From an uncultured Brevinematales bacterium (lineage in GTDB: Bacteria; Spirochaetota; Brevinematia; Brevinematales; CAYRWR01), in the NCBI GenBank assembly GCA_964428015.1, contig CAYRWR010000014.1:8306-72305 (forward strand): 64,000 nt of DNA, read 5' to 3'. A program made the position numbers and the translations under genes. Position 1 is the stretch's first letter. Every line of letters begins with the position of its first letter. Below the pieces are notes generated by a model, which saw only the letters and a list, made by a program, of their open reading frames with translations, ran no database searches and had not been told where the DNA came from. Shown piece after piece: positions 1 through 64,000 of the stretch.

Positions 1-965
1 ATGGGATGAACTTCTCCCTGGGTCTCTGAGCTGCCGGTACTGCCGGCATCTGCGCCAAAACCGCTGAACAGTACATTTCCCAGAGAGCGGTTCATGGCTT
101 TGGTCATGATAACTGTCAGAACGATTCCACTGGCTCCGACCAGGGCTCCGCTTACTATCAGCACGTTATTTCCTATTACAAAACCGGCTGCCGCAGCGGC
201 CAGTCCGGAGTAGGAATTCAACAGGGAAATCACCACCGGCATATCAGCTCCGCCGATAGGAATGACAAAGGTCACACCAAACACCAGACTGAGGGCCAGG
301 ATGCCGATGAGAATGGCATAACTGTAAGAAGCAAAAGGTGTCACGCTTAAAACGATACCGCCGGCAATGAGTACCACCATAATAAGCAAATTCAGGAATT
401 TCTGACCGCGGAACAATATCGGCTTGCCGCTCATCTTCTGGGCCAGTTTAGCCCAGGCTATCATAGATCCGGTAAAGGTGACACCACCGATCAGTATGGC
501 AAAAAATGTACTTATAATAGTCACCAGGGGCATGCTGGTTGCAGCAGCTTCTACAGCCTTGTGATACTCAGCCCAACCCACCAGAAGCGATGCGATACCG
601 CCGAATCCGTTAAACAGTGCCACCATCTGAGGCATTTCTGTCATCTGGACTTTTCTAGCGGAAATCACTCCGATCAGACTACCCAGTACCACACCGGCCA
701 GGATCCACTTATAGGTAATGATATTCTGGTCCAATAAGGTCACTACTACTGCCAGGAGCATACCCAGGGCAGAAATCAGATTGCCTTTTCGGGCTGAGGC
801 GGGAGAGGACAGCATCTTCAGACCGAAGACAAACAGCACAGCTGCCGCCATATAGGCCAGGTTGATCAGGCTTTCTCTGACGCCAGGGGTATTTTCTACC
901 AGACTGACAGCGTTAGTAATGGTAATAATATTAGATATATTCAGAATGTTGCTGATATTAGTCAT
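1..965 (-). CDS. pntB: NAD(P) transhydrogenase subunit beta (PntB). The 5' part only; the gene runs off the left window edge.
   Basis: Not in the ORF track because it is open at the edge. Manual minus-strand translation from the ATG at 963-965 gives MTNISNILN... It is a polytopic membrane protein containing GGADMPVVISLLNSYSGLAAAAAGF, the conserved PntB motif. It lies directly downstream of pntAA/pntAB. Confidence 0.9.
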   Translation of the reverse strand, partial: MTNISNILNISNIITITNAVSLVENTPGVRESLINLAYMAAAVLFVFGLKMLSSPASARKGNLISALGMLLAVVVTLLDQNIITYKWILAGVVLGSLIGVISARKVQMTEMPQMVALFNGFGGIASLLVGWAEYHKAVEAAATSMPLVTIISTFFAILIGGVTFTGSMIAWAKLAQKMSGKPILFRGQKFLNLLIMVVLIAGGIVLSVTPFASYSYAILIGILALSLVFGVTFVIPIGGADMPVVISLLNSYSGLAAAAAGFVIGNNVLIVSGALVGASGIVLTVIMTKAMNRSLGNVLFSGFGADAGSTGSSETQGEVHP

Positions 966-974
966 GCTGTTCCC

Positions 975-1250
975 TTATTTTCCTTTTTTCTTGAACATAG
1001 CGAGCATACGGTCAGTGACCATATAGCCGCCCACTACATTGATGGTTGCAAAAGCTACGGCAGCCGTACCCAGGATAATTGAGAGTACCTTCATATCTTT
1101 AAATCCTGCGGAAAGCAAAGCCCCCACCAGTGTAATTCCTGAGATGGCATTGGATCCTGACATGAGTGGTGTATGCAGAGTGGAAGGCACTCTGGAAATC
1201 AATTCAATACCTAAAAATATCGCTAAAACTAATATGAATAATACTTCCAT
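975..1250 (-). CDS. pntAB: NAD(P) transhydrogenase subunit alpha part 2 (small membrane subunit)
   Basis: A 91-aa, three-helix membrane protein (HTPLMSGSNAISGITLVGAL) lying between pntAA and pntB. This is the typical split-alpha arrangement. Confidence 0.85.
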   Translation of the reverse strand: MEVLFILVLAIFLGIELISRVPSTLHTPLMSGSNAISGITLVGALLSAGFKDMKVLSIILGTAAVAFATINVVGGYMVTDRMLAMFKKKGK

Positions 1251-2393
1251 TTATTTCCCCTTAGCCAGCAGGGCTTTGATTCTGTCATTTACTATTTCCC
1301 CGTCCCGGGTGATCACACAACCCTGCACGATCTCATCAGCGGGATCAAGATGGAATTGTTTGCTCTCTTTATTCCAATATTCCGTCACCAGGTTATACAG
1401 ATTGGAAGCATACATTTCGCTGGCATTGACAGGGACATGAGAAGCCATATCTTTATACGCCATGAGGGTCACTCCTTTATACTGAGTAACCTGTCCAGGC
1501 TTGATGCCTTCCGTATTTCCACCGGTTTCAGCGGCCAGGTCCACAATAATGGAACCGGGACGCATGGCTTCAATCATATCTTTGGTAATAATGATGGGAG
1601 ACTGCCTGCCGAAAAGCTTAGCGGTAGTGATGACCACATCAGCCTGAGCTATGCGTTTTGCCATGGCTTCCTGCTGTTTTTTCAGCTGAGCCGGTGTCAA
1701 TTCCTTAGCATAGCCATCTTTAGTCTGACCGGTATCCCCCAGGTCTATTTTCAGGAATCTTGCTCCCAGGCTCTGGACCTGTTCTTCTACCACGGGACGG
1801 GTATCAAAAGCCTCTACTTTGGCACCCAGACGCTTGGCTGTGGCTATAGCCTGCAGACCAGCTACACCCGCACCGATGATAAATACCGAAGCTGGGGTGA
1901 TAGTACCAGCTGGGGTCATCATCATGGGGAAAATCCTGTCAGAATGGCGGGCTGCCTCGATCACAGCTGCATAACCTGCCAGACTGGATTGGCTGGACAG
2001 AGCATCCATTTTCTGAGCACGGGTGGTACGCGGGATCATCTCCATGGAAATGGATGTGATTTTTTTAGCCGCCAGTTTTTTTATCAAAGCCTGTTCATTG
2101 TAGGGATCCAGGTGAGAGATATAAACTGAGCCCGGTTTCATTTTATCCAGTTCTTTGGGGTCCGGTTTATGCATCCGCAGTATGATATCAGCCTGTGACA
2201 GCATCTTGTCCCGGTCTGAAATGATCTGAGCGCCGGCTTCTTTAAAATCCTGATCATTCAGATTTACTGTTTCTCCCAGTCCTTTTTCTACCAGTACGGT
2301 TATACCGCTTTTTATGTATTTAGCTATTGCGGCCGGGGTCACAGAAATCCTGGTCTCACCACTCTGTGTCTCCCTGGGAAATGCGATTATCAT
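1251..2393 (-). CDS. pntAA: NAD(P) transhydrogenase subunit alpha part 1 (AlaDH/PNT domain)
   Basis: 380 aa with a Rossmann motif IIGAGVAGLQAIATAKRLGA and an AlaDH/PNT-like N-terminus. Its stop abuts the pntAB start. Confidence 0.9.
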   Translation of the reverse strand: MIIAFPRETQSGETRISVTPAAIAKYIKSGITVLVEKGLGETVNLNDQDFKEAGAQIISDRDKMLSQADIILRMHKPDPKELDKMKPGSVYISHLDPYNEQALIKKLAAKKITSISMEMIPRTTRAQKMDALSSQSSLAGYAAVIEAARHSDRIFPMMMTPAGTITPASVFIIGAGVAGLQAIATAKRLGAKVEAFDTRPVVEEQVQSLGARFLKIDLGDTGQTKDGYAKELTPAQLKKQQEAMAKRIAQADVVITTAKLFGRQSPIIITKDMIEAMRPGSIIVDLAAETGGNTEGIKPGQVTQYKGVTLMAYKDMASHVPVNASEMYASNLYNLVTEYWNKESKQFHLDPADEIVQGCVITRDGEIVNDRIKALLAKGK

Positions 2394-2564
2394 GTTTACC
2401 TCAACATATTAGAATTCCGTAATATTATAAGCATTTCCGGCAGGAAAAGCAAATCACAGGAAGCTCTCAGCCGACATTGCAAAAAATGTATGCCTGTTTC
2501 AGCAATCTTGATTTTTTAACCGTTTTGTATGTAAAATGGATTAATCTTGAATTAAGGATATCCC

Positions 2565-3908
2565 ATGTCACAGTCACATCATATTAGCCTGGATGCTGAT
2601 TTTTTAGATATCATTCGCCTGGGTGAATCCAGGTTTGATTCCCCGCTTAGATTTTATCCCGAAGATGACATGGATTCCGGTTTTGTGGATGATAATGCCC
2701 AGGTTCTACTTTCTGTAGATTATAATGATATGAAGGCTCTGTCTGACTCGGGTAAAGCCTGTCCTGTTGTGGAAAAAGCCGGCCCCCGTAAAAAACTCTA
2801 CTTTGAACCCGGACAGACTACTTCTGCCATCGTGACCTGCGGTGGATTATGCCCCGGGCTGAATTCAGTGATCAGAGCTTTGGTCATGACTTCTTTTTAC
2901 CGTTATCAGAATAAACGTATCCTGGGTATACCTTATGGTTTCGCGGGATTTATCCCTGAACTGGGCCATGAAATTGTAGAGCTCACACCTGACATGGTAG
3001 ACACCATCAACAGCAAAGGCGGAACCATACTGGGTAGTTCCCGGGGTGATCAGGACCGCAGCCGCATTGTAGACCGTCTGGAGGAATTAAAAGTAGATAT
3101 CCTCTATACCATTGGTGGTGACGGTACCCAAAAAGGTGCCTGGGACATCATTCAGGAAATTGATCGGCGTGGGTTGAAGATTGCGGTAGTGGGACTACCT
3201 AAAACCATTGATAATGACATTAATTATATCGATAAATCCTTCGGGATGGAAACAGCCTACTCCATCGCGGTAGAGGCTATCGCATCAGCACATACCGAAG
3301 CCCGCTCCTACCCCAATGGCATCGGACTGGTCAAGCTCATGGGTAGAGAGTCCGGTTTTGTCGCTGCTTATGCCAGCCTGGCTTCTAATGAGGTCAACTT
3401 TTGTCTGGTACCGGAGATGGACTTTGACCTGGATGGGCCCAACGGATTTCTCCATCATCTGGAAGCCCGTCTTCGTCTCAGGGGACATGCTTTAATCGTA
3501 GTAGCTGAAGGTACGGGACAGCAGTTCATGGGCGGGCCGGATGGAAAAGACGCCTCCGGCAATAAAAAGCTGAAAGACATTGGTCTGTTTCTCAAAGAGC
3601 AGATTCAGGACCACATGACCCGGCAGGGACTGGATCATACAGTTAAATACATAGACCCTTCTTATATGATACGCAGTACAGGCCCTATTCCTACAGATTC
3701 CATTTTCTGTACGCAGCTGGCTCAGATGGCCGTACATGCGGGAATGAGCGGGCGTTCCGGCCTGGTAGCAGGATATATCAATGGAGAATTTACCCATTTA
3801 CCCATGAAAGTCGCTACCGGGCAGCGAAAGAAGATAAATCTGTATTCCCAGTTATGGACTTCAGTGATTGAGGCCACCGGGCAGCCGCTCTCCATGAAAA
3901 ATGAATAA
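2565..3908 (+). CDS. pfk: 6-phosphofructokinase, long PfkA-family type (phosphoryl donor probably ATP)
   Basis: 447 aa with PFK motifs TCGGLCPGLN, TIGGDGTQKGA and GLPKTIDNDI. Confidence 0.85.
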   Translation: MSQSHHISLDADFLDIIRLGESRFDSPLRFYPEDDMDSGFVDDNAQVLLSVDYNDMKALSDSGKACPVVEKAGPRKKLYFEPGQTTSAIVTCGGLCPGLNSVIRALVMTSFYRYQNKRILGIPYGFAGFIPELGHEIVELTPDMVDTINSKGGTILGSSRGDQDRSRIVDRLEELKVDILYTIGGDGTQKGAWDIIQEIDRRGLKIAVVGLPKTIDNDINYIDKSFGMETAYSIAVEAIASAHTEARSYPNGIGLVKLMGRESGFVAAYASLASNEVNFCLVPEMDFDLDGPNGFLHHLEARLRLRGHALIVVAEGTGQQFMGGPDGKDASGNKKLKDIGLFLKEQIQDHMTRQGLDHTVKYIDPSYMIRSTGPIPTDSIFCTQLAQMAVHAGMSGRSGLVAGYINGEFTHLPMKVATGQRKKINLYSQLWTSVIEATGQPLSMKNE

Positions 3909-3970
3909 TAGCTCTGGATTTATTATCTGAATTTAACTATAATATATTGGATCAGAACAAGGATAACAAA

Positions 3971-4999
3971 ATGGATAAAATTTTAATTGTTGATGATGAA
4001 GCTGATATAGAACTCCTCATTCGCCAGCATTTCAGAAAAGCCATCCGCGAAAAGCAATTCGACTTTGTCTTCGCCGGAAACGGAGTGGAAGCCCTGGAAG
4101 TACTGGACAAGCACACCGATGTAAACGTCATACTCTCAGATATCAATATGCCTAGAATGGATGGCTTGACCCTTTTGAATCATCTGGCAGAAAAAGAAGA
4201 GATTCGCAGGACTGTAATCATTTCCGCTTATGGAGATATGAAAAATATCCGTACTGCCATGAACCGGGGTGCTTTTGACTTCCTGATTAAACCTATCGAC
4301 CTGGAAGATCTGGAGCTCACTCTGCGCAGGACCATACAGGAAGTATCTGAGTTGAAACGCAGCCAGTCTGAACGGCTGGAATTAATCAGAGAATTGGACA
4401 ATACTCAAAAGGAAATCATTTTTACCCTGGGTGAAGTGATTGAAGTCCGATCCAAAGAGACTGGTAATCATGTACGCAGAGTAGCTGAATATTCCCGCCT
4501 GCTGGCTGAAAAATATGGTCTGGATAAGGAACAGGCGGAGATAATCCGTCAATCTTCACCTCTACATGATATTGGTAAAGTGGCAATCCCGGATTCAATC
4601 CTAAACAAACCGGGAAAACTCACAGACACTGAATTTGAAGAAATGAAGACCCACACCACCATCGGACATCAGATTCTGCAGAAATCAAAACGGAATATTT
4701 TGAAAATGGGTGCCATTATCAGCCTGGAACATCATGAAAAATGGAACGGAAAGGGATATCCCCGCGGATTACAATCCCAGGACATCCATATTTTTGGTAG
4801 AATTACAGCCGTGGCTGATGTTTTTGATGCTCTGGGATCAGAACGTGTGTATAAGAAAGCCTGGCCCCTGGATCAGATCATGGATCTGTTTAAAAAAGAA
4901 AAAGAGTCTCATTTTGACCCTGACCTGGTCAGTATTTTATTTGATAACCTGGATGATTTTATTGCTATTAGAGACAGATATTCTGATCCTGTAGAATGA
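3971..4999 (+). CDS. Response regulator with receiver plus HD-GYP domain (putative c-di-GMP phosphodiesterase)
   Basis: REC N-terminus (KILIVDDE...SDINMPRMDG...KP) followed by HDIGK and HHEKWNGKGYP motifs. The track starts at a TTG at 3947. I prefer the ATG at 3971, which is preceded by AAGGA. Confidence 0.85.
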   Translation: MDKILIVDDEADIELLIRQHFRKAIREKQFDFVFAGNGVEALEVLDKHTDVNVILSDINMPRMDGLTLLNHLAEKEEIRRTVIISAYGDMKNIRTAMNRGAFDFLIKPIDLEDLELTLRRTIQEVSELKRSQSERLELIRELDNTQKEIIFTLGEVIEVRSKETGNHVRRVAEYSRLLAEKYGLDKEQAEIIRQSSPLHDIGKVAIPDSILNKPGKLTDTEFEEMKTHTTIGHQILQKSKRNILKMGAIISLEHHEKWNGKGYPRGLQSQDIHIFGRITAVADVFDALGSERVYKKAWPLDQIMDLFKKEKESHFDPDLVSILFDNLDDFIAIRDRYSDPVE

Positions 5000-5084
5000 T
5001 ACTACTCCAGTAAATAACTCTTGACTTTTACAATTCCCCTCATACAATATAGACAGATAATACCGGCATATAACGGGAAGAAAA

Positions 5085-7004
5085 ATGATTGTTTTATCTC
5101 TGGCTTCCTATACCCTTTTCATACTGTTTATCCTCATTGGTATATACAGCTACCGTAAAGCCCCCGGCAAATATTTGACTCATGTCTTTTTTCTGTCTTG
5201 TGTCTTTCTGGCATGGTGGGCATTATGTTCCAGTTTCATCTATATGCCCTCTTTAAACAATGTTCAATTAAAAACCTGGTTTATACTGAGTATTGCACCC
5301 TACATGGTTATGCCCAGTCTGGTGCTCCATTTTATCCTGATCCTGACCGCTCAAAAAAAACTCCTGGACAAACGCTGGCCCATGCTGCTGTTTTACCTGC
5401 CAGCTCTGGTTTTCATCAGCCTGGGTTTTTTGTACAAACATGCCTTTATAGAGTTTCAGAATGGTACAGAAGGCTGGAAATCACATTTTCACCTGGATAA
5501 TATTCTGTTTATCCTGTATATCATCTATGCGGCAGGTTACCAGATACTTTCTTTGTTGATCCTGTTAAAATGGAGAAAAACCAGCCATTCCCATAAACTG
5601 GCACTGCAATCCAGAGTACTTATTCTCAGTATCATCATATCTCAGATTCTGGCACTTAGTCTGGATATACTCTTGCCGGCTCTGGGTGTGCTGCCTTATT
5701 TGCACCTGGGACACATAATTTGGGGATTGGAAATAGGAGGTATCTGGCTGGCCATCCACCGTTACCATCTCTTACAATCTCCGGCTTTTATAAACGGCGA
5801 TTTTATTGCCAGCAGGATTTCAGAAATGTTGATGGTGCTGGATGAAAAAGGTAAGATAATCCTGTCTAATAATAAACTACATGAAATCCTGGGTTTTGAT
5901 GAAAGTACCCTCTATGGCGAAAAAATTTCCATGGTAATATCAGATAAAACCATTATACCCCGCCTCATGGAAAAACTCATAGGCCCAAATCCCACTCCGG
6001 ATTTTGAATGCAGCTTTTTATCCCGGGATGGTGAGGAAATTCCAGTATTGGTTTCTGCTTCCCGCCATAAAGATACATTCGGCGACCTGGTGGGTTTTAC
6101 TTTTATCGCCAAAGACCTGCGCTTTCAGAAAGAAATGGAATCTGAAATCGATGAAAGAAAGCGCTGGGAAGTGGAAGTACGTTATGCCCACCATGAATTA
6201 AAGCTGAAACACAAAGAACTGGAAGGGGAACAAAATAAACTAAAGATCCGCAATGAGATGATGGAAATCGAACTGGGAATGGCCCGCAAAATTCAAACCG
6301 AACTCATTCCCTCAGAAAGTCCTTTGCCCGGGAAACTGGCTTTCTTTTATAAACCCATGGAAAAAGTCGGCGGGGATTTTTATGATTTTATCGAATTTCC
6401 AAATAAAAAGCAGATAGGCATTTTTCTTTCTGATGTATCCGGGCATGGTGTACCTGCTGCCTTTATCACCTCTATGATTAAAAGCCATAATCTGCAGCAC
6501 GGTAAAAACTTTGAAAAACCGGCTGATTTTTTACATAGTCTGAATGATTTTCTGCTCAATAAAACCGGGGAAAACTTTATCACGGCTTTTTATGGAATTT
6601 TTGATACAGAAACCGGCGATTTCTTTTACTCTAATGCCGGCCATGACTCCCCTTATCTAATCAAAAAATCACAGATTTTACCCCTGCCCACAGAAGGCCG
6701 GGGTATACCTTTAGGAATATTAACCCGGCAGGAACTGGCACACATGAGTAAGCCCTACACCAATCATCATGTCCACCTCGCCAAAAAGAACAAACTATTT
6801 ATGTATACGGATGGGCTGACTGAAACCTCAAATATCTATGATGAAGACCGCACCTTTGAATCTCAGGACTTCATGAGCGCTATGCAGGATTTAAAAGATA
6901 TGAAATCCCAGACTTTTGTACAAAAAATGTTCGAAAAACTCAGTGATTTCAGACAAAGCAAATCCTTTGAGGATGATATCTGTATGATCTGCCTGGAAGC
7001 CTGA
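5085..7004 (+). CDS. Membrane sensor with PAS and SpoIIE/PP2C phosphatase domains
   Basis: About 230 aa of polytopic N-terminus, then a PAS-like segment, a coiled coil, and the SpoIIE signature GGDFYDF...LSDVSGHGVPAAF...YTDGLTE. Confidence 0.85.
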   Translation: MIVLSLASYTLFILFILIGIYSYRKAPGKYLTHVFFLSCVFLAWWALCSSFIYMPSLNNVQLKTWFILSIAPYMVMPSLVLHFILILTAQKKLLDKRWPMLLFYLPALVFISLGFLYKHAFIEFQNGTEGWKSHFHLDNILFILYIIYAAGYQILSLLILLKWRKTSHSHKLALQSRVLILSIIISQILALSLDILLPALGVLPYLHLGHIIWGLEIGGIWLAIHRYHLLQSPAFINGDFIASRISEMLMVLDEKGKIILSNNKLHEILGFDESTLYGEKISMVISDKTIIPRLMEKLIGPNPTPDFECSFLSRDGEEIPVLVSASRHKDTFGDLVGFTFIAKDLRFQKEMESEIDERKRWEVEVRYAHHELKLKHKELEGEQNKLKIRNEMMEIELGMARKIQTELIPSESPLPGKLAFFYKPMEKVGGDFYDFIEFPNKKQIGIFLSDVSGHGVPAAFITSMIKSHNLQHGKNFEKPADFLHSLNDFLLNKTGENFITAFYGIFDTETGDFFYSNAGHDSPYLIKKSQILPLPTEGRGIPLGILTRQELAHMSKPYTNHHVHLAKKNKLFMYTDGLTETSNIYDEDRTFESQDFMSAMQDLKDMKSQTFVQKMFEKLSDFRQSKSFEDDICMICLEA

Positions 7005-8099
7005 TCAATTTCTAAAAGGCAGCCAAAGCTGTTCATCCGTTTGTTCTATAATATCATTTTCGTCGATAAGATTCTGATAACCCAGACCCAGCAGTCTGAC
7101 TTTTCTTTTTCCTGCGTCTGTTAGTTGAAGTAAGGCACAGGCCATTTCCCAGGCAGAATCCGCGTCTCTGGAAGGAATATCCAGGCTTTGACTACGGGTG
7201 ATTCTTTGAAAATTATCATATCTGACTTTTAAGACCAGAGTCTTTCCCAATAGCGATTTCTTTTCCATCCGGGATTCCAAATCAGTGGAAAATTCAGAAA
7301 GGATGGATTCCAGCATTTTTTTATCATCAATATCTTCTTCAAAAGTCTGCTCCAGGCTCAGGCTTTTTCTTTCCCGATGTATATTTACCGGACGCTCATC
7401 TATGCCTCGTACAATATCAAAATAATAAAGCCCCATCTTACCGAATAATCGCGCTAGATCCTCCCTGCTTCGCTGCCGTAAATCATAGCCTGTTTTTATT
7501 CCTTCTTCCAGCATACGGCTGGTAGTGACTTTTCCTATACCGAAAAATCGCGAAATAGGCAGAGCGTCGATGAAATCCTGAGCCTGGTCCGGAGTAATCA
7601 CAGTCATTCCGGCAGGCTTTTTAAAATCTGAGGCCACTTTGGCCAGAAATTTACAGTAACTGACTCCGGCTGAGGCAGTCAGTTGTGTTTCTTTTTTTAT
7701 TCTGGCCTGAATTTCACGGGCTACCCAGGTAGCAGAGGGAATGTTCTTATGATTAAAAGTAACATCCAGATAAGCTTCATCCAGACTCAGGGGTTCAACC
7801 AGGTCTGTATACTCCCTGAAAATAGCCTGTATCTGCTGACTCACTGCTTTGTAGGCATGAAACCGGGGATAGACAAATACCGCTTGTGGACACAATCTAT
7901 AGGCCTGGCTAGCCGGCATGGCAGAATGGATGCCGAATTTTCTGGCCTCATAGGACGCGGTACTAACCACAGAGCGGCTATTAGGAGGACCGCTGACTAC
8001 TACAGGTTTACCGCGTAAAGCAGGATTATCCCGTTGTTCAATCGCCGCATAAAAAGCATCCATGTCAATATGTATTATTTTTCTTTCCTGCGCTTCCAT
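7005..8099 (-). CDS. dinB: DNA polymerase IV (Y-family)
   Basis: MEAQERKIIHIDMDAFYAAIEQRDNPALRGKPVVV is a canonical DinB N-terminus. The track ORF extends to 8489, but the upstream 130 codons have no homology signal and overlap the divergent gene at 8175. Confidence 0.9.
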   Translation of the reverse strand: MEAQERKIIHIDMDAFYAAIEQRDNPALRGKPVVVSGPPNSRSVVSTASYEARKFGIHSAMPASQAYRLCPQAVFVYPRFHAYKAVSQQIQAIFREYTDLVEPLSLDEAYLDVTFNHKNIPSATWVAREIQARIKKETQLTASAGVSYCKFLAKVASDFKKPAGMTVITPDQAQDFIDALPISRFFGIGKVTTSRMLEEGIKTGYDLRQRSREDLARLFGKMGLYYFDIVRGIDERPVNIHRERKSLSLEQTFEEDIDDKKMLESILSEFSTDLESRMEKKSLLGKTLVLKVRYDNFQRITRSQSLDIPSRDADSAWEMACALLQLTDAGKRKVRLLGLGYQNLIDENDIIEQTDEQLWLPFRN

Positions 8100-8174
8100 G
8101 ATATATTTTAGCCTTAACCGGCTTATCTTGCAATATTGAATTACTCCCCTTAAAATCTTTGAAAAGGAGGGGAA

Positions 8175-9515
8175 ATGCCTGGTCTGTCTGATGACTTTTC
8201 TATTGTAATCCTGATCGGATTGGCCCTTATCCTCATTGGTATTTTCGGATGGATTGTCTGGAGAGTGTTTCTCTCTCATAGTATCGAGCACCGCCTGCAA
8301 AAAATGTTGAAAAATAAAGAGTATGACAGGCTTATACAGACTGCCAAACAGAACATTGAAACTACTACCTCTTTTTTTATTCCCTTTTACCTGGGACGTG
8401 CCCTGGAGGAACAGGGTAAATATCTGGAAGCACTGCCCTATTTCCAGCAAAGCAGTAATATGTCCAACCGAGATACCAATATGCATCAATCCATTTTACT
8501 TAAAATGGGGCGTATATTGCTTAAACTGGGCAGGATTGATGAAGCTCTTTCCTATTTTTTACTGCTCAATCAGATAGATGAAAATTATTTTGAAGCACAA
8601 TATGAAATTGCTTCAATTTATTTCAGCCGCAAACAATTTTCCAAAGCCCATGATGCTCTGAAAAATATCCTGGATCTTAAACCAGGAGTCCTGGATGCCC
8701 GTTTTTTATTCGGTAAAGTCCTGTTTGAGACGGCACAGTATTCCTACTCCCTGAAACAATTTGAATTGCTGCAGAAATACTATGAACAGGAGCCGCAGAT
8801 TCATCTCTACAAGGCATATAATCTGGATATCCTGAAAATGTATACTTCAGCCATCGAGGAATTAAATAAATATCTCGAGATGGAAAAATATGATAAACTG
8901 CGACGTGAAAAAGCACAGGTAAGGCTGATCCAGCTTTATATCAAAATCAAAGATATTGAAACCGGTGTCAAAGCTGCCCGTGATATCTTAAATGAAATAA
9001 AAACCGGGCCTCACCTTCCGGAGATCAGATATCTTTATGCCCATCTGCTCTGGGACAGAGGCCAGGAATACGATGCTTTAAAAGAATGGGAAAAGGTCTA
9101 CCAGATAGACCCCCGCTTTAAAGATATAAAAAATATTTATGATAAATATTCCAAACTATTTTCACGTACTGCACTTTCAGCTTACTTTACTGCCAATGAA
9201 ATGGAATTCGAAAGAACCTGTCTTAAAATCCTGGGATTAAATGCCCAGGATCTGTTGTACCGCTCCCTGCACTACTACATGTTTGGTAGAGGAAAGCAGT
9301 ATAGTATTTTTTACCGGCATATCGAACCCATCAGTTTTACAACGCTTACCGCTCTGGAAGTCCTGGCTAATACCTTTGAAGCTGATCTACAGTATTTTGA
9401 AATATATACTCTGGGCGGTGCCGCGGCCGATTCTCTGACACATGCTCTGCTCAAAAGAGCGGTTCTGGTCGAGAAAGAGGATTTTCTGCGCGCAGTAAAC
9501 CGGATATTGACCTGA
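8175..9515 (+). CDS. N-terminally anchored TPR-repeat protein with a divergent C-terminal globular domain
   Basis: The ATG is preceded by AAGGAGG. One N-terminal TM helix, multiple TPR-like 34-mers, and a C-terminal domain of about 110 aa (see findings). Confidence 0.7.
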   Translation: MPGLSDDFSIVILIGLALILIGIFGWIVWRVFLSHSIEHRLQKMLKNKEYDRLIQTAKQNIETTTSFFIPFYLGRALEEQGKYLEALPYFQQSSNMSNRDTNMHQSILLKMGRILLKLGRIDEALSYFLLLNQIDENYFEAQYEIASIYFSRKQFSKAHDALKNILDLKPGVLDARFLFGKVLFETAQYSYSLKQFELLQKYYEQEPQIHLYKAYNLDILKMYTSAIEELNKYLEMEKYDKLRREKAQVRLIQLYIKIKDIETGVKAARDILNEIKTGPHLPEIRYLYAHLLWDRGQEYDALKEWEKVYQIDPRFKDIKNIYDKYSKLFSRTALSAYFTANEMEFERTCLKILGLNAQDLLYRSLHYYMFGRGKQYSIFYRHIEPISFTTLTALEVLANTFEADLQYFEIYTLGGAAADSLTHALLKRAVLVEKEDFLRAVNRILT

Positions 9516-9588
9516 AATCCCAGGACAGTCTATAACTTGACATTTCCCGTCGGTTCTTTATAATTATTAAAACAAAAGGGAGGATTAA

Positions 9589-9837
9589 ATGAAGAATCTT
9601 TTAACTCTGGTATTTGGGGCCCTGCTCATTATGGGTATGTCCAGCTGCGGCGGCGGAAAACAGGCTACTCCTACCACTCCTGCTACCAATGTAGTTGCAC
9701 CTATGACTGCAGCTTCCAACACTAACGCGTCTGTTGTAAGCAATACTCAGGAAGTGAAAGCTGCTGATTTGAACACCAAGTCATCTGTAAAAAAGATGGT
9801 TGAAAAAGACGCCGGTCAGTCTATGGGACTGGAATAA
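9589..9837 (+). CDS. Small lipoprotein
   Basis: Signal peptide ending in the lipobox-like GMSSC, then a low-complexity T/A/N-rich mature part. AGGGAGG lies upstream and a terminator follows. Confidence 0.6.
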   Translation: MKNLLTLVFGALLIMGMSSCGGGKQATPTTPATNVVAPMTAASNTNASVVSNTQEVKAADLNTKSSVKKMVEKDAGQSMGLE

Positions 9838-9854
9838 ATCTCATTGCTTTTCAA

Positions 9855-9886
9855 TCCCCCCGGAAAATTCCGGGGGGTCTTTTTTG
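9855..9886 (+). terminator. Rho-independent terminator
   Basis: CCCCCCGG-AAAATT-CCGGGGGG stem-loop followed by TCTTTTTT, 18 nt after the stop of the 9589-9837 gene. Confidence 0.8.
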
Positions 9887-9918
9887 TATAGATGAATTTT
9901 TTTTAAAGAAGGATAATC

Positions 9919-11001
9919 ATGCGGGTCTTAATCAGCGGCGGCGGTACAGGGGGACATTTAACACCGGGAATCGCACTCTATGAAGAATGTAAGCAAAGAG
10001 GCATGGAATGCCGTTATGTCCTGCGTGATGTCGATATGCGTTACACTATGTGTGAACGAATCGATGTAAACGACCGTATACTGGTCCATATTCAGGGTAT
10101 GTCCCGAAAAATCTCTCTTAGAACTATAATTCATATCTTTAAACTGATATCTGCTTTTTTCCAGATCTTTCGTTCCATCCGGCACTTCAGACCAGACTTC
10201 ATTCTCATCACAGGCGGTTACGTTTCAAATCCTGTGGCTTTTGCCTCCCTATTACTGCGATGTCCGCTGTATATGACAGAACAAAACAGTGTAGCAGGTA
10301 CCACTAACCGGTTTTATTCCCGATATTCCAAAAGAGTATTTACTACCTTTCCAGATGCACTTAAACTCCGCACAACAGCAATCACTCATACCGGAAATCC
10401 CACCATTTTTTCACCTCAGGCTGCCATAGGGGAAAGCAGAAAGTTTTTTGGTGTAGAAAAATTTTCTAAAGTCGTAGGGATAAGCGGCGGAAGCCAGGGG
10501 GCTCAGGTCATCAATAATTGCATCATGTCTTTACTCGATAAATTTAAAAAAGAGAAAATTGCTGTAATATGGAGTCTGGGGGCGGTAGAGTACCAGCGAC
10601 TGGTGGATTCAGGAAGTGTTGCTCAAATAGAGAAAGATTATCCCAACGTCAAAGCCTACCGTTTTATTGAGAAGATGGAGCATTTCTTTACAGCATCGGA
10701 TTTAGTCATAAGCCGAGCCGGAGCCAGTACCATCAGCGAATTGATTCTGTTTAAAAAACCTTCTCTATTGATTCCCATTTTGAATTCACCGGATGATCAT
10801 CAAAAGTTGAACGCATTGTATCTGGTAAAAAATAAGGCATCCTTGATGTTAGAAGAACCTCAATTAAACCAGGAAACTATGTGGTTGAATGTCCTGTCCA
10901 TTCTGGACACTGCACAAAATTTTTCTACTGCCCTGGAGTCGCTTCAGATGCCGCGGCCTGCTCAAAAAATCATCGAGACCATTTTATCCGAATTGTCCTG
11001 A
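9919..11001 (+). CDS. murG: UDP-GlcNAc:lipid I N-acetylglucosaminyltransferase MurG
   Basis: N-terminal ISGGGTGGHLTPGIAL motif, 360 aa, GT28 architecture. Confidence 0.85.
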   Translation: MRVLISGGGTGGHLTPGIALYEECKQRGMECRYVLRDVDMRYTMCERIDVNDRILVHIQGMSRKISLRTIIHIFKLISAFFQIFRSIRHFRPDFILITGGYVSNPVAFASLLLRCPLYMTEQNSVAGTTNRFYSRYSKRVFTTFPDALKLRTTAITHTGNPTIFSPQAAIGESRKFFGVEKFSKVVGISGGSQGAQVINNCIMSLLDKFKKEKIAVIWSLGAVEYQRLVDSGSVAQIEKDYPNVKAYRFIEKMEHFFTASDLVISRAGASTISELILFKKPSLLIPILNSPDDHQKLNALYLVKNKASLMLEEPQLNQETMWLNVLSILDTAQNFSTALESLQMPRPAQKIIETILSELS

Positions 11002-11008
11002 AATTTTT

Positions 11009-13891
11009 CTACTCTCCAATTTCAGCTAACAGCTTTTTACCGGCAGTAGTCCATTCATTACTAGGGTATTTTGTAATCAGATTGTTCAGATATTTTTTAG
11101 CAGTAACCGCATTTCCGTTTTTGTTATAGCAATATGCCAGACCATAGAGACTCTGAGGATATAAAGGACTGTAACGGTAAACGTAAAAGATATTTCCATA
11201 GAAATTGATTGCTTCGGTGTACTGCTGCTGTTCCTGGGCATTTTTAGCCAGCTCATATATCGATAAAGCTGCCTCATCCCCCGTGGTGGTATTGACGATT
11301 TCCTGAAAGAGAGCCATGGCTTTATCGGTTTCTTCATTTTTTTGATAAAATTGTGCCAGACGGAACTGAGCAATTGCCTTAACTTCAGGACTTGAAGCCT
11401 GTTTGATCAGTTTCTGATAAAATTTTTCCGCGTCACCCCCGCTCTCCACTTTAAGATTAATTTCTGAGAGCTTAAACTGGGCTTTTTCAGCATCTACGGT
11501 GCCTTTATAGTTATCGACCAGTTTCTGGTAGGTCTGCTTGGATTTATCCAGATTGTTGAGTTCATAGTAGAGATTACCCAGCCGGAACAGGGCATCACTG
11601 GCATAGTCACTTTGAGGATATAACTGTACGTATTTCTCAAAAGACTCAGCTGCCTGTATCTTTTGATTCATATTGAAATAACTCCAGCCCAGCCAATATT
11701 GAGCTGCACTGGTCAACTCATTAGTTTGAAAACCTTTGATCAACTGATTGTAAAAATCTACGCTCTTATCATATTCTGCGCGATTGTAATAATACTCTGC
11801 CTGTTTAAACAATGCTTCAGCTGTATAAAAACTGCTGGGGTATTCTGCTGAAAGCTGTTTGAAAGTCTGGTTTGCTTTTTCAGGCTCACCAATGTAGTGA
11901 TAACACCAGGCTTTGTCTGAGTAAGCAGCCGGTACTTTATCGGTAATACCCCGTTTTTTTGCTTCCACAATGTAGGCATCATAGGACCGAATAGCTTCCT
12001 CATAACTTTTCAGATTATAATAACTCTTGGCAATATAGAGGAGTGCTTCCAAAACCGAAGCGTCATCCGCGTTTTGATCCACTGTGCGCTGAAAATTTTT
12101 AATTGCAACTGAGTAATTAGCCAGTCTAAAATTACTCCAGCCTAAAATATTGTAAATCTCCGCTTTGGATGCTTTAGGCAGTGCCTGATCTTCGTAGGCA
12201 GCCAGGTACTTCACAACTCTGTCAAATCTTTCCTGTTTATAAAAAATCCAGGCTGTTTTGATAATAGCATCTGCAAAATATTCTGAAGAGGAATAGTTCT
12301 TGGATATTTTGGAGAAATAGTCCATAGCTGAATCGTAATCTTTAAGATTGTATTTAATTATACCTATGGAATAATAAGCCAGGGGTACCATGTCTGAATC
12401 GGGATAGGTATCAATAAGCTGTTTATAGGTTTCTGCTGCTCTTTGATATTGTTCCTGTTTGACATATACCCAGGCTATGGCATTCAGGGCATCGTCAGCC
12501 AGAGTGGCTTTGACATCTTCTTTTATCACATTCTGGAAGGTCTGTATAGCCATGTCATAATCACCCATGTCCACATAGGCATTCCCGATAAACATCTGGA
12601 CTTCCAGACTTTTATCAGATTTTGGGTTCATCTTCCTATAGAGTTCAAAAGCATTGATTCCTTCTTTAAAGGCTTTGGTCTGGATCAAACTTCTGGCTTT
12701 CCAGTAGAGAGCTTCAAATTCAAATTCCGTCTGAGGATACTGCTTCAGAACTTTATTAAACTGTTTAATGGCATCTTCATATCTCTTCTGCATGTAGGCC
12801 AGCTCTCCCAGTTTAGTAAGAGACATGGCCATGTCTTCCCGGCTGCCCAGATTACCGATGCGGGAATAGGCTTTCTCGGCATTTACATAGTCTCCACTGA
12901 GCATATAGCTGGAAGCAATTTCCAGCAGCGCTTTACTCACATAAGGCGAGTTTTTATATTCCCGAATCAGGATATTAAAGGTTTTAATGGAAGTGTCATA
13001 GTCTTTTTTTATCTTGGAAATCAAGCCCAGCTTAAAAAGTGCTTCCGCTCTGAACTCATTTTCATCTTCGATAGCGCTGAGTTTTTTCAGACTATCTACC
13101 GCGCTGACATAATCATCATTCTGGATATAAATCATCGAAATGTAATACAATGAATCTACTCTATATGCAAAATCTTTTATTTCCGCTACACCTTTAAGAT
13201 AGTCCGCGGCTGACTTCAAATCACCTGTGAGGTAATAACATTTTCCCAGGAAGAAATCAGCTTCGTTACGGTATGTACTCTTGGGATATTTTTTTATGAA
13301 TTCGTTCAGTGAGGTTATTGCATATTTATAATCCTTGTCATAAAGATAAGCCTGGCCCAATCGGAGTTCTGCTTCCTGGGCAATAGAAGATGTGGGATAC
13401 TTTTCCACAATGAGTTTGAACTCATCCACAGATGACCCGTATTTTCCGCTTAATAACTGCGAATAAGCTATGATATAATGGGCGTTCTGCTGCAGCCTTT
13501 CGTTGGGGGTTCCCTTAAGAAAAGTGCGCAGTTCCTGTACAGCTTTATCATATTCTTTCTTCTGAAAATAGGCATTTCCTATCATAAAATTGGCGCGTTC
13601 ATTATACAGGCTGTCGGGATAATTATTGATTAATCTTTTAAATGACTGAATGGCTGTACCGTATTTTTTATCCTGATAGTATGCCAATCCTATATAATAT
13701 GAGGCATCATCAGATAATTCACCATCGGGGTCCCGGTCTATAGTCTTTTGGAAAAAATTAATAGAAAGTGAAAAAGCGCCGTCATTATATGCTGATTTTC
13801 CGGAATTGTAGAACCTCTGGGCACTGAGATCCAAGGACCAAAGTCCGCTTCCTAAGCATAAAATTATCATAATTAAAAAGAAACGCTTCAT
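11009..13891 (-). CDS. Large secreted TPR-repeat protein (about 960 aa)
   Basis: Tandem TPR/YbgF-like repeats throughout. I chose the start at MKRFFLIMIILCLG (signal peptide, ATG at 13889-13891). The track start at 14032 would overlap ligA. Confidence 0.75.
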   Translation of the reverse strand: MKRFFLIMIILCLGSGLWSLDLSAQRFYNSGKSAYNDGAFSLSINFFQKTIDRDPDGELSDDASYYIGLAYYQDKKYGTAIQSFKRLINNYPDSLYNERANFMIGNAYFQKKEYDKAVQELRTFLKGTPNERLQQNAHYIIAYSQLLSGKYGSSVDEFKLIVEKYPTSSIAQEAELRLGQAYLYDKDYKYAITSLNEFIKKYPKSTYRNEADFFLGKCYYLTGDLKSAADYLKGVAEIKDFAYRVDSLYYISMIYIQNDDYVSAVDSLKKLSAIEDENEFRAEALFKLGLISKIKKDYDTSIKTFNILIREYKNSPYVSKALLEIASSYMLSGDYVNAEKAYSRIGNLGSREDMAMSLTKLGELAYMQKRYEDAIKQFNKVLKQYPQTEFEFEALYWKARSLIQTKAFKEGINAFELYRKMNPKSDKSLEVQMFIGNAYVDMGDYDMAIQTFQNVIKEDVKATLADDALNAIAWVYVKQEQYQRAAETYKQLIDTYPDSDMVPLAYYSIGIIKYNLKDYDSAMDYFSKISKNYSSSEYFADAIIKTAWIFYKQERFDRVVKYLAAYEDQALPKASKAEIYNILGWSNFRLANYSVAIKNFQRTVDQNADDASVLEALLYIAKSYYNLKSYEEAIRSYDAYIVEAKKRGITDKVPAAYSDKAWCYHYIGEPEKANQTFKQLSAEYPSSFYTAEALFKQAEYYYNRAEYDKSVDFYNQLIKGFQTNELTSAAQYWLGWSYFNMNQKIQAAESFEKYVQLYPQSDYASDALFRLGNLYYELNNLDKSKQTYQKLVDNYKGTVDAEKAQFKLSEINLKVESGGDAEKFYQKLIKQASSPEVKAIAQFRLAQFYQKNEETDKAMALFQEIVNTTTGDEAALSIYELAKNAQEQQQYTEAINFYGNIFYVYRYSPLYPQSLYGLAYCYNKNGNAVTAKKYLNNLITKYPSNEWTTAGKKLLAEIGE

Positions 13892-13994
13892 TGTCTGCTC
13901 CGGCTTTATTAATAGTATATTATAGAAAAGAACCTTTAAAATGGCAAGGAGGTTAATTATTGGAAAATTGACTTCCTGGAACGCTGGATTATAA

Positions 13995-16058
<2,064 letters not shown>

Positions 16059-16075
16059 GAGCGTGTTTGTGTTCA

Positions 16076-16107
16076 GGACCTCTCACGGAGACACGGAAGC
16101 ACGGAGG
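16076..16107. repeat. Left inverted repeat (three tandem CACGGAGN octamers)
   Basis: GGACCTCTCACGGAGACACGGAAGCACGGAGG. 27 of 32 positions match the reverse complement of 17424-17455 in my hand alignment. Confidence 0.8.
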
Positions 16108-16156
16108 GGTTGGTGAAGGTCGTTGGCGCTGGTTGGTGACATAGCAGTAGTTATAG
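16108..16156 (+). other. Left cassette boundary: two GGTTGGTGA direct repeats followed by the core-like GTTATAG
   Basis: GGTTGGTGA occurs at 16108-16116 and 16131-16139. GTTATAG at 16150-16156 is the exact reverse complement of CTATAAC at 16684-16690. Confidence 0.45.
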
Positions 16157-16180
16157 GAAATTTGGAATTAGGAGTTGAAA

Positions 16181-16675
16181 ATGGATTGTATTGCTGTTAT
16201 TAGTGACTTAATTCTTCCGTTAGGTGCAATAACTCTTTCTATTATTGCAATGGTTAAATCTACAAAAACAAATGACATCTCACAAAAGGCTGATTTTCTA
16301 TCAGGAATACTTTCACAATATCGCACTAATGAAATGGCTGACTCAATTATTTTCCTATGGGATAAATTCGAAGATTCAAATAAAAATACTGAAAATTTGG
16401 TACAAAAATATATTGAATTATATAAACAGGATAAAAGAAATGCGTTTCATTTACACAGAAGAGTGGTATCTCAATTTTTTCATTTAGTATCTGTATATTT
16501 TAAAAATAATATAATTGATGTAAGTATTTTAAAGCAAATTTGGACTAAGGATGATTTAGGTATCATTGTGAAAATATTAATCCCAATAGAAAAAGAATTA
16601 AGTCTTATGCTTGGACATGATGATTTAACTAAAAAAGTTGAATTAATGCAAAATTTTTATAATGGATTGGATTAG
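16181..16675 (+). CDS. Cassette 1 hypothetical protein with an N-terminal TM helix
   Basis: AGGAG lies 6 nt upstream of the ATG at 16181 (the track uses the TTG at 16175). The ORF is AT-rich and K/N/I-rich. I recognise no family. Confidence 0.6.
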   Translation: MDCIAVISDLILPLGAITLSIIAMVKSTKTNDISQKADFLSGILSQYRTNEMADSIIFLWDKFEDSNKNTENLVQKYIELYKQDKRNAFHLHRRVVSQFFHLVSVYFKNNIIDVSILKQIWTKDDLGIIVKILIPIEKELSLMLGHDDLTKKVELMQNFYNGLD

Positions 16676-16683
16676 TAAAATTC

Positions 16684-16737
16684 CTATAACTAGGACTCAG
16701 CCACCACTAACGCGGCGCTGAGTCGATTTCGTTAGAC
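16684..16737 (+). other. attC-like recombination site 1
   Basis: CTATAAC-TAG-GACTCAGC-(15 nt)-GCTGAGTC-GATTTC-GTTAGAC. It has inverse-core and core-like ends with an internal 8-bp inverted repeat. Confidence 0.6.
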
Positions 16738-16760
16738 GTAATTACAATTAAGAGGATATT

Positions 16761-17225
16761 TTGAGTTTACAACATGCAATAAAATTCGGTAAACAGCTTA
16801 ATTCTTTTAAATCGAAAAGTGAAGCAGAAAAGTATTTTCAAGAATATAACGAGCATTATCTACATAAAATTCATGAATTAGCCTTAAAATACCAAATCGA
16901 ATTGAATAATCAACCAGAAAGTATTAAAGTGTTGGAGAAATGGTATTTTGATTTAATAGATCAGGATTTCAAAAGATTCCCAATAAATATTCAAGAATTT
17001 GAAATATGTATGGCTATGTATTTTTTACATGTAGCTGTAACAAATAATCCTGAAGCAGAATATTTAGTATCGGAATATCCGTTTGTTAAAGGAAAATATG
17101 AATTTGGAGTTAAATTAGGATTACTCACTTATAATTTAGCTCGATGTACAGACCATTATAAAACACCTAGCAATAAGAGACAGCAAGCCCTGTATAAAGC
17201 ATATAAACAATATTTTAAGAAATAA
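16761..17225 (+). CDS. Cassette 2 hypothetical protein
   Basis: TTG start 4 nt after AGAGGA. 154 aa, AT-rich and predicted helical. I recognise no family. Confidence 0.55.
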   Translation: MSLQHAIKFGKQLNSFKSKSEAEKYFQEYNEHYLHKIHELALKYQIELNNQPESIKVLEKWYFDLIDQDFKRFPINIQEFEICMAMYFLHVAVTNNPEAEYLVSEYPFVKGKYEFGVKLGLLTYNLARCTDHYKTPSNKRQQALYKAYKQYFKK

Positions 17226-17243
17226 TAAACGGAGTAACACTTC

Positions 17244-17297
17244 GTCTAACTAGGACTCAGCCGCCACTAACGCGGCGCAGTGCCACGTTCGTTAATG
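17244..17297 (+). other. attC-like recombination site 2
   Basis: It starts with GTCTAAC (a perfect RYYYAAC) and ends with GTTAATG. 42 of 54 positions are identical to site 1. The L'-side arm is degenerate. Confidence 0.55.
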
Positions 17298-17374
17298 GAA
17301 ATTACACAATAGCAAAAATTGAAACAGAAAATGGAAAAATGCAATCCATTGTCTTTCCCAACGAAAACCACGGC

Positions 17375-17410
17375 AAATAACCTGGACCCATGCCGCCGGC
17401 TGAGTCCTTA
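17375..17410 (+). other. Degenerate third attC-like half-site
   Basis: AAATAAC-CT-GGACCCATGCC-GCCG-GCTGAGTCC resembles the left and right arms of site 1, but no GTT core follows. GCCGGCTGAGTCC is also a 12/13 inverted match to 17253-17265. Confidence 0.3.
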
Positions 17411-17423
17411 CCTACTCTAAAAT

Positions 17424-17455
17424 CCTCCGTGTCTCCGTGCCTCCGTGAGAGACCC
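17424..17455. repeat. Right inverted repeat (three tandem octamers, reverse orientation)
   Basis: CCTCCGTGTCTCCGTGCCTCCGTGAGAGACCC, the partner of 16076-16107. Confidence 0.8.
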
Positions 17456-17515
17456 AGCACATAGGCCCATCACGCTATGTGCTGTAAAATTATCCACCTT
17501 CATTTCAATAGTATA

Positions 17516-18730
17516 CTACTGCTTATAAGTCTCCAGGAAATCGGCCAGTCTCTCCATTACCTGCTTCAAATCTTCCATATTGGGCAAAAAGACCAGGCGG
17601 AAATGGTCAGGACTGGGCCAGTTAAAGCCTGTACCCTGTACCAGCTGGACATGTTTGGCCAGCAGGAAATCCAGGATAAATTTCTGGTCATCCACAATAT
17701 TAAAGCGTTTAATATCCACCTTGGGGAAGACATACAGGGCCCCCTTGGGTTTAACACAGCTCAATCCCGGGATTTGGTTGATTGCCTCCCAGGCATAGTT
17801 GCGTTGTTCATAGAGCCGTCCGCCTTCTTTAATGAGATCCTGTATACTCTGATACCCTCCCAAAGCGGTCTGGATACCGAATTGAGCGGGAACATTGGAG
17901 CACAGTCTCATATTAGAAAGAATATTCAAACCTTCGATATAATCCCGGGCATGACTCTGATCTCCCGAAACTACCATCCAGCCGGCTCTAAATCCAGCAG
18001 CCCGGTAATTTTTGGACAGTCCACCGAATGTAATAAATAGAATATCATCAGCCAGAGTAGCCAGAGGCGTATGCTCCAGGCCATCATAGAGGATCTTATC
18101 ATAAATCTCATCAGAAAACAGAATAAGACCGTTTTCCTGGGCTATTTTTACTATAGCCTGGAGTATACTTTTGTCATATACAGCCCCGGTGGGATTGTTG
18201 GGATTGATGATGACTATACCTTTGGTGTTCTGGGTGATTTTTGACCGGATATCGGCTACGTCCGGCTGCCAGTCATTCTGTTCATCACACACATAATGTA
18301 CAGCCTTTCCACCTGACAGATTTACAGCTGCTGTCCACAGGGGATAATCCGGCGATGGGATGAGTACTTCATCCCCCGAATTCAGCAGTCCCTGCATAGA
18401 CAATACAATAAGCTCAGAAACTCCATTACCGATAAATATATCGTTAACTGTGACATCACGGATGCCCAGCTGCTGATAATACTGCATCACCGCTTTACGC
18501 GCGCTGAAGATGCCTTTGGACTGAGAATAGCCCTGTGCCTGATTAAGATTAATGATCATATCATGGAGGATTTCATCCGGGGCGTTAAAGCCAAAGGGGG
18601 CAGGATTGCCGGTGTTGAGTTTAATAATCTGGTAACCCTCTTCTTCCAGCCGGTTGGCTTCTTCCATGATGGGGCCTCGGATTTCATAGCACACATCATC
18701 CAGTTTACGCGATTTTCGGATCTCTTTCAT
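17516..18730 (-). CDS. alaA: Class I PLP aminotransferase, AlaA-like glutamate-pyruvate aminotransferase
   Basis: The N-terminus KSRKLDDVCYEIRGPIMEEANRLEEEGYQIIKLNTGNPAPFGFNAPDEI closely parallels E. coli AlaA. A SKNYRAAGFR segment corresponds to the PLP-lysine region. Confidence 0.85.
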   Translation of the reverse strand: MKEIRKSRKLDDVCYEIRGPIMEEANRLEEEGYQIIKLNTGNPAPFGFNAPDEILHDMIINLNQAQGYSQSKGIFSARKAVMQYYQQLGIRDVTVNDIFIGNGVSELIVLSMQGLLNSGDEVLIPSPDYPLWTAAVNLSGGKAVHYVCDEQNDWQPDVADIRSKITQNTKGIVIINPNNPTGAVYDKSILQAIVKIAQENGLILFSDEIYDKILYDGLEHTPLATLADDILFITFGGLSKNYRAAGFRAGWMVVSGDQSHARDYIEGLNILSNMRLCSNVPAQFGIQTALGGYQSIQDLIKEGGRLYEQRNYAWEAINQIPGLSCVKPKGALYVFPKVDIKRFNIVDDQKFILDFLLAKHVQLVQGTGFNWPSPDHFRLVFLPNMEDLKQVMERLADFLETYKQ

Positions 18731-18763
18731 TTGTTTTTTTCCTGTTAGATTAAGAATAGTATA

Positions 18764-19165
18764 TTAGTTTTTTACAGCTGCCAGTATCAGGTCCACGGCA
18801 ATAGCCAGGACACTGAGAATAAAGATATTGGCATAATTCCACATCTCTTTAGAGCGGTCGATAGATTGTAAAAGATAAAGTACAGCCTTATTATCTTCTT
18901 CGCTTAGGTTTTGCCTGCTTTCTATCTTTTTTAGAAGATCATTCTCTCTAATTACCCCTTTTCTTTTCCGGGCTATCAGAAAGCGATAGAAAAAGAAAAG
19001 TACATAACCAATAACACCGAAATACCATACCGGCCTGACCCATTGAGGATACAGCCTGTAACAAATCATCAGTACACGGATTGACAAAGCGGACAGCAGC
19101 CCCAGAACAAAGAAGCCATTGACTATGATGGGTGGCAAAGTGGTAGGGTCAGAGTTCTTTTTCAC
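18764..19165 (-). CDS. Small integral membrane protein
   Basis: 133 aa with 3-4 predicted TM helices. Last gene of a four-gene minus-strand cluster. Confidence 0.55.
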   Translation of the reverse strand: MKKNSDPTTLPPIIVNGFFVLGLLSALSIRVLMICYRLYPQWVRPVWYFGVIGYVLFFFYRFLIARKRKGVIRENDLLKKIESRQNLSEEDNKAVLYLLQSIDRSKEMWNYANIFILSVLAIAVDLILAAVKN

Positions 19166-19551
19166 TTTTTGTCTACCTGATCATACCTGACCATATATAA
19201 ATTTTCACCGGTATCGATGAGTAAACGGATATGATTCTCATCTTCCAGTTCATAAGTTGCTGTGAGCTGAACCTGCCTGATATCGTAAAAATACCGGCCT
19301 TCCACTTTCCATTTACCGGTTGCCAGGCTGGAAGTAAACACCCCGTTCTGGTATCTACCGGTGGTAAAAGTCCCATCCTGCCTAAGCTCTACTACCATCC
19401 TATCCTGTACAGCAGCCTCAAAGCTCTGGTCTGAAATATACCAGAGACCCACCCATTGATCCCTGGGTTTTATATCAGCTTTGACAGTAGGCGCGCAGGA
19501 TGTAAAGGTACTGAAAAGAAGCAGGCTGAATAGGAAAAAACGGAATCGCAT
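19162..19551 (-). CDS. Small lipoprotein, paralog family member 3
   Basis: I chose the start at MRFRFFLFSLLLFSTFTSC (lipobox). It shares the W..S..SFE.A motif with the two upstream genes. Confidence 0.6.
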   Translation of the reverse strand: MRFRFFLFSLLLFSTFTSCAPTVKADIKPRDQWVGLWYISDQSFEAAVQDRMVVELRQDGTFTTGRYQNGVFTSSLATGKWKVEGRYFYDIRQVQLTATYELEDENHIRLLIDTGENLYMVRYDQVDKK

Positions 19552-19552
19552 T

Positions 19553-19930
19553 CTATTTTCCTTTGTATTGTGAAATAGGTACCAAATATAATATTTTCCC
19601 CTGACGGTCCCATTTCTGATTTTCACCCTCTAAAAATACATCTGCCAGAATTGTGTCCTCATCTTCTTTTGTAATCTTCAGTTTTCCCTTTTCGAAGACC
19701 CAGGTCCTTTGATCCACCTTTTCCTGTTGAGAATTGATTCCGGTTATTTCCATGATACCATTGGGAAGAACATTGACCTGATAATCTCCTTCTTCCCGGG
19801 CATGATCAAAACTGGTCTGGGATGCTACCCATTTTCCCAGTATCGGGATATTCTCTGACTTTACGGAACTTCCCTGACAGGAATATAATGTTACAAATGC
19901 CAGTATTATACTAAAATAAATTGTTTTCAT
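19553..19930 (-). CDS. Small lipoprotein, paralog family member 2
   Basis: MKTIYFSIILAFVTLYSC lipobox, plus ILGKWVASQTSFDHAREEGDY matching its neighbours. Confidence 0.6.
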   Translation of the reverse strand: MKTIYFSIILAFVTLYSCQGSSVKSENIPILGKWVASQTSFDHAREEGDYQVNVLPNGIMEITGINSQQEKVDQRTWVFEKGKLKITKEDEDTILADVFLEGENQKWDRQGKILYLVPISQYKGK

Positions 19931-19940
19931 CGACCCTCTC

Positions 19941-20333
19941 CTAACCTGCGCCTACTATGAGGAATAGTTTTTCCCCATCCTGATTGGTCCAGATCATACG
20001 TCCTTCTTCTACTATTTCAATGGTGGCTTCTATTACCAGTTCCCCTTCAGAGTACAGATTAAGTGTGTTACCATCCAGGACCCAGTTAAAAGTCATCTGG
20101 TCTTCTTCACCGTTATCGGTGAGTTTAAAAAACCGTAAAACGCCTTCTTCATTGACTTCCACATATTCCCCTGAAGTCTCCGCGTCTTCGAAACTGGATT
20201 CTGATGTTCCCCAATACCCCAGAATATACTCTGCGGTAGGCATTTCATCATTTGTCTCAATATCATCATCCGCGTAAAGCGCGGCAGCGTTCATAGCCAG
20301 TATCATGAACAAGGGTACCAGGATTTTTTTCAT
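19941..20333 (-). CDS. Small secreted protein, paralog family member 1
   Basis: A signal peptide, then ILGYWGTSESSFEDAETSGEY. GAGGAG lies upstream of the ATG. Confidence 0.6.
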   Translation of the reverse strand: MKKILVPLFMILAMNAAALYADDDIETNDEMPTAEYILGYWGTSESSFEDAETSGEYVEVNEEGVLRFFKLTDNGEEDQMTFNWVLDGNTLNLYSEGELVIEATIEIVEEGRMIWTNQDGEKLFLIVGAG

Positions 20334-20365
20334 CTGCGACTCCTCACATTTGTTCCATGTAATCC

Positions 20366-20394
20366 AATTATAGTGGATGCTCAGATTTTGTGCA
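20366..20394 (-). promoter_or_regulatory. Candidate sigma70-type promoter (TTGCAC-17-TATAAT)
   Basis: Read on the minus strand, the -35 is at 20389-20394 and the -10 at 20366-20371. It sits between the clpC terminator and the 20333 start. Confidence 0.4.
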
Positions 20395-20423
20395 ACAAAA
20401 ATCCCCCGGAAAAATCCGGGGGA
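20394..20423 (-). terminator. Rho-independent terminator after clpC
   Basis: On the minus strand: ATCCCCCGG-ATTTTT-CCGGGGGAT followed by TTTTGTTG, about 20 nt after the clpC stop. Confidence 0.75.
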
Positions 20424-20444
20424 TTGATTTATTTGTTTATTCCA

Positions 20445-23009
20445 TCAATCATTAACCAGATCCTGTTTCAGCACTTCACTAGTAACTGCCGCCTTGCTCC
20501 CTGCTATTTCCGGGGAAGCCTGTGTGACTGCTACATTCTTTTTTTCAGCTCTTTTTTTAGTGATTTTTATGCTGAAATGCAAAGCTTCATTTTTTACGGT
20601 AACTGAAATCTCCATTTCTTCTTTATCAGAATTAAAATCTTTTTCCTGTCCCAGGATCATCTCACTGGCGGGGATCTCTATCATCCTGCTGATCGACCTG
20701 CGCAGAGACCGGGCCCCGTATTTTTCTTCGAAACCTTTGTCTACTACCAGCTGTTTGGCCTTAGGATTCACTTTGAAGTACATCCCTTGCACCAGTAAGT
20801 TTGCATTTATATCTTCGATCATGCGGTCGAAGATATCCAGCAATATTTCTCCGTGCAGTGAATTGAACAATACAATCTCATCGATACGATTAAGAAATTC
20901 AGGACGCATAGTAGCTTTTAATTCATCCAGTACCGCGCCTTTTTGCATAGAGAGACCTTTCTGTTCATCGGCAAAACCCAGGCTGCCTCTGTTTGTCAGC
21001 CGGTCAGTTCCGATATTGGAAGTAAAGATGATAATAGTATTACGGAAATTTACTTTATTGCCCAGACTATCCGTCAGCTGTCCTTCATCCAGAATCTGTA
21101 AAAACATATTGAACACATCCGGATTGGCCTTTTCTATTTCATCAAAGAGGATGACGGCATAAGGTTTGCGCCGGATTTTTTCCGTCAGCTCTCCGCCTGA
21201 TTCATGTCCCACATATCCCGGAGGAGAACCGATCAGACGGCTGACATTAAATTTCTCCATGTATTCACTCATATCCACCCGAATCAGGGAATCCTCTGTA
21301 CCAAAGATAAATTGAGCCAGGCTTTTGGCCAGCTCAGTCTTACCTACCCCGGTGGGCCCTAAAAAGATGAAATTAGCTATGGGCCGCTTGATATCCCGTA
21401 AACCCACCGCGCTCTTTCTGATAGCATCGGCGACCATCTTAATGGCTTCCTGCTGCCCTTTTACTTTTAGAGTCAGTTCCTTTTCTATATCCAGGTATCT
21501 CTTTTTCTTATTACCGTCATCAATACGGTTTATAGGGATACCGGAGATAGAAGATACCACTTTTTCTATATCAGACTGATCAATAACCACGGTCTTACGC
21601 CGGGAAGAAGCGATCCATTCCATTTTCATGACCTGGTAGTCTTCTTTCTTAATACGTATTTTATCCCGGATATTGGCAGCCTGTTCATAATTCTGACCTT
21701 TTACCAGGTCGGCTTTGGCCTGCTCCAATTCTGCCAGTTCTTTTTCCAGCTGAATAAGCGGTTCCGGTTTGTTTTCCAGATAACTGGAAGTATTGGCACC
21801 GGCTTCATCTATGACGTCAATAGCTTTATCAGGCAGTTTACGTTCAGAAATATAGCGGTGAGCCAGGCTGACCGCGGCACGGATAGCCTGATCAGTGTAT
21901 TGGACATTATGAAATTTTTCATATTTGTGGGCTATACGTTCCAAGATCTCCTGGGTCTCTTCCAGGGTGGGTTCTTCCACCACAATCGGCTGGAAGCGTC
22001 GCACCAGAGCCTTGTCCTTTTCAATCCGCTTTTTGTATTCATCAAAAGTAGTGGCACCGATGGTACGGATGATACCGCGAGCCAGGGCCGGTTTCAGCAT
22101 ATTGGAAGCATCCAGGGCTCCTTCCGCATTACCCGCTCCCAGGATGGTATGTATCTCATCGATAAACAGGATGACATCATCAGCCATTTCGGTCTCTTTG
22201 ATGATGTTTTTCATCCTTTCTTCAAATTCACCTCGGTACTTGGTGCCTGCCACCATAAGACCCATATCCAGCAGCAGGATACGCATATCCATGAGTTTTT
22301 CCGGCACCATATTGCTCACAATCAGCTGTGAGATGCCTTCGACAATGGCGGTCTTACCTACCCCCGGTTCACCTATGAGGATAGGATTGTTTTTCTGGCG
22401 GCGGGAAAGTATCTGCATCACTCTCTGTATTTCTTTTTCCCGTCCTATCACAGGGTCCAGTTTGCCCTCGCGTGCCAGGTGTGTAATATCACGTGAAAAC
22501 TTATCCAGGAAGGGGGTCTTCACATCTTTTTTCTTTTCAAAGTTCTTGATCTCGCCATATCCTACTGTTTTTATCACAGTCTGGCGAACCTGTTCCAGTT
22601 CAATGCCACGGTTTTCAATGATAAAGGGGACTACTGCCTGGGGATTGTCTTCCGACAGGATACCCAGAAGCAGATGTTCCGTGCCCACATAACTATGGCC
22701 GATCAGTTTGGCTTCCTGACGGCTCTGCTCCATAATGGTTTTAACCCGTTTGGAGATGGGAATACCACCCAAAGTGAGGGTATTTCCACTGCGGCTCTTG
22801 AGTGTAAATTCGACTTCACGTCTGATATCATCCAGGTCTATGCCCAGGCTGAGCATAGCTCGGACACCAGCGCCATCCGTCTCACGGAGCAGCCCCAGAA
22901 AAATATGCTCAGGAGTCAGTTCATCTGAAAACAGACGTCTGGCCTCCTGTTGAGAAAGTATTTGTACAACCTTTTGTGCCCTGGGAGTGAACCCAGTAAA
23001 ATCATGCAT
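20445..23009 (-). CDS. clpC: ATP-dependent Clp protease ATP-binding subunit ClpC (class III stress AAA+ unfoldase)
   Basis: Two Clp_N repeats, Walker A motifs GEPGVGKTAIVEG and GPTGVGKTELAKS, and a UVR-like linker (LEQAKADLVKGQNYEQAANIRDK). 854 aa. Confidence 0.9.
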   Translation of the reverse strand: MHDFTGFTPRAQKVVQILSQQEARRLFSDELTPEHIFLGLLRETDGAGVRAMLSLGIDLDDIRREVEFTLKSRSGNTLTLGGIPISKRVKTIMEQSRQEAKLIGHSYVGTEHLLLGILSEDNPQAVVPFIIENRGIELEQVRQTVIKTVGYGEIKNFEKKKDVKTPFLDKFSRDITHLAREGKLDPVIGREKEIQRVMQILSRRQKNNPILIGEPGVGKTAIVEGISQLIVSNMVPEKLMDMRILLLDMGLMVAGTKYRGEFEERMKNIIKETEMADDVILFIDEIHTILGAGNAEGALDASNMLKPALARGIIRTIGATTFDEYKKRIEKDKALVRRFQPIVVEEPTLEETQEILERIAHKYEKFHNVQYTDQAIRAAVSLAHRYISERKLPDKAIDVIDEAGANTSSYLENKPEPLIQLEKELAELEQAKADLVKGQNYEQAANIRDKIRIKKEDYQVMKMEWIASSRRKTVVIDQSDIEKVVSSISGIPINRIDDGNKKKRYLDIEKELTLKVKGQQEAIKMVADAIRKSAVGLRDIKRPIANFIFLGPTGVGKTELAKSLAQFIFGTEDSLIRVDMSEYMEKFNVSRLIGSPPGYVGHESGGELTEKIRRKPYAVILFDEIEKANPDVFNMFLQILDEGQLTDSLGNKVNFRNTIIIFTSNIGTDRLTNRGSLGFADEQKGLSMQKGAVLDELKATMRPEFLNRIDEIVLFNSLHGEILLDIFDRMIEDINANLLVQGMYFKVNPKAKQLVVDKGFEEKYGARSLRRSISRMIEIPASEMILGQEKDFNSDKEEMEISVTVKNEALHFSIKITKKRAEKKNVAVTQASPEIAGSKAAVTSEVLKQDLVND

Positions 23010-23017
23010 AAAGCCCC

Positions 23018-24046
23018 CTAGTTCATGACCTTGTAGCGGATCTGAACTGTAATTCTACGCAACATTTCCAGCCGGTAACGGTTTACATCCTTTTCCTCCA
23101 CACCATGCCGATACAGAATTTCCGTATCAGTGGCCTGAAAAAGAAGTTTTTTAAGGTCGGCCGGTTCATTTAAACTTAAGTAATTCTTATATAAAGCGTC
23201 AATCAGACTCACATAATATAACATTAAATCCCAGGGCATTTCCTGTAAAGTATTTATATCCATCATTTCTTCAAAGGCCAGTTCCAGCTCATCCTTGTCC
23301 TTAAAAAACATCTCCCTGGACTGCATCTCTTTTTCGTACAAGCCTTCCAGGAAGTTCTCAAATTCCTTGAGCATGTCATCTTCTTTCAGTCCCAGAGAGT
23401 AGATGTTGGCCAGCATAAACAAGCCGGTATCTTTATTCTCCCCGCCAAAATGATGCAGACTATATCCCATCTGTTCCGCGGTACGAATGACTTCATCAAT
23501 CTCCTTGGTTGCCAGAAGACCGTAAAGATTTATAAGAACTGAAAATCTGAGTCCTGAACCAACATTCAAAATGGAAGCAGTCAGATAACCCAGCTGTTCG
23601 TCATAAGCAAAATCAGCCTTTTTTTCTATCCCGTCTAATAGTACTAATAGTTTCTGATACATCTTACGCAAATTATAGCCCAGCTCCAGGCTGAACAGGC
23701 GGATATGATCCAGTTCATTAAACAGCATCACCCATTCCGCTTCGGGATCATAGGCAAATTTACGTCCATTCTTGATGAACTCTTCACTGAGAATATGATT
23801 TCCCAGGTACAGCATTCGCTTTTCCGGCGAAAGGTCTTCAAAATTCATGGCTACTGCCCGGGGATCTGTTTCCAGCAGGATCTCCATCAGGCGTTCATCA
23901 ATATCATACTTATCTTTATCGGTAAGATTTGGAGAAAATTTTAAGCCTTCCAGATTTCTTGTGAACCGGACACGTGAGGATAATACCAGATTGTCCATTT
24001 TGTTTTTTCTACGGTTACTTATCTTGGGTAGGTCAATCCAGTGCAT
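23018..24046 (-). CDS. mcsB: Protein-arginine kinase McsB-like (ATP:guanido phosphotransferase domain)
   Basis: VLSSRVRFTRNL, NELDHIRL and NVGSGLRFSV parallel the McsB motifs (SSRIRLARN, NEEDH, NVGTGLRASV). It lies between mcsA and clpC. An alternative start is at 23998. Confidence 0.75.
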   Translation of the reverse strand: MHWIDLPKISNRRKNKMDNLVLSSRVRFTRNLEGLKFSPNLTDKDKYDIDERLMEILLETDPRAVAMNFEDLSPEKRMLYLGNHILSEEFIKNGRKFAYDPEAEWVMLFNELDHIRLFSLELGYNLRKMYQKLLVLLDGIEKKADFAYDEQLGYLTASILNVGSGLRFSVLINLYGLLATKEIDEVIRTAEQMGYSLHHFGGENKDTGLFMLANIYSLGLKEDDMLKEFENFLEGLYEKEMQSREMFFKDKDELELAFEEMMDINTLQEMPWDLMLYYVSLIDALYKNYLSLNEPADLKKLLFQATDTEILYRHGVEEKDVNRYRLEMLRRITVQIRYKVMN

Positions 24047-24665
24047 GTCCGCTCCCTGAGGGATGATTACCGATCAGTTTGTGGAGCTTGTTTTTTACTT
24101 TTTCTGCTTCTTCATATTGTTCCTGATGGAGAAGACGGCGCAGTTTGCCTTTGAGGAAGTTGATCTCTTTTTTGAGTACAAAAAGACGAGCGTACCTGGC
24201 CGGCATCTTACCCACATGAGTAGTACCTCTTTGCATCTCAAAAAGGAACTCCTGAATCTGTTCTCTAAAGCTATAATAACAATAAGGACAACCCAGATAT
24301 CCAGATTCCTTAAAAGTATCAAAATCAAGGCTACAGTTGGGGCAGGTATGACTGTTTTCTTTTTTACTCTGATTCATGAACAAGGATATAGCGCTGATAT
24401 TAGATACGATACCTGCCAGAAGATCTTTCATTTCCTGGATTACATTAATCAGCTTTTCATCTACCAGTGATAATTCTGAGACTTCATCTTTCTTTTCCAG
24501 AAACTGGATAGCACAAGAAGGACAAAGGCCTTTTTCTTCAGTCTGTCCTTCATCTGAAATGATTTTTACATAAATAATGGCTTCATTTTCATGACAGATA
24601 TCACAGATATGTTCTTCAAAATCATCCTGTTCTTCAGGCTGTTCATGGTCATTAAAATTCAACAT
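24033..24665 (-). CDS. mcsA: McsA-like activator of protein-arginine kinase (CxxC zinc fingers plus UVR motif)
   Basis: Four CxxC pairs (CDIC, CPSC, CPNC, CPYC), then HVGKMP and a UVR-like LKGKLRRLLHQEQYEEAEKVKNKL. I chose the start at MLNFNDHE (ATG at 24663-24665). Confidence 0.75.
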   Translation of the reverse strand: MLNFNDHEQPEEQDDFEEHICDICHENEAIIYVKIISDEGQTEEKGLCPSCAIQFLEKKDEVSELSLVDEKLINVIQEMKDLLAGIVSNISAISLFMNQSKKENSHTCPNCSLDFDTFKESGYLGCPYCYYSFREQIQEFLFEMQRGTTHVGKMPARYARLFVLKKEINFLKGKLRRLLHQEQYEEAEKVKNKLHKLIGNHPSGSGHALD

Positions 24666-24850
24666 ATTCTTCCCCTGGATCAGTACTAGACTTATCGTAC
24701 ATGCTGACCCTAAAACTGAAAACCCTCTTTTAAAATTATCAACTCCTGGAGGGAAAGGCAAAAATATCTTACGGCATTTTTGCTGATTCAGTGTTTCTCT
24801 ATTATATTATATAACATCTTTGATGGATTTTAAAGTAAAAAGAGGTTTTA

Positions 24851-27484
24851 ATGCTGGATATATCTGCCTTTCAGGACAGTCTGGATAAACTGGGCACAGA
24901 CATGGATAAAAAAGATCTGATACGTAACCTTAAAGAAATGGAAAAATCTGCTCTGGAACAAATCCGGACCGATAATTTAGCTCCCTGGACTAAAAGAAAA
25001 GGGCGTGATATCAGTCACCTCTTATCTGCGGTTAAAGATGCAGTGATATTAAAAGTCATTGAATTTGTGGGAGGAGTCCCTCAGGGAATTTCCGTATTGG
25101 CAGTGGGAGGATATGGCAGAGACGAGATGTCCCCCTATTCCGATATTGATATTCTGGTGATACATGAACCCCGGGTGGACCCTAAAAAATTTGCCAATGC
25201 TTTATTTTATATCCTTTGGGACCTGGATTACAAACTGGGAAATAGTGTCCGGACTGTTAAAAATATTATCGAACACAGCAAAGAGGACATTACACTTTTG
25301 ACCGCTCTTTTCGAGACCCGGCTACTGGCCGGTACGGAAAAGCTCAGAAATGAAATGTATAAAGACCTCTATAAGGCTCTCAACTCACGTAAAGAGTCCT
25401 ATATCAGAGAAAAGCTGGTAGAATTTCATGAAATTTCAAAAAAGACCGCTTATGCCGTTTTGCTCAAAGAGCCCAATCTTAAAGAAAATCCAGGCGGTTT
25501 GCGCAGTGTACATCTTTCCCGCTGGGCATATTTCGCCTTTTTCGGTGAAGGAGGTATGGAACCTCTAAAAAAACTGCTTCCCTCTATTCTTTATAAAAAA
25601 TTGGCTACAGCCTATGACTATATCCTATATATACGAAATATGCTGCATTTTATCCACCGGCGCAAAGAAGACACTCTTTTTATAGATTATCACCAGGAAG
25701 TGGCTTCACACCTGGGACTCAAAGGCGATGATTACCAGAAAGTCATGCGAATGATGCACAAAATCTACAACAAAGCAATGGATATTTTTCTGATATCATC
25801 CCACGCTCTGGATCTGATTTACTTCAACCAAAAAAAAGGGTTCAAAAAAAAACTCACTGAACATACTTATCTTCAGGACAATGAACTTTTTGTCCAGCAG
25901 GATAAACCGCTATCCATCATGGAAGCCCTGGACCTGATACAGTTGTGCACCGAAAATCAATATTTGTATTCATATACCCTGATTGATTACCTGAGAAGAT
26001 GTGCTAATATTATAAAGCCTGAGGATAGAAAATCCCGTGAAATATTCAACCGTTTTTTGGATATCATCTCCCTGCCCAACGGTTATGAAGCCCTGAATCT
26101 CATGAAACTTTCTAACTTTCTGTATAAATACATCAAATATTTCGGCAGGATCCGGCATTTTATAATCTATAACCCTTTTCATAAATTTACGGTGGATGAA
26201 CACAGCCTGGAAGCAATCTGGGCTCTGGAACGCCTCACTACACACGACTATAACAGTTTTGACAGAGAAAAAGTCAGAGATCTCATCCCCCTGGCCGAAA
26301 AACACAAGGAAGCTCTATGGATAGTCAAACTGGCACTTCTCTTTCATGACATAGGTAAAGCCTGGCCCGGTGAACATACCAGAAATGGAGTAGAGATTGC
26401 TGACCTGATATTTGAAGATTTTCCGGTGAGTTTCCGTTACCGTTCACTGATCAAATTTCTGATCAAGAATCACCTGCTGCTCACCCATATTACCCGCCGC
26501 AGCGATATCCAGAGCCAGGAAGTGATCCTGGACCTGGTTGAAAAATTTACCGTGACACCCTATCCTCAGGAATACCTGGATTATCTGTACCTGCTGACCT
26601 ATTCCGATGTACTGGCAACTAATCCCACTAATTATACCGGCTATGTAGCCGCGCTATTGCGTCAGCTCTATAACAGGACCCGTGAAGTGCTTTCCAATCG
26701 GGAAGCATTGATCAGTGACAAAGATTATATGGAAAAGATCATCAGTGAAGCAAAAAATCTGTCACAGACCGACGGTATCGAAGATTTTATCCAATCTCTG
26801 GGAATACGTTATGCCTCAGTAAACACAGCAGAAGAAATTATAAAAGACTATCTGCAGATCCAGAAATGCAGGCAGGGTAATGTCAGTATATCAGTTTCCA
26901 ATTTTAATGAAGTACTGCAGGTGAAAATCTTCAGCCCTGACCGGCTGGGACTATTTGCACAGCTGGCTGGAATCCTTCTGATAAACGGTGCCAATATTAT
27001 CAGGGCTAATATTTATACTTATCAGGACAGCGCCTTTGACGTGTTTTTTATCAATGACATCTTCGGTGCCAACCTTACCCGTGAAAATATGCAGGCCGAA
27101 CTGGATTCCTGGGTCAACCGGGTCCAGGAATCGGTTCTGAAATTTCTGGAAGATGACCCATTGTTAAAAGAAAGGGTAAAGAGCCTGAGAGACCGGGTCA
27201 AACCTCTGCCGGATATTTTCCTGACAGAAGGGGCAGTGAATATCACTCACCGGGAAGGCCATGAATACCTGTTGGGTGTGAGCGGTTCTGACCGTCCTGG
27301 TCTGTTGTTTGATGTATGCCGCTACCTGAGCACCCATGCCATGACCATACGTTCCGCTATCATCGATACCATCGGATGGCATATCAAAGACGTTTTTGTG
27401 GTAGATACCGGCAGATCTTTAAGTGAACAGGACTGGGAAGAGCACCGAAATGAACTATTGAAACTACTGAACCAGAAAATTTAA
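24851..27484 (+). CDS. glnD: [Protein-PII] uridylyltransferase/uridylyl-removing enzyme GlnD-like
   Basis: NTase motif AVGGYGRDEMSPYSDIDILV, HD domain LLFHDIGK, and two C-terminal ACT-like segments. 877 aa. Confidence 0.8.
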   Translation: MLDISAFQDSLDKLGTDMDKKDLIRNLKEMEKSALEQIRTDNLAPWTKRKGRDISHLLSAVKDAVILKVIEFVGGVPQGISVLAVGGYGRDEMSPYSDIDILVIHEPRVDPKKFANALFYILWDLDYKLGNSVRTVKNIIEHSKEDITLLTALFETRLLAGTEKLRNEMYKDLYKALNSRKESYIREKLVEFHEISKKTAYAVLLKEPNLKENPGGLRSVHLSRWAYFAFFGEGGMEPLKKLLPSILYKKLATAYDYILYIRNMLHFIHRRKEDTLFIDYHQEVASHLGLKGDDYQKVMRMMHKIYNKAMDIFLISSHALDLIYFNQKKGFKKKLTEHTYLQDNELFVQQDKPLSIMEALDLIQLCTENQYLYSYTLIDYLRRCANIIKPEDRKSREIFNRFLDIISLPNGYEALNLMKLSNFLYKYIKYFGRIRHFIIYNPFHKFTVDEHSLEAIWALERLTTHDYNSFDREKVRDLIPLAEKHKEALWIVKLALLFHDIGKAWPGEHTRNGVEIADLIFEDFPVSFRYRSLIKFLIKNHLLLTHITRRSDIQSQEVILDLVEKFTVTPYPQEYLDYLYLLTYSDVLATNPTNYTGYVAALLRQLYNRTREVLSNREALISDKDYMEKIISEAKNLSQTDGIEDFIQSLGIRYASVNTAEEIIKDYLQIQKCRQGNVSISVSNFNEVLQVKIFSPDRLGLFAQLAGILLINGANIIRANIYTYQDSAFDVFFINDIFGANLTRENMQAELDSWVNRVQESVLKFLEDDPLLKERVKSLRDRVKPLPDIFLTEGAVNITHREGHEYLLGVSGSDRPGLLFDVCRYLSTHAMTIRSAIIDTIGWHIKDVFVVDTGRSLSEQDWEEHRNELLKLLNQKI

Positions 27485-27756
27485 CGCTCACCGGTCTTCT
27501 TGATAATATGATAGCCGAATTGGGTGCGTATGACCTGAGATACCAGGCCAGAGGATTTTCTTTTTACAGCTTCTTCGAATTCCCTGACCATTTTTCCGGG
27601 ACCAAACCAGCCCAAATCTCCGCCCTTACTTTTAGAAGGACAGGTTGAAAATTCACGGGCCAGTTCTGAAAAACTCGCACCTTTTTTAATGCGTTTGAGA
27701 AGGTCTTCCGCCAGGGCTTTATCTTTAACCAGTATATGGCTGGCTTTCCATTCCAT
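27481..27756 (-). CDS. ppiC: Parvulin-type peptidyl-prolyl cis-trans isomerase
   Basis: 91 aa. ASHILVK...CPSKSKGGDLGWFGPGKMVREFE...QFGYHIIK is the PpiC rotamase signature. Confidence 0.85.
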   Translation of the reverse strand: MEWKASHILVKDKALAEDLLKRIKKGASFSELAREFSTCPSKSKGGDLGWFGPGKMVREFEEAVKRKSSGLVSQVIRTQFGYHIIKKTGER

Positions 27757-27765
27757 CTCTGTCTC

Positions 27766-29511
27766 CTAGGTACTTAATAAATGTAAAATAAATGTTGCTC
27801 CCTTACCCGGTTCACTGACCAGATCAAGCTTGCCATGGTAGTAAGTCATGAAACTCCTTACCATATATAAACCTAAACCGGCTCCACTCTCGTTTAATGC
27901 CCGAGTGGAGTCAGACCGGTAAAATTGTTCAAAAATCAGTTCCTGTTCATCCAATGGAATACCGGGTCCATCATCTTTAATCCTGAGTTCCAGGTATTCC
28001 CCTTTCATACTTCCGGTTACTTCCACCTTTCCTTCAGGATGATTATAGAGGATAGCATTGCCTATCAACTCATCTAATATAGCCCGTATAATAGTCTCAT
28101 TACCGGGATAATGACTGAATTCTTCACACAGCTTGGTTTTTATTTTAATCTTTTTACGTTCCAATTCACTGTGATATTTATGCAGTAGGCTCTCAATGAC
28201 ATGATTAAAATCTATGGGTGTGGCGGTAAGATCATCTACTTCCTTTTCCATCTCCACCAGGTTTAGGACTCTTTGCACGGTTTCCGTTAGTTTACGGGTT
28301 ATTCCCCTGGAATCTTTGATATTTTTGGCACAGGACTCGCACTGGCATTGTTCTATTCGGGTTAATTTATTATCCAATTCCTGACAGGGAGCCATAATAT
28401 GCTGAGATAGACGGCTGATAAATTCATTTTTCAAATTGATTAAACGCAGTAACTCCCAATTTTGCTTTCTGACTTTTTTATATAGATTGGCATTATTAAG
28501 TGAAATGACCGCCTGCAGGGCAAATATCTCCGCAGTAAACTGGTCACGGCTGTAAAATGTCTTATCCGGCCCGTTTTTAGCCGCATACAGCACTCCCATA
28601 ACCGTATCCTGCTGCATCAGAGGTACAGCAATAATATTCACTTCTTTCCTGGACTTGCCTCCGGATACAGTGTGGTTGAGGAGCATCTGGGAAAGGCAGG
28701 TATCTTTGCATTTGTGTACCAATTCCATTTCAGCCTGAAAAGCCGGTTTTTCCAAATCTTCCGGTTTTACTTTCCAGGTGGAAATAGGTACAAGTCTGGA
28801 ATCACGCAGCCAGAAGATTCCGGAGCGGTCTGCTTCCAGACTTTGAGCCAGGGAGGTAACAATCCTGTGCATCAATTCTTCTTCATCCAGAATAGCTGAA
28901 ATTCCCCTATTGATTTCCAGTACCCGCAATAGATCCTGGTCCCGGTGCTTCAGCTCCACACTGGAGAGATTAGATACTTTTTCCCGGGCCAGGAGTTCCT
29001 GGTCAGCGCCCTGTCGTTCCGATCTGGCTAGACCGTGTATCCTTTCATGAGCCTCAATAGTTTTATAAGCATCTTCTATTTCCCGGGCAGAGAGACTTTC
29101 CACGATTTCATGCGCCTGAATGATGCGTTCGGCGTCTATCCTTTCCCGCGACATCATCCCCTGCACCACTTCCTGGGCCTCAATAATGCGCCGGGCTTCA
29201 TCAATCTCCTGAGCAGAGAGCTGCTCTACCAATTCGTGGGCATGAATGATCTTCTCGGCATGAATCCTTTCCTGGGTCATCAGATTTTGAAGAATTTCCT
29301 GGGCCTGAATGACACTGTCAGCGTCTTTTAATTCCCTTTCAGACAGTGTCTTGAGGTTTTCATAGGCTTCTGTTAGTCTTTCCAGATGAACTATGTAATC
29401 ATCCCGGGAGCGTATACTGTCCTGTAGATTATGGGTATATTCCAGCAGTTCTTCCCGGCTGAGTTTGTCCAGTGCTTTCTCAGGTTGAGGAGTCAGACTT
29501 TTTTTTGCCAT
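27766..29511 (-). CDS. Soluble coiled-coil/GAF sensor histidine-kinase-like protein (paralog 1)
   Basis: No TM segment. Six 21-aa repeats, a GAF-like middle, and an HATPase_c domain with N box (NAILYN), G1 (DDGPGI), F (FEQFYR) and G2 (GAGLGL). The H-box is atypical (SQHIMAP). Confidence 0.75.
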   Translation of the reverse strand: MAKKSLTPQPEKALDKLSREELLEYTHNLQDSIRSRDDYIVHLERLTEAYENLKTLSERELKDADSVIQAQEILQNLMTQERIHAEKIIHAHELVEQLSAQEIDEARRIIEAQEVVQGMMSRERIDAERIIQAHEIVESLSAREIEDAYKTIEAHERIHGLARSERQGADQELLAREKVSNLSSVELKHRDQDLLRVLEINRGISAILDEEELMHRIVTSLAQSLEADRSGIFWLRDSRLVPISTWKVKPEDLEKPAFQAEMELVHKCKDTCLSQMLLNHTVSGGKSRKEVNIIAVPLMQQDTVMGVLYAAKNGPDKTFYSRDQFTAEIFALQAVISLNNANLYKKVRKQNWELLRLINLKNEFISRLSQHIMAPCQELDNKLTRIEQCQCESCAKNIKDSRGITRKLTETVQRVLNLVEMEKEVDDLTATPIDFNHVIESLLHKYHSELERKKIKIKTKLCEEFSHYPGNETIIRAILDELIGNAILYNHPEGKVEVTGSMKGEYLELRIKDDGPGIPLDEQELIFEQFYRSDSTRALNESGAGLGLYMVRSFMTYYHGKLDLVSEPGKGATFILHLLST

Positions 29512-29523
29512 TGTCTTGCCCTT

Positions 29524-31101
29524 TTAATGCAAAAGGAAGGTCAGCGTAAAAGTCGACCCTCTGCCGAAATCACTTTCCACTTTTATCTCACCACCATAAT
29601 AGCGTAAAAAATTCCTGACCATGAAAAGTCCCAGTCCGGCACCTTTTTCATTCAGTGTCGGTGAATCCTGGGTACGGTAAAACTGTTCGAAAATCTTTTC
29701 CAGATCATCTTTACGTATCCCATTGCCGTTGTCTTTAACTTCCAGTATGAGATGCTCCCGGGATAACCGTCCGTTTATCTCTACCCATCCCCCCGGTTTA
29801 TTGTACATGATGGCATTGCCCACCACTTCATCCAGGATAGTCCGGATGATGACACTATTGGCCTGGAAACTACTGAACTCACGGCTGAGATCCGTCTTGA
29901 TGGTGATGTTTTTTTCAGAAATTACACCCTGATACTTTTCATTCAGCATTTTTAAAAGTTCAATAAAGTCCACACTTTCTGAAAAGAGGTCATCTACTTC
30001 ACGGGAAAGTTCTTCAAAAGTCAGCATTTTTTCCGCGGCGGTGATAAGGTTAGCTACAGTCTTGCGGGCTGTGACTACCAGCTCCTGCTCATCGTTATTT
30101 AACTGAGGATGCTGATGAAATTTATCCAGAATCTTGGCCAGACGTTCGGCGGGTTGTTTCAGGTAGCGCGAAGTATGAGTGATGAACTGACTGCGCAGAT
30201 TGACCAGCTTCAACAGCTCCCCGTTCTGTTCGATGATGCGTTTATAGAGAGCGGCGTTGTGCAGAGAGATAGCTACCTGGAAGGAGTAAATCTCTGCAAT
30301 AAACTGATCCTGTCGGTGGAATGTTTCGGTATCAGAAAGTATGTCCACATAGAGGACTCCCCGCCATTCCTCTTTGTAGTACAAGGGCATGACCATGATG
30401 GAAATATGGCTGGTACCTTTTATATGACTTACTGTTTTCAGTTTGATGATCTGGGTCTTACCGGATTTTTTACAATCTTCAATTACACTGAGTGGATAAG
30501 CAAATTCCTGAGTAGAGAGTATGTCACCCGTCATATTGACAAAACTCTTGGCTAAAAGGAAATCCCCGACCTGCTGCATTAAAAGAGCCCGGTCGGCATG
30601 GACTGTCTTCACCAGATGCTGAACGATATGGCGCAGCAGCTGGTCTTCTTCGAGAATAGAAGAAATGAACTGGTTGACTTCCAGGATATTGAGCAGGGCT
30701 TCATCTTTTTGTCGGAGTTCCTCTTCAGATAGTTGTGAAACATTTTTCAAAGCATAGAGCTGACTAAAGGCATCATGTTTTTCCTGATAACTGAGTTCCT
30801 GGAGCTTTTCGTGAGCCTGGATAGTCTGCTGGGCATCCTGCATTTCTTTGAAGCTGAATTCTTCCAGCTGTTCATGCGCCTGGATGATCTTATCCGCTTC
30901 CTTTCTCTCCTGGGACATGAGCTCCTGGACGATCTCCTGGGCTTTGATTCGCTGATCGGCATCTTTCAGCTCGGCATCGTAGAGGTCTTTCAGCTGTTCA
31001 TAGGCGTCTTTGGTCTTCTCCAGGATATTGATGTAGTCATCTTTTTGCTTCAATTCCTTACGGAGAGCTTCCAGTTCCAGGTCTCTGTCTTTTTCCGACA
31101 T
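29524..31101 (-). CDS. Soluble coiled-coil/GAF sensor histidine-kinase-like protein (paralog 2)
   Basis: Same architecture as its neighbour, with four 21-aa repeats. HATPase_c motifs NAIMYN, DNGNGI, FEQFYR and GAGLGL. The H-box position reads SRYLKQP. Confidence 0.75.
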   Translation of the reverse strand: MSEKDRDLELEALRKELKQKDDYINILEKTKDAYEQLKDLYDAELKDADQRIKAQEIVQELMSQERKEADKIIQAHEQLEEFSFKEMQDAQQTIQAHEKLQELSYQEKHDAFSQLYALKNVSQLSEEELRQKDEALLNILEVNQFISSILEEDQLLRHIVQHLVKTVHADRALLMQQVGDFLLAKSFVNMTGDILSTQEFAYPLSVIEDCKKSGKTQIIKLKTVSHIKGTSHISIMVMPLYYKEEWRGVLYVDILSDTETFHRQDQFIAEIYSFQVAISLHNAALYKRIIEQNGELLKLVNLRSQFITHTSRYLKQPAERLAKILDKFHQHPQLNNDEQELVVTARKTVANLITAAEKMLTFEELSREVDDLFSESVDFIELLKMLNEKYQGVISEKNITIKTDLSREFSSFQANSVIIRTILDEVVGNAIMYNKPGGWVEINGRLSREHLILEVKDNGNGIRKDDLEKIFEQFYRTQDSPTLNEKGAGLGLFMVRNFLRYYGGEIKVESDFGRGSTFTLTFLLH

Positions 31102-31128
31102 TTTTTTCCCTTACTCTGATATTATCCC

Positions 31129-31157
31129 ATTATATAATACAAGTAAAAGAGGGTCAA
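31129..31157 (-). promoter_or_regulatory. Candidate sigma70 promoter (TTGACC-17-TATAAT) for the kinase pair
   Basis: Read on the minus strand, the -35 is at 31152-31157 and the -10 at 31129-31134. It is about 28 nt upstream of the ATG at 31101. Confidence 0.5.
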
Positions 31158-31193
31158 GCACTATGAGCTATCTGAAAAATTGTCTGAGTATTA

Positions 31194-32291
31194 CTAGACA
31201 GAAAATCTCACTATCATAATATCTCCGTCCTTCATGACATAGTCCTTGCCTTCCTGACGAAGCAGTCCTTTGTCGCGGACAGCAGACCAGCTCCCCTGAG
31301 TGACAAAATCCTGATAGGCTACGATCTCACCCCGGATAAACCCGCGCTCCATGTCGGAGTGAATCTTGCCGGCAGCCTGAGGGGCTTTAGTCCCCCGGGT
31401 AATGGTCCAGGCTTTGGATTCTTTTTCTCCCGCGGTAAAAAAGGTAATCAGTCCTAAAAGTTTATACCCTTCCAGAATAAGGGTTTCCAGGCCGCTCTTA
31501 TCCTGACCTAATTCCAGGAGAAACTCTTTGGCTTCAGATTCTTCCAGCTCAGATATCTCCTGTTCAATTTTGGCACAGAGTACCACCACATCACAATCCA
31601 GTTCTTCCGCTTTGGATTTAAGTTTCTGATAATAGGGATTGGATTCATATCCGCTTAGGCCGTCTTCGCTGGTATTTCCCACCAGGAGATACTCTTTATC
31701 AGTGAGCAGCTGTAGCCCTTTGATGATCTTTTTTTCTTCATCAGTCAGGGAAATATTTTTGACCAGCTTGCCTTCTGACAGCCCGTCTTTCACCTTGACC
31801 AGAGCGCCTACTTCCGCTTCAGCCGCTTTGTCCCCGGAGCGCATGAGCTTCTGTTTTTTACCCAGGTAGTTTTCCACCTGCTCCAGATCCTTGAGCATCA
31901 GTTCCATGTTGATGATATCTACATCTCGGGTGGGGTCTACCTCCCCTATATGGATGATATCGGGATCTTCAAATAAACGGACAACCTGGACTATAGCATC
32001 CACATTACGTATGTGTGATAGAAACTGGTTACCCAGGCCCTCTCCCTGACTGGCCCCTTTGACCAGGCCGGCAATGTCCACAAACTCTACGGTTGTGGGG
32101 ATTATTTTTTTGCTGCTGTTCAGCTCCGCCAGTTTGTAGAGCCTTTCATCCGGTACATTGACTATGCCCACATTGGGGTCGATGGTACAGAAAGGATAAT
32201 TGGAGCTGTCCACCCCCGCTTTGGTCAGGGCATTAAAGAGCGTTGATTTACCTACGTTGGGAAGGCCTACTATTCCACAGGAAAAACCCAT
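31194..32291 (-). CDS. ychF: Ribosome-binding ATPase YchF (Obg-like)
   Basis: [28 protein letters not shown], and a C-terminal TGS-like RGFIRGEIV...[11 protein letters not shown]. 365 aa. Confidence 0.9.
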
Positions 32292-32428
32292 TTTACTGTC
32301 CTCATGTTTATTCAGGAGAAATATTTTAGCATCTTTTCCCTATCTATGCAATTGCCGGCCGGGACTATAAAAAATACTTAGCCATTTTTACGGTTTTATC
32401 TTATAATCCTGTGTCTGGAGGCTCCCGC

Positions 32429-33304
32429 ATGGAGAAAAAGTCATTCAAAGGTGAAAGTCTGATTATTCTGGCAGGCCTATTTTATTCCGTGGAGAGCATT
32501 CTGGTCAAGACGCTGAGCCGGGAATTCAGCGGTATTCAGATCTCTTTCTACCGCTTTATATTTGGTTTGATCTTCAGCCTGCTGGCACTATTTATCCTGC
32601 GCAAGGAGCTCCGCTTCAGAGAACCCTGGACTCTGACCGGGCGGGCTGTAGCCGGGGTATTGTCCATGATAGCCTATTATCTGGCGGTACAGTGGGGCAA
32701 TCCCGCCCGGGCTCTGCTTCTCAACCTCACCTATCCGGTTTTTGCTATGGTGTACGGCTTCTTATTTTTTAAAGAAAAAGCGGGCTGGAAAGAAATGGTG
32801 AGTATGCTGCTCTGCCTGGGTGGTATATTATTGGTATTCTATGACGGCTCCCCGGTCCCCTGGCAGGCCAATTTCTGGGCCCTGGTCTCAGGCGGGTCTG
32901 CCGGTATGGCTGTACATTTTATCCGGAGAGCCAGTCAGGTCAACAACAGCTATATCATCTATATCGTAGTTTGTGTGCTAGGTATACCCGTCTCCTTATC
33001 CGGTTTCTCTACCTGGAAAGCAGTGCAGACTCCAGATGTTCTGTTCTTACTGCTCATTGCCTTTGTGGTGTTTATAGGGCAGATTCTGATGCAGACCGGA
33101 TTCCGCTTTATCACCGCGGTACGGGGCAGTATTCTGGGCTATGCCAGCATACCTTTTACCATGCTGCTCAGTCACTTTCTGATTGGAGAGAATATCACGC
33201 TGCTCATGGTAGTTGGTGCCCTGCTCATCTTTGCGGCGGTGACTTTTAATACACTCACCCGTTCTATACAACCTGCCCCTCCGGATACAGGCCCTGGTCA
33301 CTAG
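32429..33304 (+). CDS. EamA/DMT-family transporter
   Basis: Ten predicted TM helices in two EamA-like halves. The ATG at 32429 is preceded by GGAGG; the track uses the GTG at 32411. Confidence 0.7.
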   Translation: MEKKSFKGESLIILAGLFYSVESILVKTLSREFSGIQISFYRFIFGLIFSLLALFILRKELRFREPWTLTGRAVAGVLSMIAYYLAVQWGNPARALLLNLTYPVFAMVYGFLFFKEKAGWKEMVSMLLCLGGILLVFYDGSPVPWQANFWALVSGGSAGMAVHFIRRASQVNNSYIIYIVVCVLGIPVSLSGFSTWKAVQTPDVLFLLLIAFVVFIGQILMQTGFRFITAVRGSILGYASIPFTMLLSHFLIGENITLLMVVGALLIFAAVTFNTLTRSIQPAPPDTGPGH

Positions 33305-33380
33305 TTAGACTATCCTTCCGGCATATTTGCTTTTTTAATATGTTTTCCCTAAGATATGCTATTCAATTGCAGGGAGTCTC

Positions 33381-33671
33381 ATGTCTATCCGAATCGAAGG
33401 CATCGTCAGCGACGCCGACACCAGCCAGCCCGTTAAAGATATAATAGTCAGACTGATTCATGACCGTACCACCCTTTGTCAGTACCTGACCGGCAAAGAT
33501 GGCGCCTATGTAGTGGAGAGTCAGCGTAAAAAACCGGGATTATATGAAATTGAACTGCACTGTTCCGAAACTATGGATGATTATCATGCCAGACGTGAAA
33601 GTATAGAGATAGACAGTCTGCCCTATCAGAGCCGGCTCGATTTCAGCCTTTTATCTACCCGGAGATTTTAG
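33381..33671 (+). CDS. Small protein with a carboxypeptidase-regulatory-like beta-sandwich signature
   Basis: IEGIVSDADTSQPVKDIIVRL...TGKDGAYVVE resembles CarboxypepD_reg-type domains. 96 aa. Confidence 0.4.
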   Translation: MSIRIEGIVSDADTSQPVKDIIVRLIHDRTTLCQYLTGKDGAYVVESQRKKPGLYEIELHCSETMDDYHARRESIEIDSLPYQSRLDFSLLSTRRF

Positions 33672-34429
33672 AGAGGATTGCGGGATCGGGGCTGTATCTT
33701 TTTCTTGGCTTTTTCCAGATGGTCCAGGATCTCTGGGTGATTGGGCAGCAGCTCAAAAGCCTGTTGGAGCTGTTTGACCGCGCTGTTATAATCCTGCCCG
33801 GCAAAATAGGCCCAGCCCAGACTGTCATGGTAGGCGGCAGAATTGGGGTCCAGGGCTACTGCCTTACGGCCTTCCACCAGGGCTTCTCCCACATTGATGC
33901 CGATCTCAGAATAGGTAAAACACAGATTGTTATGTGCTGAAGCATTATTGGGGTCGAGTTCGATAGCTTTTTTAAAATTCCGGATAGCCTCATCAAAACG
34001 TTTCAGTAAATAGTAGACATATCCCAGAGCGGAATGTGCCATACTACTCTGGGGATTGGCCTCCAGGGCCTGTTTAAATGATTTCTCGGCGCGGTCAAAT
34101 TCTTCCGATTCGGTATAGATCAGGCCCTGCAGCATATTGACCTGAACCAATTGGATGATATTGAGCTGGTTGGACTTGCCCAGGGGAATCATGGTCTTGA
34201 GGGCCAGAGGGACATCTCCCATATTCATATAACATATAGAAAGATAATAATCCACCACATGAAAGTTAGGAAATTTTTCTTTGATTTCTTTTAGAATGTC
34301 CAGAGCGGTATCAAATTTAGCACGGGGCAGATAGATGTCAGTTACCGGGTGGAGTTTGGATTTGAGTTCGCGGGGGAGTTTCAGTCCGGGGCCTTTGCCC
34401 TCAGGACTGGGTGTAGTAGATTTCTTCAT
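33668..34429 (-). CDS. TPR-repeat protein
   Basis: Several canonical TPR 34-mers (AHSALGYVYYLLKRFDEAIRNFKKAIELDPNNASAHNNL...). Confidence 0.7.
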   Translation of the reverse strand: MKKSTTPSPEGKGPGLKLPRELKSKLHPVTDIYLPRAKFDTALDILKEIKEKFPNFHVVDYYLSICYMNMGDVPLALKTMIPLGKSNQLNIIQLVQVNMLQGLIYTESEEFDRAEKSFKQALEANPQSSMAHSALGYVYYLLKRFDEAIRNFKKAIELDPNNASAHNNLCFTYSEIGINVGEALVEGRKAVALDPNSAAYHDSLGWAYFAGQDYNSAVKQLQQAFELLPNHPEILDHLEKAKKKIQPRSRNPL

Positions 34430-34973
34430 CTGACTTGATAGCTATGATCCCGGCTCCCTGTGCCAGGTACAGCTGAATCTTTCTATCATTCATAGTAAGT
34501 TCCACCTGAAGGACACCAGACCAGGTCTTTCCCCCGATCTGCCGGCTGTACCACTGATCCACATATTTCATGGAGATACCTTCGCCGATATTGATCACAG
34601 TCCCATTGCGGGGATTATTGTTGAAGAGTATTACGTCATCGGTAATAGAGCGGTAATAGATACCGTCATGGATAGCTACCAGGTAAAAGTCACCGGTATC
34701 TGAGACACGGAAACGGAAACGGTAATTCAGAACCGTATCTCCCTGAGTCCAGGCCATATCCCAGTTTACAAAGACATGCCCCATTTCCTTGGCTTCTTCA
34801 GGTATCTCGATTTTACTTTTAAAAGCTATCTGACTTCCGGATTTGGAAACCAGTTGAAAATTAAAATCCGTCTTTATAGGAAAATATTTAGAGAAAGGCA
34901 AAGACACGCTATAGAGAGGAACCGCCACAGTGAGCAGGAGTAAAAACCAGATTCTGCGCATCTTAGATATCAT
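34401..34973 (-). CDS. Exported hypothetical protein
   Basis: Signal peptide MRRIWFLLLLTVAVPLYS. It overlaps both flanking TPR genes (by 11 and 29 nt), which suggests one operon. Confidence 0.55.
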   Translation of the reverse strand: MISKMRRIWFLLLLTVAVPLYSVSLPFSKYFPIKTDFNFQLVSKSGSQIAFKSKIEIPEEAKEMGHVFVNWDMAWTQGDTVLNYRFRFRVSDTGDFYLVAIHDGIYYRSITDDVILFNNNPRNGTVINIGEGISMKYVDQWYSRQIGGKTWSGVLQVELTMNDRKIQLYLAQGAGIIAIKSDEEIYYTQS

Positions 34974-36090
34974 CCAGTTCTTCTATCTCATTCTGGAAAT
35001 TCTCAATGGTTGAGGAAGCCAGGCGGGAAGTAAATTCCTTTTTGTCTTTGAAGATACCTTTGTACTCCTCATAGAGATCCATGGCTTTCTGGTTTTTACC
35101 GGAGTCATCATAGATGCGTGCCAGCAGCAATACCACGCGGGCATCATTGGGGAATTTACTGAGGTAGTCCAGACTCATGGCCACAGCCTTGTCATAGGTT
35201 TTTTCTTCCAGGTAGATACGTATCATTCCAATGATAGCATATTTATTAAAGCTGTGCTCTAAAACGCCTTTGTAGGCTTCTTCCGCTTCTTTGAGCTTGC
35301 CTACCCTCACGTAGCTGTCGCCCAGACGGGTAAGGATGCGTTCGTTATCTGGTTCGTTGCGCAGGATCTTCTTCCAGTACTTGATGGAATCCTTGTAACG
35401 TCCCTTGCCGCGCAGGCTGTCGGCTATACCATAGAGGGCGTAAAAATTATTACGGTCTATCTCCAGGGCTTTCTGGTAATAGTCGATGGCTTTATCAAAC
35501 TGCTTCCAAATACGGTAGATATTACCCACCATGGTCAGGATGTTGATAAAACGGGGGTTTACTTCCAGTAGTTTCTTCCAGTAGTCCAAAGCCCGGTTGT
35601 ATTTTTTATTCTTGTAGTATAGATCCCCGATACCCATTAGGGCGAATTTGTTGCGGGGATTGATATCCAGGGCCATAAGATAATATTTTTCAGCGTTATC
35701 AAAATCGAATTTTTTGCGATAGGCATCCCCTACCCGGGTCATGATCAGGTAATCCTGAGGATCTATTTCCAGAACCTTGATCCAGTAATCCATAGCACGG
35801 TTCCAGTTTTTAAGCCCGCGGTAGGCATCTGCCATACCGGTAAGTGCTTTACGGCGATTGGGGTCTTTAGACAGGCTGGTCTCATAAAAAGGAATGGCGT
35901 CTTCAAAGAAAAGCTGTTCACGCAGACAGTCACCCATACCTTCCAGCGCGTCCAGGTATTCCACATGGTCCTGATCACCCTGTTCCTTAATGGTATCTAT
36001 GATATCTTTATAAACCGCTTCCGCGTCTTCATATTCTTCTTCTTTGAGAAGGGACTGAGCTTTATCGAGTAGATCCCTGATACTGTCCAT
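34963..36090 (-). CDS. TPR-repeat protein
   Basis: About nine tandem TPR units (ALDYWKKLLEVNPRF..., AIDYYQKALEIDRNN...). Confidence 0.7.
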   Translation of the reverse strand: MDSIRDLLDKAQSLLKEEEYEDAEAVYKDIIDTIKEQGDQDHVEYLDALEGMGDCLREQLFFEDAIPFYETSLSKDPNRRKALTGMADAYRGLKNWNRAMDYWIKVLEIDPQDYLIMTRVGDAYRKKFDFDNAEKYYLMALDINPRNKFALMGIGDLYYKNKKYNRALDYWKKLLEVNPRFINILTMVGNIYRIWKQFDKAIDYYQKALEIDRNNFYALYGIADSLRGKGRYKDSIKYWKKILRNEPDNERILTRLGDSYVRVGKLKEAEEAYKGVLEHSFNKYAIIGMIRIYLEEKTYDKAVAMSLDYLSKFPNDARVVLLLARIYDDSGKNQKAMDLYEEYKGIFKDKKEFTSRLASSTIENFQNEIEELDDI

Positions 36091-36191
36091 CCTGATTCCT
36101 TATCTGGGTATTTTCACTAAACTTAAATATAGCCTATATTTGCTAAAAAGTCAAACATGCCCGATAGTCATATTACAAATTTCCAGCCCTA

Positions 36192-38657
36192 TCATTCTTC
36201 AAACTGGTGTACAGCCAGATTGAATTTATCAGCCAGCCGGATCAATAGACTGTGTTCTTCCGTGCGCATACGGCGTTTTCCCTGCTGATGACTTATCAGC
36301 CTGTCATACATGGCATCCTGAATCTCTGACTTTTCAAAATCCAGGCCCGCCAGATTGGCGAAGTCTATCAGATGATCCAGCTTGTCTATCTCCTTTTTGT
36401 CCAACTGCTCCACCACGGAATGGATGCGCAGGGATACTTCCCTCTGCAGTAAGGGAGCTATCTCGGTAACATCGATCTCCAGGTCTGAACTCCGCGCTGA
36501 TAATATGACTCTGATCAGGTCGGAAAAGTCATATTTATCTATGCCTTTTTCCAGCATATGGTTCATTTCCTGGATAATATGATTGGACAGCAGATTCCGG
36601 ATGGACAGAATATCCTGGGTATCCATAGACACCTGCCAGTCCCGGTAATTTTTCAGTATGGACAGGAATTCTTCCACATCCAGCTGCGCTTCACTGACCT
36701 GACGGTGCAGCTCACTGAGACGCGGTGCACTGACGTCCTGCAGTATAGAGCGGCGTACCTCATATTTCATGTCCAGAATATGGAAGGACTCCCTGAACCA
36801 GTCCCTGAGCTCACGGTTCACGGCTCGCAGATTGTCCTGCCGGCATACCTTATCCAGATAAGTGAGTAGACTCTCATCAATATAGGACTTGATAAAACTG
36901 GTGTATTCCTGTCCGGCAGAGATGATATAAGCCAGGTAAGCATCCTGCTGGCCAGTCAGCCGGTCTTTCAGCTCCAGCTGGAATTTATGGACAGACCACT
37001 CGGTGTGTGTGATCCTGTCGGCTTTAGTGACCTTAAGGGCATGGCCGTACATATATTGTGTTTTACCCGTGGAGACATCCTGATTGCGTAAGATTTTCTC
37101 CAGTAGGAACTGGTTGATAACCCGGCGGCTGTCAAACTGGTGGGCCCAGACCATATCCTCAAATATCCTGCGTCCGTTCACAAAGGCCGGGATATTGGAC
37201 ACTGCTTTTTCCAGAATGTGCAGGAATTTTTCTCGGGTATCGGAGGGCAGCATATCTTCCACCAGATCCAGAACCCGGGCGGCATAACGCATATCCTGCA
37301 CTGTCTCTATCCCGGAAATCTCGGAGAAAAACCAGCCGCAGGAGGTATACATAAGCATAGCCTGGCGCAGAGCCTCCATGATCCTTATGATGAGGAGCCT
37401 GTCCTGATCACCCGGTGTTTTTCTGAGATGAGATTTAAGCCAGGCGGCCAGTGCCTCTTCCCTAGCCTTCATGTCGGGGGCGGCGGCTACCTCGATATAA
37501 TCATTCCGGGCCTTCCAGACATCATGAAGCCAGGGTCTGAGCTCCTCCCCGGCCAGGCGGTGGACGCGGTCACGCAGCAGGTCAAAAGCCTGACGCAGAG
37601 GATGGCGCCACTGCTGTTTCCAGTCCGGAGCACCCCCGGTCTGACAGCCGCAGTCTTCAAACCAGCGTCCTACTCCATGGGCGCAGCTCCAGGCAGTACC
37701 CAGGCCATTGTTGCCTTCCTTGAGTCTGACTCTGTCCCGGGGGGGATTATGAGCCAGAAAATGCCCGTAATTACCGAAGAAGAAATCCTCCCTCTCCCGG
37801 TTTTCATAGATGAGCCGGGCCAGGCACATATCGCCGAAGGGCTCATGGTGGCCGTAGCTCTCTCCATCAGTAGCTACATTTATCATAGGGGGTGCCTGAT
37901 CGGGATGGTCATGAGCCAGTAGCTCACCCCGTAGATGATCAACATTAAACAAAAGATGTTCAAAGGACAGTTTGGAAGCGATATCCCCGTAATAGAAAAA
38001 CACTGCCAGTTGGCCGGCAGGTGTCTCCAGGCGATATGCCCGGGAAGGATCGATGTTATTGTGACTGACATCGGTCCACTCTTCCTGCCCCTCATACTGC
38101 ACTGCCTGTGCCTGAGTGGGAGCCAGGATGATATATTTCACCCCCTGCTCTATCAGGACCTCCACGGTTCGGTCATTAACGGCGGTCTCTGCCAGCCAGA
38201 TCCCTTCACTGCGCCGTCCATAGGTCTTTTCAAAATGGCGCAGTCCCCATACGATCTGGGTGGTCTTGTCGGCGTCAGTAGCCAGAGGCAGGATGATATG
38301 ATTGTACACCTGGGCGATGGCATTGCCGTGACCCTCCAGGCGTTGCGCGGAATGCCGGTCTGCCTCCACTATCCTCTCCAGGGTACGGGGATCATGCCGC
38401 AGCAGCCAATCCACCAGAGTGGGACCGAAATTAAAGCTGATGTGTTCGTAATTATTGAGGATAGCCTGGATGCGTCCGAAGCTGTCGATGACACGGCTGG
38501 CGGCATTGGCGGCATAGCACTCCCGGTTGATACGCTCATTCCAGTCATGAAAGGGCGCGGCGGAGTCCTGGGTCTCGATCTCGTCGGTCCAGGGATCCTC
38601 GCGGGGAGGCTGATAAAAATGGCCGTGAAGTATCAGATAATTCCTTCTATTTTCCAT
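36192..38657 (-). CDS. Glycoside hydrolase family 57 protein with a long C-terminal extension (DUF3536-like)
   Basis: The N-terminus LILHGHFYQPPREDPW and ...DGESYGHHEPFGDM are GH57 signatures. The ATG at 38655-38657 is preceded by AAGGA; the track uses the TTG at 38678. Confidence 0.8.
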   Translation of the reverse strand: MENRRNYLILHGHFYQPPREDPWTDEIETQDSAAPFHDWNERINRECYAANAASRVIDSFGRIQAILNNYEHISFNFGPTLVDWLLRHDPRTLERIVEADRHSAQRLEGHGNAIAQVYNHIILPLATDADKTTQIVWGLRHFEKTYGRRSEGIWLAETAVNDRTVEVLIEQGVKYIILAPTQAQAVQYEGQEEWTDVSHNNIDPSRAYRLETPAGQLAVFFYYGDIASKLSFEHLLFNVDHLRGELLAHDHPDQAPPMINVATDGESYGHHEPFGDMCLARLIYENREREDFFFGNYGHFLAHNPPRDRVRLKEGNNGLGTAWSCAHGVGRWFEDCGCQTGGAPDWKQQWRHPLRQAFDLLRDRVHRLAGEELRPWLHDVWKARNDYIEVAAAPDMKAREEALAAWLKSHLRKTPGDQDRLLIIRIMEALRQAMLMYTSCGWFFSEISGIETVQDMRYAARVLDLVEDMLPSDTREKFLHILEKAVSNIPAFVNGRRIFEDMVWAHQFDSRRVINQFLLEKILRNQDVSTGKTQYMYGHALKVTKADRITHTEWSVHKFQLELKDRLTGQQDAYLAYIISAGQEYTSFIKSYIDESLLTYLDKVCRQDNLRAVNRELRDWFRESFHILDMKYEVRRSILQDVSAPRLSELHRQVSEAQLDVEEFLSILKNYRDWQVSMDTQDILSIRNLLSNHIIQEMNHMLEKGIDKYDFSDLIRVILSARSSDLEIDVTEIAPLLQREVSLRIHSVVEQLDKKEIDKLDHLIDFANLAGLDFEKSEIQDAMYDRLISHQQGKRRMRTEEHSLLIRLADKFNLAVHQFEE

Positions 38658-38719
38658 GTCGTTTTTCCTTGTAGTCAATATCGTACCCGAGAGTGTAGTA
38701 AAATTTCAGGGAAAAGTCA

Positions 38720-38990
38720 ATAGACGCGGGTAGCTCTACCGGGTAGTAAATTTATCCCCTCGACCTGAGGCGGAGTCCACTCTGAATCCCCGGTTTTCCC
38801 CCCTGAGGAGGCGTCCTGAGGGCCGCGGGGAGTAGCGGGAGTAGCTACTCCGGTCTGGTGATCCCTTCTCACAGGAGCTGTAGAGTGAGCGTATCCCTGT
38901 TTATCTTGGTAAGAGGCGAAATCCCGAGCGGTTGGGCGGTACCTGATTGTCAACGCTCCGCGGTGCTTCGGAGAGAAGTAATGGATGATG
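38720..38990. ncRNA. GC-rich, hairpin-rich non-coding block. Candidate structured RNA or 5' leader; class and strand unresolved.
   Basis: Clearly more GC-rich than its flanks. An 8-bp stem GGAGTAGC/GCTACTCC (38829-38851), three CCTGAGG copies, and CCGCGG pairs. The only ORF (38717-39001) has an R/P/G-rich nonsense-like translation. Confidence 0.3.
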
Positions 38991-39080
38991 AAGTTTTTCA
39001 AAAAAAAGATGTCTTCTGACTAAAGATTGAATATATCCAACCTTTTTAATTGACGGTAAACTTATTAATAAGTAAAATAA

Positions 39081-39476
<396 letters not shown>

Positions 39477-39531
39477 CTTTCATTTTCACATATTCAGGGA
39501 TTTCAGTCTGATTCATGTTTGTTGTTTCTGA

Positions 39532-39930
39532 CTATCTCAGGCACATAGCGGTGAGGCCGTTGATATTGGTGCGGAATCCGAATTTTTCGTAGAATTTCAC
39601 ATTGCCGGGTGTGGCTACCAGAGTGGGTTTGAGGTCGTTCTCCTGCAGGATCTCCATCAGGGCTGTCATGATCCGGCTGCCGATACCCTGGTGGCGAAAA
39701 TCAGGGTGCACAATCAGACGCATGATATAGGCGTGCAGTATCCCGTCAGATATGACATGGACAAAACCGATGAGTCTGCCCCCCGCATCCCGGGCAGTAA
39801 GACAGCACCAGGAACGGGTAATGGCACTTTCCAGTTTCTCTACCGGACTGACTTCCCAGTGGTTGGTCTTCAATAATTCGTTGAGCTCCACCGCAGAGAG
39901 TTTACCATCCCGTACTATTGAAACCTGCAT
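39532..39930 (-). CDS. GNAT-family N-acetyltransferase
   Basis: RLIVHPDFRHQGIGSRIMTAL...KFYEKFGF is a GNAT motif A/B pattern. Confidence 0.75.
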   Translation of the reverse strand: MQVSIVRDGKLSAVELNELLKTNHWEVSPVEKLESAITRSWCCLTARDAGGRLIGFVHVISDGILHAYIMRLIVHPDFRHQGIGSRIMTALMEILQENDLKPTLVATPGNVKFYEKFGFRTNINGLTAMCLR

Positions 39931-39972
39931 ATAGTTTCCTTGTTTTAAAATATTCCCTTGCTCTAAATATAA

Positions 39973-40398
39973 TCAGCGCGAAGGCCTGTCATTCCTGATC
40001 TCGAGCCAACCTTCGGGATGTCCCAGGGGTTTAAAGCCCAGCTTCTGGTAGACTCCATGTGCATCTTGAGTGATCAGTACCCATTGATAGACATCCCGCA
40101 ATGAAGTGTGATCAAGTATCTCCCTGACCAGAGCCTGACCTATCCCCTGCCGCCGGTAGTCTTCTACTACATAGACATCCATGATATAACCAAAGCGGGT
40201 CTTGTCGGATATAGTGCGTGCAAAGCCGATCTGCAGCCCGGCATCAGTAAAGGCCCCAACTACTAGAGCAGAATTCAAAGCACCTTTTCTGACTTCATCC
40301 AGACCAATCCCGGGAACCCAGTAGGAGCAAGACAGCATCTCTGTGACTCTCTCAAAGTCCATGTTTTCTATTCCGGTTTTGTAGGTGATTTCAGGCAT
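39973..40398 (-). CDS. GNAT-family N-acetyltransferase
   Basis: VYVVEDYRRQGIGQALVREI...GVYQKLGF. I chose the start at MPEITYK (ATG at 40396-40398, AAGGAG upstream). Confidence 0.75.
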   Translation of the reverse strand: MPEITYKTGIENMDFERVTEMLSCSYWVPGIGLDEVRKGALNSALVVGAFTDAGLQIGFARTISDKTRFGYIMDVYVVEDYRRQGIGQALVREILDHTSLRDVYQWVLITQDAHGVYQKLGFKPLGHPEGWLEIRNDRPSR

Positions 40399-40642
40399 AA
40401 TCCGCTCCTTTTGGGGATAATATAGAGTATTCCCGCCCGCTCCGGCAGAAAGACACAATCCCAGGCCCTAGAATTATACCCTCAGGGAACATAATATTCC
40501 ATTTTTTACTGAAAACCATACCCTGGATATACTACACTCAAATCACACAGTTTTGGAGACCTTTTAAAAATTGACGCCTCATAAAATTGTCCTTTTGCAT
40601 CAGTATGTTATGATATGCTGGAATGAAAGGATGGAGTGAAAT

Positions 40643-41353
40643 ATGAAAAAATTTATACTGATTTTTCTGCTGGGACTGTCACTGTACCGCTGCAGCACCA
40701 GCGATGCGGTTTTACTGGAGGATAATCTCAGCCTGCGGTATCAGGCTGCAGTCCTGGACGCTTCGGTAGCCGAACCGATAGAGATTTCACGAAATCTGAC
40801 TCCCATCAACAACTATAATCAGGATCTCAACCGGGATGAAAAGGGGCGTGTACTCGTCCTCACCTGGACCTCCTGGAGTGGATATGATACTCTGGTAGGT
40901 CAGGAAACGACTACGGGAGTGGATGTGTGGGTGACTGTAGTGCCCCATCTCAGGGATTTCTACCACCGGCTCAGTTACTCAAGGGACAAAAAAGTACTCC
41001 GTCTGGAACAGCTCCTGGGTCTGCCGCCCCATTCCGGAAAAGACCGCTTTGTGGAGATATGGGTGCACCCCGATAACCTGTTCCGACCCTCACCCGATCC
41101 GGGTATATCGGATAGTGAAGCAGAACTGGCCTTCCCCACCCTGCTGGGTCAGGAAGTGGTCTCACCCGAATACAAAGTCTGGTTTGAAAACCTGAAGGCT
41201 TCCTCTTATGGGGAAAAAGGCTACCCCTGGACCCGTCTGGGGTATACCTACGACTGGGGCAGCACCCGGACAGAAATCGGCCTCAGTGAATTCATCATCA
41301 AAAAAGGGTCAAAGGTCATCATACATTCCGTGACCAGGAATGAAGAATATTGA
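40643..41353 (+). CDS. Lipoprotein, unknown function
   Basis: MKKFILIFLLGLSLYRC signal/lipobox-like N-terminus. 236 aa. Confidence 0.55.
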   Translation: MKKFILIFLLGLSLYRCSTSDAVLLEDNLSLRYQAAVLDASVAEPIEISRNLTPINNYNQDLNRDEKGRVLVLTWTSWSGYDTLVGQETTTGVDVWVTVVPHLRDFYHRLSYSRDKKVLRLEQLLGLPPHSGKDRFVEIWVHPDNLFRPSPDPGISDSEAELAFPTLLGQEVVSPEYKVWFENLKASSYGEKGYPWTRLGYTYDWGSTRTEIGLSEFIIKKGSKVIIHSVTRNEEY

Positions 41354-41395
41354 CGCAAAAATCTGAGTAAAGTATGTCTTAGAGGGAATATAGGA

Positions 41396-42436
41396 ATGAA
41401 ATCAACCAGATTAATTTTGTTTTTGTTGTTTACCCTTAATCTTAATATCAGTTTTGGCGCAGACCCGGCCCATTTTCCGGATATGGAATTATATAAAAAA
41501 CCATACACAGTAAATTCAGGATGGATATGGATCACGTTATATCAGGACAAAAATGGCTTAGTGCGTGCAATAGAATGCAGCGGTGACTATCCTGAAGGCG
41601 CTCAATACTGCAGAGAATATTTTGATAGTGGCGGCAATGTAAACCGTATATTATGGGACCTGGGACAGTTGGATGAAGAATATTTCGGTTACGCGCTTTT
41701 TCAGGAAGGAAAAAGAGTAAAAACTTCCAGCAGGCTTTCTCAGCCTGATTATAGTGATGGGAAGTGTACCTATAAAATCAGAGAAAATGTTTTTAACAGG
41801 GAAGGTTTATTTTTGTCAGTAAATGAAGTTTGGCAATATATGAAAAAGTGTCATGAAATTAACGGTTATATATATCTGGATTGGATCGATAGCAGCGACT
41901 ACTCCGAAATAGAAGACGGGGATCAGGTGATGGTATGCCAGCCGGAAGTGGCTGTGCACCAAAAAGCTGATAATCAAAGCGCGATCATAGATACCCTCAG
42001 CATGTGGGATACTCAAATATTAAGTACTAGCAGCAATTATAATGGCGAGTATTTCCAGGTAAAGTATACAAAAAAAGGGAAGAAAAAATCCGGATGGATA
42101 TCGAATGAGTATCTGAAAAAAATTGATCCTGAAAGAATCTCCGCAGGCCGCTTTCAACCACCCTTACCCGGTTACTGGACCCGGATCAATGCACTGGATG
42201 TCTCTCTACGCGAAAGTCCAAGCACACAATCTCCCCGTTTAGCTCTCCTCAATATTGATAATCAACTGGAAGTGACTGCGGCAGGAAAAACGGAAACCAT
42301 CAGTCCCTGGGGCTCCTTTCCCTGGTATCAGGTCCGATATGTCAAAACATGGGATTCCGAGAATAATCCTGAGTATGTGACCGGCTGGGTTTTCGGGGCT
42401 TTTCTGGAGCCCATTTTTGTGGAAAACAAAAAATAA
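41396..42436 (+). CDS. Secreted protein with two C-terminal bacterial SH3-like segments
   Basis: A signal peptide. GWISNEYLKK and TGWVFGAFLE endings are typical of SH3b modules. Confidence 0.5.
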   Translation: MKSTRLILFLLFTLNLNISFGADPAHFPDMELYKKPYTVNSGWIWITLYQDKNGLVRAIECSGDYPEGAQYCREYFDSGGNVNRILWDLGQLDEEYFGYALFQEGKRVKTSSRLSQPDYSDGKCTYKIRENVFNREGLFLSVNEVWQYMKKCHEINGYIYLDWIDSSDYSEIEDGDQVMVCQPEVAVHQKADNQSAIIDTLSMWDTQILSTSSNYNGEYFQVKYTKKGKKKSGWISNEYLKKIDPERISAGRFQPPLPGYWTRINALDVSLRESPSTQSPRLALLNIDNQLEVTAAGKTETISPWGSFPWYQVRYVKTWDSENNPEYVTGWVFGAFLEPIFVENKK

Positions 42437-42673
42437 ATCAGATAACTTGAATAATGATATACCTTTGCTTTGCATCTTCTTAAAAAAACTTATCTCTTGT
42501 TTTTTAGAGTAAATTCCTTTTCCTGTTCTCCATATTACAACTGATTATAAGTATTTAAATTGATGCTAATCAAATACCACGACAAAATAGATGTCATAAT
42601 ATAAGCATTTAAGCACATTTCATAATGTGTTGACGGCGGCATCGTCCCAGCTCAATTCTGGACTGTCCTTTAA

Positions 42674-43363
42674 TTATAAATCCAGTATACCCTGAATACT
42701 GTTTACTTCATAATCAGCATAGGTCCTTAAATCGGGGATTCTTTCCGGCCACAAATCGTTTAAAAAATACGTGGTCAGTATCGTACCCATGCCCAGCTCT
42801 TTTGCGCCTTTTAACTCTTCATGCCTGCCGTCACCTATGTACAGACATTTTTTGGGATTAACATTAAGTTTTTCCAAAGCATGCATATAAATCCTTTTAT
42901 CGGGCTTGAGATATCCGACATCATAGGAAAATACCGCTAAATCAAAATATTGCTTTAAAGGTGAATCATCCCAGCCGATTTTGTCAGTTATTTCAGCATT
43001 ACTGATGAGGACTATGGTTTTAGACAGTCTTTTTAATCCTTTTAAAGTCTGGAGTATGACAGGATCAATATGGGTTAAGCATTCATACATGATATTAATT
43101 TTGGTTTTTGTGACTTTAGCGATTAATTCCGCGGAGTAATCCGGATTGATTTTTAAGGCAATATTCTCCACCAGTTTTCCGGGGTCTTGAATTAATCCTG
43201 AAGCACTCTCATAATAGCATTCATCATACATATGATCCCAGGTTTTTTCATCTATATTTAAAAGGGTATACTCATTATTGCCTTCGTGATCATAGACTTT
43301 GGGTACGGTCAGCGTACAGAACAGATCGAAAATTATTGTGCTGTATTTTTCCAGTAACTTCAT
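42674..43363 (-). CDS. HAD-superfamily hydrolase (subfamily IA-like)
   Basis: Motif I IIFDLFCTL (a DxYGT-like variant), motif III/IV ...YIGDGRHEELKGA. The ATG at 43361-43363 follows AGGAGG. Confidence 0.65.
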   Translation of the reverse strand: MKLLEKYSTIIFDLFCTLTVPKVYDHEGNNEYTLLNIDEKTWDHMYDECYYESASGLIQDPGKLVENIALKINPDYSAELIAKVTKTKINIMYECLTHIDPVILQTLKGLKRLSKTIVLISNAEITDKIGWDDSPLKQYFDLAVFSYDVGYLKPDKRIYMHALEKLNVNPKKCLYIGDGRHEELKGAKELGMGTILTTYFLNDLWPERIPDLRTYADYEVNSIQGILDL

Positions 43364-43451
43364 CTCAACCTCCTGTCGACACATTACATCCCCAATTAAA
43401 ACACCGGTACAGGGATTAACTATCCCTTTTCTTATACCCTTATATCAGAAG

Positions 43452-44210
43452 TCATCCTTCCTTTTCCAGATAGTTTTTGATGTCACTCTCAACCTCAGGG
43501 TGGACTTCAAAAAATAATGCTCTTATCATTCCGGCTTTTTGGTCTAATTCCGGAAATCGGTATACCGATGGAAGAGTCTCCATATATTTCTGTATAAAAT
43601 CTCTTTGCAATGCATTATAAGATTTTATATCATCATATTTCTGTCCCTCGCGGTAAATTTGAATTTTCAAGACACAGTCTCTGGCGGAATTTAATTCAAT
43701 CAGTGCCCCGATGATATCACCTCTGACTCGGGCTATTTTATATTTCCTCATGTGAGTTAAAAACACAAAACAGATGTTTTGATTTAGTATTTCTGCTGAT
43801 AAGCTATCCTGGTGATTTATGATCTTTTCTTCCAGAGTATTCCTCAAATGAGGATCTCTGCAAAATATTACTTCTGCCAGACTGGAATTGATGACAGTAT
43901 TTTCAATTTCTATCAATGACACATTAAATTCCAGGTCATTTTCCAGTATGGCATAAACCAATTTCCAGCCAAAATCCACCGTTCTCAAAAACTTACATCC
44001 TATATCTGAGAAAAACGCCAGAAGGTTTTTTATCGTATTTTCTATACTCTTCCGGCTCTCACAACTTATCATCATATCAATATCTGAATAAATATCGCGG
44101 TAACCGGTCACTCCGGAACCGATACGGGTAATCGTATGGATGGATTTTAGACTCTTTAAAAATGTAATCAGGGATTGATAATAATTTTGCCGCTCTTCCT
44201 GTGTGTACAT
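43452..44210 (-). CDS. Pol-beta-superfamily nucleotidyltransferase with a helical C-terminal domain
   Basis: RIGSGVTGYRDIYSDIDMMIS carries the GS...DxD NTase signature. 252 aa. Confidence 0.6.
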   Translation of the reverse strand: MYTQEERQNYYQSLITFLKSLKSIHTITRIGSGVTGYRDIYSDIDMMISCESRKSIENTIKNLLAFFSDIGCKFLRTVDFGWKLVYAILENDLEFNVSLIEIENTVINSSLAEVIFCRDPHLRNTLEEKIINHQDSLSAEILNQNICFVFLTHMRKYKIARVRGDIIGALIELNSARDCVLKIQIYREGQKYDDIKSYNALQRDFIQKYMETLPSVYRFPELDQKAGMIRALFFEVHPEVESDIKNYLEKEG

Positions 44211-44522
44211 TTTACTATTCCTCCCCCTACAGATTGGTTTGAATAATTTTTAGAATTCTTTTCATTTTGGTTATTTACCTTTTACTTCAAGAATGAGTGC
44301 CTTTAAACCTTTTGCTATTCTATGACTTACAGGATTGTATGACATAAGGGTGATAAAGTCAATGCAAATCCATCGAGGATGCTGAATCCCTAGAATTATT
44401 CTTTATTTTTGAAAAAAATTTAGCAAGATTTGAATAGAATTTTTCTACTTCACAATGTATAATAATTCTAATGAAAATAGTGAGAGACCTCAGACTATTG
44501 GAAAAAAACCGGAGTATAAAAA

Positions 44523-45167
44523 ATGAAAAATAATCTTCAATTCACGATGTTTTTCCTGGCAGGCCTGCTTTTGACCACAGCCTGCAGCGTTCCTATGGCA
44601 AATGTAGTCAAACCAGATCAAATGTCCTCACCCGATAAAGTGATAATTATAGGAAAACTGTCATTTAATCCTCCACTGAAACAAAAACTGAACCGTGTGA
44701 ATAATAAAAACTGGACCAACATCTCTTATATTTTTCTTAGTACTGACCCGGAAAAACCCTGCGACCATGGTATGAATGCTGATTTAACTATGAAGGTAAA
44801 TTGGGACGAGTATTTTGTGCTCGAAGTTCCCCGTAAACAATTTTATCTGCGCAAAACCATGCTTATGCTATCTGTTGAAGGCAGCTCTACTACATATCTG
44901 GACTTCAAGTGTGCCTTTCCTTTGCCTTTGGTTTCTGACACCGGGATGATTTATATAGGAGATCTGATTTATCAACTTAATAAGAAAAATGAACTGGGAG
45001 GCGTGGATACCGTTTTAGAAGTCCGGGACAATAGCGCCAAGCTTCCCCAGGAATTTACACATTTCGTAAAAAAGAATGACGGCACATATTTAACACCAAA
45101 AACTATATTATTGAAAGGCGGTAAAGTCGAGGCAGGAATGCAGACCATCACCGCTGTAGTCCAATGA
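44523..45167 (+). CDS. Lipoprotein, unknown function
   Basis: A signal peptide with LLLTTAC. Its stop overlaps the next start (ATGA). Confidence 0.55.
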   Translation: MKNNLQFTMFFLAGLLLTTACSVPMANVVKPDQMSSPDKVIIIGKLSFNPPLKQKLNRVNNKNWTNISYIFLSTDPEKPCDHGMNADLTMKVNWDEYFVLEVPRKQFYLRKTMLMLSVEGSSTTYLDFKCAFPLPLVSDTGMIYIGDLIYQLNKKNELGGVDTVLEVRDNSAKLPQEFTHFVKKNDGTYLTPKTILLKGGKVEAGMQTITAVVQ

Positions 45168-45784
45168 AGTACATTAAGTTAATGAGAGTTCTATTCCCTC
45201 TGGCTATAATAATGGTGCTGACAGCCGGCTGTGCCGGTTGGGCACCTGACACTCTGTTTTCTACTGTCATAAAGCCGGCCGGCCTGGCCAGAGAGATGAT
45301 CACAGTGGTGTCCGGAAACGGTACCTCCCAGGAAATCCTCCTCACTGACAGTCTTATTCAAGGACTGAAGACCGGAGGATATCAGGTTTTAGACAGAGAT
45401 CAAATCTCTAGACTCATTCCTATTTATCCTTGTTCGATAATTCAGAATGATTTTTCGGATGAAACTGCTCTGGATTCTCCCTGGTTGTCTGAGGAAAATC
45501 TACGCCGTATGGACACCGTCCGACAAAAATTGGGGGTCAACCTGATACTGTTGACCTGGGTTGCCGGGGTCCAGACATCCACATCACAAGGATTGACAAA
45601 ATGCAGCACTCTGGTAGCCACCCGCCTAATCTCTTATCCGGATAGACAGGTCGTGGCCTATACCTGCTATATGCATACAACTACTGGAAAATTGATTGAG
45701 AAGATCAGCGATACCCAAAGCAGGATGTGGCAGGAAGTCAGTACTGCTCTGGTAAATCAGATATTAGCAGAATTGAAGGATTGA
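45164..45784 (+). CDS. Lipoprotein, unknown function
   Basis: A signal peptide with MVLTAGC lipobox. Translationally coupled to the upstream gene. Confidence 0.55.
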   Translation: MKYIKLMRVLFPLAIIMVLTAGCAGWAPDTLFSTVIKPAGLAREMITVVSGNGTSQEILLTDSLIQGLKTGGYQVLDRDQISRLIPIYPCSIIQNDFSDETALDSPWLSEENLRRMDTVRQKLGVNLILLTWVAGVQTSTSQGLTKCSTLVATRLISYPDRQVVAYTCYMHTTTGKLIEKISDTQSRMWQEVSTALVNQILAELKD

Positions 45785-45940
45785 AGGATAAGCTGAGTCA
45801 AGTCGGCAATTTTATCGCAAAATTCAGTAAAAGTGACCTGCGCTTGACTCCAGCCAGAGGATAGCAAAAACTTTCCAAGCTTTATGGAAACTACAAACCT
45901 TTCACAAAAAATAAGATGCTTTATCTCACACTATTATCAT

Positions 45941-46185
45941 TGCAGACTTTGCGGATTACTTCTTTACCTGAAACCGCGGCCATGATAGTACCAAATCCCT
46001 TCACCCACTGTCCAGCCATAGAATCGCATCAGTCCGGAGAGAGAGTAGACCGGCATGCAAACCATCTCATTCTAGAAGTCTTTGGTCATGATAAAAATGA
46101 TAGTGCTTTTCCAGTTATGGGTATTCCGTAATGCGGTACAGGGTATAGATGCATCCATTGCTTCAACCTGGGATTTGATCCCTGG
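45941..46185 (-). pseudogene. Decayed fragment of a CrtI-like oxidoreductase 3' end (paralog of 48604-48850)
   Basis: The minus-strand translation PGIKSQVEAMDASIPCTALRNTHNWKSTIIFIMTKDF*...MAGQWVKGFGTIMAAVSGKEVIRKVC parallels the C-terminus of the 48548-50050 product. It carries an in-frame TAG and a frameshift. Confidence 0.8.
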
Positions 46186-46572
46186 TTATTCTTATTAACA
46201 GCTGAAATCAAGCTGTGTTTTCTTTTTGTTATAGCCTATTACTATTCACTGAGATAACCGATTGGTTTGGCCTGATATTTTTTATAGAAATTTTTATAAT
46301 TCTGAGATAAACTTTAAGTCTGAGTGGGCAATATCCTGACCGGTGTATTTTATTTTGATTTCAGAGTTCTGCTGTCAGACGAAAATGAAGTACATTGATA
46401 CTGGGGTTGTCCTGTCTTATTCCGTTCATTGCCCATTTATGATGGCTCAGAAAGAGCACGGCTAGAAGGATATTTGAGTTTAGTATGACAGAAGGCATAA
46501 ATTATTCATACCCCGATCAAAAAGGGTGCAAAGTTAATGAGATGTGCCTGGTTTTAAGGATGGATTAAATTC

Positions 46573-48471
46573 ATGAAAGAGTCTTTATGGAAAAAATTCC
46601 TGTTTGTACCAGTTGCTTTCACTCTTTTTATCCTCAACAATCCCTTTAACAGGGGCCACCAATCTTCAGATATTATTAAAATAAAAAATCTTAAGGTTTA
46701 CAGCGGAGAGATATCCCCGACTAATGCCGATATCAAAGCTCTCTCTGTTTCCCCTGAATCAGACTGGGCTGATATAAACAAAACTCAAAGAGTAATAGGA
46801 AAAGACCGGGAATGGTTATGGCTGAAGGCGAGTATACCTGACTTATCTCAACCTGATATATCCGCTATTTTTTCCACTTGTTCAGTAGTGCGAATATACG
46901 CGGATACTGAGCTTATTTATACTTTTGGAGAACCCGGGGCTGCTATAAATTTTACACGCTATTATCAGATTAAGCTGCCGCCCAAAAGCCAGGGTAAACA
47001 GCTGTATTTTCATATTTATGTAAAGGATTCAGGGACGCAGGGTATCACAGGTCTTATTTTCGGCCAGGATACCAGTCTGGTGAGAAATATATTTGTGAAA
47101 GATTCCCGTTTTTATTTTCTGGGATTTTTTTATTGGATCACTGGCATTGCCGCGGGGATCATTTTCCTTTTTAACAGAAAAATGAAAGAAATGCTGGGTA
47201 TACTCATAATCAGTCTCTCCATGAGTGTCACTCTTATCAACCTGCAGACACATGTGTTTTTCCTCTACCCCCACCCCTATTTCTGGATGCTGCTGACAAA
47301 CTTTGCTTTTTTGATACCGTTAGGTTTTAATATGTATTTCACCCAATCCTTTGGAAAGATCAAATATGTAATGATTTTGGACTTATTATTCATATTTTTA
47401 ACTGTTTTTATGCTGACTGCTTCCTTTTTCCCCTCGTTTTATCAGTCTATTTACGAAATAGTTTTAATTGTATATTTCATCTTTTTGCTGATCGATTGTG
47501 TTTACCTGGTGATTGCCAGCTGGAAGAGAAAGGAATTTAATCAATCCTATATCTTAAAACAGGGATTGTTGATATCTACTCTTTGCACTCTTTTTGATAT
47601 CATCATGATGCTGATTGGTTTTGCCGGCATCATTGACCTGGGAGATTACCGCTCTCTCAGTTCATTGGGTATTGTGTTTTTTATTCTGGCAATGGGGATC
47701 TCTGCCCTGCAGCGCATCAATTCTGAACAACAAAGACTGGCAGGTTATACCCAGGAGCTGGAAATCGCCAGAAAGATTCAAAATTCCATCTTACCCATCA
47801 GAAATCCTCAGATCAAAGGTATTTCGCTTTCCTCCCTGTACCTGCCTATGCGGGAAGTGGGCGGAGATATGTTTGAATTCAGAAAATTCAGTGAGGCCCG
47901 GACCGGCATACTGATAGCAGATGTTTCCGGACACGGTGTCCCGGCTGCTCTGATCGCTTCCATGGTCAACATCGTGTTTTCTGTAATAGGGAAAAAAGCC
48001 AGTGACCCTGCCCAGGTCCTGGATCAGTTAAACAATGCCATGTATGATAATATGGAAAACCAGTTTGTTACCGCGCAGTTTGCGACTATAGATACGGATC
48101 AGTCTCAGTTGCAGCTGGCCGGGGCAGGTCATCCTCCCGCTCTACTGTACCGTAGATCAGAACACAGCCTGCACGAACTCAAACCTACTGGAAGAATGAT
48201 AGGGCTTTTTCCGGATTCTGAGTATAAAAATTCAGAATGGGCACTTTCTGCCGGAGACCGGATTATACTCTATACGGATGGGATAACCGAATCAGAAAAT
48301 ATCCAGGGTGTCCAATTCGGCGATGGAGCATTTCAGGAAATGATACTGGACTATGCTGACAGGAGTACTGAGGATCTGGTACACGATCTACCCGAAAAGT
48401 TACGTCAATGGACAGGAAAAGCAGAGTTTGAAGACGACATCACACTGGTCATTCTGGAAATGGAAAAGTAA
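46573..48471 (+). CDS. 7TM-receptor-type sensor (periplasmic domain plus 7 TM) fused to a SpoIIE/PP2C phosphatase
   Basis: An N-terminal exported domain, about seven TM helices, then GGDMFEF...IADVSGHGVPAALIASM...YTDGITE. Confidence 0.8.
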   Translation: MKESLWKKFLFVPVAFTLFILNNPFNRGHQSSDIIKIKNLKVYSGEISPTNADIKALSVSPESDWADINKTQRVIGKDREWLWLKASIPDLSQPDISAIFSTCSVVRIYADTELIYTFGEPGAAINFTRYYQIKLPPKSQGKQLYFHIYVKDSGTQGITGLIFGQDTSLVRNIFVKDSRFYFLGFFYWITGIAAGIIFLFNRKMKEMLGILIISLSMSVTLINLQTHVFFLYPHPYFWMLLTNFAFLIPLGFNMYFTQSFGKIKYVMILDLLFIFLTVFMLTASFFPSFYQSIYEIVLIVYFIFLLIDCVYLVIASWKRKEFNQSYILKQGLLISTLCTLFDIIMMLIGFAGIIDLGDYRSLSSLGIVFFILAMGISALQRINSEQQRLAGYTQELEIARKIQNSILPIRNPQIKGISLSSLYLPMREVGGDMFEFRKFSEARTGILIADVSGHGVPAALIASMVNIVFSVIGKKASDPAQVLDQLNNAMYDNMENQFVTAQFATIDTDQSQLQLAGAGHPPALLYRRSEHSLHELKPTGRMIGLFPDSEYKNSEWALSAGDRIILYTDGITESENIQGVQFGDGAFQEMILDYADRSTEDLVHDLPEKLRQWTGKAEFEDDITLVILEMEK

Positions 48472-48547
48472 ATCTTTCCCGGTGTACAGTTCAGAAAAAG
48501 AGAAACCCGGTACACGGAAATATTGAGGTAGGAATAGCTTTACAGTC

Positions 48548-50050
48548 TTAGAACGCTTCAGCATTTTTTTTCACCAAAGTGTTAGCTCCTGAACCCTCGT
48601 CTTTGCAGACTTTGCGGATTACTTCTTTACCGGAAACCGCTGCCATGATAGTACCTAATCCCTTCACCCACTGTCCAGCCATATAAAAATGCTTCAGACC
48701 GGGGAGTGAATAGAGAGGTTTAAAAAACAACTCATCCGCGATATCTTTGGTCATGATGAAACTGATAGCGCTTTTCCAGTTATGGGTATAACGGAATGTG
48801 GTACAGGGTGTAGCGACGTCCTTCACTTCCACCTGGGATTTGATTCCTGGGAAAAGTTTTTCCAGCTGATCAATGGTGATTTCTGCTATCCTGGCCTTCT
48901 CTGATTTGTAGGCTTCACTGCCGTAACCCAGCTTTTCCCACCACTCCAGTGTGGATGGATACAGTACGACCAGTGAGGTCTTTCCCGACGGCGCCATAGA
49001 GGAATCAAAGGCAAAGTGCTGTATCCATATCGAATCTCTGGATTTTCCGGCGATCTCGAATTTTTCAGCTGTCTGGAAATTGACAGAGTGATCTATACCT
49101 GACATATCCCGGTTAATGCCCAGAGATACCTGTATCAAAGGATGAAACAGAGGCTGATTTTTATAACGTTCCTGAAGAATCTGCGGTGTAAAACGATCAC
49201 CCAGGAGTCCGGTCAGTACTGAGTGCTGATCTGCCGCGGAGATGACAATATCAGCCATTATAATAGTACCGTCATCCAGCTCTATTCCCCTGGCCTGATT
49301 ATTTTCAGTCAGAATACGTTTAACGGTTTTCCTGTAATGGATGCGCCCCTGCAGGTCCAGAAATTTCTTTTCAATCTTTCGTACCAGGTTTAACGAACTG
49401 CCCAGCGGAAAACCGGAACCTTTGATATGAAAGGCTGCAAAAAATAAAAATAGGGAGGTGCTGGGGAAATCCGAGTAAATGAAAAAGTTTTCCAAAGCTT
49501 TTCTGATAAGCGGATCTTGGAATTTTTTCACATATTCTTTGATGGTGATCTTCCCATATTTTATCAAACGGGGGATAGCCAGGATGATTCCCAGCAGATT
49601 GGACAGCATTCTGAGAGGATTAAATCCGGGATTCCTCACCATACTGCAGTATAATCCTATAGTTCTGCACATGGTCCTTATCTCTTTTTCATCAGCAGGG
49701 GATAACCGGATCATTTCCGTGCGCAGTTTACGGACATCAGAATAGAGTTTCAACACTCTTCCGGTTGAGTCCTGAAACTGGTGTATGACTTCGTGATCTT
49801 TAATTTGTGTCTCTGGAAATACTCCCAGTTCTTTCCAGGTTTTATAGTACATGTGCCGGCGGGAAGAACCAGCCAGCCCGATAAAGTGAAGACAACCTTC
49901 GAAAGTATATCCTTTTCTTTTCCAGGAGGTACACATACCTCCCGGTAGAAAGTGTGATTCATATATATCCACTTCAAATCCTTTCTTTCGGGCAAAGATA
50001 CCTGCTGAGAGGCCTGCGATACCCGCCCCTATGATTACTATCTTTTTCAT
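48548..50050 (-). CDS. FAD/NAD(P)-dependent oxidoreductase, phytoene-desaturase (CrtI-like) family
   Basis: KIVIIGAGIAGLSAG dinucleotide fold, ...GGMCTSWKRKGYTFEGC. 500 aa. Confidence 0.75.
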   Translation of the reverse strand: MKKIVIIGAGIAGLSAGIFARKKGFEVDIYESHFLPGGMCTSWKRKGYTFEGCLHFIGLAGSSRRHMYYKTWKELGVFPETQIKDHEVIHQFQDSTGRVLKLYSDVRKLRTEMIRLSPADEKEIRTMCRTIGLYCSMVRNPGFNPLRMLSNLLGIILAIPRLIKYGKITIKEYVKKFQDPLIRKALENFFIYSDFPSTSLFLFFAAFHIKGSGFPLGSSLNLVRKIEKKFLDLQGRIHYRKTVKRILTENNQARGIELDDGTIIMADIVISAADQHSVLTGLLGDRFTPQILQERYKNQPLFHPLIQVSLGINRDMSGIDHSVNFQTAEKFEIAGKSRDSIWIQHFAFDSSMAPSGKTSLVVLYPSTLEWWEKLGYGSEAYKSEKARIAEITIDQLEKLFPGIKSQVEVKDVATPCTTFRYTHNWKSAISFIMTKDIADELFFKPLYSLPGLKHFYMAGQWVKGLGTIMAAVSGKEVIRKVCKDEGSGANTLVKKNAEAF

Positions 50051-50059
50051 ATCCCCCTC

Positions 50060-50668
50060 CTACTTCTTTTTCTGAAGAACGCTATAGAGCATTTCCGGGT
50101 TTATATTTTTCTCTAATCCCTTTCCATGCAGAACAAATAAGGATAGTCCCTGTACGAATGACAGATATGCGGTGGCCAGGACCAGGGGATCCCCCTCCAC
50201 CGCTTCACCCTCCCTCTGGGCTTCTGCTATGACAGGAGAAAGTATCTCAAAATATTGCGATGTTTTTTTGCTAATATGCTCCATGAAGCCCGGTATGCCT
50301 TTTCCCTGGGTCATGGCCTGCAGTATGATTAAAAAGTACAGTGCCGATTCACCGGATAAAGCGTTCTGAATCAGGATTTCCGAATACAGCTTTATCCTAT
50401 TCCAGGCTGAATCAGGTATCTGCATGACCTGCTGCATCCCATATAGGGAGCTGTCCAGCGCATAATCCACCAGATGTCGGAAAATCTCTTCTTTTGCCGG
50501 GAAGTAATGATAGACCAGACCGTAACTCATGCCGGAAGCCGCCGCGATCTGCTTCATGGTTGTTCCCTGGAATCCGAATTCCGCGAATACAGATAAGGCG
50601 GCGCCGGTTATTCTGGAAATCGATTCCATCCGCATGTGATCACTCATTTCCTTATTCCGGGGTGACAT
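50060..50668 (-). CDS. TetR-family transcriptional regulator
   Basis: HTH region FGFQGTTMKQIAAASGMSYGLVYHYF. I chose the ATG at 50666-50668, which follows AGGAGG; the track uses a TTG at 50695. Confidence 0.8.
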   Translation of the reverse strand: MSPRNKEMSDHMRMESISRITGAALSVFAEFGFQGTTMKQIAAASGMSYGLVYHYFPAKEEIFRHLVDYALDSSLYGMQQVMQIPDSAWNRIKLYSEILIQNALSGESALYFLIILQAMTQGKGIPGFMEHISKKTSQYFEILSPVIAEAQREGEAVEGDPLVLATAYLSFVQGLSLFVLHGKGLEKNINPEMLYSVLQKKK

Positions 50669-50684
50669 GGACCCTCCTATTGAC

Positions 50685-50698
50685 TGATTGTTCAATCA
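50685..50698. promoter_or_regulatory. Palindrome TGATTG-TT-CAATCA, candidate TetR operator
   Basis: Perfect 6-bp arms, 7 nt upstream of the TetR gene's Shine-Dalgarno sequence. Confidence 0.35.
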
Positions 50699-50940
50699 AT
50701 TATAATATAACAGTGATTATATTACCTGTCAATTTTCCAAAACAATAATGAAAATGTAATCCAACTTACACTTTTGCCATTATATTTGTAGTCTTCCTGG
50801 AACAGTAGACACCAGTCACAAATACGAAAAATACTATTAAGTATTCCATCTGATCTGAATCTTATGTTTCAAAAACAGATTTATTACCTACCCCAACCAG
50901 TAGAACTTATTTTTTACAGACTATTCTTATGATCGCAGCT

Positions 50941-51888
50941 TTATTCACTTTTCAATCTTTGTTTTAATCTTTTTGCTATCTCTTCTATATGAGTATGGTC
51001 GGTTCCACAGCATCCACCAATTATTTTTGGCTTAAAGTTTTGATTCAAGTCGAAAATATCATTGGCTAGACTGAGACAATCGGTTGTCATTAGATCTAAA
51101 CTATGATCCAATTCCTGAGGGGGTAAATTGGAAGTGTTAGCCTGTATTCCCAGCAACCTTTTACTGACCCGTAATTTTTTGTTGAATTCAAAATTAAGAG
51201 TCTGTTTTAAAATTTCGGGGTGTACACAATTTACCATATAACATATGGGCTTCTTTACTGTTTTTCCATCAATCTGTTCAATTGCATCATGGAGTGTGGA
51301 ATTATCTATCAGTCTACCATTATTCCTAATCATGAAACTAATTATATAAGATAATTGAGTTTTTTCCATGGCTTGAGCCATTCCAATTGATTCAGATACA
51401 GAAGGCATGATCCCCGCATATAAAAAATCAACTCTGGACTTTTGGAACAAGTCTGCCTGCCAGAAATGAAATTCTAAAGACTCTTTTTCAGAAAGAATAT
51501 CCGTACCTTGGTAGGCATCACCTTTACAGCCCATCAGACCACCAATCCAAAAATCCAACTTGCTTTTTTCTCTGAGGTTTTTTAGGAAATCCACATTATC
51601 AAGTATGATATTTTCACTATAAGAGGATTTTTTAACTCTCTCATAATTAGCTCGCCTGGTCGGGGTAGTAATCATCAAAGGGAGGTCATATTTTTTAGCT
51701 ATATCTATATATTGCTGATATATACTCTCCAGGGCTTTTCTGGAATACTTGTCATAAATAAGATTTGCTAAAGCTAAATTTTCATCAATACGGATATTGA
51801 ATTCCCTTTTTAATCTCTCACCTACCGCACCCTCCATTAATACATACTTTGAGGATTTAAACATTTTTTCAAAGTTGAGTTTTCCCAT
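50941..51888 (-). CDS. Homocysteine S-methyltransferase-family protein
   Basis: The C-terminal IIGGCCGTDHTHIEEI zinc-ligand motif and overall length fit the S-methyl_trans family. Confidence 0.7.
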   Translation of the reverse strand: MGKLNFEKMFKSSKYVLMEGAVGERLKREFNIRIDENLALANLIYDKYSRKALESIYQQYIDIAKKYDLPLMITTPTRRANYERVKKSSYSENIILDNVDFLKNLREKSKLDFWIGGLMGCKGDAYQGTDILSEKESLEFHFWQADLFQKSRVDFLYAGIMPSVSESIGMAQAMEKTQLSYIISFMIRNNGRLIDNSTLHDAIEQIDGKTVKKPICYMVNCVHPEILKQTLNFEFNKKLRVSKRLLGIQANTSNLPPQELDHSLDLMTTDCLSLANDIFDLNQNFKPKIIGGCCGTDHTHIEEIAKRLKQRLKSE

Positions 51889-52180
51889 AGGTTTTCCTTT
51901 TTTATTTCATACAGATAAACATCATATTATTCCAGATATAATATTCAGGCAGTGCGAAAGTTTCTGGTACGATACAGCAAACCGATAACAAAAATCTTCC
52001 GGGATTCATCTATAAGCTACTCCGTCTCAGTTCCTGACATCTTTTTCCAGACTGACCAATAAATTGATACAAAATATAACCAGGACTTTGCTTTTTAATA
52101 AACCTTTAAAAATTCGAAACTAAACAAAGGCCTTAAAAATAAGTAAATTCCCGACTAAACAAAATATCAAATGATATATT

Positions 52181-52978
52181 TCAATATCCACCGCCATTGG
52201 AGTTGAATATCTGTCCGGTCATCCATCGACCTTCATCTGAACACAGCCAGATGACTAAGCGGGCGGCGTCATCCGGAGTACCCCACCGCTTCTGAGGGTT
52301 ATGTTCTTTCACGATATTGTAGGTGGCTTCATCGGCATAGCCTGTGTCTGTAGCTCCCGGGTTGATGGTATTGACCGTGATTCCACGGGGTATCAGATGA
52401 TCAGACAGGCTTAATGTGATCTGATGAATAGCCCCCTTACTGGCTACATAGTCCATTTCACCAGGCATAGGTTCAAGATGCTGACCTGAGGTAAACAATA
52501 TTATCCTACCCCCGGGCCGGGAGTCATCATGTCTCAGAGAGAATTCTTTGGACAGAAGTAGAGCGGCACGTAGATTAACTGCCATAGAAAAATCAATGCT
52601 CTGCGCCGTCAATTCTTCCAGGCAATTGGAACTGGAATGGGCATGATTGATCACCAGACAGTCCAGGCTGCCCCATCTTTCATATACTTTTGCTATTAAT
52701 GACGCGGGAGCAGCCGGGTCGGAAAAATCGACTTCAGCATGTTCTACCCGGGGACCAATCTGTTTTAATTCATCAATTATAGCGGAAATACCCTCCGGGT
52801 CTGCCCCCCAGGCTTGAGCAGCGTCGTGTTTAGTCCAGGATTGTATGAATACCTCCGCACCTGCTTTCAGTAGATGTTTCGCGATACTAAAACCTATGCC
52901 GATTTTCCGGCTTACCCCTGTGACCAGTGCCTTTCGTCCCTGAAGGTTGATTGTACTTTTTAGATATTGGTGTGTCAC
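52181..52978 (-). CDS. Short-chain dehydrogenase/reductase (SDR)
   Basis: ALVTGVSRKIGIG cofactor motif, a YVASKGA catalytic Y-x3-K, GTG start. Confidence 0.75.
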   Translation of the reverse strand: MTHQYLKSTINLQGRKALVTGVSRKIGIGFSIAKHLLKAGAEVFIQSWTKHDAAQAWGADPEGISAIIDELKQIGPRVEHAEVDFSDPAAPASLIAKVYERWGSLDCLVINHAHSSSNCLEELTAQSIDFSMAVNLRAALLLSKEFSLRHDDSRPGGRIILFTSGQHLEPMPGEMDYVASKGAIHQITLSLSDHLIPRGITVNTINPGATDTGYADEATYNIVKEHNPQKRWGTPDDAARLVIWLCSDEGRWMTGQIFNSNGGGY

Positions 52979-53210
52979 TATATACCCCTATAGAAAATAT
53001 CCGGCTTAACGGCTTCGAACACGAGGAATTTACAACGCTTAAGAGACCGTTGATTCCTTATGTAATGTCTGACTATTAGTATTATTGTATCATTTCTAAG
53101 GCTATTTCTATTTTTAAAACATAAGTGCGGTATAGCCCCACGCTGGACCCAGGACTGGAGAGAGGTATGCACACCCTTCCCTGGAGTCAATGACGTCCAA
53201 TGTAAATTTG

Positions 53211-53636
53211 TTATTTCCTTACTGAATCAATCTTTTCTACTGGAAGCCAGTCATCCATATTGCTATAATTACTTTTATCTATTGCAAAGGATGTTATTAC
53301 TTCCAGGTTTTTTACTTCGATCAATACCAGATACCTTTTTCCTGCCCATTTTTTAAACTGGTTCTCAGACAGATTCAGTTTATCCTGGTGCTGGTTGACC
53401 AGGTCTATCGATTCTTCTGGAGACATTTTTTCCGAATTTAAGACACTTTGTACAATGGCCCTTGCTTTTACTACACCTTCCGCGTTATTATTAATGAAAT
53501 ACAGTACGTCACCTTGATTGACTCTGCCATAGGGTAACTTTCTACCCGTGGCACCCCGAATAATCATGGTTTTACTTCCTTCAATTAACTTTTCTAATTC
53601 TTTTGCTTTAGCATCCAGATACACAACATGGTCCAT
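53211..53636 (-). CDS. ASCH-domain-like protein
   Basis: 141 aa. The start MDHVVYLDAKAKELEKLIEGSKTMIIRG follows GGAGG. A beta-barrel PUA/ASCH-like pattern (low certainty). Confidence 0.45.
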   Translation of the reverse strand: MDHVVYLDAKAKELEKLIEGSKTMIIRGATGRKLPYGRVNQGDVLYFINNNAEGVVKARAIVQSVLNSEKMSPEESIDLVNQHQDKLNLSENQFKKWAGKRYLVLIEVKNLEVITSFAIDKSNYSNMDDWLPVEKIDSVRK

Positions 53637-54092
53637 CTTTACCTCCCCTATCAGCGTGCGTCTCATATTAAGCAATATCACTCATTTCAATATAAGTGAA
53701 AAAAAATCTAATACTCAGCTTTATTGAAATACAGATGACTCACCTCTGTCTTGTACATTTTAGTTTCATTCAGCCACTCAGGCAAATTTATACTGTTTTG
53801 TCGGTTCAAATTACCAACAAAAACGGCACTAAACAAATTACTAATTCTATTCAAAAAAACAGCACTAAGTTTCCATCAGATAAAACAGGCTGAAAAAAAA
53901 AGCTGTCATCCACTGAATCACATCTGAATACGAGTTAATTCCCCACTCTAATCATGAAAAGGTCACTGCAGGATTTTTTGCAATCCATAATTCCTTCTAA
54001 TATAATAGATAGCTTATTTAGTTAACACATCTGTAACCTATTTATCTAAATAGATATCTACTAAAAAATCAATAATAATAAAGAGGCTTTTT

Positions 54093-55406
54093 ATGTTAAG
54101 AAAACTGATTGTAGTAATGAGTATGGTACTGACAACTGTACTGCATATTTCCTGTAGTGGCGTCTCAGTTATCGATGGAGAGCCATTGCCTCCAACAGGA
54201 AAGGATTTAGAGGTTGACTGGGTTGAAGTCACTACACCTTCCATTACTGCCGCACCCAATAAAGGGTACCTGGTTAATAGTGATTCACTGGTAAGTATTA
54301 CACTGCCCACAACAATCGAGGTGGGTGACATAATTGAGATTACAGGTATAGGACTGGGAGGCTGGAAGATTATTCAGTCTGATAGTCAGACTATCATTGA
54401 TCCGGAAAATCCGGATTTTATCGGTCATTACTGGGAGGCCAGAGCCACAAATAGAAACTGGTCAGCTATATCGGCCTCCTCAGACGGAAGCAAGTTAATC
54501 GCATCAGTCGACAATGGACAATTATATACTTCTACCGATGCGGGATTGTCCTGGACCCCCCGGGCTGTAAATGCTAAATGGGTGGATGTCGCGTCCTCTG
54601 CAGATGGTACAAAACTGGTCGCAATTGTACAAAACGGACAGATTTATACTTCCATAGACTCCGGCGTGACCTGGACTGCCCGAGATTCCAGCCGCAACTG
54701 GAGTAGAATTTCCTCATCGGCGGATGGTTCCACATTATTAGCATCAGTATCTACCGGTCAATTGTATGTCTCCACAAATTTTGGAGTGAATTGGACTCCC
54801 CGTGATTCCAACCGGTATTGGTACTGTGTAGATATCTCAGCGGATGGAAAGACCATGGCTGCTGGAGTGAATGAATATATGGGCGCTAATAACTATGTCT
54901 ATACTTCTACCAGCACAGGCCTCTCCTGGACCTTGCGGAATTTCTATGGTGCACTATGGAGTAACATCCGGATTTCTGCGAACGGTGCCGTGATGGTAGC
55001 TAATGCATGGTATAGCGGATCAGGAGTATATGTATCCACTGACTATGGTGTAACATGGAATATATGCCTGCCTCCTTTGATGTACCGAGGGATTGCTCTT
55101 TCCGATGACGGCAGCAGGATCTTTGTGGCTCATGATAGTCAGGCCTATTTATCCTGCGACACCGGAAAAACCTGGAGAGTCATGGATATTACCTGTGATA
55201 CATTCAGGCTTGCACATTCAGATGATCTCACCAGACTGTACTGCGCAGTTAACAGTGGGGGTAGAATCTATACTTCCATCCCCCAGACCACACCAGGATC
55301 CCAAGGATATGTAATTGGTAATCAGTTTGAATCCATCAGACTGCAATACATCGGAAACAACCGGTACCTGGTGAAATTCCACGAGGGAAAATTAGAAGTT
55401 AACTGA
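54093..55406 (+). CDS. Secreted BNR/Asp-box repeat beta-propeller protein
   Basis: Six S-x-D/N-x-G-x-(T/S)-W boxes (STDAGLSW, SIDSGVTW, STNFGVNW, STSTGLSW, STDYGVTW, SCDTGKTW) spaced about 43 aa apart. Confidence 0.7.
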   Translation: MLRKLIVVMSMVLTTVLHISCSGVSVIDGEPLPPTGKDLEVDWVEVTTPSITAAPNKGYLVNSDSLVSITLPTTIEVGDIIEITGIGLGGWKIIQSDSQTIIDPENPDFIGHYWEARATNRNWSAISASSDGSKLIASVDNGQLYTSTDAGLSWTPRAVNAKWVDVASSADGTKLVAIVQNGQIYTSIDSGVTWTARDSSRNWSRISSSADGSTLLASVSTGQLYVSTNFGVNWTPRDSNRYWYCVDISADGKTMAAGVNEYMGANNYVYTSTSTGLSWTLRNFYGALWSNIRISANGAVMVANAWYSGSGVYVSTDYGVTWNICLPPLMYRGIALSDDGSRIFVAHDSQAYLSCDTGKTWRVMDITCDTFRLAHSDDLTRLYCAVNSGGRIYTSIPQTTPGSQGYVIGNQFESIRLQYIGNNRYLVKFHEGKLEVN

Positions 55407-55509
55407 TTTCAAGTGCAAATGAAAAATATTTCAAAACTGGATTAACAGCTTTTTTATAAGCTGATCACTTCTCTCCGTTGTTGCAACATACAAAATAAGT
55501 CTCCCATTC

Positions 55510-55544
55510 ATCCCCCTGGAACTTTTTCCAGGGGGATTTTTTTG
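55510..55544 (+). terminator. Rho-independent terminator
   Basis: ATCCCCCTGGA-ACTTTT-TCCAGGGGGAT followed by a T7 run, about 100 nt after the BNR gene stop. Confidence 0.75.
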
Positions 55545-55632
55545 TGGAGTTTTTATGATTGTGAGATGGATTCTGTATATTTATTAAAAGACTGGTGTCC
55601 ATAAAAAGAATTGCTAATTTTCGTTGTTTCTA

Positions 55633-55661
55633 TTGCCTGGAAAAATTAAATATGCTATGAT
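55633..55661 (+). promoter_or_regulatory. Candidate sigma70 promoter TTGCCT-17-TATGAT with a TGn extension
   Basis: Located 19 nt upstream of the ATG at 55680, with AGGAGG in between. Confidence 0.45.
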
Positions 55662-55679
55662 GCTATTCAGGAGGTAACT

Positions 55680-55868
55680 ATGAAAAGAATTTTGACTATT
55701 ATGATAATGATGGGTCTCAGCATGGTGCTGTTTGGCGCCTGTCAGGGACCGGTTCGCCCTAATAAAAAGGTAATTGTTATCAAGAACAATTCCAAGCCAA
55801 AGAACGCCAACTACAAGAAAGGGCAAAAAAAGAAAGAAACCAAAGTAATCATCATCAAGAAAAAGTGA
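55680..55868 (+). CDS. Tiny lysine-rich lipoprotein
   Basis: Signal peptide with LFGAC lipobox. The mature 40 aa is K/I/V-rich (VIVIKNN...KVIIIKKK). A strong RBS and promoter lie upstream. Confidence 0.5.
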   Translation: MKRILTIMIMMGLSMVLFGACQGPVRPNKKVIVIKNNSKPKNANYKKGQKKKETKVIIIKKK

Positions 55869-56047
55869 ACTCCAGGATATTAAGTTAACCCTGAAACGTA
55901 CTTAATTACAGAAAAACCATCAGAGCTTGGATATGTTCAGGGTTAATTTAAACTACTTTTGTACTTCCATCAGGTATGTATGAATTATGACTTGACTAAA
56001 GCGGATTTATCTTTTTTTATAATCTAACTTTTGTATAGGAGGATTGT

Positions 56048-56620
56048 ATGAGAGATACACGGAATACTTTTCTGAAATTATTTTTTTTGGTTACCTTATT
56101 GACAGTAACTGGAGGAAGCCATACTCTGAGTGCGCAGGATGCGGCTGATGATCCCTACGAAGAATTCAATATCTCTGTACAAAAGATTATACAGGCAGCA
56201 GAAAATAATTTTGAAAATATTAAGGGTCAAAAGATTTCTGAAGACGAATACTCTACCAAATGGAAAGCTAAAATCAACCTGCCACAGGCAGAGGAAAGTT
56301 ATATCTCTAAATCATTAATAGGTCCAATCACCTACTATGGAAGATTCTGGACCGGTACCAGTTTAAAGGATGCGCAAACAAAATATAATCTGGCTAATTA
56401 TTTTATGAGTTATTGTGTCTATCAGGAAGTGGTAAGTCAGGATGAAGAGGATGTAGGTGACTTTGACAGCTATTATTATCTAAATGACCCGGACAACAAA
56501 TATTCGAAAAAACTTCACAAGCTGGTAATTCATGTCCGGATTACCAAAGGGTCAGAGCTGGATGAGAACAGGAATCTGGTTGATATGTATACTGTGGATG
56601 TGGGTTTCTATTTGAACTAA
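56048..56620 (+). CDS. Secreted hypothetical protein
   Basis: Signal peptide (...GGSHTLSAQD). 190 aa. AGGAGG lies upstream. Confidence 0.5.
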   Translation: MRDTRNTFLKLFFLVTLLTVTGGSHTLSAQDAADDPYEEFNISVQKIIQAAENNFENIKGQKISEDEYSTKWKAKINLPQAEESYISKSLIGPITYYGRFWTGTSLKDAQTKYNLANYFMSYCVYQEVVSQDEEDVGDFDSYYYLNDPDNKYSKKLHKLVIHVRITKGSELDENRNLVDMYTVDVGFYLN

Positions 56621-56732
56621 GTAACTGCCAGAAGGTCCGCAAAATGATGCTTCACTTTCATTCCTTTTTACCAGTATTAAGGTTGATTGGCGCTTAGATC
56701 TTTTTCCACCAGCAAGCCTTTCCCGTGAGTGG

Positions 56733-57713
56733 TTACCTGGTCAGTGTTCCCCAGATGATGCGAATTTGTACACGGCGGTTCTGGGCGCGGTTTTCATCCG
56801 AGTCATTGGGCACCAGGGGGTTCTTCATCCCGTATCCCTTGTAAAACACCCTTTCCGTAGGATAGCCATAGGTCACCAGTATATCGGAGACAGAGCGGGC
56901 CCGGCTTTCAGACAGGAGCAGGTTGTCTTTTTCTTTACCTTTGTCATCAGTATATCCTTCAATCAGGATATAGATGCTTTCATATTTCTGGAGGACCAGG
57001 GACACGTCTTGAAATAAAGCGTTGTTTTTTTCCTGTATCTCGGATTTGCCGCTGGCAAACAGAATATCCCCCATGTTGAGACGGATCTCGTTCTTGCCTT
57101 CCTGGGTCAGTTTTACCGGGACGTTATTAGCGGCAAAAACTCTCTCCAGTTCTTTGATGATCTCGGTCTTTTCCTGTACTTTCTTACTGCCTGCCATTCT
57201 CACCGTGACATTCAGGGAAGAAGTCAGGGAAAAGGAACTGAATACACCGTTGAAATGCCAACGGCCGGATACAGCAGGACCAAAAGTAAGATTCTGACCC
57301 AGTGATAGAGAGAATTCCAGAGAAGGGATCACAAACATACCCATATTCATGTCGCCCCGGGAGGGATTATAACGATGGTCTCCCGTAACCCCCAAAAACA
57401 CAGAGGGCACAATGTGGAATTTTTTATCCGCGAAAAGGGTATATCCTGTGACCAGGCCCAGTTCATAAGTCATGAGATTTATTCCCGTGGTAAAGAATCC
57501 GGAATTGCCCAGCCCAATACCCGCATACCATGCGGGATTTTTGATAGAGGAAAAGAATGCGGCTACACTCTGCTGAAAGGTGACCCGGGTGTAATAACCG
57601 GTGGTATCCCCCCAGAAGTCAGGCCCGGCCTGCAGCTGCATATTGGCCACTGCCCTCATTTGCGCGGGGATCAGTATTGCCAGTACTGCTATGGATAATA
57701 TGGTCTTCTTCAT
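56733..57713 (-). CDS. OmpA-family outer-membrane protein
   Basis: A signal peptide, a beta-barrel-like N-terminal half, and a C-terminal OmpA domain (GYTDDKGKEKDNLLLSESRARSV...NRAQNRRVQI). Confidence 0.8.
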   Translation of the reverse strand: MKKTILSIAVLAILIPAQMRAVANMQLQAGPDFWGDTTGYYTRVTFQQSVAAFFSSIKNPAWYAGIGLGNSGFFTTGINLMTYELGLVTGYTLFADKKFHIVPSVFLGVTGDHRYNPSRGDMNMGMFVIPSLEFSLSLGQNLTFGPAVSGRWHFNGVFSSFSLTSSLNVTVRMAGSKKVQEKTEIIKELERVFAANNVPVKLTQEGKNEIRLNMGDILFASGKSEIQEKNNALFQDVSLVLQKYESIYILIEGYTDDKGKEKDNLLLSESRARSVSDILVTYGYPTERVFYKGYGMKNPLVPNDSDENRAQNRRVQIRIIWGTLTR

Positions 57714-57743
57714 GTTTCACCTCATTTTTAATTCTGTAGTCTC

Positions 57744-59015
57744 TTACCAGTTCTTGTCGCCCAGGGTGTTGTTATAAAATATATTGCCGGTAAGGGTGGG
57801 AGCTGTACCGGAGTGGTTATAGATGCCGTAGCCGCTGTTATTGGAAAAGGCGCAGTCCTGGATAGTCGCGCTGGAGTCCCACACCTGGAGGCTGCCGTCG
57901 TTTAGGGTTCCCAGGGTACGGTCAAAGATACAATCGTATGCCGACAAAGTTGAGTTGGTGATGATTACGGCAGAAGAGTTACCATTATAGGTATAGTTTG
58001 AATAAAATGTGACATTAGACAACAGGGCTGCAGAAGAATCCTTCAAAAAAATAAGAGAGTTGGTGCTCCCAAAGTTGTAGAGGAAACGGGAATTAAGGAT
58101 CTGAACCCGGCTCTGGGAGGACCATACCAGGCTATAACGGGTTATATTGTTGTCAATAAAATCACAATCCAATATTTTGATGTCTGAATTTTGGGTAACT
58201 ACTGGACTGGTTGTGAAATTCCATATAAAGACATTACAATTAGAAAACTGGTTATTGCTGAGGTTAATATTGGTAGAAGTTTGTATATCAAAAGCGCCGT
58301 TTTGCGTATTTTGAATTTTAAAATTCCTGAAATGAACATCTCTACAATTCCCAGCAAAAAAGAATGGGGTCAACAAGTCATACATACCATCCAGGGTGGT
58401 GAAAGAGGATACCTGACTGAAATTGCTGTTCCATCCACCTATAATGTACATGTCATCCCAAACGGAAATCTGGAATGGGGGCATATTATCCACAGAAATC
58501 CCGTTGGTACTGGAATAGAATTCACCGCTGATATGGACTTCACGGTGGGGTAAGGAACTGGCCAAGGTCACTCCTGCCTGGATGGATAGCACCGGTTTAT
58601 CCCTGGTGCCGGGGTTGGACACTTCTCCCCAGTGGGCCACATAGATGATGTACTCCAGGATGGTGTCAAAGGAGACACTGGACTGGCCCCCGTCATCGGA
58701 GGTGGCAGTGATGGTGATGTGGTTATTGCCCTCCTGGAGGGTGAGCATATTAGTCCAGTAGGTGAAACTGGTGGATGAGAAGGTGGCCGTCCCATTAGGA
58801 GAAGCCACAGTGATGCTGATATTAGTGATATAGTGGTTGCTGATGATGTCAGAGGTGCCATAGACCGCCAGCTGATTGGTCTTGGTATAATAGGTCTCCC
58901 CCGCGGTGTGACTGAGGAGCTGCAGGGAGGGAGCGGTATGGTCATTCCAGAAGATATCCCGCGTGGTGGTACACCCTGACCACAGAATCAATGTCAGTAA
59001 TACAATCTTCCTCAT
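57744..59015 (-). CDS. Lipoprotein with an Ig-like N-terminal region and right-handed parallel beta-helix repeats
   Basis: LILWSGC lipobox. Repeated N-rich about 22-aa turns (FSNCNVFIWN, ILDCDFIDNN, ILNSRFLYN, IQDCAFSNNSGYGIYN) are typical of the pectin-lyase fold. Confidence 0.6.
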   Translation of the reverse strand: MRKIVLLTLILWSGCTTTRDIFWNDHTAPSLQLLSHTAGETYYTKTNQLAVYGTSDIISNHYITNISITVASPNGTATFSSTSFTYWTNMLTLQEGNNHITITATSDDGGQSSVSFDTILEYIIYVAHWGEVSNPGTRDKPVLSIQAGVTLASSLPHREVHISGEFYSSTNGISVDNMPPFQISVWDDMYIIGGWNSNFSQVSSFTTLDGMYDLLTPFFFAGNCRDVHFRNFKIQNTQNGAFDIQTSTNINLSNNQFSNCNVFIWNFTTSPVVTQNSDIKILDCDFIDNNITRYSLVWSSQSRVQILNSRFLYNFGSTNSLIFLKDSSAALLSNVTFYSNYTYNGNSSAVIITNSTLSAYDCIFDRTLGTLNDGSLQVWDSSATIQDCAFSNNSGYGIYNHSGTAPTLTGNIFYNNTLGDKNW

Positions 59016-59224
59016 AACCGCCTCCTGAGATGTCGCACATTTTACACAGGAATAGTGATTAACTCAATTTTTCTACAAATCCTTACAAATGTTTTAAATA
59101 ATCCGGTTACACTGAAATATGAACATTTATTTACTGGATAAAGAGATGCTCCACTTCTGGCTGGATGCGAATATGTCCTGGTACACAGAATATGGTATGC
59201 AGATCAGTTGCCGGGCCTCAGGAC

Positions 59225-59767
59225 TCACTGCCACTCATCATCGATATAGCTCACTATCACATAGGTCCACTGTCCCCCCAGAGGCTGGCGGTAATGCACC
59301 GTCTCTATAGCCGAATCAGGGCGGTCATAGTTCAGCACGAGGTGCCGTACGATAGTGCTCTCCACTGTATCCCTTTCCACCTCAAAGACGATAGCCCGGT
59401 CAGCCGGACGGAAAAGAACATCCACAAAAGGGACTGAGAACTGACTGGACTTGTCACTGAGGAGCCGGATATGGTGCAGGCGGTTATCAGGATCGATCTG
59501 ATCCATGTATTTCAGGAGCAGGCCGGAGTTGAGGGAATAAAACACATGCCCCTGCTCCGGAGAACCCGGCAGGGGATACAAGTCAAAGTGCCGGGCGGCA
59601 CAGGTCATGAGATAATCCGCCTGACTGAAAACCATCTCCGTGAGGCTATCCAGAGCCGGTACGTCCCGGGCTGTCCACACCGTGGGTGCCAGGGCATGCC
59701 TGCGACTGGGTATACAGGAGCCGCATAGGATGGTCAGCAGCATCATGAAAAGGATAGTTTTTTTCAT
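59225..59767 (-). CDS. Lipoprotein, unknown function
   Basis: MKKTILFMMLLTILCGSC lipobox. 180 aa. Confidence 0.55.
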   Translation of the reverse strand: MKKTILFMMLLTILCGSCIPSRRHALAPTVWTARDVPALDSLTEMVFSQADYLMTCAARHFDLYPLPGSPEQGHVFYSLNSGLLLKYMDQIDPDNRLHHIRLLSDKSSQFSVPFVDVLFRPADRAIVFEVERDTVESTIVRHLVLNYDRPDSAIETVHYRQPLGGQWTYVIVSYIDDEWQ

Positions 59768-59779
59768 CGGATCTCCTCC

Positions 59780-60181
59780 TCAGGTAGTCAGATAGGTGAT
59801 AAACAGGGGCAGGGATTTATCATTGACCTGGAAACCGCAGTGTTCGTAAAACCCGACCTCCTGCTTGTAGGCAATGACTACCTTGCGTGCGTAGGATTCA
59901 TAAAAAGTCAGCATATCGTCCACCAGGGCCCGTCCTATGCCCCGGGAGTGATACTCCGGACGGACCAGCAGGTAATGAAAATAGACTGTCATAATGCCGT
60001 CGGACAGGGCATTGATCAGCCCCACCAAACGGTCCCCGTCCCAGGCGGATACCACCCGGTGGGAATTTTTCATGGCTACCCTGAGACGGTCGGGATAGGC
60101 AGCGGAGGACCAGTTGACGGAGAGGAAGAGGGACTCCAGCTCCGATTCAGTGAAATCCTGAGTATGCTGATAGGTGATCAT
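59780..60181 (-). CDS. GNAT-family N-acetyltransferase
   Basis: LLVRPEYHSRGIGRALVDDM...GFYEHCGF. I chose the start at MITYQHT (ATG at 60179-60181). The upstream extension is low-complexity. Confidence 0.75.
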   Translation of the reverse strand: MITYQHTQDFTESELESLFLSVNWSSAAYPDRLRVAMKNSHRVVSAWDGDRLVGLINALSDGIMTVYFHYLLVRPEYHSRGIGRALVDDMLTFYESYARKVVIAYKQEVGFYEHCGFQVNDKSLPLFITYLTT

Positions 60182-60197
60182 AGCAGGCACCTCTATA

Positions 60198-60890
60198 CTA
60201 TTTGGCGGGCAGAGCGGTGAGCTCCAGGACCCTCTTAGGGGAGCCGGGGCCGAAGCCGATGCCTTCAAAACGCACCAGGTAGTGGGGTGCAGCCAGAGCG
60301 TACCAGAAGGAAGTCTTGGGGAAAAGCGCTCCCATCACCCCGGTCATAGACATCTCCAGGTGAAAACAGGGGACTTTGGTACCTTCCACAGTCAGGACCG
60401 CGTCCGGCAGACGGTTGATATTGATGCTCATATTCATGCTGTTCTGCCCAGCCACGCGGACTTTGAGACTTTTGACCTGGCCCAGGGGGTAACCGCGCAG
60501 AAGGAAGTCCAGGGACAGAAAATCCAGCAGGGCGATCTCATCATCGGCTGTCTTTATGGTATTACGCAGAATGGCTGTCTGGCGCTCGATAGTTGTCTCG
60601 GGCTTATTGTCCCGGATCAGAGAAAACAACTGATCCATACCCGGCCGCCCTACCCGGTACAGGATCTCCTGGTCCGGGCTGCTGGAGGTAACTTCATAGA
60701 CCTCGCGTCCTTTCCAGGTTTTGTGTTCGGTGGATATAGTCAGAGTGGAGACGTCCTTGCCCACGGTCTGTTTAAAGACCAGCTTTTCTCCCGTGGGTAC
60801 CCCCGGATCATCCAGAGGCTGAGCCTGCCCCTTCAGTCTGAAAGCGCCCACTAAAACCAGGGAAATTAGAAAAATAGTTGTAGGTTTCAT
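60198..60890 (-). CDS. Exported hypothetical protein
   Basis: Signal peptide MKPTTIFLISLVLVGAF. 230 aa. The antisense ORF 60174-60854 is judged spurious. Confidence 0.55.
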   Translation of the reverse strand: MKPTTIFLISLVLVGAFRLKGQAQPLDDPGVPTGEKLVFKQTVGKDVSTLTISTEHKTWKGREVYEVTSSSPDQEILYRVGRPGMDQLFSLIRDNKPETTIERQTAILRNTIKTADDEIALLDFLSLDFLLRGYPLGQVKSLKVRVAGQNSMNMSININRLPDAVLTVEGTKVPCFHLEMSMTGVMGALFPKTSFWYALAAPHYLVRFEGIGFGPGSPKRVLELTALPAK

Positions 60891-61059
60891 ATCTTGATCC
60901 TCGTTATAACCAGATTTTTATACAGCATTAGAGCATAAACACTATACGGTATTATTTCAAGTATCTATAAACCTGCCCTGCCGTGCAATATATTGAAAAC
61001 ATGTACAAACACCGATTGTGTGTTATCATGAGTGCGGTACTATATTCCAGGAGGAAGAC

Positions 61060-61308
61060 ATGGACGAAAAACAGAAAAGCCAATTTGAAGTCAAGGGCGA
61101 GGAACTGCTGGCTAAAATCAAAGAGATTATCAAAGAAGGAAATGTCCGCAAAATCATCATCAAGGACAACAAGGGCAATACCTACCTGGAAATCCCGGTA
61201 ACCATCGGGGTGGTAGGTCTGATACTGGCCCCGGTCCTGGCCGCTATCGGCGCCCTGGCCGCTCTGGCCGCAAACTTTACCATCGAAGTGGAACGCAAGG
61301 AAGACTGA
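61060..61308 (+). CDS. DUF4342-like small protein (soluble head plus C-terminal hydrophobic hairpin)
   Basis: MDEKQKSQFEVKGEELLAKIKEIIKEGNVRKIIIKD...GVVGLILAPVLAAIGALAALA. The ATG at 61060 follows AGGAGG. Confidence 0.6.
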   Translation: MDEKQKSQFEVKGEELLAKIKEIIKEGNVRKIIIKDNKGNTYLEIPVTIGVVGLILAPVLAAIGALAALAANFTIEVERKED

Positions 61309-61324
61309 GGGCTACACCTCTACC

Positions 61325-61753
61325 CTATTCCGCGGTATTGACCATCCAGGCGGAAAACTCCTCCAGCCAGCGTACAAAGCCGGGCAGGTGTTCTGCCGGG
61401 AAAGCGTAACGCCGGGGAGCCTCCTGTAACACAGCACGGAAGCACTCCAGCCACACATCCCGGCTGGTCTGGTCGATGCGGAAAGGCTGATGCCGGGCCC
61501 GCATACGGGGCGGCCCATACAGATCAGAGTACAGGGATGGCCCGCCCAGGACCTGGATAAAAAAAGCCGCGCTTCTGCGGGAGGCGGCCGGCATATCCTG
61601 CGAAAACAGATGCCGGATAGAGGATTTTTCCAGCTCGTGGTAGAAATCCTCTATCATGAGGAAGATATTGTCCTCCCCCATGATACTGTATATCTCGGGG
61701 TTAGGCAGCTCTCCCTGGGGAGGGCCGCCGGGCGGGGTATAGGGGTTCATCAT
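61325..61753 (-). CDS. Truncated-hemoglobin (group 2-like) globin-family protein
   Basis: FYHELEKS...FFIQVLGGPSLYSDLYGPPRMRARHQPFRIDQTSRDVWLECF matches the trHb pattern (GGP..Y...G.P.mr.rH..f.I....d.Wl). Confidence 0.7.
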   Translation of the reverse strand: MMNPYTPPGGPPQGELPNPEIYSIMGEDNIFLMIEDFYHELEKSSIRHLFSQDMPAASRRSAAFFIQVLGGPSLYSDLYGPPRMRARHQPFRIDQTSRDVWLECFRAVLQEAPRRYAFPAEHLPGFVRWLEEFSAWMVNTAE

Positions 61754-62320
61754 TCTGCTCCTGACTGTTATGGATATAACTTAATCATAGCGCCAGGAAT
61801 TGTCCATTTTTTTGTAACGGGAGATTCATCCCACTACCCAAAACCAGGGGACAGCCCGCCGCAGGCGTTAAGATGACGGCACCGGGGACATGCCGAAAAG
61901 CCAGCCATCCTGAAGTCGGCAGAATCAGATACGGTTCATCTAAAGTATAGCGTCCAAACCGTAAGCCAGGCTGAGTGGTACTGTGTAGACATCTGCCGAT
62001 CGGTCCACGCCCGGGCCCCTACCGCCGCACCGGGGGCACCACCCTGACAAAACCTGCCGCAGCGGAAGCCGCCTCCATGTCAATCAAGAGCGGTGAAAAT
62101 GGGGAGTCTCCCCACCGGCTCATTCGGTCCAGTCTGATACCCGGCTATCCTGAGGAGATACCCTTCCTTTTCCCCCAAAACCCGGAACAGTCCTGTCCGT
62201 ACTTTGACGAAAGCGGCAGGATAAGCTAAAATGTTTGACTGGAAGATTCGGACAGGCTAACCACCGACTATTCCTGAATTTATCATAAATACCTGCAGTG
62301 TATTTACCAAGGAGAATCCC

Positions 62321-63268
62321 ATGTACAGAGAACAGATCAAGGTACTCGACTGTACCATCCGTGACGGCGGCCTCATCAACAATCATGACTTTGACCTCCG
62401 TTTCGTACGCGAAGTCTATAAAGCGGTTTCCACCTCCGGGGTGGACTATATCGAACTGGGCTATAAGAATTCCAAGAACCTGTTTTCTGAGAAAGAGTAC
62501 GGCCCCTGGAAATTCTGTGAAGACGATGTGATCAAAAAAGTAATTGAAGGACAGGAATCCGATATCAAGATCTCCACCATGGTGGACATTGGCCGCGTGG
62601 ACATGGACGATGTCAAGCTGTGCGCCGACAGCCCGGTGGATATGATGCGGGTAGCCTGCTACGTCAAGGATATCGACAAAGCCATCGCCATGGTCAATGA
62701 ATTCGACGCCAAGGGCTATGAGACTACCATCAATATCATGGCCATCTCCAAGGACCACGGCCCCGAGCTGGATGAAGCCCTGCAGCAGGCAGAAGAAGAA
62801 TCCAAAGCCAAGGTCATCTACCTGGTGGACTCTTTCGGCTCCCTGTACCAGGAAAATATCGAAGACCTGGTCAAACGGGCTAAAAAAGTCCTCAAGACCA
62901 AAGAAGTGGGCTTTCACGGCCATAACAACCAGCAGCTGGCCTTCAGCAATACCATTGAAGCCATCATCCACGGCGCTAACTTTTTGGACGGTACCGTGTA
63001 CGGCATCGGTCGTGCCGCCGGCAACTGTACCCTGGAGCTCCTGCTGGGCTTCCTCAAGAATCCTAAATTTGACCTGCGTCCGGTACTGGACCTGATCTCC
63101 AAGGAATTCCTGCCCCTGCGGGAAAAGATCGAATGGGGCTACATCATCCCCCACGCTATCGCCGGAATGATGAATGAACACCCCCGCGACGCCATTGCCT
63201 TCAGAGAAGGCCCGGACAAAGACAACTACCGTGCTTTTTACGAAAAGCTGACCTCCAGCGCGGTTTAA
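62321..63268 (+). CDS. HMGL-like/DRE-TIM metallolyase-family aldolase
   Basis: VLDCTIRDGG N-terminal motif, and ...GFHGHNNQQLAFSNT metal-ligand His pair. AAGGAG lies upstream. Confidence 0.7.
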   Translation: MYREQIKVLDCTIRDGGLINNHDFDLRFVREVYKAVSTSGVDYIELGYKNSKNLFSEKEYGPWKFCEDDVIKKVIEGQESDIKISTMVDIGRVDMDDVKLCADSPVDMMRVACYVKDIDKAIAMVNEFDAKGYETTINIMAISKDHGPELDEALQQAEEESKAKVIYLVDSFGSLYQENIEDLVKRAKKVLKTKEVGFHGHNNQQLAFSNTIEAIIHGANFLDGTVYGIGRAAGNCTLELLLGFLKNPKFDLRPVLDLISKEFLPLREKIEWGYIIPHAIAGMMNEHPRDAIAFREGPDKDNYRAFYEKLTSSAV

Positions 63269-63274
63269 ATCAGT

Positions 63275-63907
63275 ATGGACAGGGAAGCATTCCGCACCCT
63301 GCCTGTCATGGGGATAGTCAGAGCACCGGGCAGTATCAATACCGCGGCTCTGGCTGAAGCAGTCCTGGGGGCGGGTCTCTCCACCATAGAGATCACCATG
63401 AACACCCCCGACGCCCCTACCCTCATCAAAAAACTCAAACAGGATGCCGGCCCCGCCCTCGCGGTGGGTGCCGGGACCGTCCTGGATCTCCCGCAGATGC
63501 ATCAGGCTCTGGACGCCGGAGCCGGCTTTATCGTCATGCCCATCATCGTAGACGCGGTGATGGAATATTGTGTCAGCCATGATATCCCGGTCTTTCCCGG
63601 CGCTTTTGCCCCCCAGGATATCTATCGGGCCCATCACATGGGAGCGACCATGGTCAAGCTCTTCCCCGCCAAATCACTGGGACCGGTCTATATATCCGAG
63701 CTCAAAGGGCCCTTTCCCGATATCCCGCTCATCGCCGTGGGGGGAGTCACCCCCGCCAATATCGGCGAGTTTTTCCAGGCGGGTGCCGCCGCGGTAGCCG
63801 TAGGAGGCAGTGTCTTCCGCCGGGAGTGGCTGGAACGGGGCGACTATGCCAGCATCGGGACGGCGCTGGGGGCACTGATAGGAGCCTACCGGGAGATGCT
63901 CCACTGA
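63275..63907 (+). CDS. eda: KDPG/KHG aldolase (Eda family)
   Basis: IEITMNTPDA, GAGTVLD, FIVMP, PGAFAPQDI and VKLFPA motifs in canonical order. 210 aa. Confidence 0.8.
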   Translation: MDREAFRTLPVMGIVRAPGSINTAALAEAVLGAGLSTIEITMNTPDAPTLIKKLKQDAGPALAVGAGTVLDLPQMHQALDAGAGFIVMPIIVDAVMEYCVSHDIPVFPGAFAPQDIYRAHHMGATMVKLFPAKSLGPVYISELKGPFPDIPLIAVGGVTPANIGEFFQAGAAAVAVGGSVFRREWLERGDYASIGTALGALIGAYREMLH

Positions 63908-63975
63908 AGAGACAGGGTGGGTGGAGTCTGGACTGAGACGACTATGTCTGTTTCAGCAGACGGAGCGGGAATAAA

Positions 63976-64000
63976 TCTCTCACGGAGGCACAGGGGGCAC
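63976..64000. repeat. Third copy (truncated by the window edge) of the CTCTCACGGAGGCAC... octamer repeat
   Basis: TCTCTCACGGAGGCACAGGGGGCAC, 70 nt downstream of the eda stop. Same core as 16081-16107 and the reverse complement of 17424-17450. Confidence 0.6.

Follow-up and report, generated by a model that had tools for sequence, protein, structure and literature searches.

The window (the whole 64 000-nt stretch of DNA that was analysed) contains an AT-rich insert that separates the convergent ends of two core genes, as the first-pass annotation had described (26–31% GC in the insert vs 51% in ligA and 46% in the aminotransferase gene). The gene on the left is transcribed toward the insert, and homologs of its product carry the name LigA of Brevinematales. 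The one on the right had earlier been called alaA; we refer to it by its Pfam class. The features of the locus are as follows.

14022–16058, + strand: ligA (NAD-dependent DNA ligase), left flanking core gene; Pfam DNA_ligase_aden (2.6e-87) and further ligase domains.
16070–16107, + strand: left arm of a 38-nt inverted repeat; its core, 16080–16107, is CTCTCACGGAGACACGGAAGCACGGAGG, of the (CACGGAGN)x3 type.
16108–16150, + strand: GC-rich recipient-side sequence ending at the G of the first G|TT crossover (from sequence and GC content).
16151–16731, + strand: cassette 1 (581 nt), i.e. ORF1 plus attC1, delimited by G|TT and by the 10 nt over which its 5' end is complementary to its own R''.
16684–16737, + strand: attC1, with R'' CTATAAC, L'' GACTCAGC(C), L' GCTGAGTC and R' GTTAGAC (covariance model, 54.6 bits, E 4.3e-11).
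16732–17291, + strand: cassette 2 (560 nt), i.e. ORF2 plus attC2, with 8 nt of complementarity between its 5' end and its own R''.
17244–17297, + strand: attC2, a hybrid and probably defective site (covariance model, 58.8 bits, E 3.8e-12).
17292–17423, + strand: ORF-less remnant, 39% GC, from attC2 to the right arm (repeat search, covariance model and folding).
17424–17461, − strand: right arm of the inverted repeat; its core, 17424–17451, reads CTCTCACGGAGGCACGGAGACACGGAGG on the − strand.
17516–18730, − strand: class I/II aminotransferase, right flanking core gene; Pfam Aminotran_1_2 (1.9e-52).

The composition of the cassettes is foreign (28–31% GC vs 46–51% for the flanking genes), and on the left side 16059–16150 has 58% GC and cassette 1 has 28%. 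Both + strand ORFs are as previously annotated (16181, or 16175, to 16675 and 16761–17225), and the repeated sites begin 8 and 18 nt past their stop codons. Little can be said about the cargo: no match above threshold came from Pfam, PADLOC or NCBIfam. ORF1 codes for 164 amino acids with a hydrophobic segment at the N terminus. Its Pfam match to DUF4760 is sub-threshold (E = 0.031), PADLOC and NCBIfam returned weak, uninformative sub-threshold matches only (best E ~0.01–0.03), exact look-up of the 164- and 166-amino-acid versions retrieved no record, and its AF2 model is unusable (pLDDT 48). ORF2 (154 amino acids) has a TTG start preceded by AAGAGGA and the family label PF27472 ‘YwmA’, which is carried by five of its homologs (identity ≤40%); its AF2 model (pLDDT 78) matched no PDB entry significantly, and searching the PDB by sequence was also empty. 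The contexts of ORF2 homologs at 40% identity (L017–L020 and L065) contain no attC sites, so that these homologs do not lead to further arrays.

Recomputation of the alignment of the two sites gave the same figure as before, identity at 42 of 54 positions, and the repeat extends to 66 nt (16681–16746 and 17241–17306, 53 identical positions). Its 32-nt core, TAACTAGGACTCAGCCRCCACTAACGCGGCGC, was found twice in the window and never in 100 shuffled sequences. The heptamers and the 8-bp inverted repeat GACTCAGC/GCTGAGTC are likewise present as claimed. On the ORF strand, the R'' and R' heptamers read CTATAAC...GTTAGAC in attC1 and GTCTAAC...GTTAATG in attC2; their AAC and GTT are invariant among the eight members of this attC family found outside the window (8/8). 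Known attC sites range from ~57 to 141 nt. With 54 nt from box to box, or 60–64 nt when the extended R stem is included (it runs 1–3 nt past the canonical 7-nt box in this family), the present sites are at or just below the lower limit. Rfam, searched at gathering thresholds with the whole window and at E ≤ 10 with 15950–17600, returned nothing relevant for them.

We relied on a family-specific covariance model (CM R1), trained on sites outside the window (from loci L001 and L005, described below). In the 64 kb at E < 1 it matches 16678–16741 and 17238–17301 only, in a strand-specific manner; its training set includes the attC2 of L005, whose 5' half is that of attC2 in the window. In the consensus structure of the family both an R and an L stem are formed, and three pairs show compensatory changes. 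Folding of the bottom strands distinguished the two sites. That of attC1 forms a hairpin with a 13-bp stem and one bulged G (−11.2 kcal/mol, z = −2.84), as expected of an attC site, while that of attC2 does not fold in this way (z = −1.0), its L'' (GGACTCAGC) lying opposite an L' (GCAGTGCC) with which it does not pair. Both sites belong to the family, but attC2 is not intact. Site attC2 is a hybrid: its 5' half is of the GGACTCAGCC type, and its 3' half (GCGCAGTGCCACGTTC GTTAATG) belongs to the type whose pairing partner in sites a and d of L001 is GGGCACAGCC. The same hybrid is also found in an independent contig (L004).

A degenerate third site had been suggested at 17375–17410. It was rejected as an attC: the covariance model is silent there at E ≤ 10 on both strands, and the segment folds no better than shuffled sequences (z = −0.8). 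The ORF-less remnant in which it lies does include a 12-nt inverted copy of an attC L'' (CGGCTGAGTCCT, 17397–17408).

The co-variation of the cassette boundaries is real and longer than the heptamers originally proposed. The 5' end of cassette 1, GTTATAGGAA (16150–16159), is complementary over 10 nt to TTCCTATAAC at attC1, and that of cassette 2, GTTAGACG (16731–16738), is complementary over 8 nt to CGTCTAAC at attC2. Cognate pairs of cassette end and R'' (n = 8) have on average 8.9 perfectly complementary nucleotides and 13 of 16 matches, compared with 5.0 and 8.7 of 16 for non-cognate pairs (n = 82). The boundaries thus bear the circular-permutation footprint of G|TT recombination, statistically distinct from non-cognate pairs.

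Among 185 579 species genomes, the attC core was found at one locus, L001, in a Brevinematales metagenome-assembled genome. At least seven attC sites of the same family lie there between short, unrelated ORFs on the same strand, and the boundaries co-vary; the family could thus be checked on an independent multi-cassette array. Site attC1 is 92% identical to site b of L001, and one attC shows 92% identity across two genomes although their LigA proteins share only 64%. No match was found in the viral contigs scanned with the attC core. A scan of metagenome contigs with AACTAGGRCWCAGCCGCCA gave six loci, all of them chance matches within GC-rich coding DNA.

A second related array, L005, contains cassette 2 followed by a canonical attC 3' half (GCGCAGAGTCGATTGCGTTAGGT) and an ankyrin cassette. 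This join sits in a 34-nt common core, longer than the assembler k-mer, which we take to be k = 31, and may be a chimera. The ankyrin cassette has no homologs closer than 39%, so that the L005 array could not be extended. In the window, the sole join between cassette 2 and the aminotransferase side also sits in the 34-nt core common to other attC sites; the true array, or that of other strains, may therefore be longer, as in L005.

Syntenic comparison, one of the checks put forward with the first-pass annotation, produced an empty site. In the closest relative (L012, LigA 70% identical), ligA and the aminotransferase gene are 22 nt apart, and synteny is kept on both sides of the junction. Given the distance of this relative and the fact that its 22-nt spacer is neither alignable with nor homologous to the flanks in the window, the original target site is not reconstructable from it.

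These comparisons bear on the proposal that no integron is involved, the 54–66-nt repeat being a REP-like palindrome or terminator and the ORFs an ordinary small operon. The shortness of the sites (54 nt), the failure of attC2 to fold as an attC, the lack of an integrase (see below) and the ORF2 homologs that do not adjoin attC sites elsewhere all agree with it. However, the 64 kb contain the repeat at two places only, each behind a foreign ORF; the L001 copies separate the unrelated ORFs of an array that runs on one strand and whose boundaries co-vary; and the two ORFs of the window, whose GC content is 20 points lower, are missing at the syntenic site of the nearest relative. The proposal is already largely refuted, and we regard it as extremely improbable.

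No tyrosine recombinase is encoded in the window: PF00589 is absent from its 44 ORFs, which represent nearly all the coding capacity of the 64 kb. Nor was an integron integrase seen beside the L001 array, which runs to the end of its contig. As an integrase was seen at neither place, the link between this attC family and IntI is drawn from structure and footprint. The array in the window lacks the adjacent intI, attI and Pc of a complete integron; what is present are two + strand attC matches 560 nt apart, i.e. closer than 4 kb, with no integrase in 64 kb, which is how integrase-less integron arrays (CALINs) are recognized. No promoter-like site was found on the + strand at 15800–17700, and neither a promoter-like nor a terminator-like site was found on that strand between ligA and ORF1.

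Could a complete integron once have stood here, its intI and attI deleted in situ and its distal cassettes left behind? The signs of decay (the hybrid attC2 and the ORF-less tail) would fit such a history, loss of intI is an accepted origin of CALINs (PMC4889954), and four GTT-core units in the 43 nt that precede the first G|TT can be read as an attI relic. Against this stand the small space available, just 92 nt between the ligA stop codon and the first crossover, and the tight packing of the genes, with no gap above ~120 nt in the 10 kb to the left or to the right of the array and no recombinase fragment among the ORFs. Moreover, the two flanking genes are undamaged and keep synteny with those of the relative that has a 22-nt spacer, and unrelated viral contigs also have the GTTGGTGA units behind CACGGAG blocks. 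We consider in-situ deletion very unlikely.

The first-pass annotation had missed the 38-nt inverted repeat (82% complementary; 16070–16107 and 17424–17461) that brackets the whole insert. Bases 17424–17450 of its right arm (27 nt, − strand) are identical to TCTCACGGAGGCACGGAGACACGGAGG of IMG/VR contig L021, and the (CACGGAGN)x3 motif is present in 44 IMG/VR contigs, which are uncultivated, very diverse and of 39–70% GC. The motif sequence was found in no paper; it has no match in cultured phage genomes and marginal matches only in plasmids, and Rfam returned nothing relevant for it (window; L021 at E ≤ 10).

The same comparison bears on the direct repeats GGTTGGTGA at 16108 and 16131, which were thought reminiscent of integrase-binding repeats of attI. 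They are indeed present, in the 43-nt segment 16108–16150 together with four GTTRGYG/GTTATAG units. The reading as attI repeats was rejected, since IMG/VR contig L024 has GTTGGTAA x4 behind its CACGGAG x3, with the offset seen in the window. To judge from this shared arrangement, they probably form the second repeat block of an undescribed (CACGGAGN)x3 element that is widespread, rather than a demonstrable attI. To our knowledge, an attI is not recognizable from sequence without its cognate integrase.

The exact bracketing of the insert by the arms suggests another origin, in which a small inverted-repeat (MITE-like or hairpin) element with (CACGGAGN)x3 arms either carried the cassettes or was the target of their insertion. 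The empty site of L012 has neither arms nor cassettes. The motif forms inverted pairs 15–150 nt apart in many IMG/VR contigs, and its only other copy in the region (63977–64000, continuing in L014) directly precedes another AT-rich, foreign-looking ORF. But no attC lies within 88 nt of that ORF, target-site duplication is absent at the arms (flanks AGCGTGTTTG and TAGGCCCATC), no second copy of the unit exists in the window, and no recurrent protein family, transposase included, accompanies the motif in the 44 viral loci; the unit thus does not qualify as a MITE or transposon. In ~16 viral cases and for all three copies in the window, the motif directly follows a gene on the same strand, which resembles a 3'-end or intergenic signal, and G|TT recombination fully accounts for the cassette boundaries. 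This origin is therefore improbable. In a broader form, the (CACGGAGN)x3 element would itself be a target or vehicle for foreign DNA, with the array nested between its inverted arms; this we think unlikely too, though if true, the element would be a previously unrecognized hotspot or carrier for integron cassettes outside attI.

Taken together, the covariance model matches, the G|TT footprint, the empty junction of L012 and the absence of a tyrosine recombinase support the reading originally proposed: window positions 16151–17297 are very probably a two-cassette CALIN in a Brevinematales chromosome, a real yet ordinary kind of element. Each cassette consists of a promoterless AT-rich ORF and an attC of the family used by Brevinematales arrays, joined at G|TT. 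The cassettes would have been inserted in trans by an integron integrase whose gene lies at another place in the genome or that was there only transiently, the folded bottom strand of an attC recombining with a double-stranded genomic site other than attI in the spacer between ligA and the aminotransferase gene. We infer a secondary-site or attG-type event; the left junction, G|TT, fits attG (5'-GWT-3') but is uninformative, and the right-hand junction with host DNA is degenerate rather than a clean G|TT. Since the array is oriented as ligA and no promoter or terminator precedes it, it is probably expressed by read-through from ligA. The hybrid nature of attC2 and its broken L stem indicate that the array is decaying. 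This site may have acquired the 3' half of another attC type, in the simplest case through an inter-attC deletion that removed downstream cassettes; the ORF-less remnant comes after it. As attC1 still looks competent, IntI supplied in trans could act at most on cassette 1 with attC1.

CALINs and their proposed origins have been defined previously (PMC4889954, 2016), and in complete RefSeq genomes 1362 of 2961 CALINs (~46%) have just two attC sites (bioRxiv 10.1101/2022.09.11.507474). The present array is similarly small, with two attC sites on one strand 560 nt apart, each after a promoterless ORF, and no intI nearby. It differs from typical CALINs in that its sites were found with a family-specific covariance model and not with IntegronFinder, that one of them is a structurally defective hybrid, and that the host is an uncultured Brevinematales spirochaete. 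Insertion into genomic attG sites by G|WT crossover has been described, and small CALINs were proposed to arise in this way (Loot et al., bioRxiv 10.1101/2022.09.11.507474). Likewise, the cassettes in the window occupy a chromosomal spacer and not an attI, their left junction is G|TT, and a relative has the site uninterrupted; unlike in that study, the event is inferred, the target sequence is not reconstructable and the right junction is degenerate.

Our search of the literature found no report of Brevinematales integrons. The array adds a natural case, from a poorly known order, of cassettes residing outside an integron, for which a relative offers a syntenic empty site; it indicates that Brevinematales have their own short-attC family and a common cassette pool, and it supports the view that small CALINs arise by genomic insertion and then decay. 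It changes no concept. Sedentary chromosomal integrons with homogeneous attC sites include the Vibrio VCR arrays and the Treponema denticola integron. As in these, similar attC sites are common to cassettes with unrelated ORFs, and L001 has at least seven cassettes; unlike them, the window has two sites and no integrase, the attC sites are unusually short (54–57 nt) and the R stem exceeds the 7-nt box by 1–3 nt. MITE-flanked integrons, or integron mobilization units, were reportedly described by Gillings and by Poirel in 2009. There too, a cassette array lies between inverted copies of a short repeat, whereas in the window the arms are ~30–50 nt long with no target-site duplication, no integrase is enclosed, and the repeat is a widespread intergenic motif, not a recognized MITE. 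This 27-nt motif of three CACGGAG octamers, an incidental and more unusual finding common to the present bacterium and to very diverse viral contigs, is the more promising lead.

The spacer under study lies between two convergent genes identified by their Pfam domains.

14022-16058, + strand: ligA (ligase domains, E = 2.6e-87)
16059-17515: spacer between the convergent ligA and aminotransferase genes
17516-18730, - strand: class I/II aminotransferase gene (E = 1.9e-52)

Composition marks the central part of the spacer as foreign, with a GC content of 28–31% in the cassette parts and 26–27% in ORF1 and ORF2, versus 51% in ligA and 46% in the aminotransferase gene. The first-pass annotation had described two ORFs here (16181-16675 and 16761-17225), followed by sites that start 8 and 18 nt past the respective stop codons (attC1, 16684-16737; attC2, 17244-17297) and are identical to each other at 42 of 54 positions; all of these values were reproduced on re-checking. 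Their 32-nt core occurs in the 64 kb at these two places only, and 100 shuffles never produced it. The source contig is itself compositionally heterogeneous: local GC is ~60% at 62000-64000 (HMGL-like and KDPG-aldolase genes) as against 44% for the whole window. Past the aminotransferase gene, at 18764-20333 on the - strand, are four successive small ORFs (133, 154, 125 and 130 aa) without a Pfam match; several have signal-peptide or lipoprotein-like N-termini and resemble paralogs, and similar small genes also come after the aminotransferase in L012, the equivalent locus of the closest relative.

IntI exchanges strands at the G|TT step of the core, so the 5' end of a cassette should complement the R'' arm of the attC that it carries. 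In the window this complementarity is perfect over 10 nt and 8 nt for the two cassettes. Across 8 cognate cassettes (window plus L001, a contig carrying a related array), perfect complementarity averages 8.9 nt and matches average 13 of 16, versus 5.0 nt and 8.7 (of 16) for 82 non-cognate combinations, which bears out the boundary co-variation noticed at first reading. This is true co-variation, since the variable positions differ from cassette to cassette (TATAG, TAGAC, TAGCT, TATAT and TAGAT). A caveat raised earlier, that similarity continues past the cores, is explained by the R stem of this family, which extends a few bases beyond the 7-nt box.

A scan of 185,579 genomes (one per species) with the core sequence returned a single locus, L001 (CAZIAD010000081.1), from an uncultured Brevinematales MAG. 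Its first 3.6 kb form a cassette array in which 7 sites of 54–57 nt lie on one strand between unrelated short ORFs. All L001 sites share a 5' end in ..YAAC and a 3' end in GTTA..., and their consensus fold comprises two stems, R and L; three pairs of the L stem show compensatory changes. There are at least seven cassettes at 1-3600, and the array passes the contig start, where any integrase would be out of view; read by eye, the cargo includes one GNAT acetyltransferase-like and one methyltransferase-like ORF. As a surrogate for IntegronFinder's attC model, a family covariance model was constructed from the 7 L001 sites and one site of L005, a contig sharing array sequence with the window, and the window was searched with filters off. 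Exactly two matches were significant, the third best having an E-value of only 4.7.

16678-16741: covariance-model match at attC1 (54.6 bits, E = 4.3e-11)
17238-17301: covariance-model match at attC2 (58.8 bits, E = 3.8e-12)

The model is strand-specific (55–85 bits on the ORF strand versus ≤15 on the other) and found no match in the syntenic loci of relatives. The window repeat belongs to an attC family. No tyrosine recombinase domain was detected by Pfam in any of 44 ORFs, which together account for almost the entire coding capacity of the window, and genes are so packed within 10 kb on either side of the array (gaps < ~120 nt) that an intI relic would not fit. With both sites matched by the model and no recombinase among the ORFs, the initial call of an integrase-less cassette array (CALIN) stands; the element qualifies as a CALIN and appears to work like one.

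The two sites are not in the same state. The bottom strand of attC1 adopts the expected fold (one G bulging from a 13-bp stem; −11.2 kcal/mol, z = −2.8), and L001 site b forms a full R+L hairpin (−16 kcal/mol, z = −4.4); the attC1-type fold is not adopted by the attC2 bottom strand (z = −1.0). L005, from sister sample SRR13617047, is identical to window positions 16357-17280 and diverges inside attC2, directly 3' of GCGGCGCAG. Its attC2 has the canonical end GAGTCGATTGC GTTAGGT, which pairs with GGACTC; a third cassette, with a gene for an ankyrin-repeat protein, comes next. The 3' half of the window attC2 reads GTGCCACGTTC GTTAATG, a type that pairs with GGGCAC in L001 sites a and d. The window attC2 thus is a hybrid in which two attC types are joined; the simplest reading is that a deletion running from one attC site to another left it as a scar. 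The hybrid is also present in an independent contig, L004. Since L004 and L005 overlap only in the 34-nt shared core, the L005 join or the cassette count of the locus could be assembly-dependent. The alternative array version (L005 888-1807), whose ankyrin-repeat protein is secreted and at most 39% identical to its nearest homolog, could reflect strain variation at the window locus, belong to a different array or be a k-mer chimera. Beyond attC2 lies a remnant.

17292-17423: ORF-less remnant, 3' of attC2

Within it, 12 nt repeat the attC L'' arm in inverted orientation; the degenerate third site proposed earlier neither matches the covariance model nor folds.

By its LigA homologs, the organism belongs to Brevinematales. 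In L012 (LigA 70% identical) gene order is the same on both sides, with only 22 nt between the ligA and aminotransferase stop codons. In L013, a second locus of the MAG that carries the L001 array (LigA 64% identical), different genes and no cassettes come after ligA. The cassettes appear to have been inserted, not vertically inherited. Window attC1 is 92% identical to L001 site b, and the two genomes draw on a common cassette/attC pool despite their deep divergence. That a complete integron was lost in situ is improbable, as the array lies only 92 nt from ligA and synteny is intact. In the preferred reading, IntI acting in trans would have inserted the cassettes at a genomic attG-type site. 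Such an origin agrees with the G|TT at the left junction, with the empty site and with a published proposal on how small CALINs come about, by genomic insertion of this kind (bioRxiv 10.1101/2022.09.11.507474); it is not proven, since no integrase was seen in the lineage, the target is not reconstructible and the right junction is degenerate. Two attC sites are also found in 1362 of 2961 RefSeq CALINs (bioRxiv 10.1101/2022.09.11.507474): the two-site type is already known and common, while Brevinematales is a new host order for it. A literature search yielded no paper linking Brevinema and integrons.

Between ligA and ORF1 there is neither a promoter-like site on the + strand nor a terminator-like site, and the array is likely transcribed by read-through from ligA. 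ORF1 has a hydrophobic N-terminus and a sub-threshold match to DUF4760; ORF2 carries the label PF27472 'YwmA' in precomputed annotation. PADLOC, NCBIfam, PDB sequence search and fold search gave nothing usable on the function of either.

The insert is bracketed by a 38-nt inverted repeat (82%; 16070-16107 and 17424-17461) that had escaped the first-pass annotation. Its core consists of three octamers CACGGAGN preceded by a TCTCA prefix (TCTCA/TCACC across copies).

16080-16107, + strand: CACGGAGN x3 motif, left copy
17424-17451, - strand: CACGGAGN x3 motif, right copy
63977-64000, + strand: CACGGAGN x3 motif, third copy, at the window end

A hairpin with a 10-bp stem, CAGCACATAG(GCCCATCACG)CTATGTGCTG, takes up part of the stretch that separates the right arm from the aminotransferase stop (17456-17485); it reaches into the outer end of that arm and is without a counterpart on the left. 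Scanning IMG/VR with CACGGAGNCACGGANNCACGGAG retrieved 44 contigs (39–70% GC; roughly 0.2 matches expected by chance, as estimated for about 10^11 bases), so this CACGGAG motif is not private to the window genome; two of them share 27 identical bases with the right arm. In these contigs the motif often occurs in inverted pairs, either as hairpins (15–30 nt loops) or 115–150 nt apart, and frequently starts 5–30 nt past a long same-strand ORF. A second block, built from another repeated octamer, often comes after it. In one contig this block is GTTGGTAA x4, at the same offset as the GGTTGGTGA repeats of the window; the latter, previously likened to attI-type integrase-binding repeats, were rejected as such and are read as part of the CACGGAG element. 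No recurrent protein family adjoins the motif in the IMG/VR contigs, and neither Rfam nor a literature search returned it. The lack of a target-site duplication, together with cassette boundaries completely explained by G|TT, argues for the CACGGAG element being simply the local intergenic landscape where the cassettes landed, though it may instead have been their target or vehicle. The motif merits separate follow-up. Directly 3' of its third copy, just past window position 64000 on the overlapping contig L014 (3803-4120), and without an attC in the 88 nt up to the contig end, is an AT-rich ORF for a 105-aa membrane protein (about 35% GC versus 60%), a second foreign-looking insert adjoining the motif.
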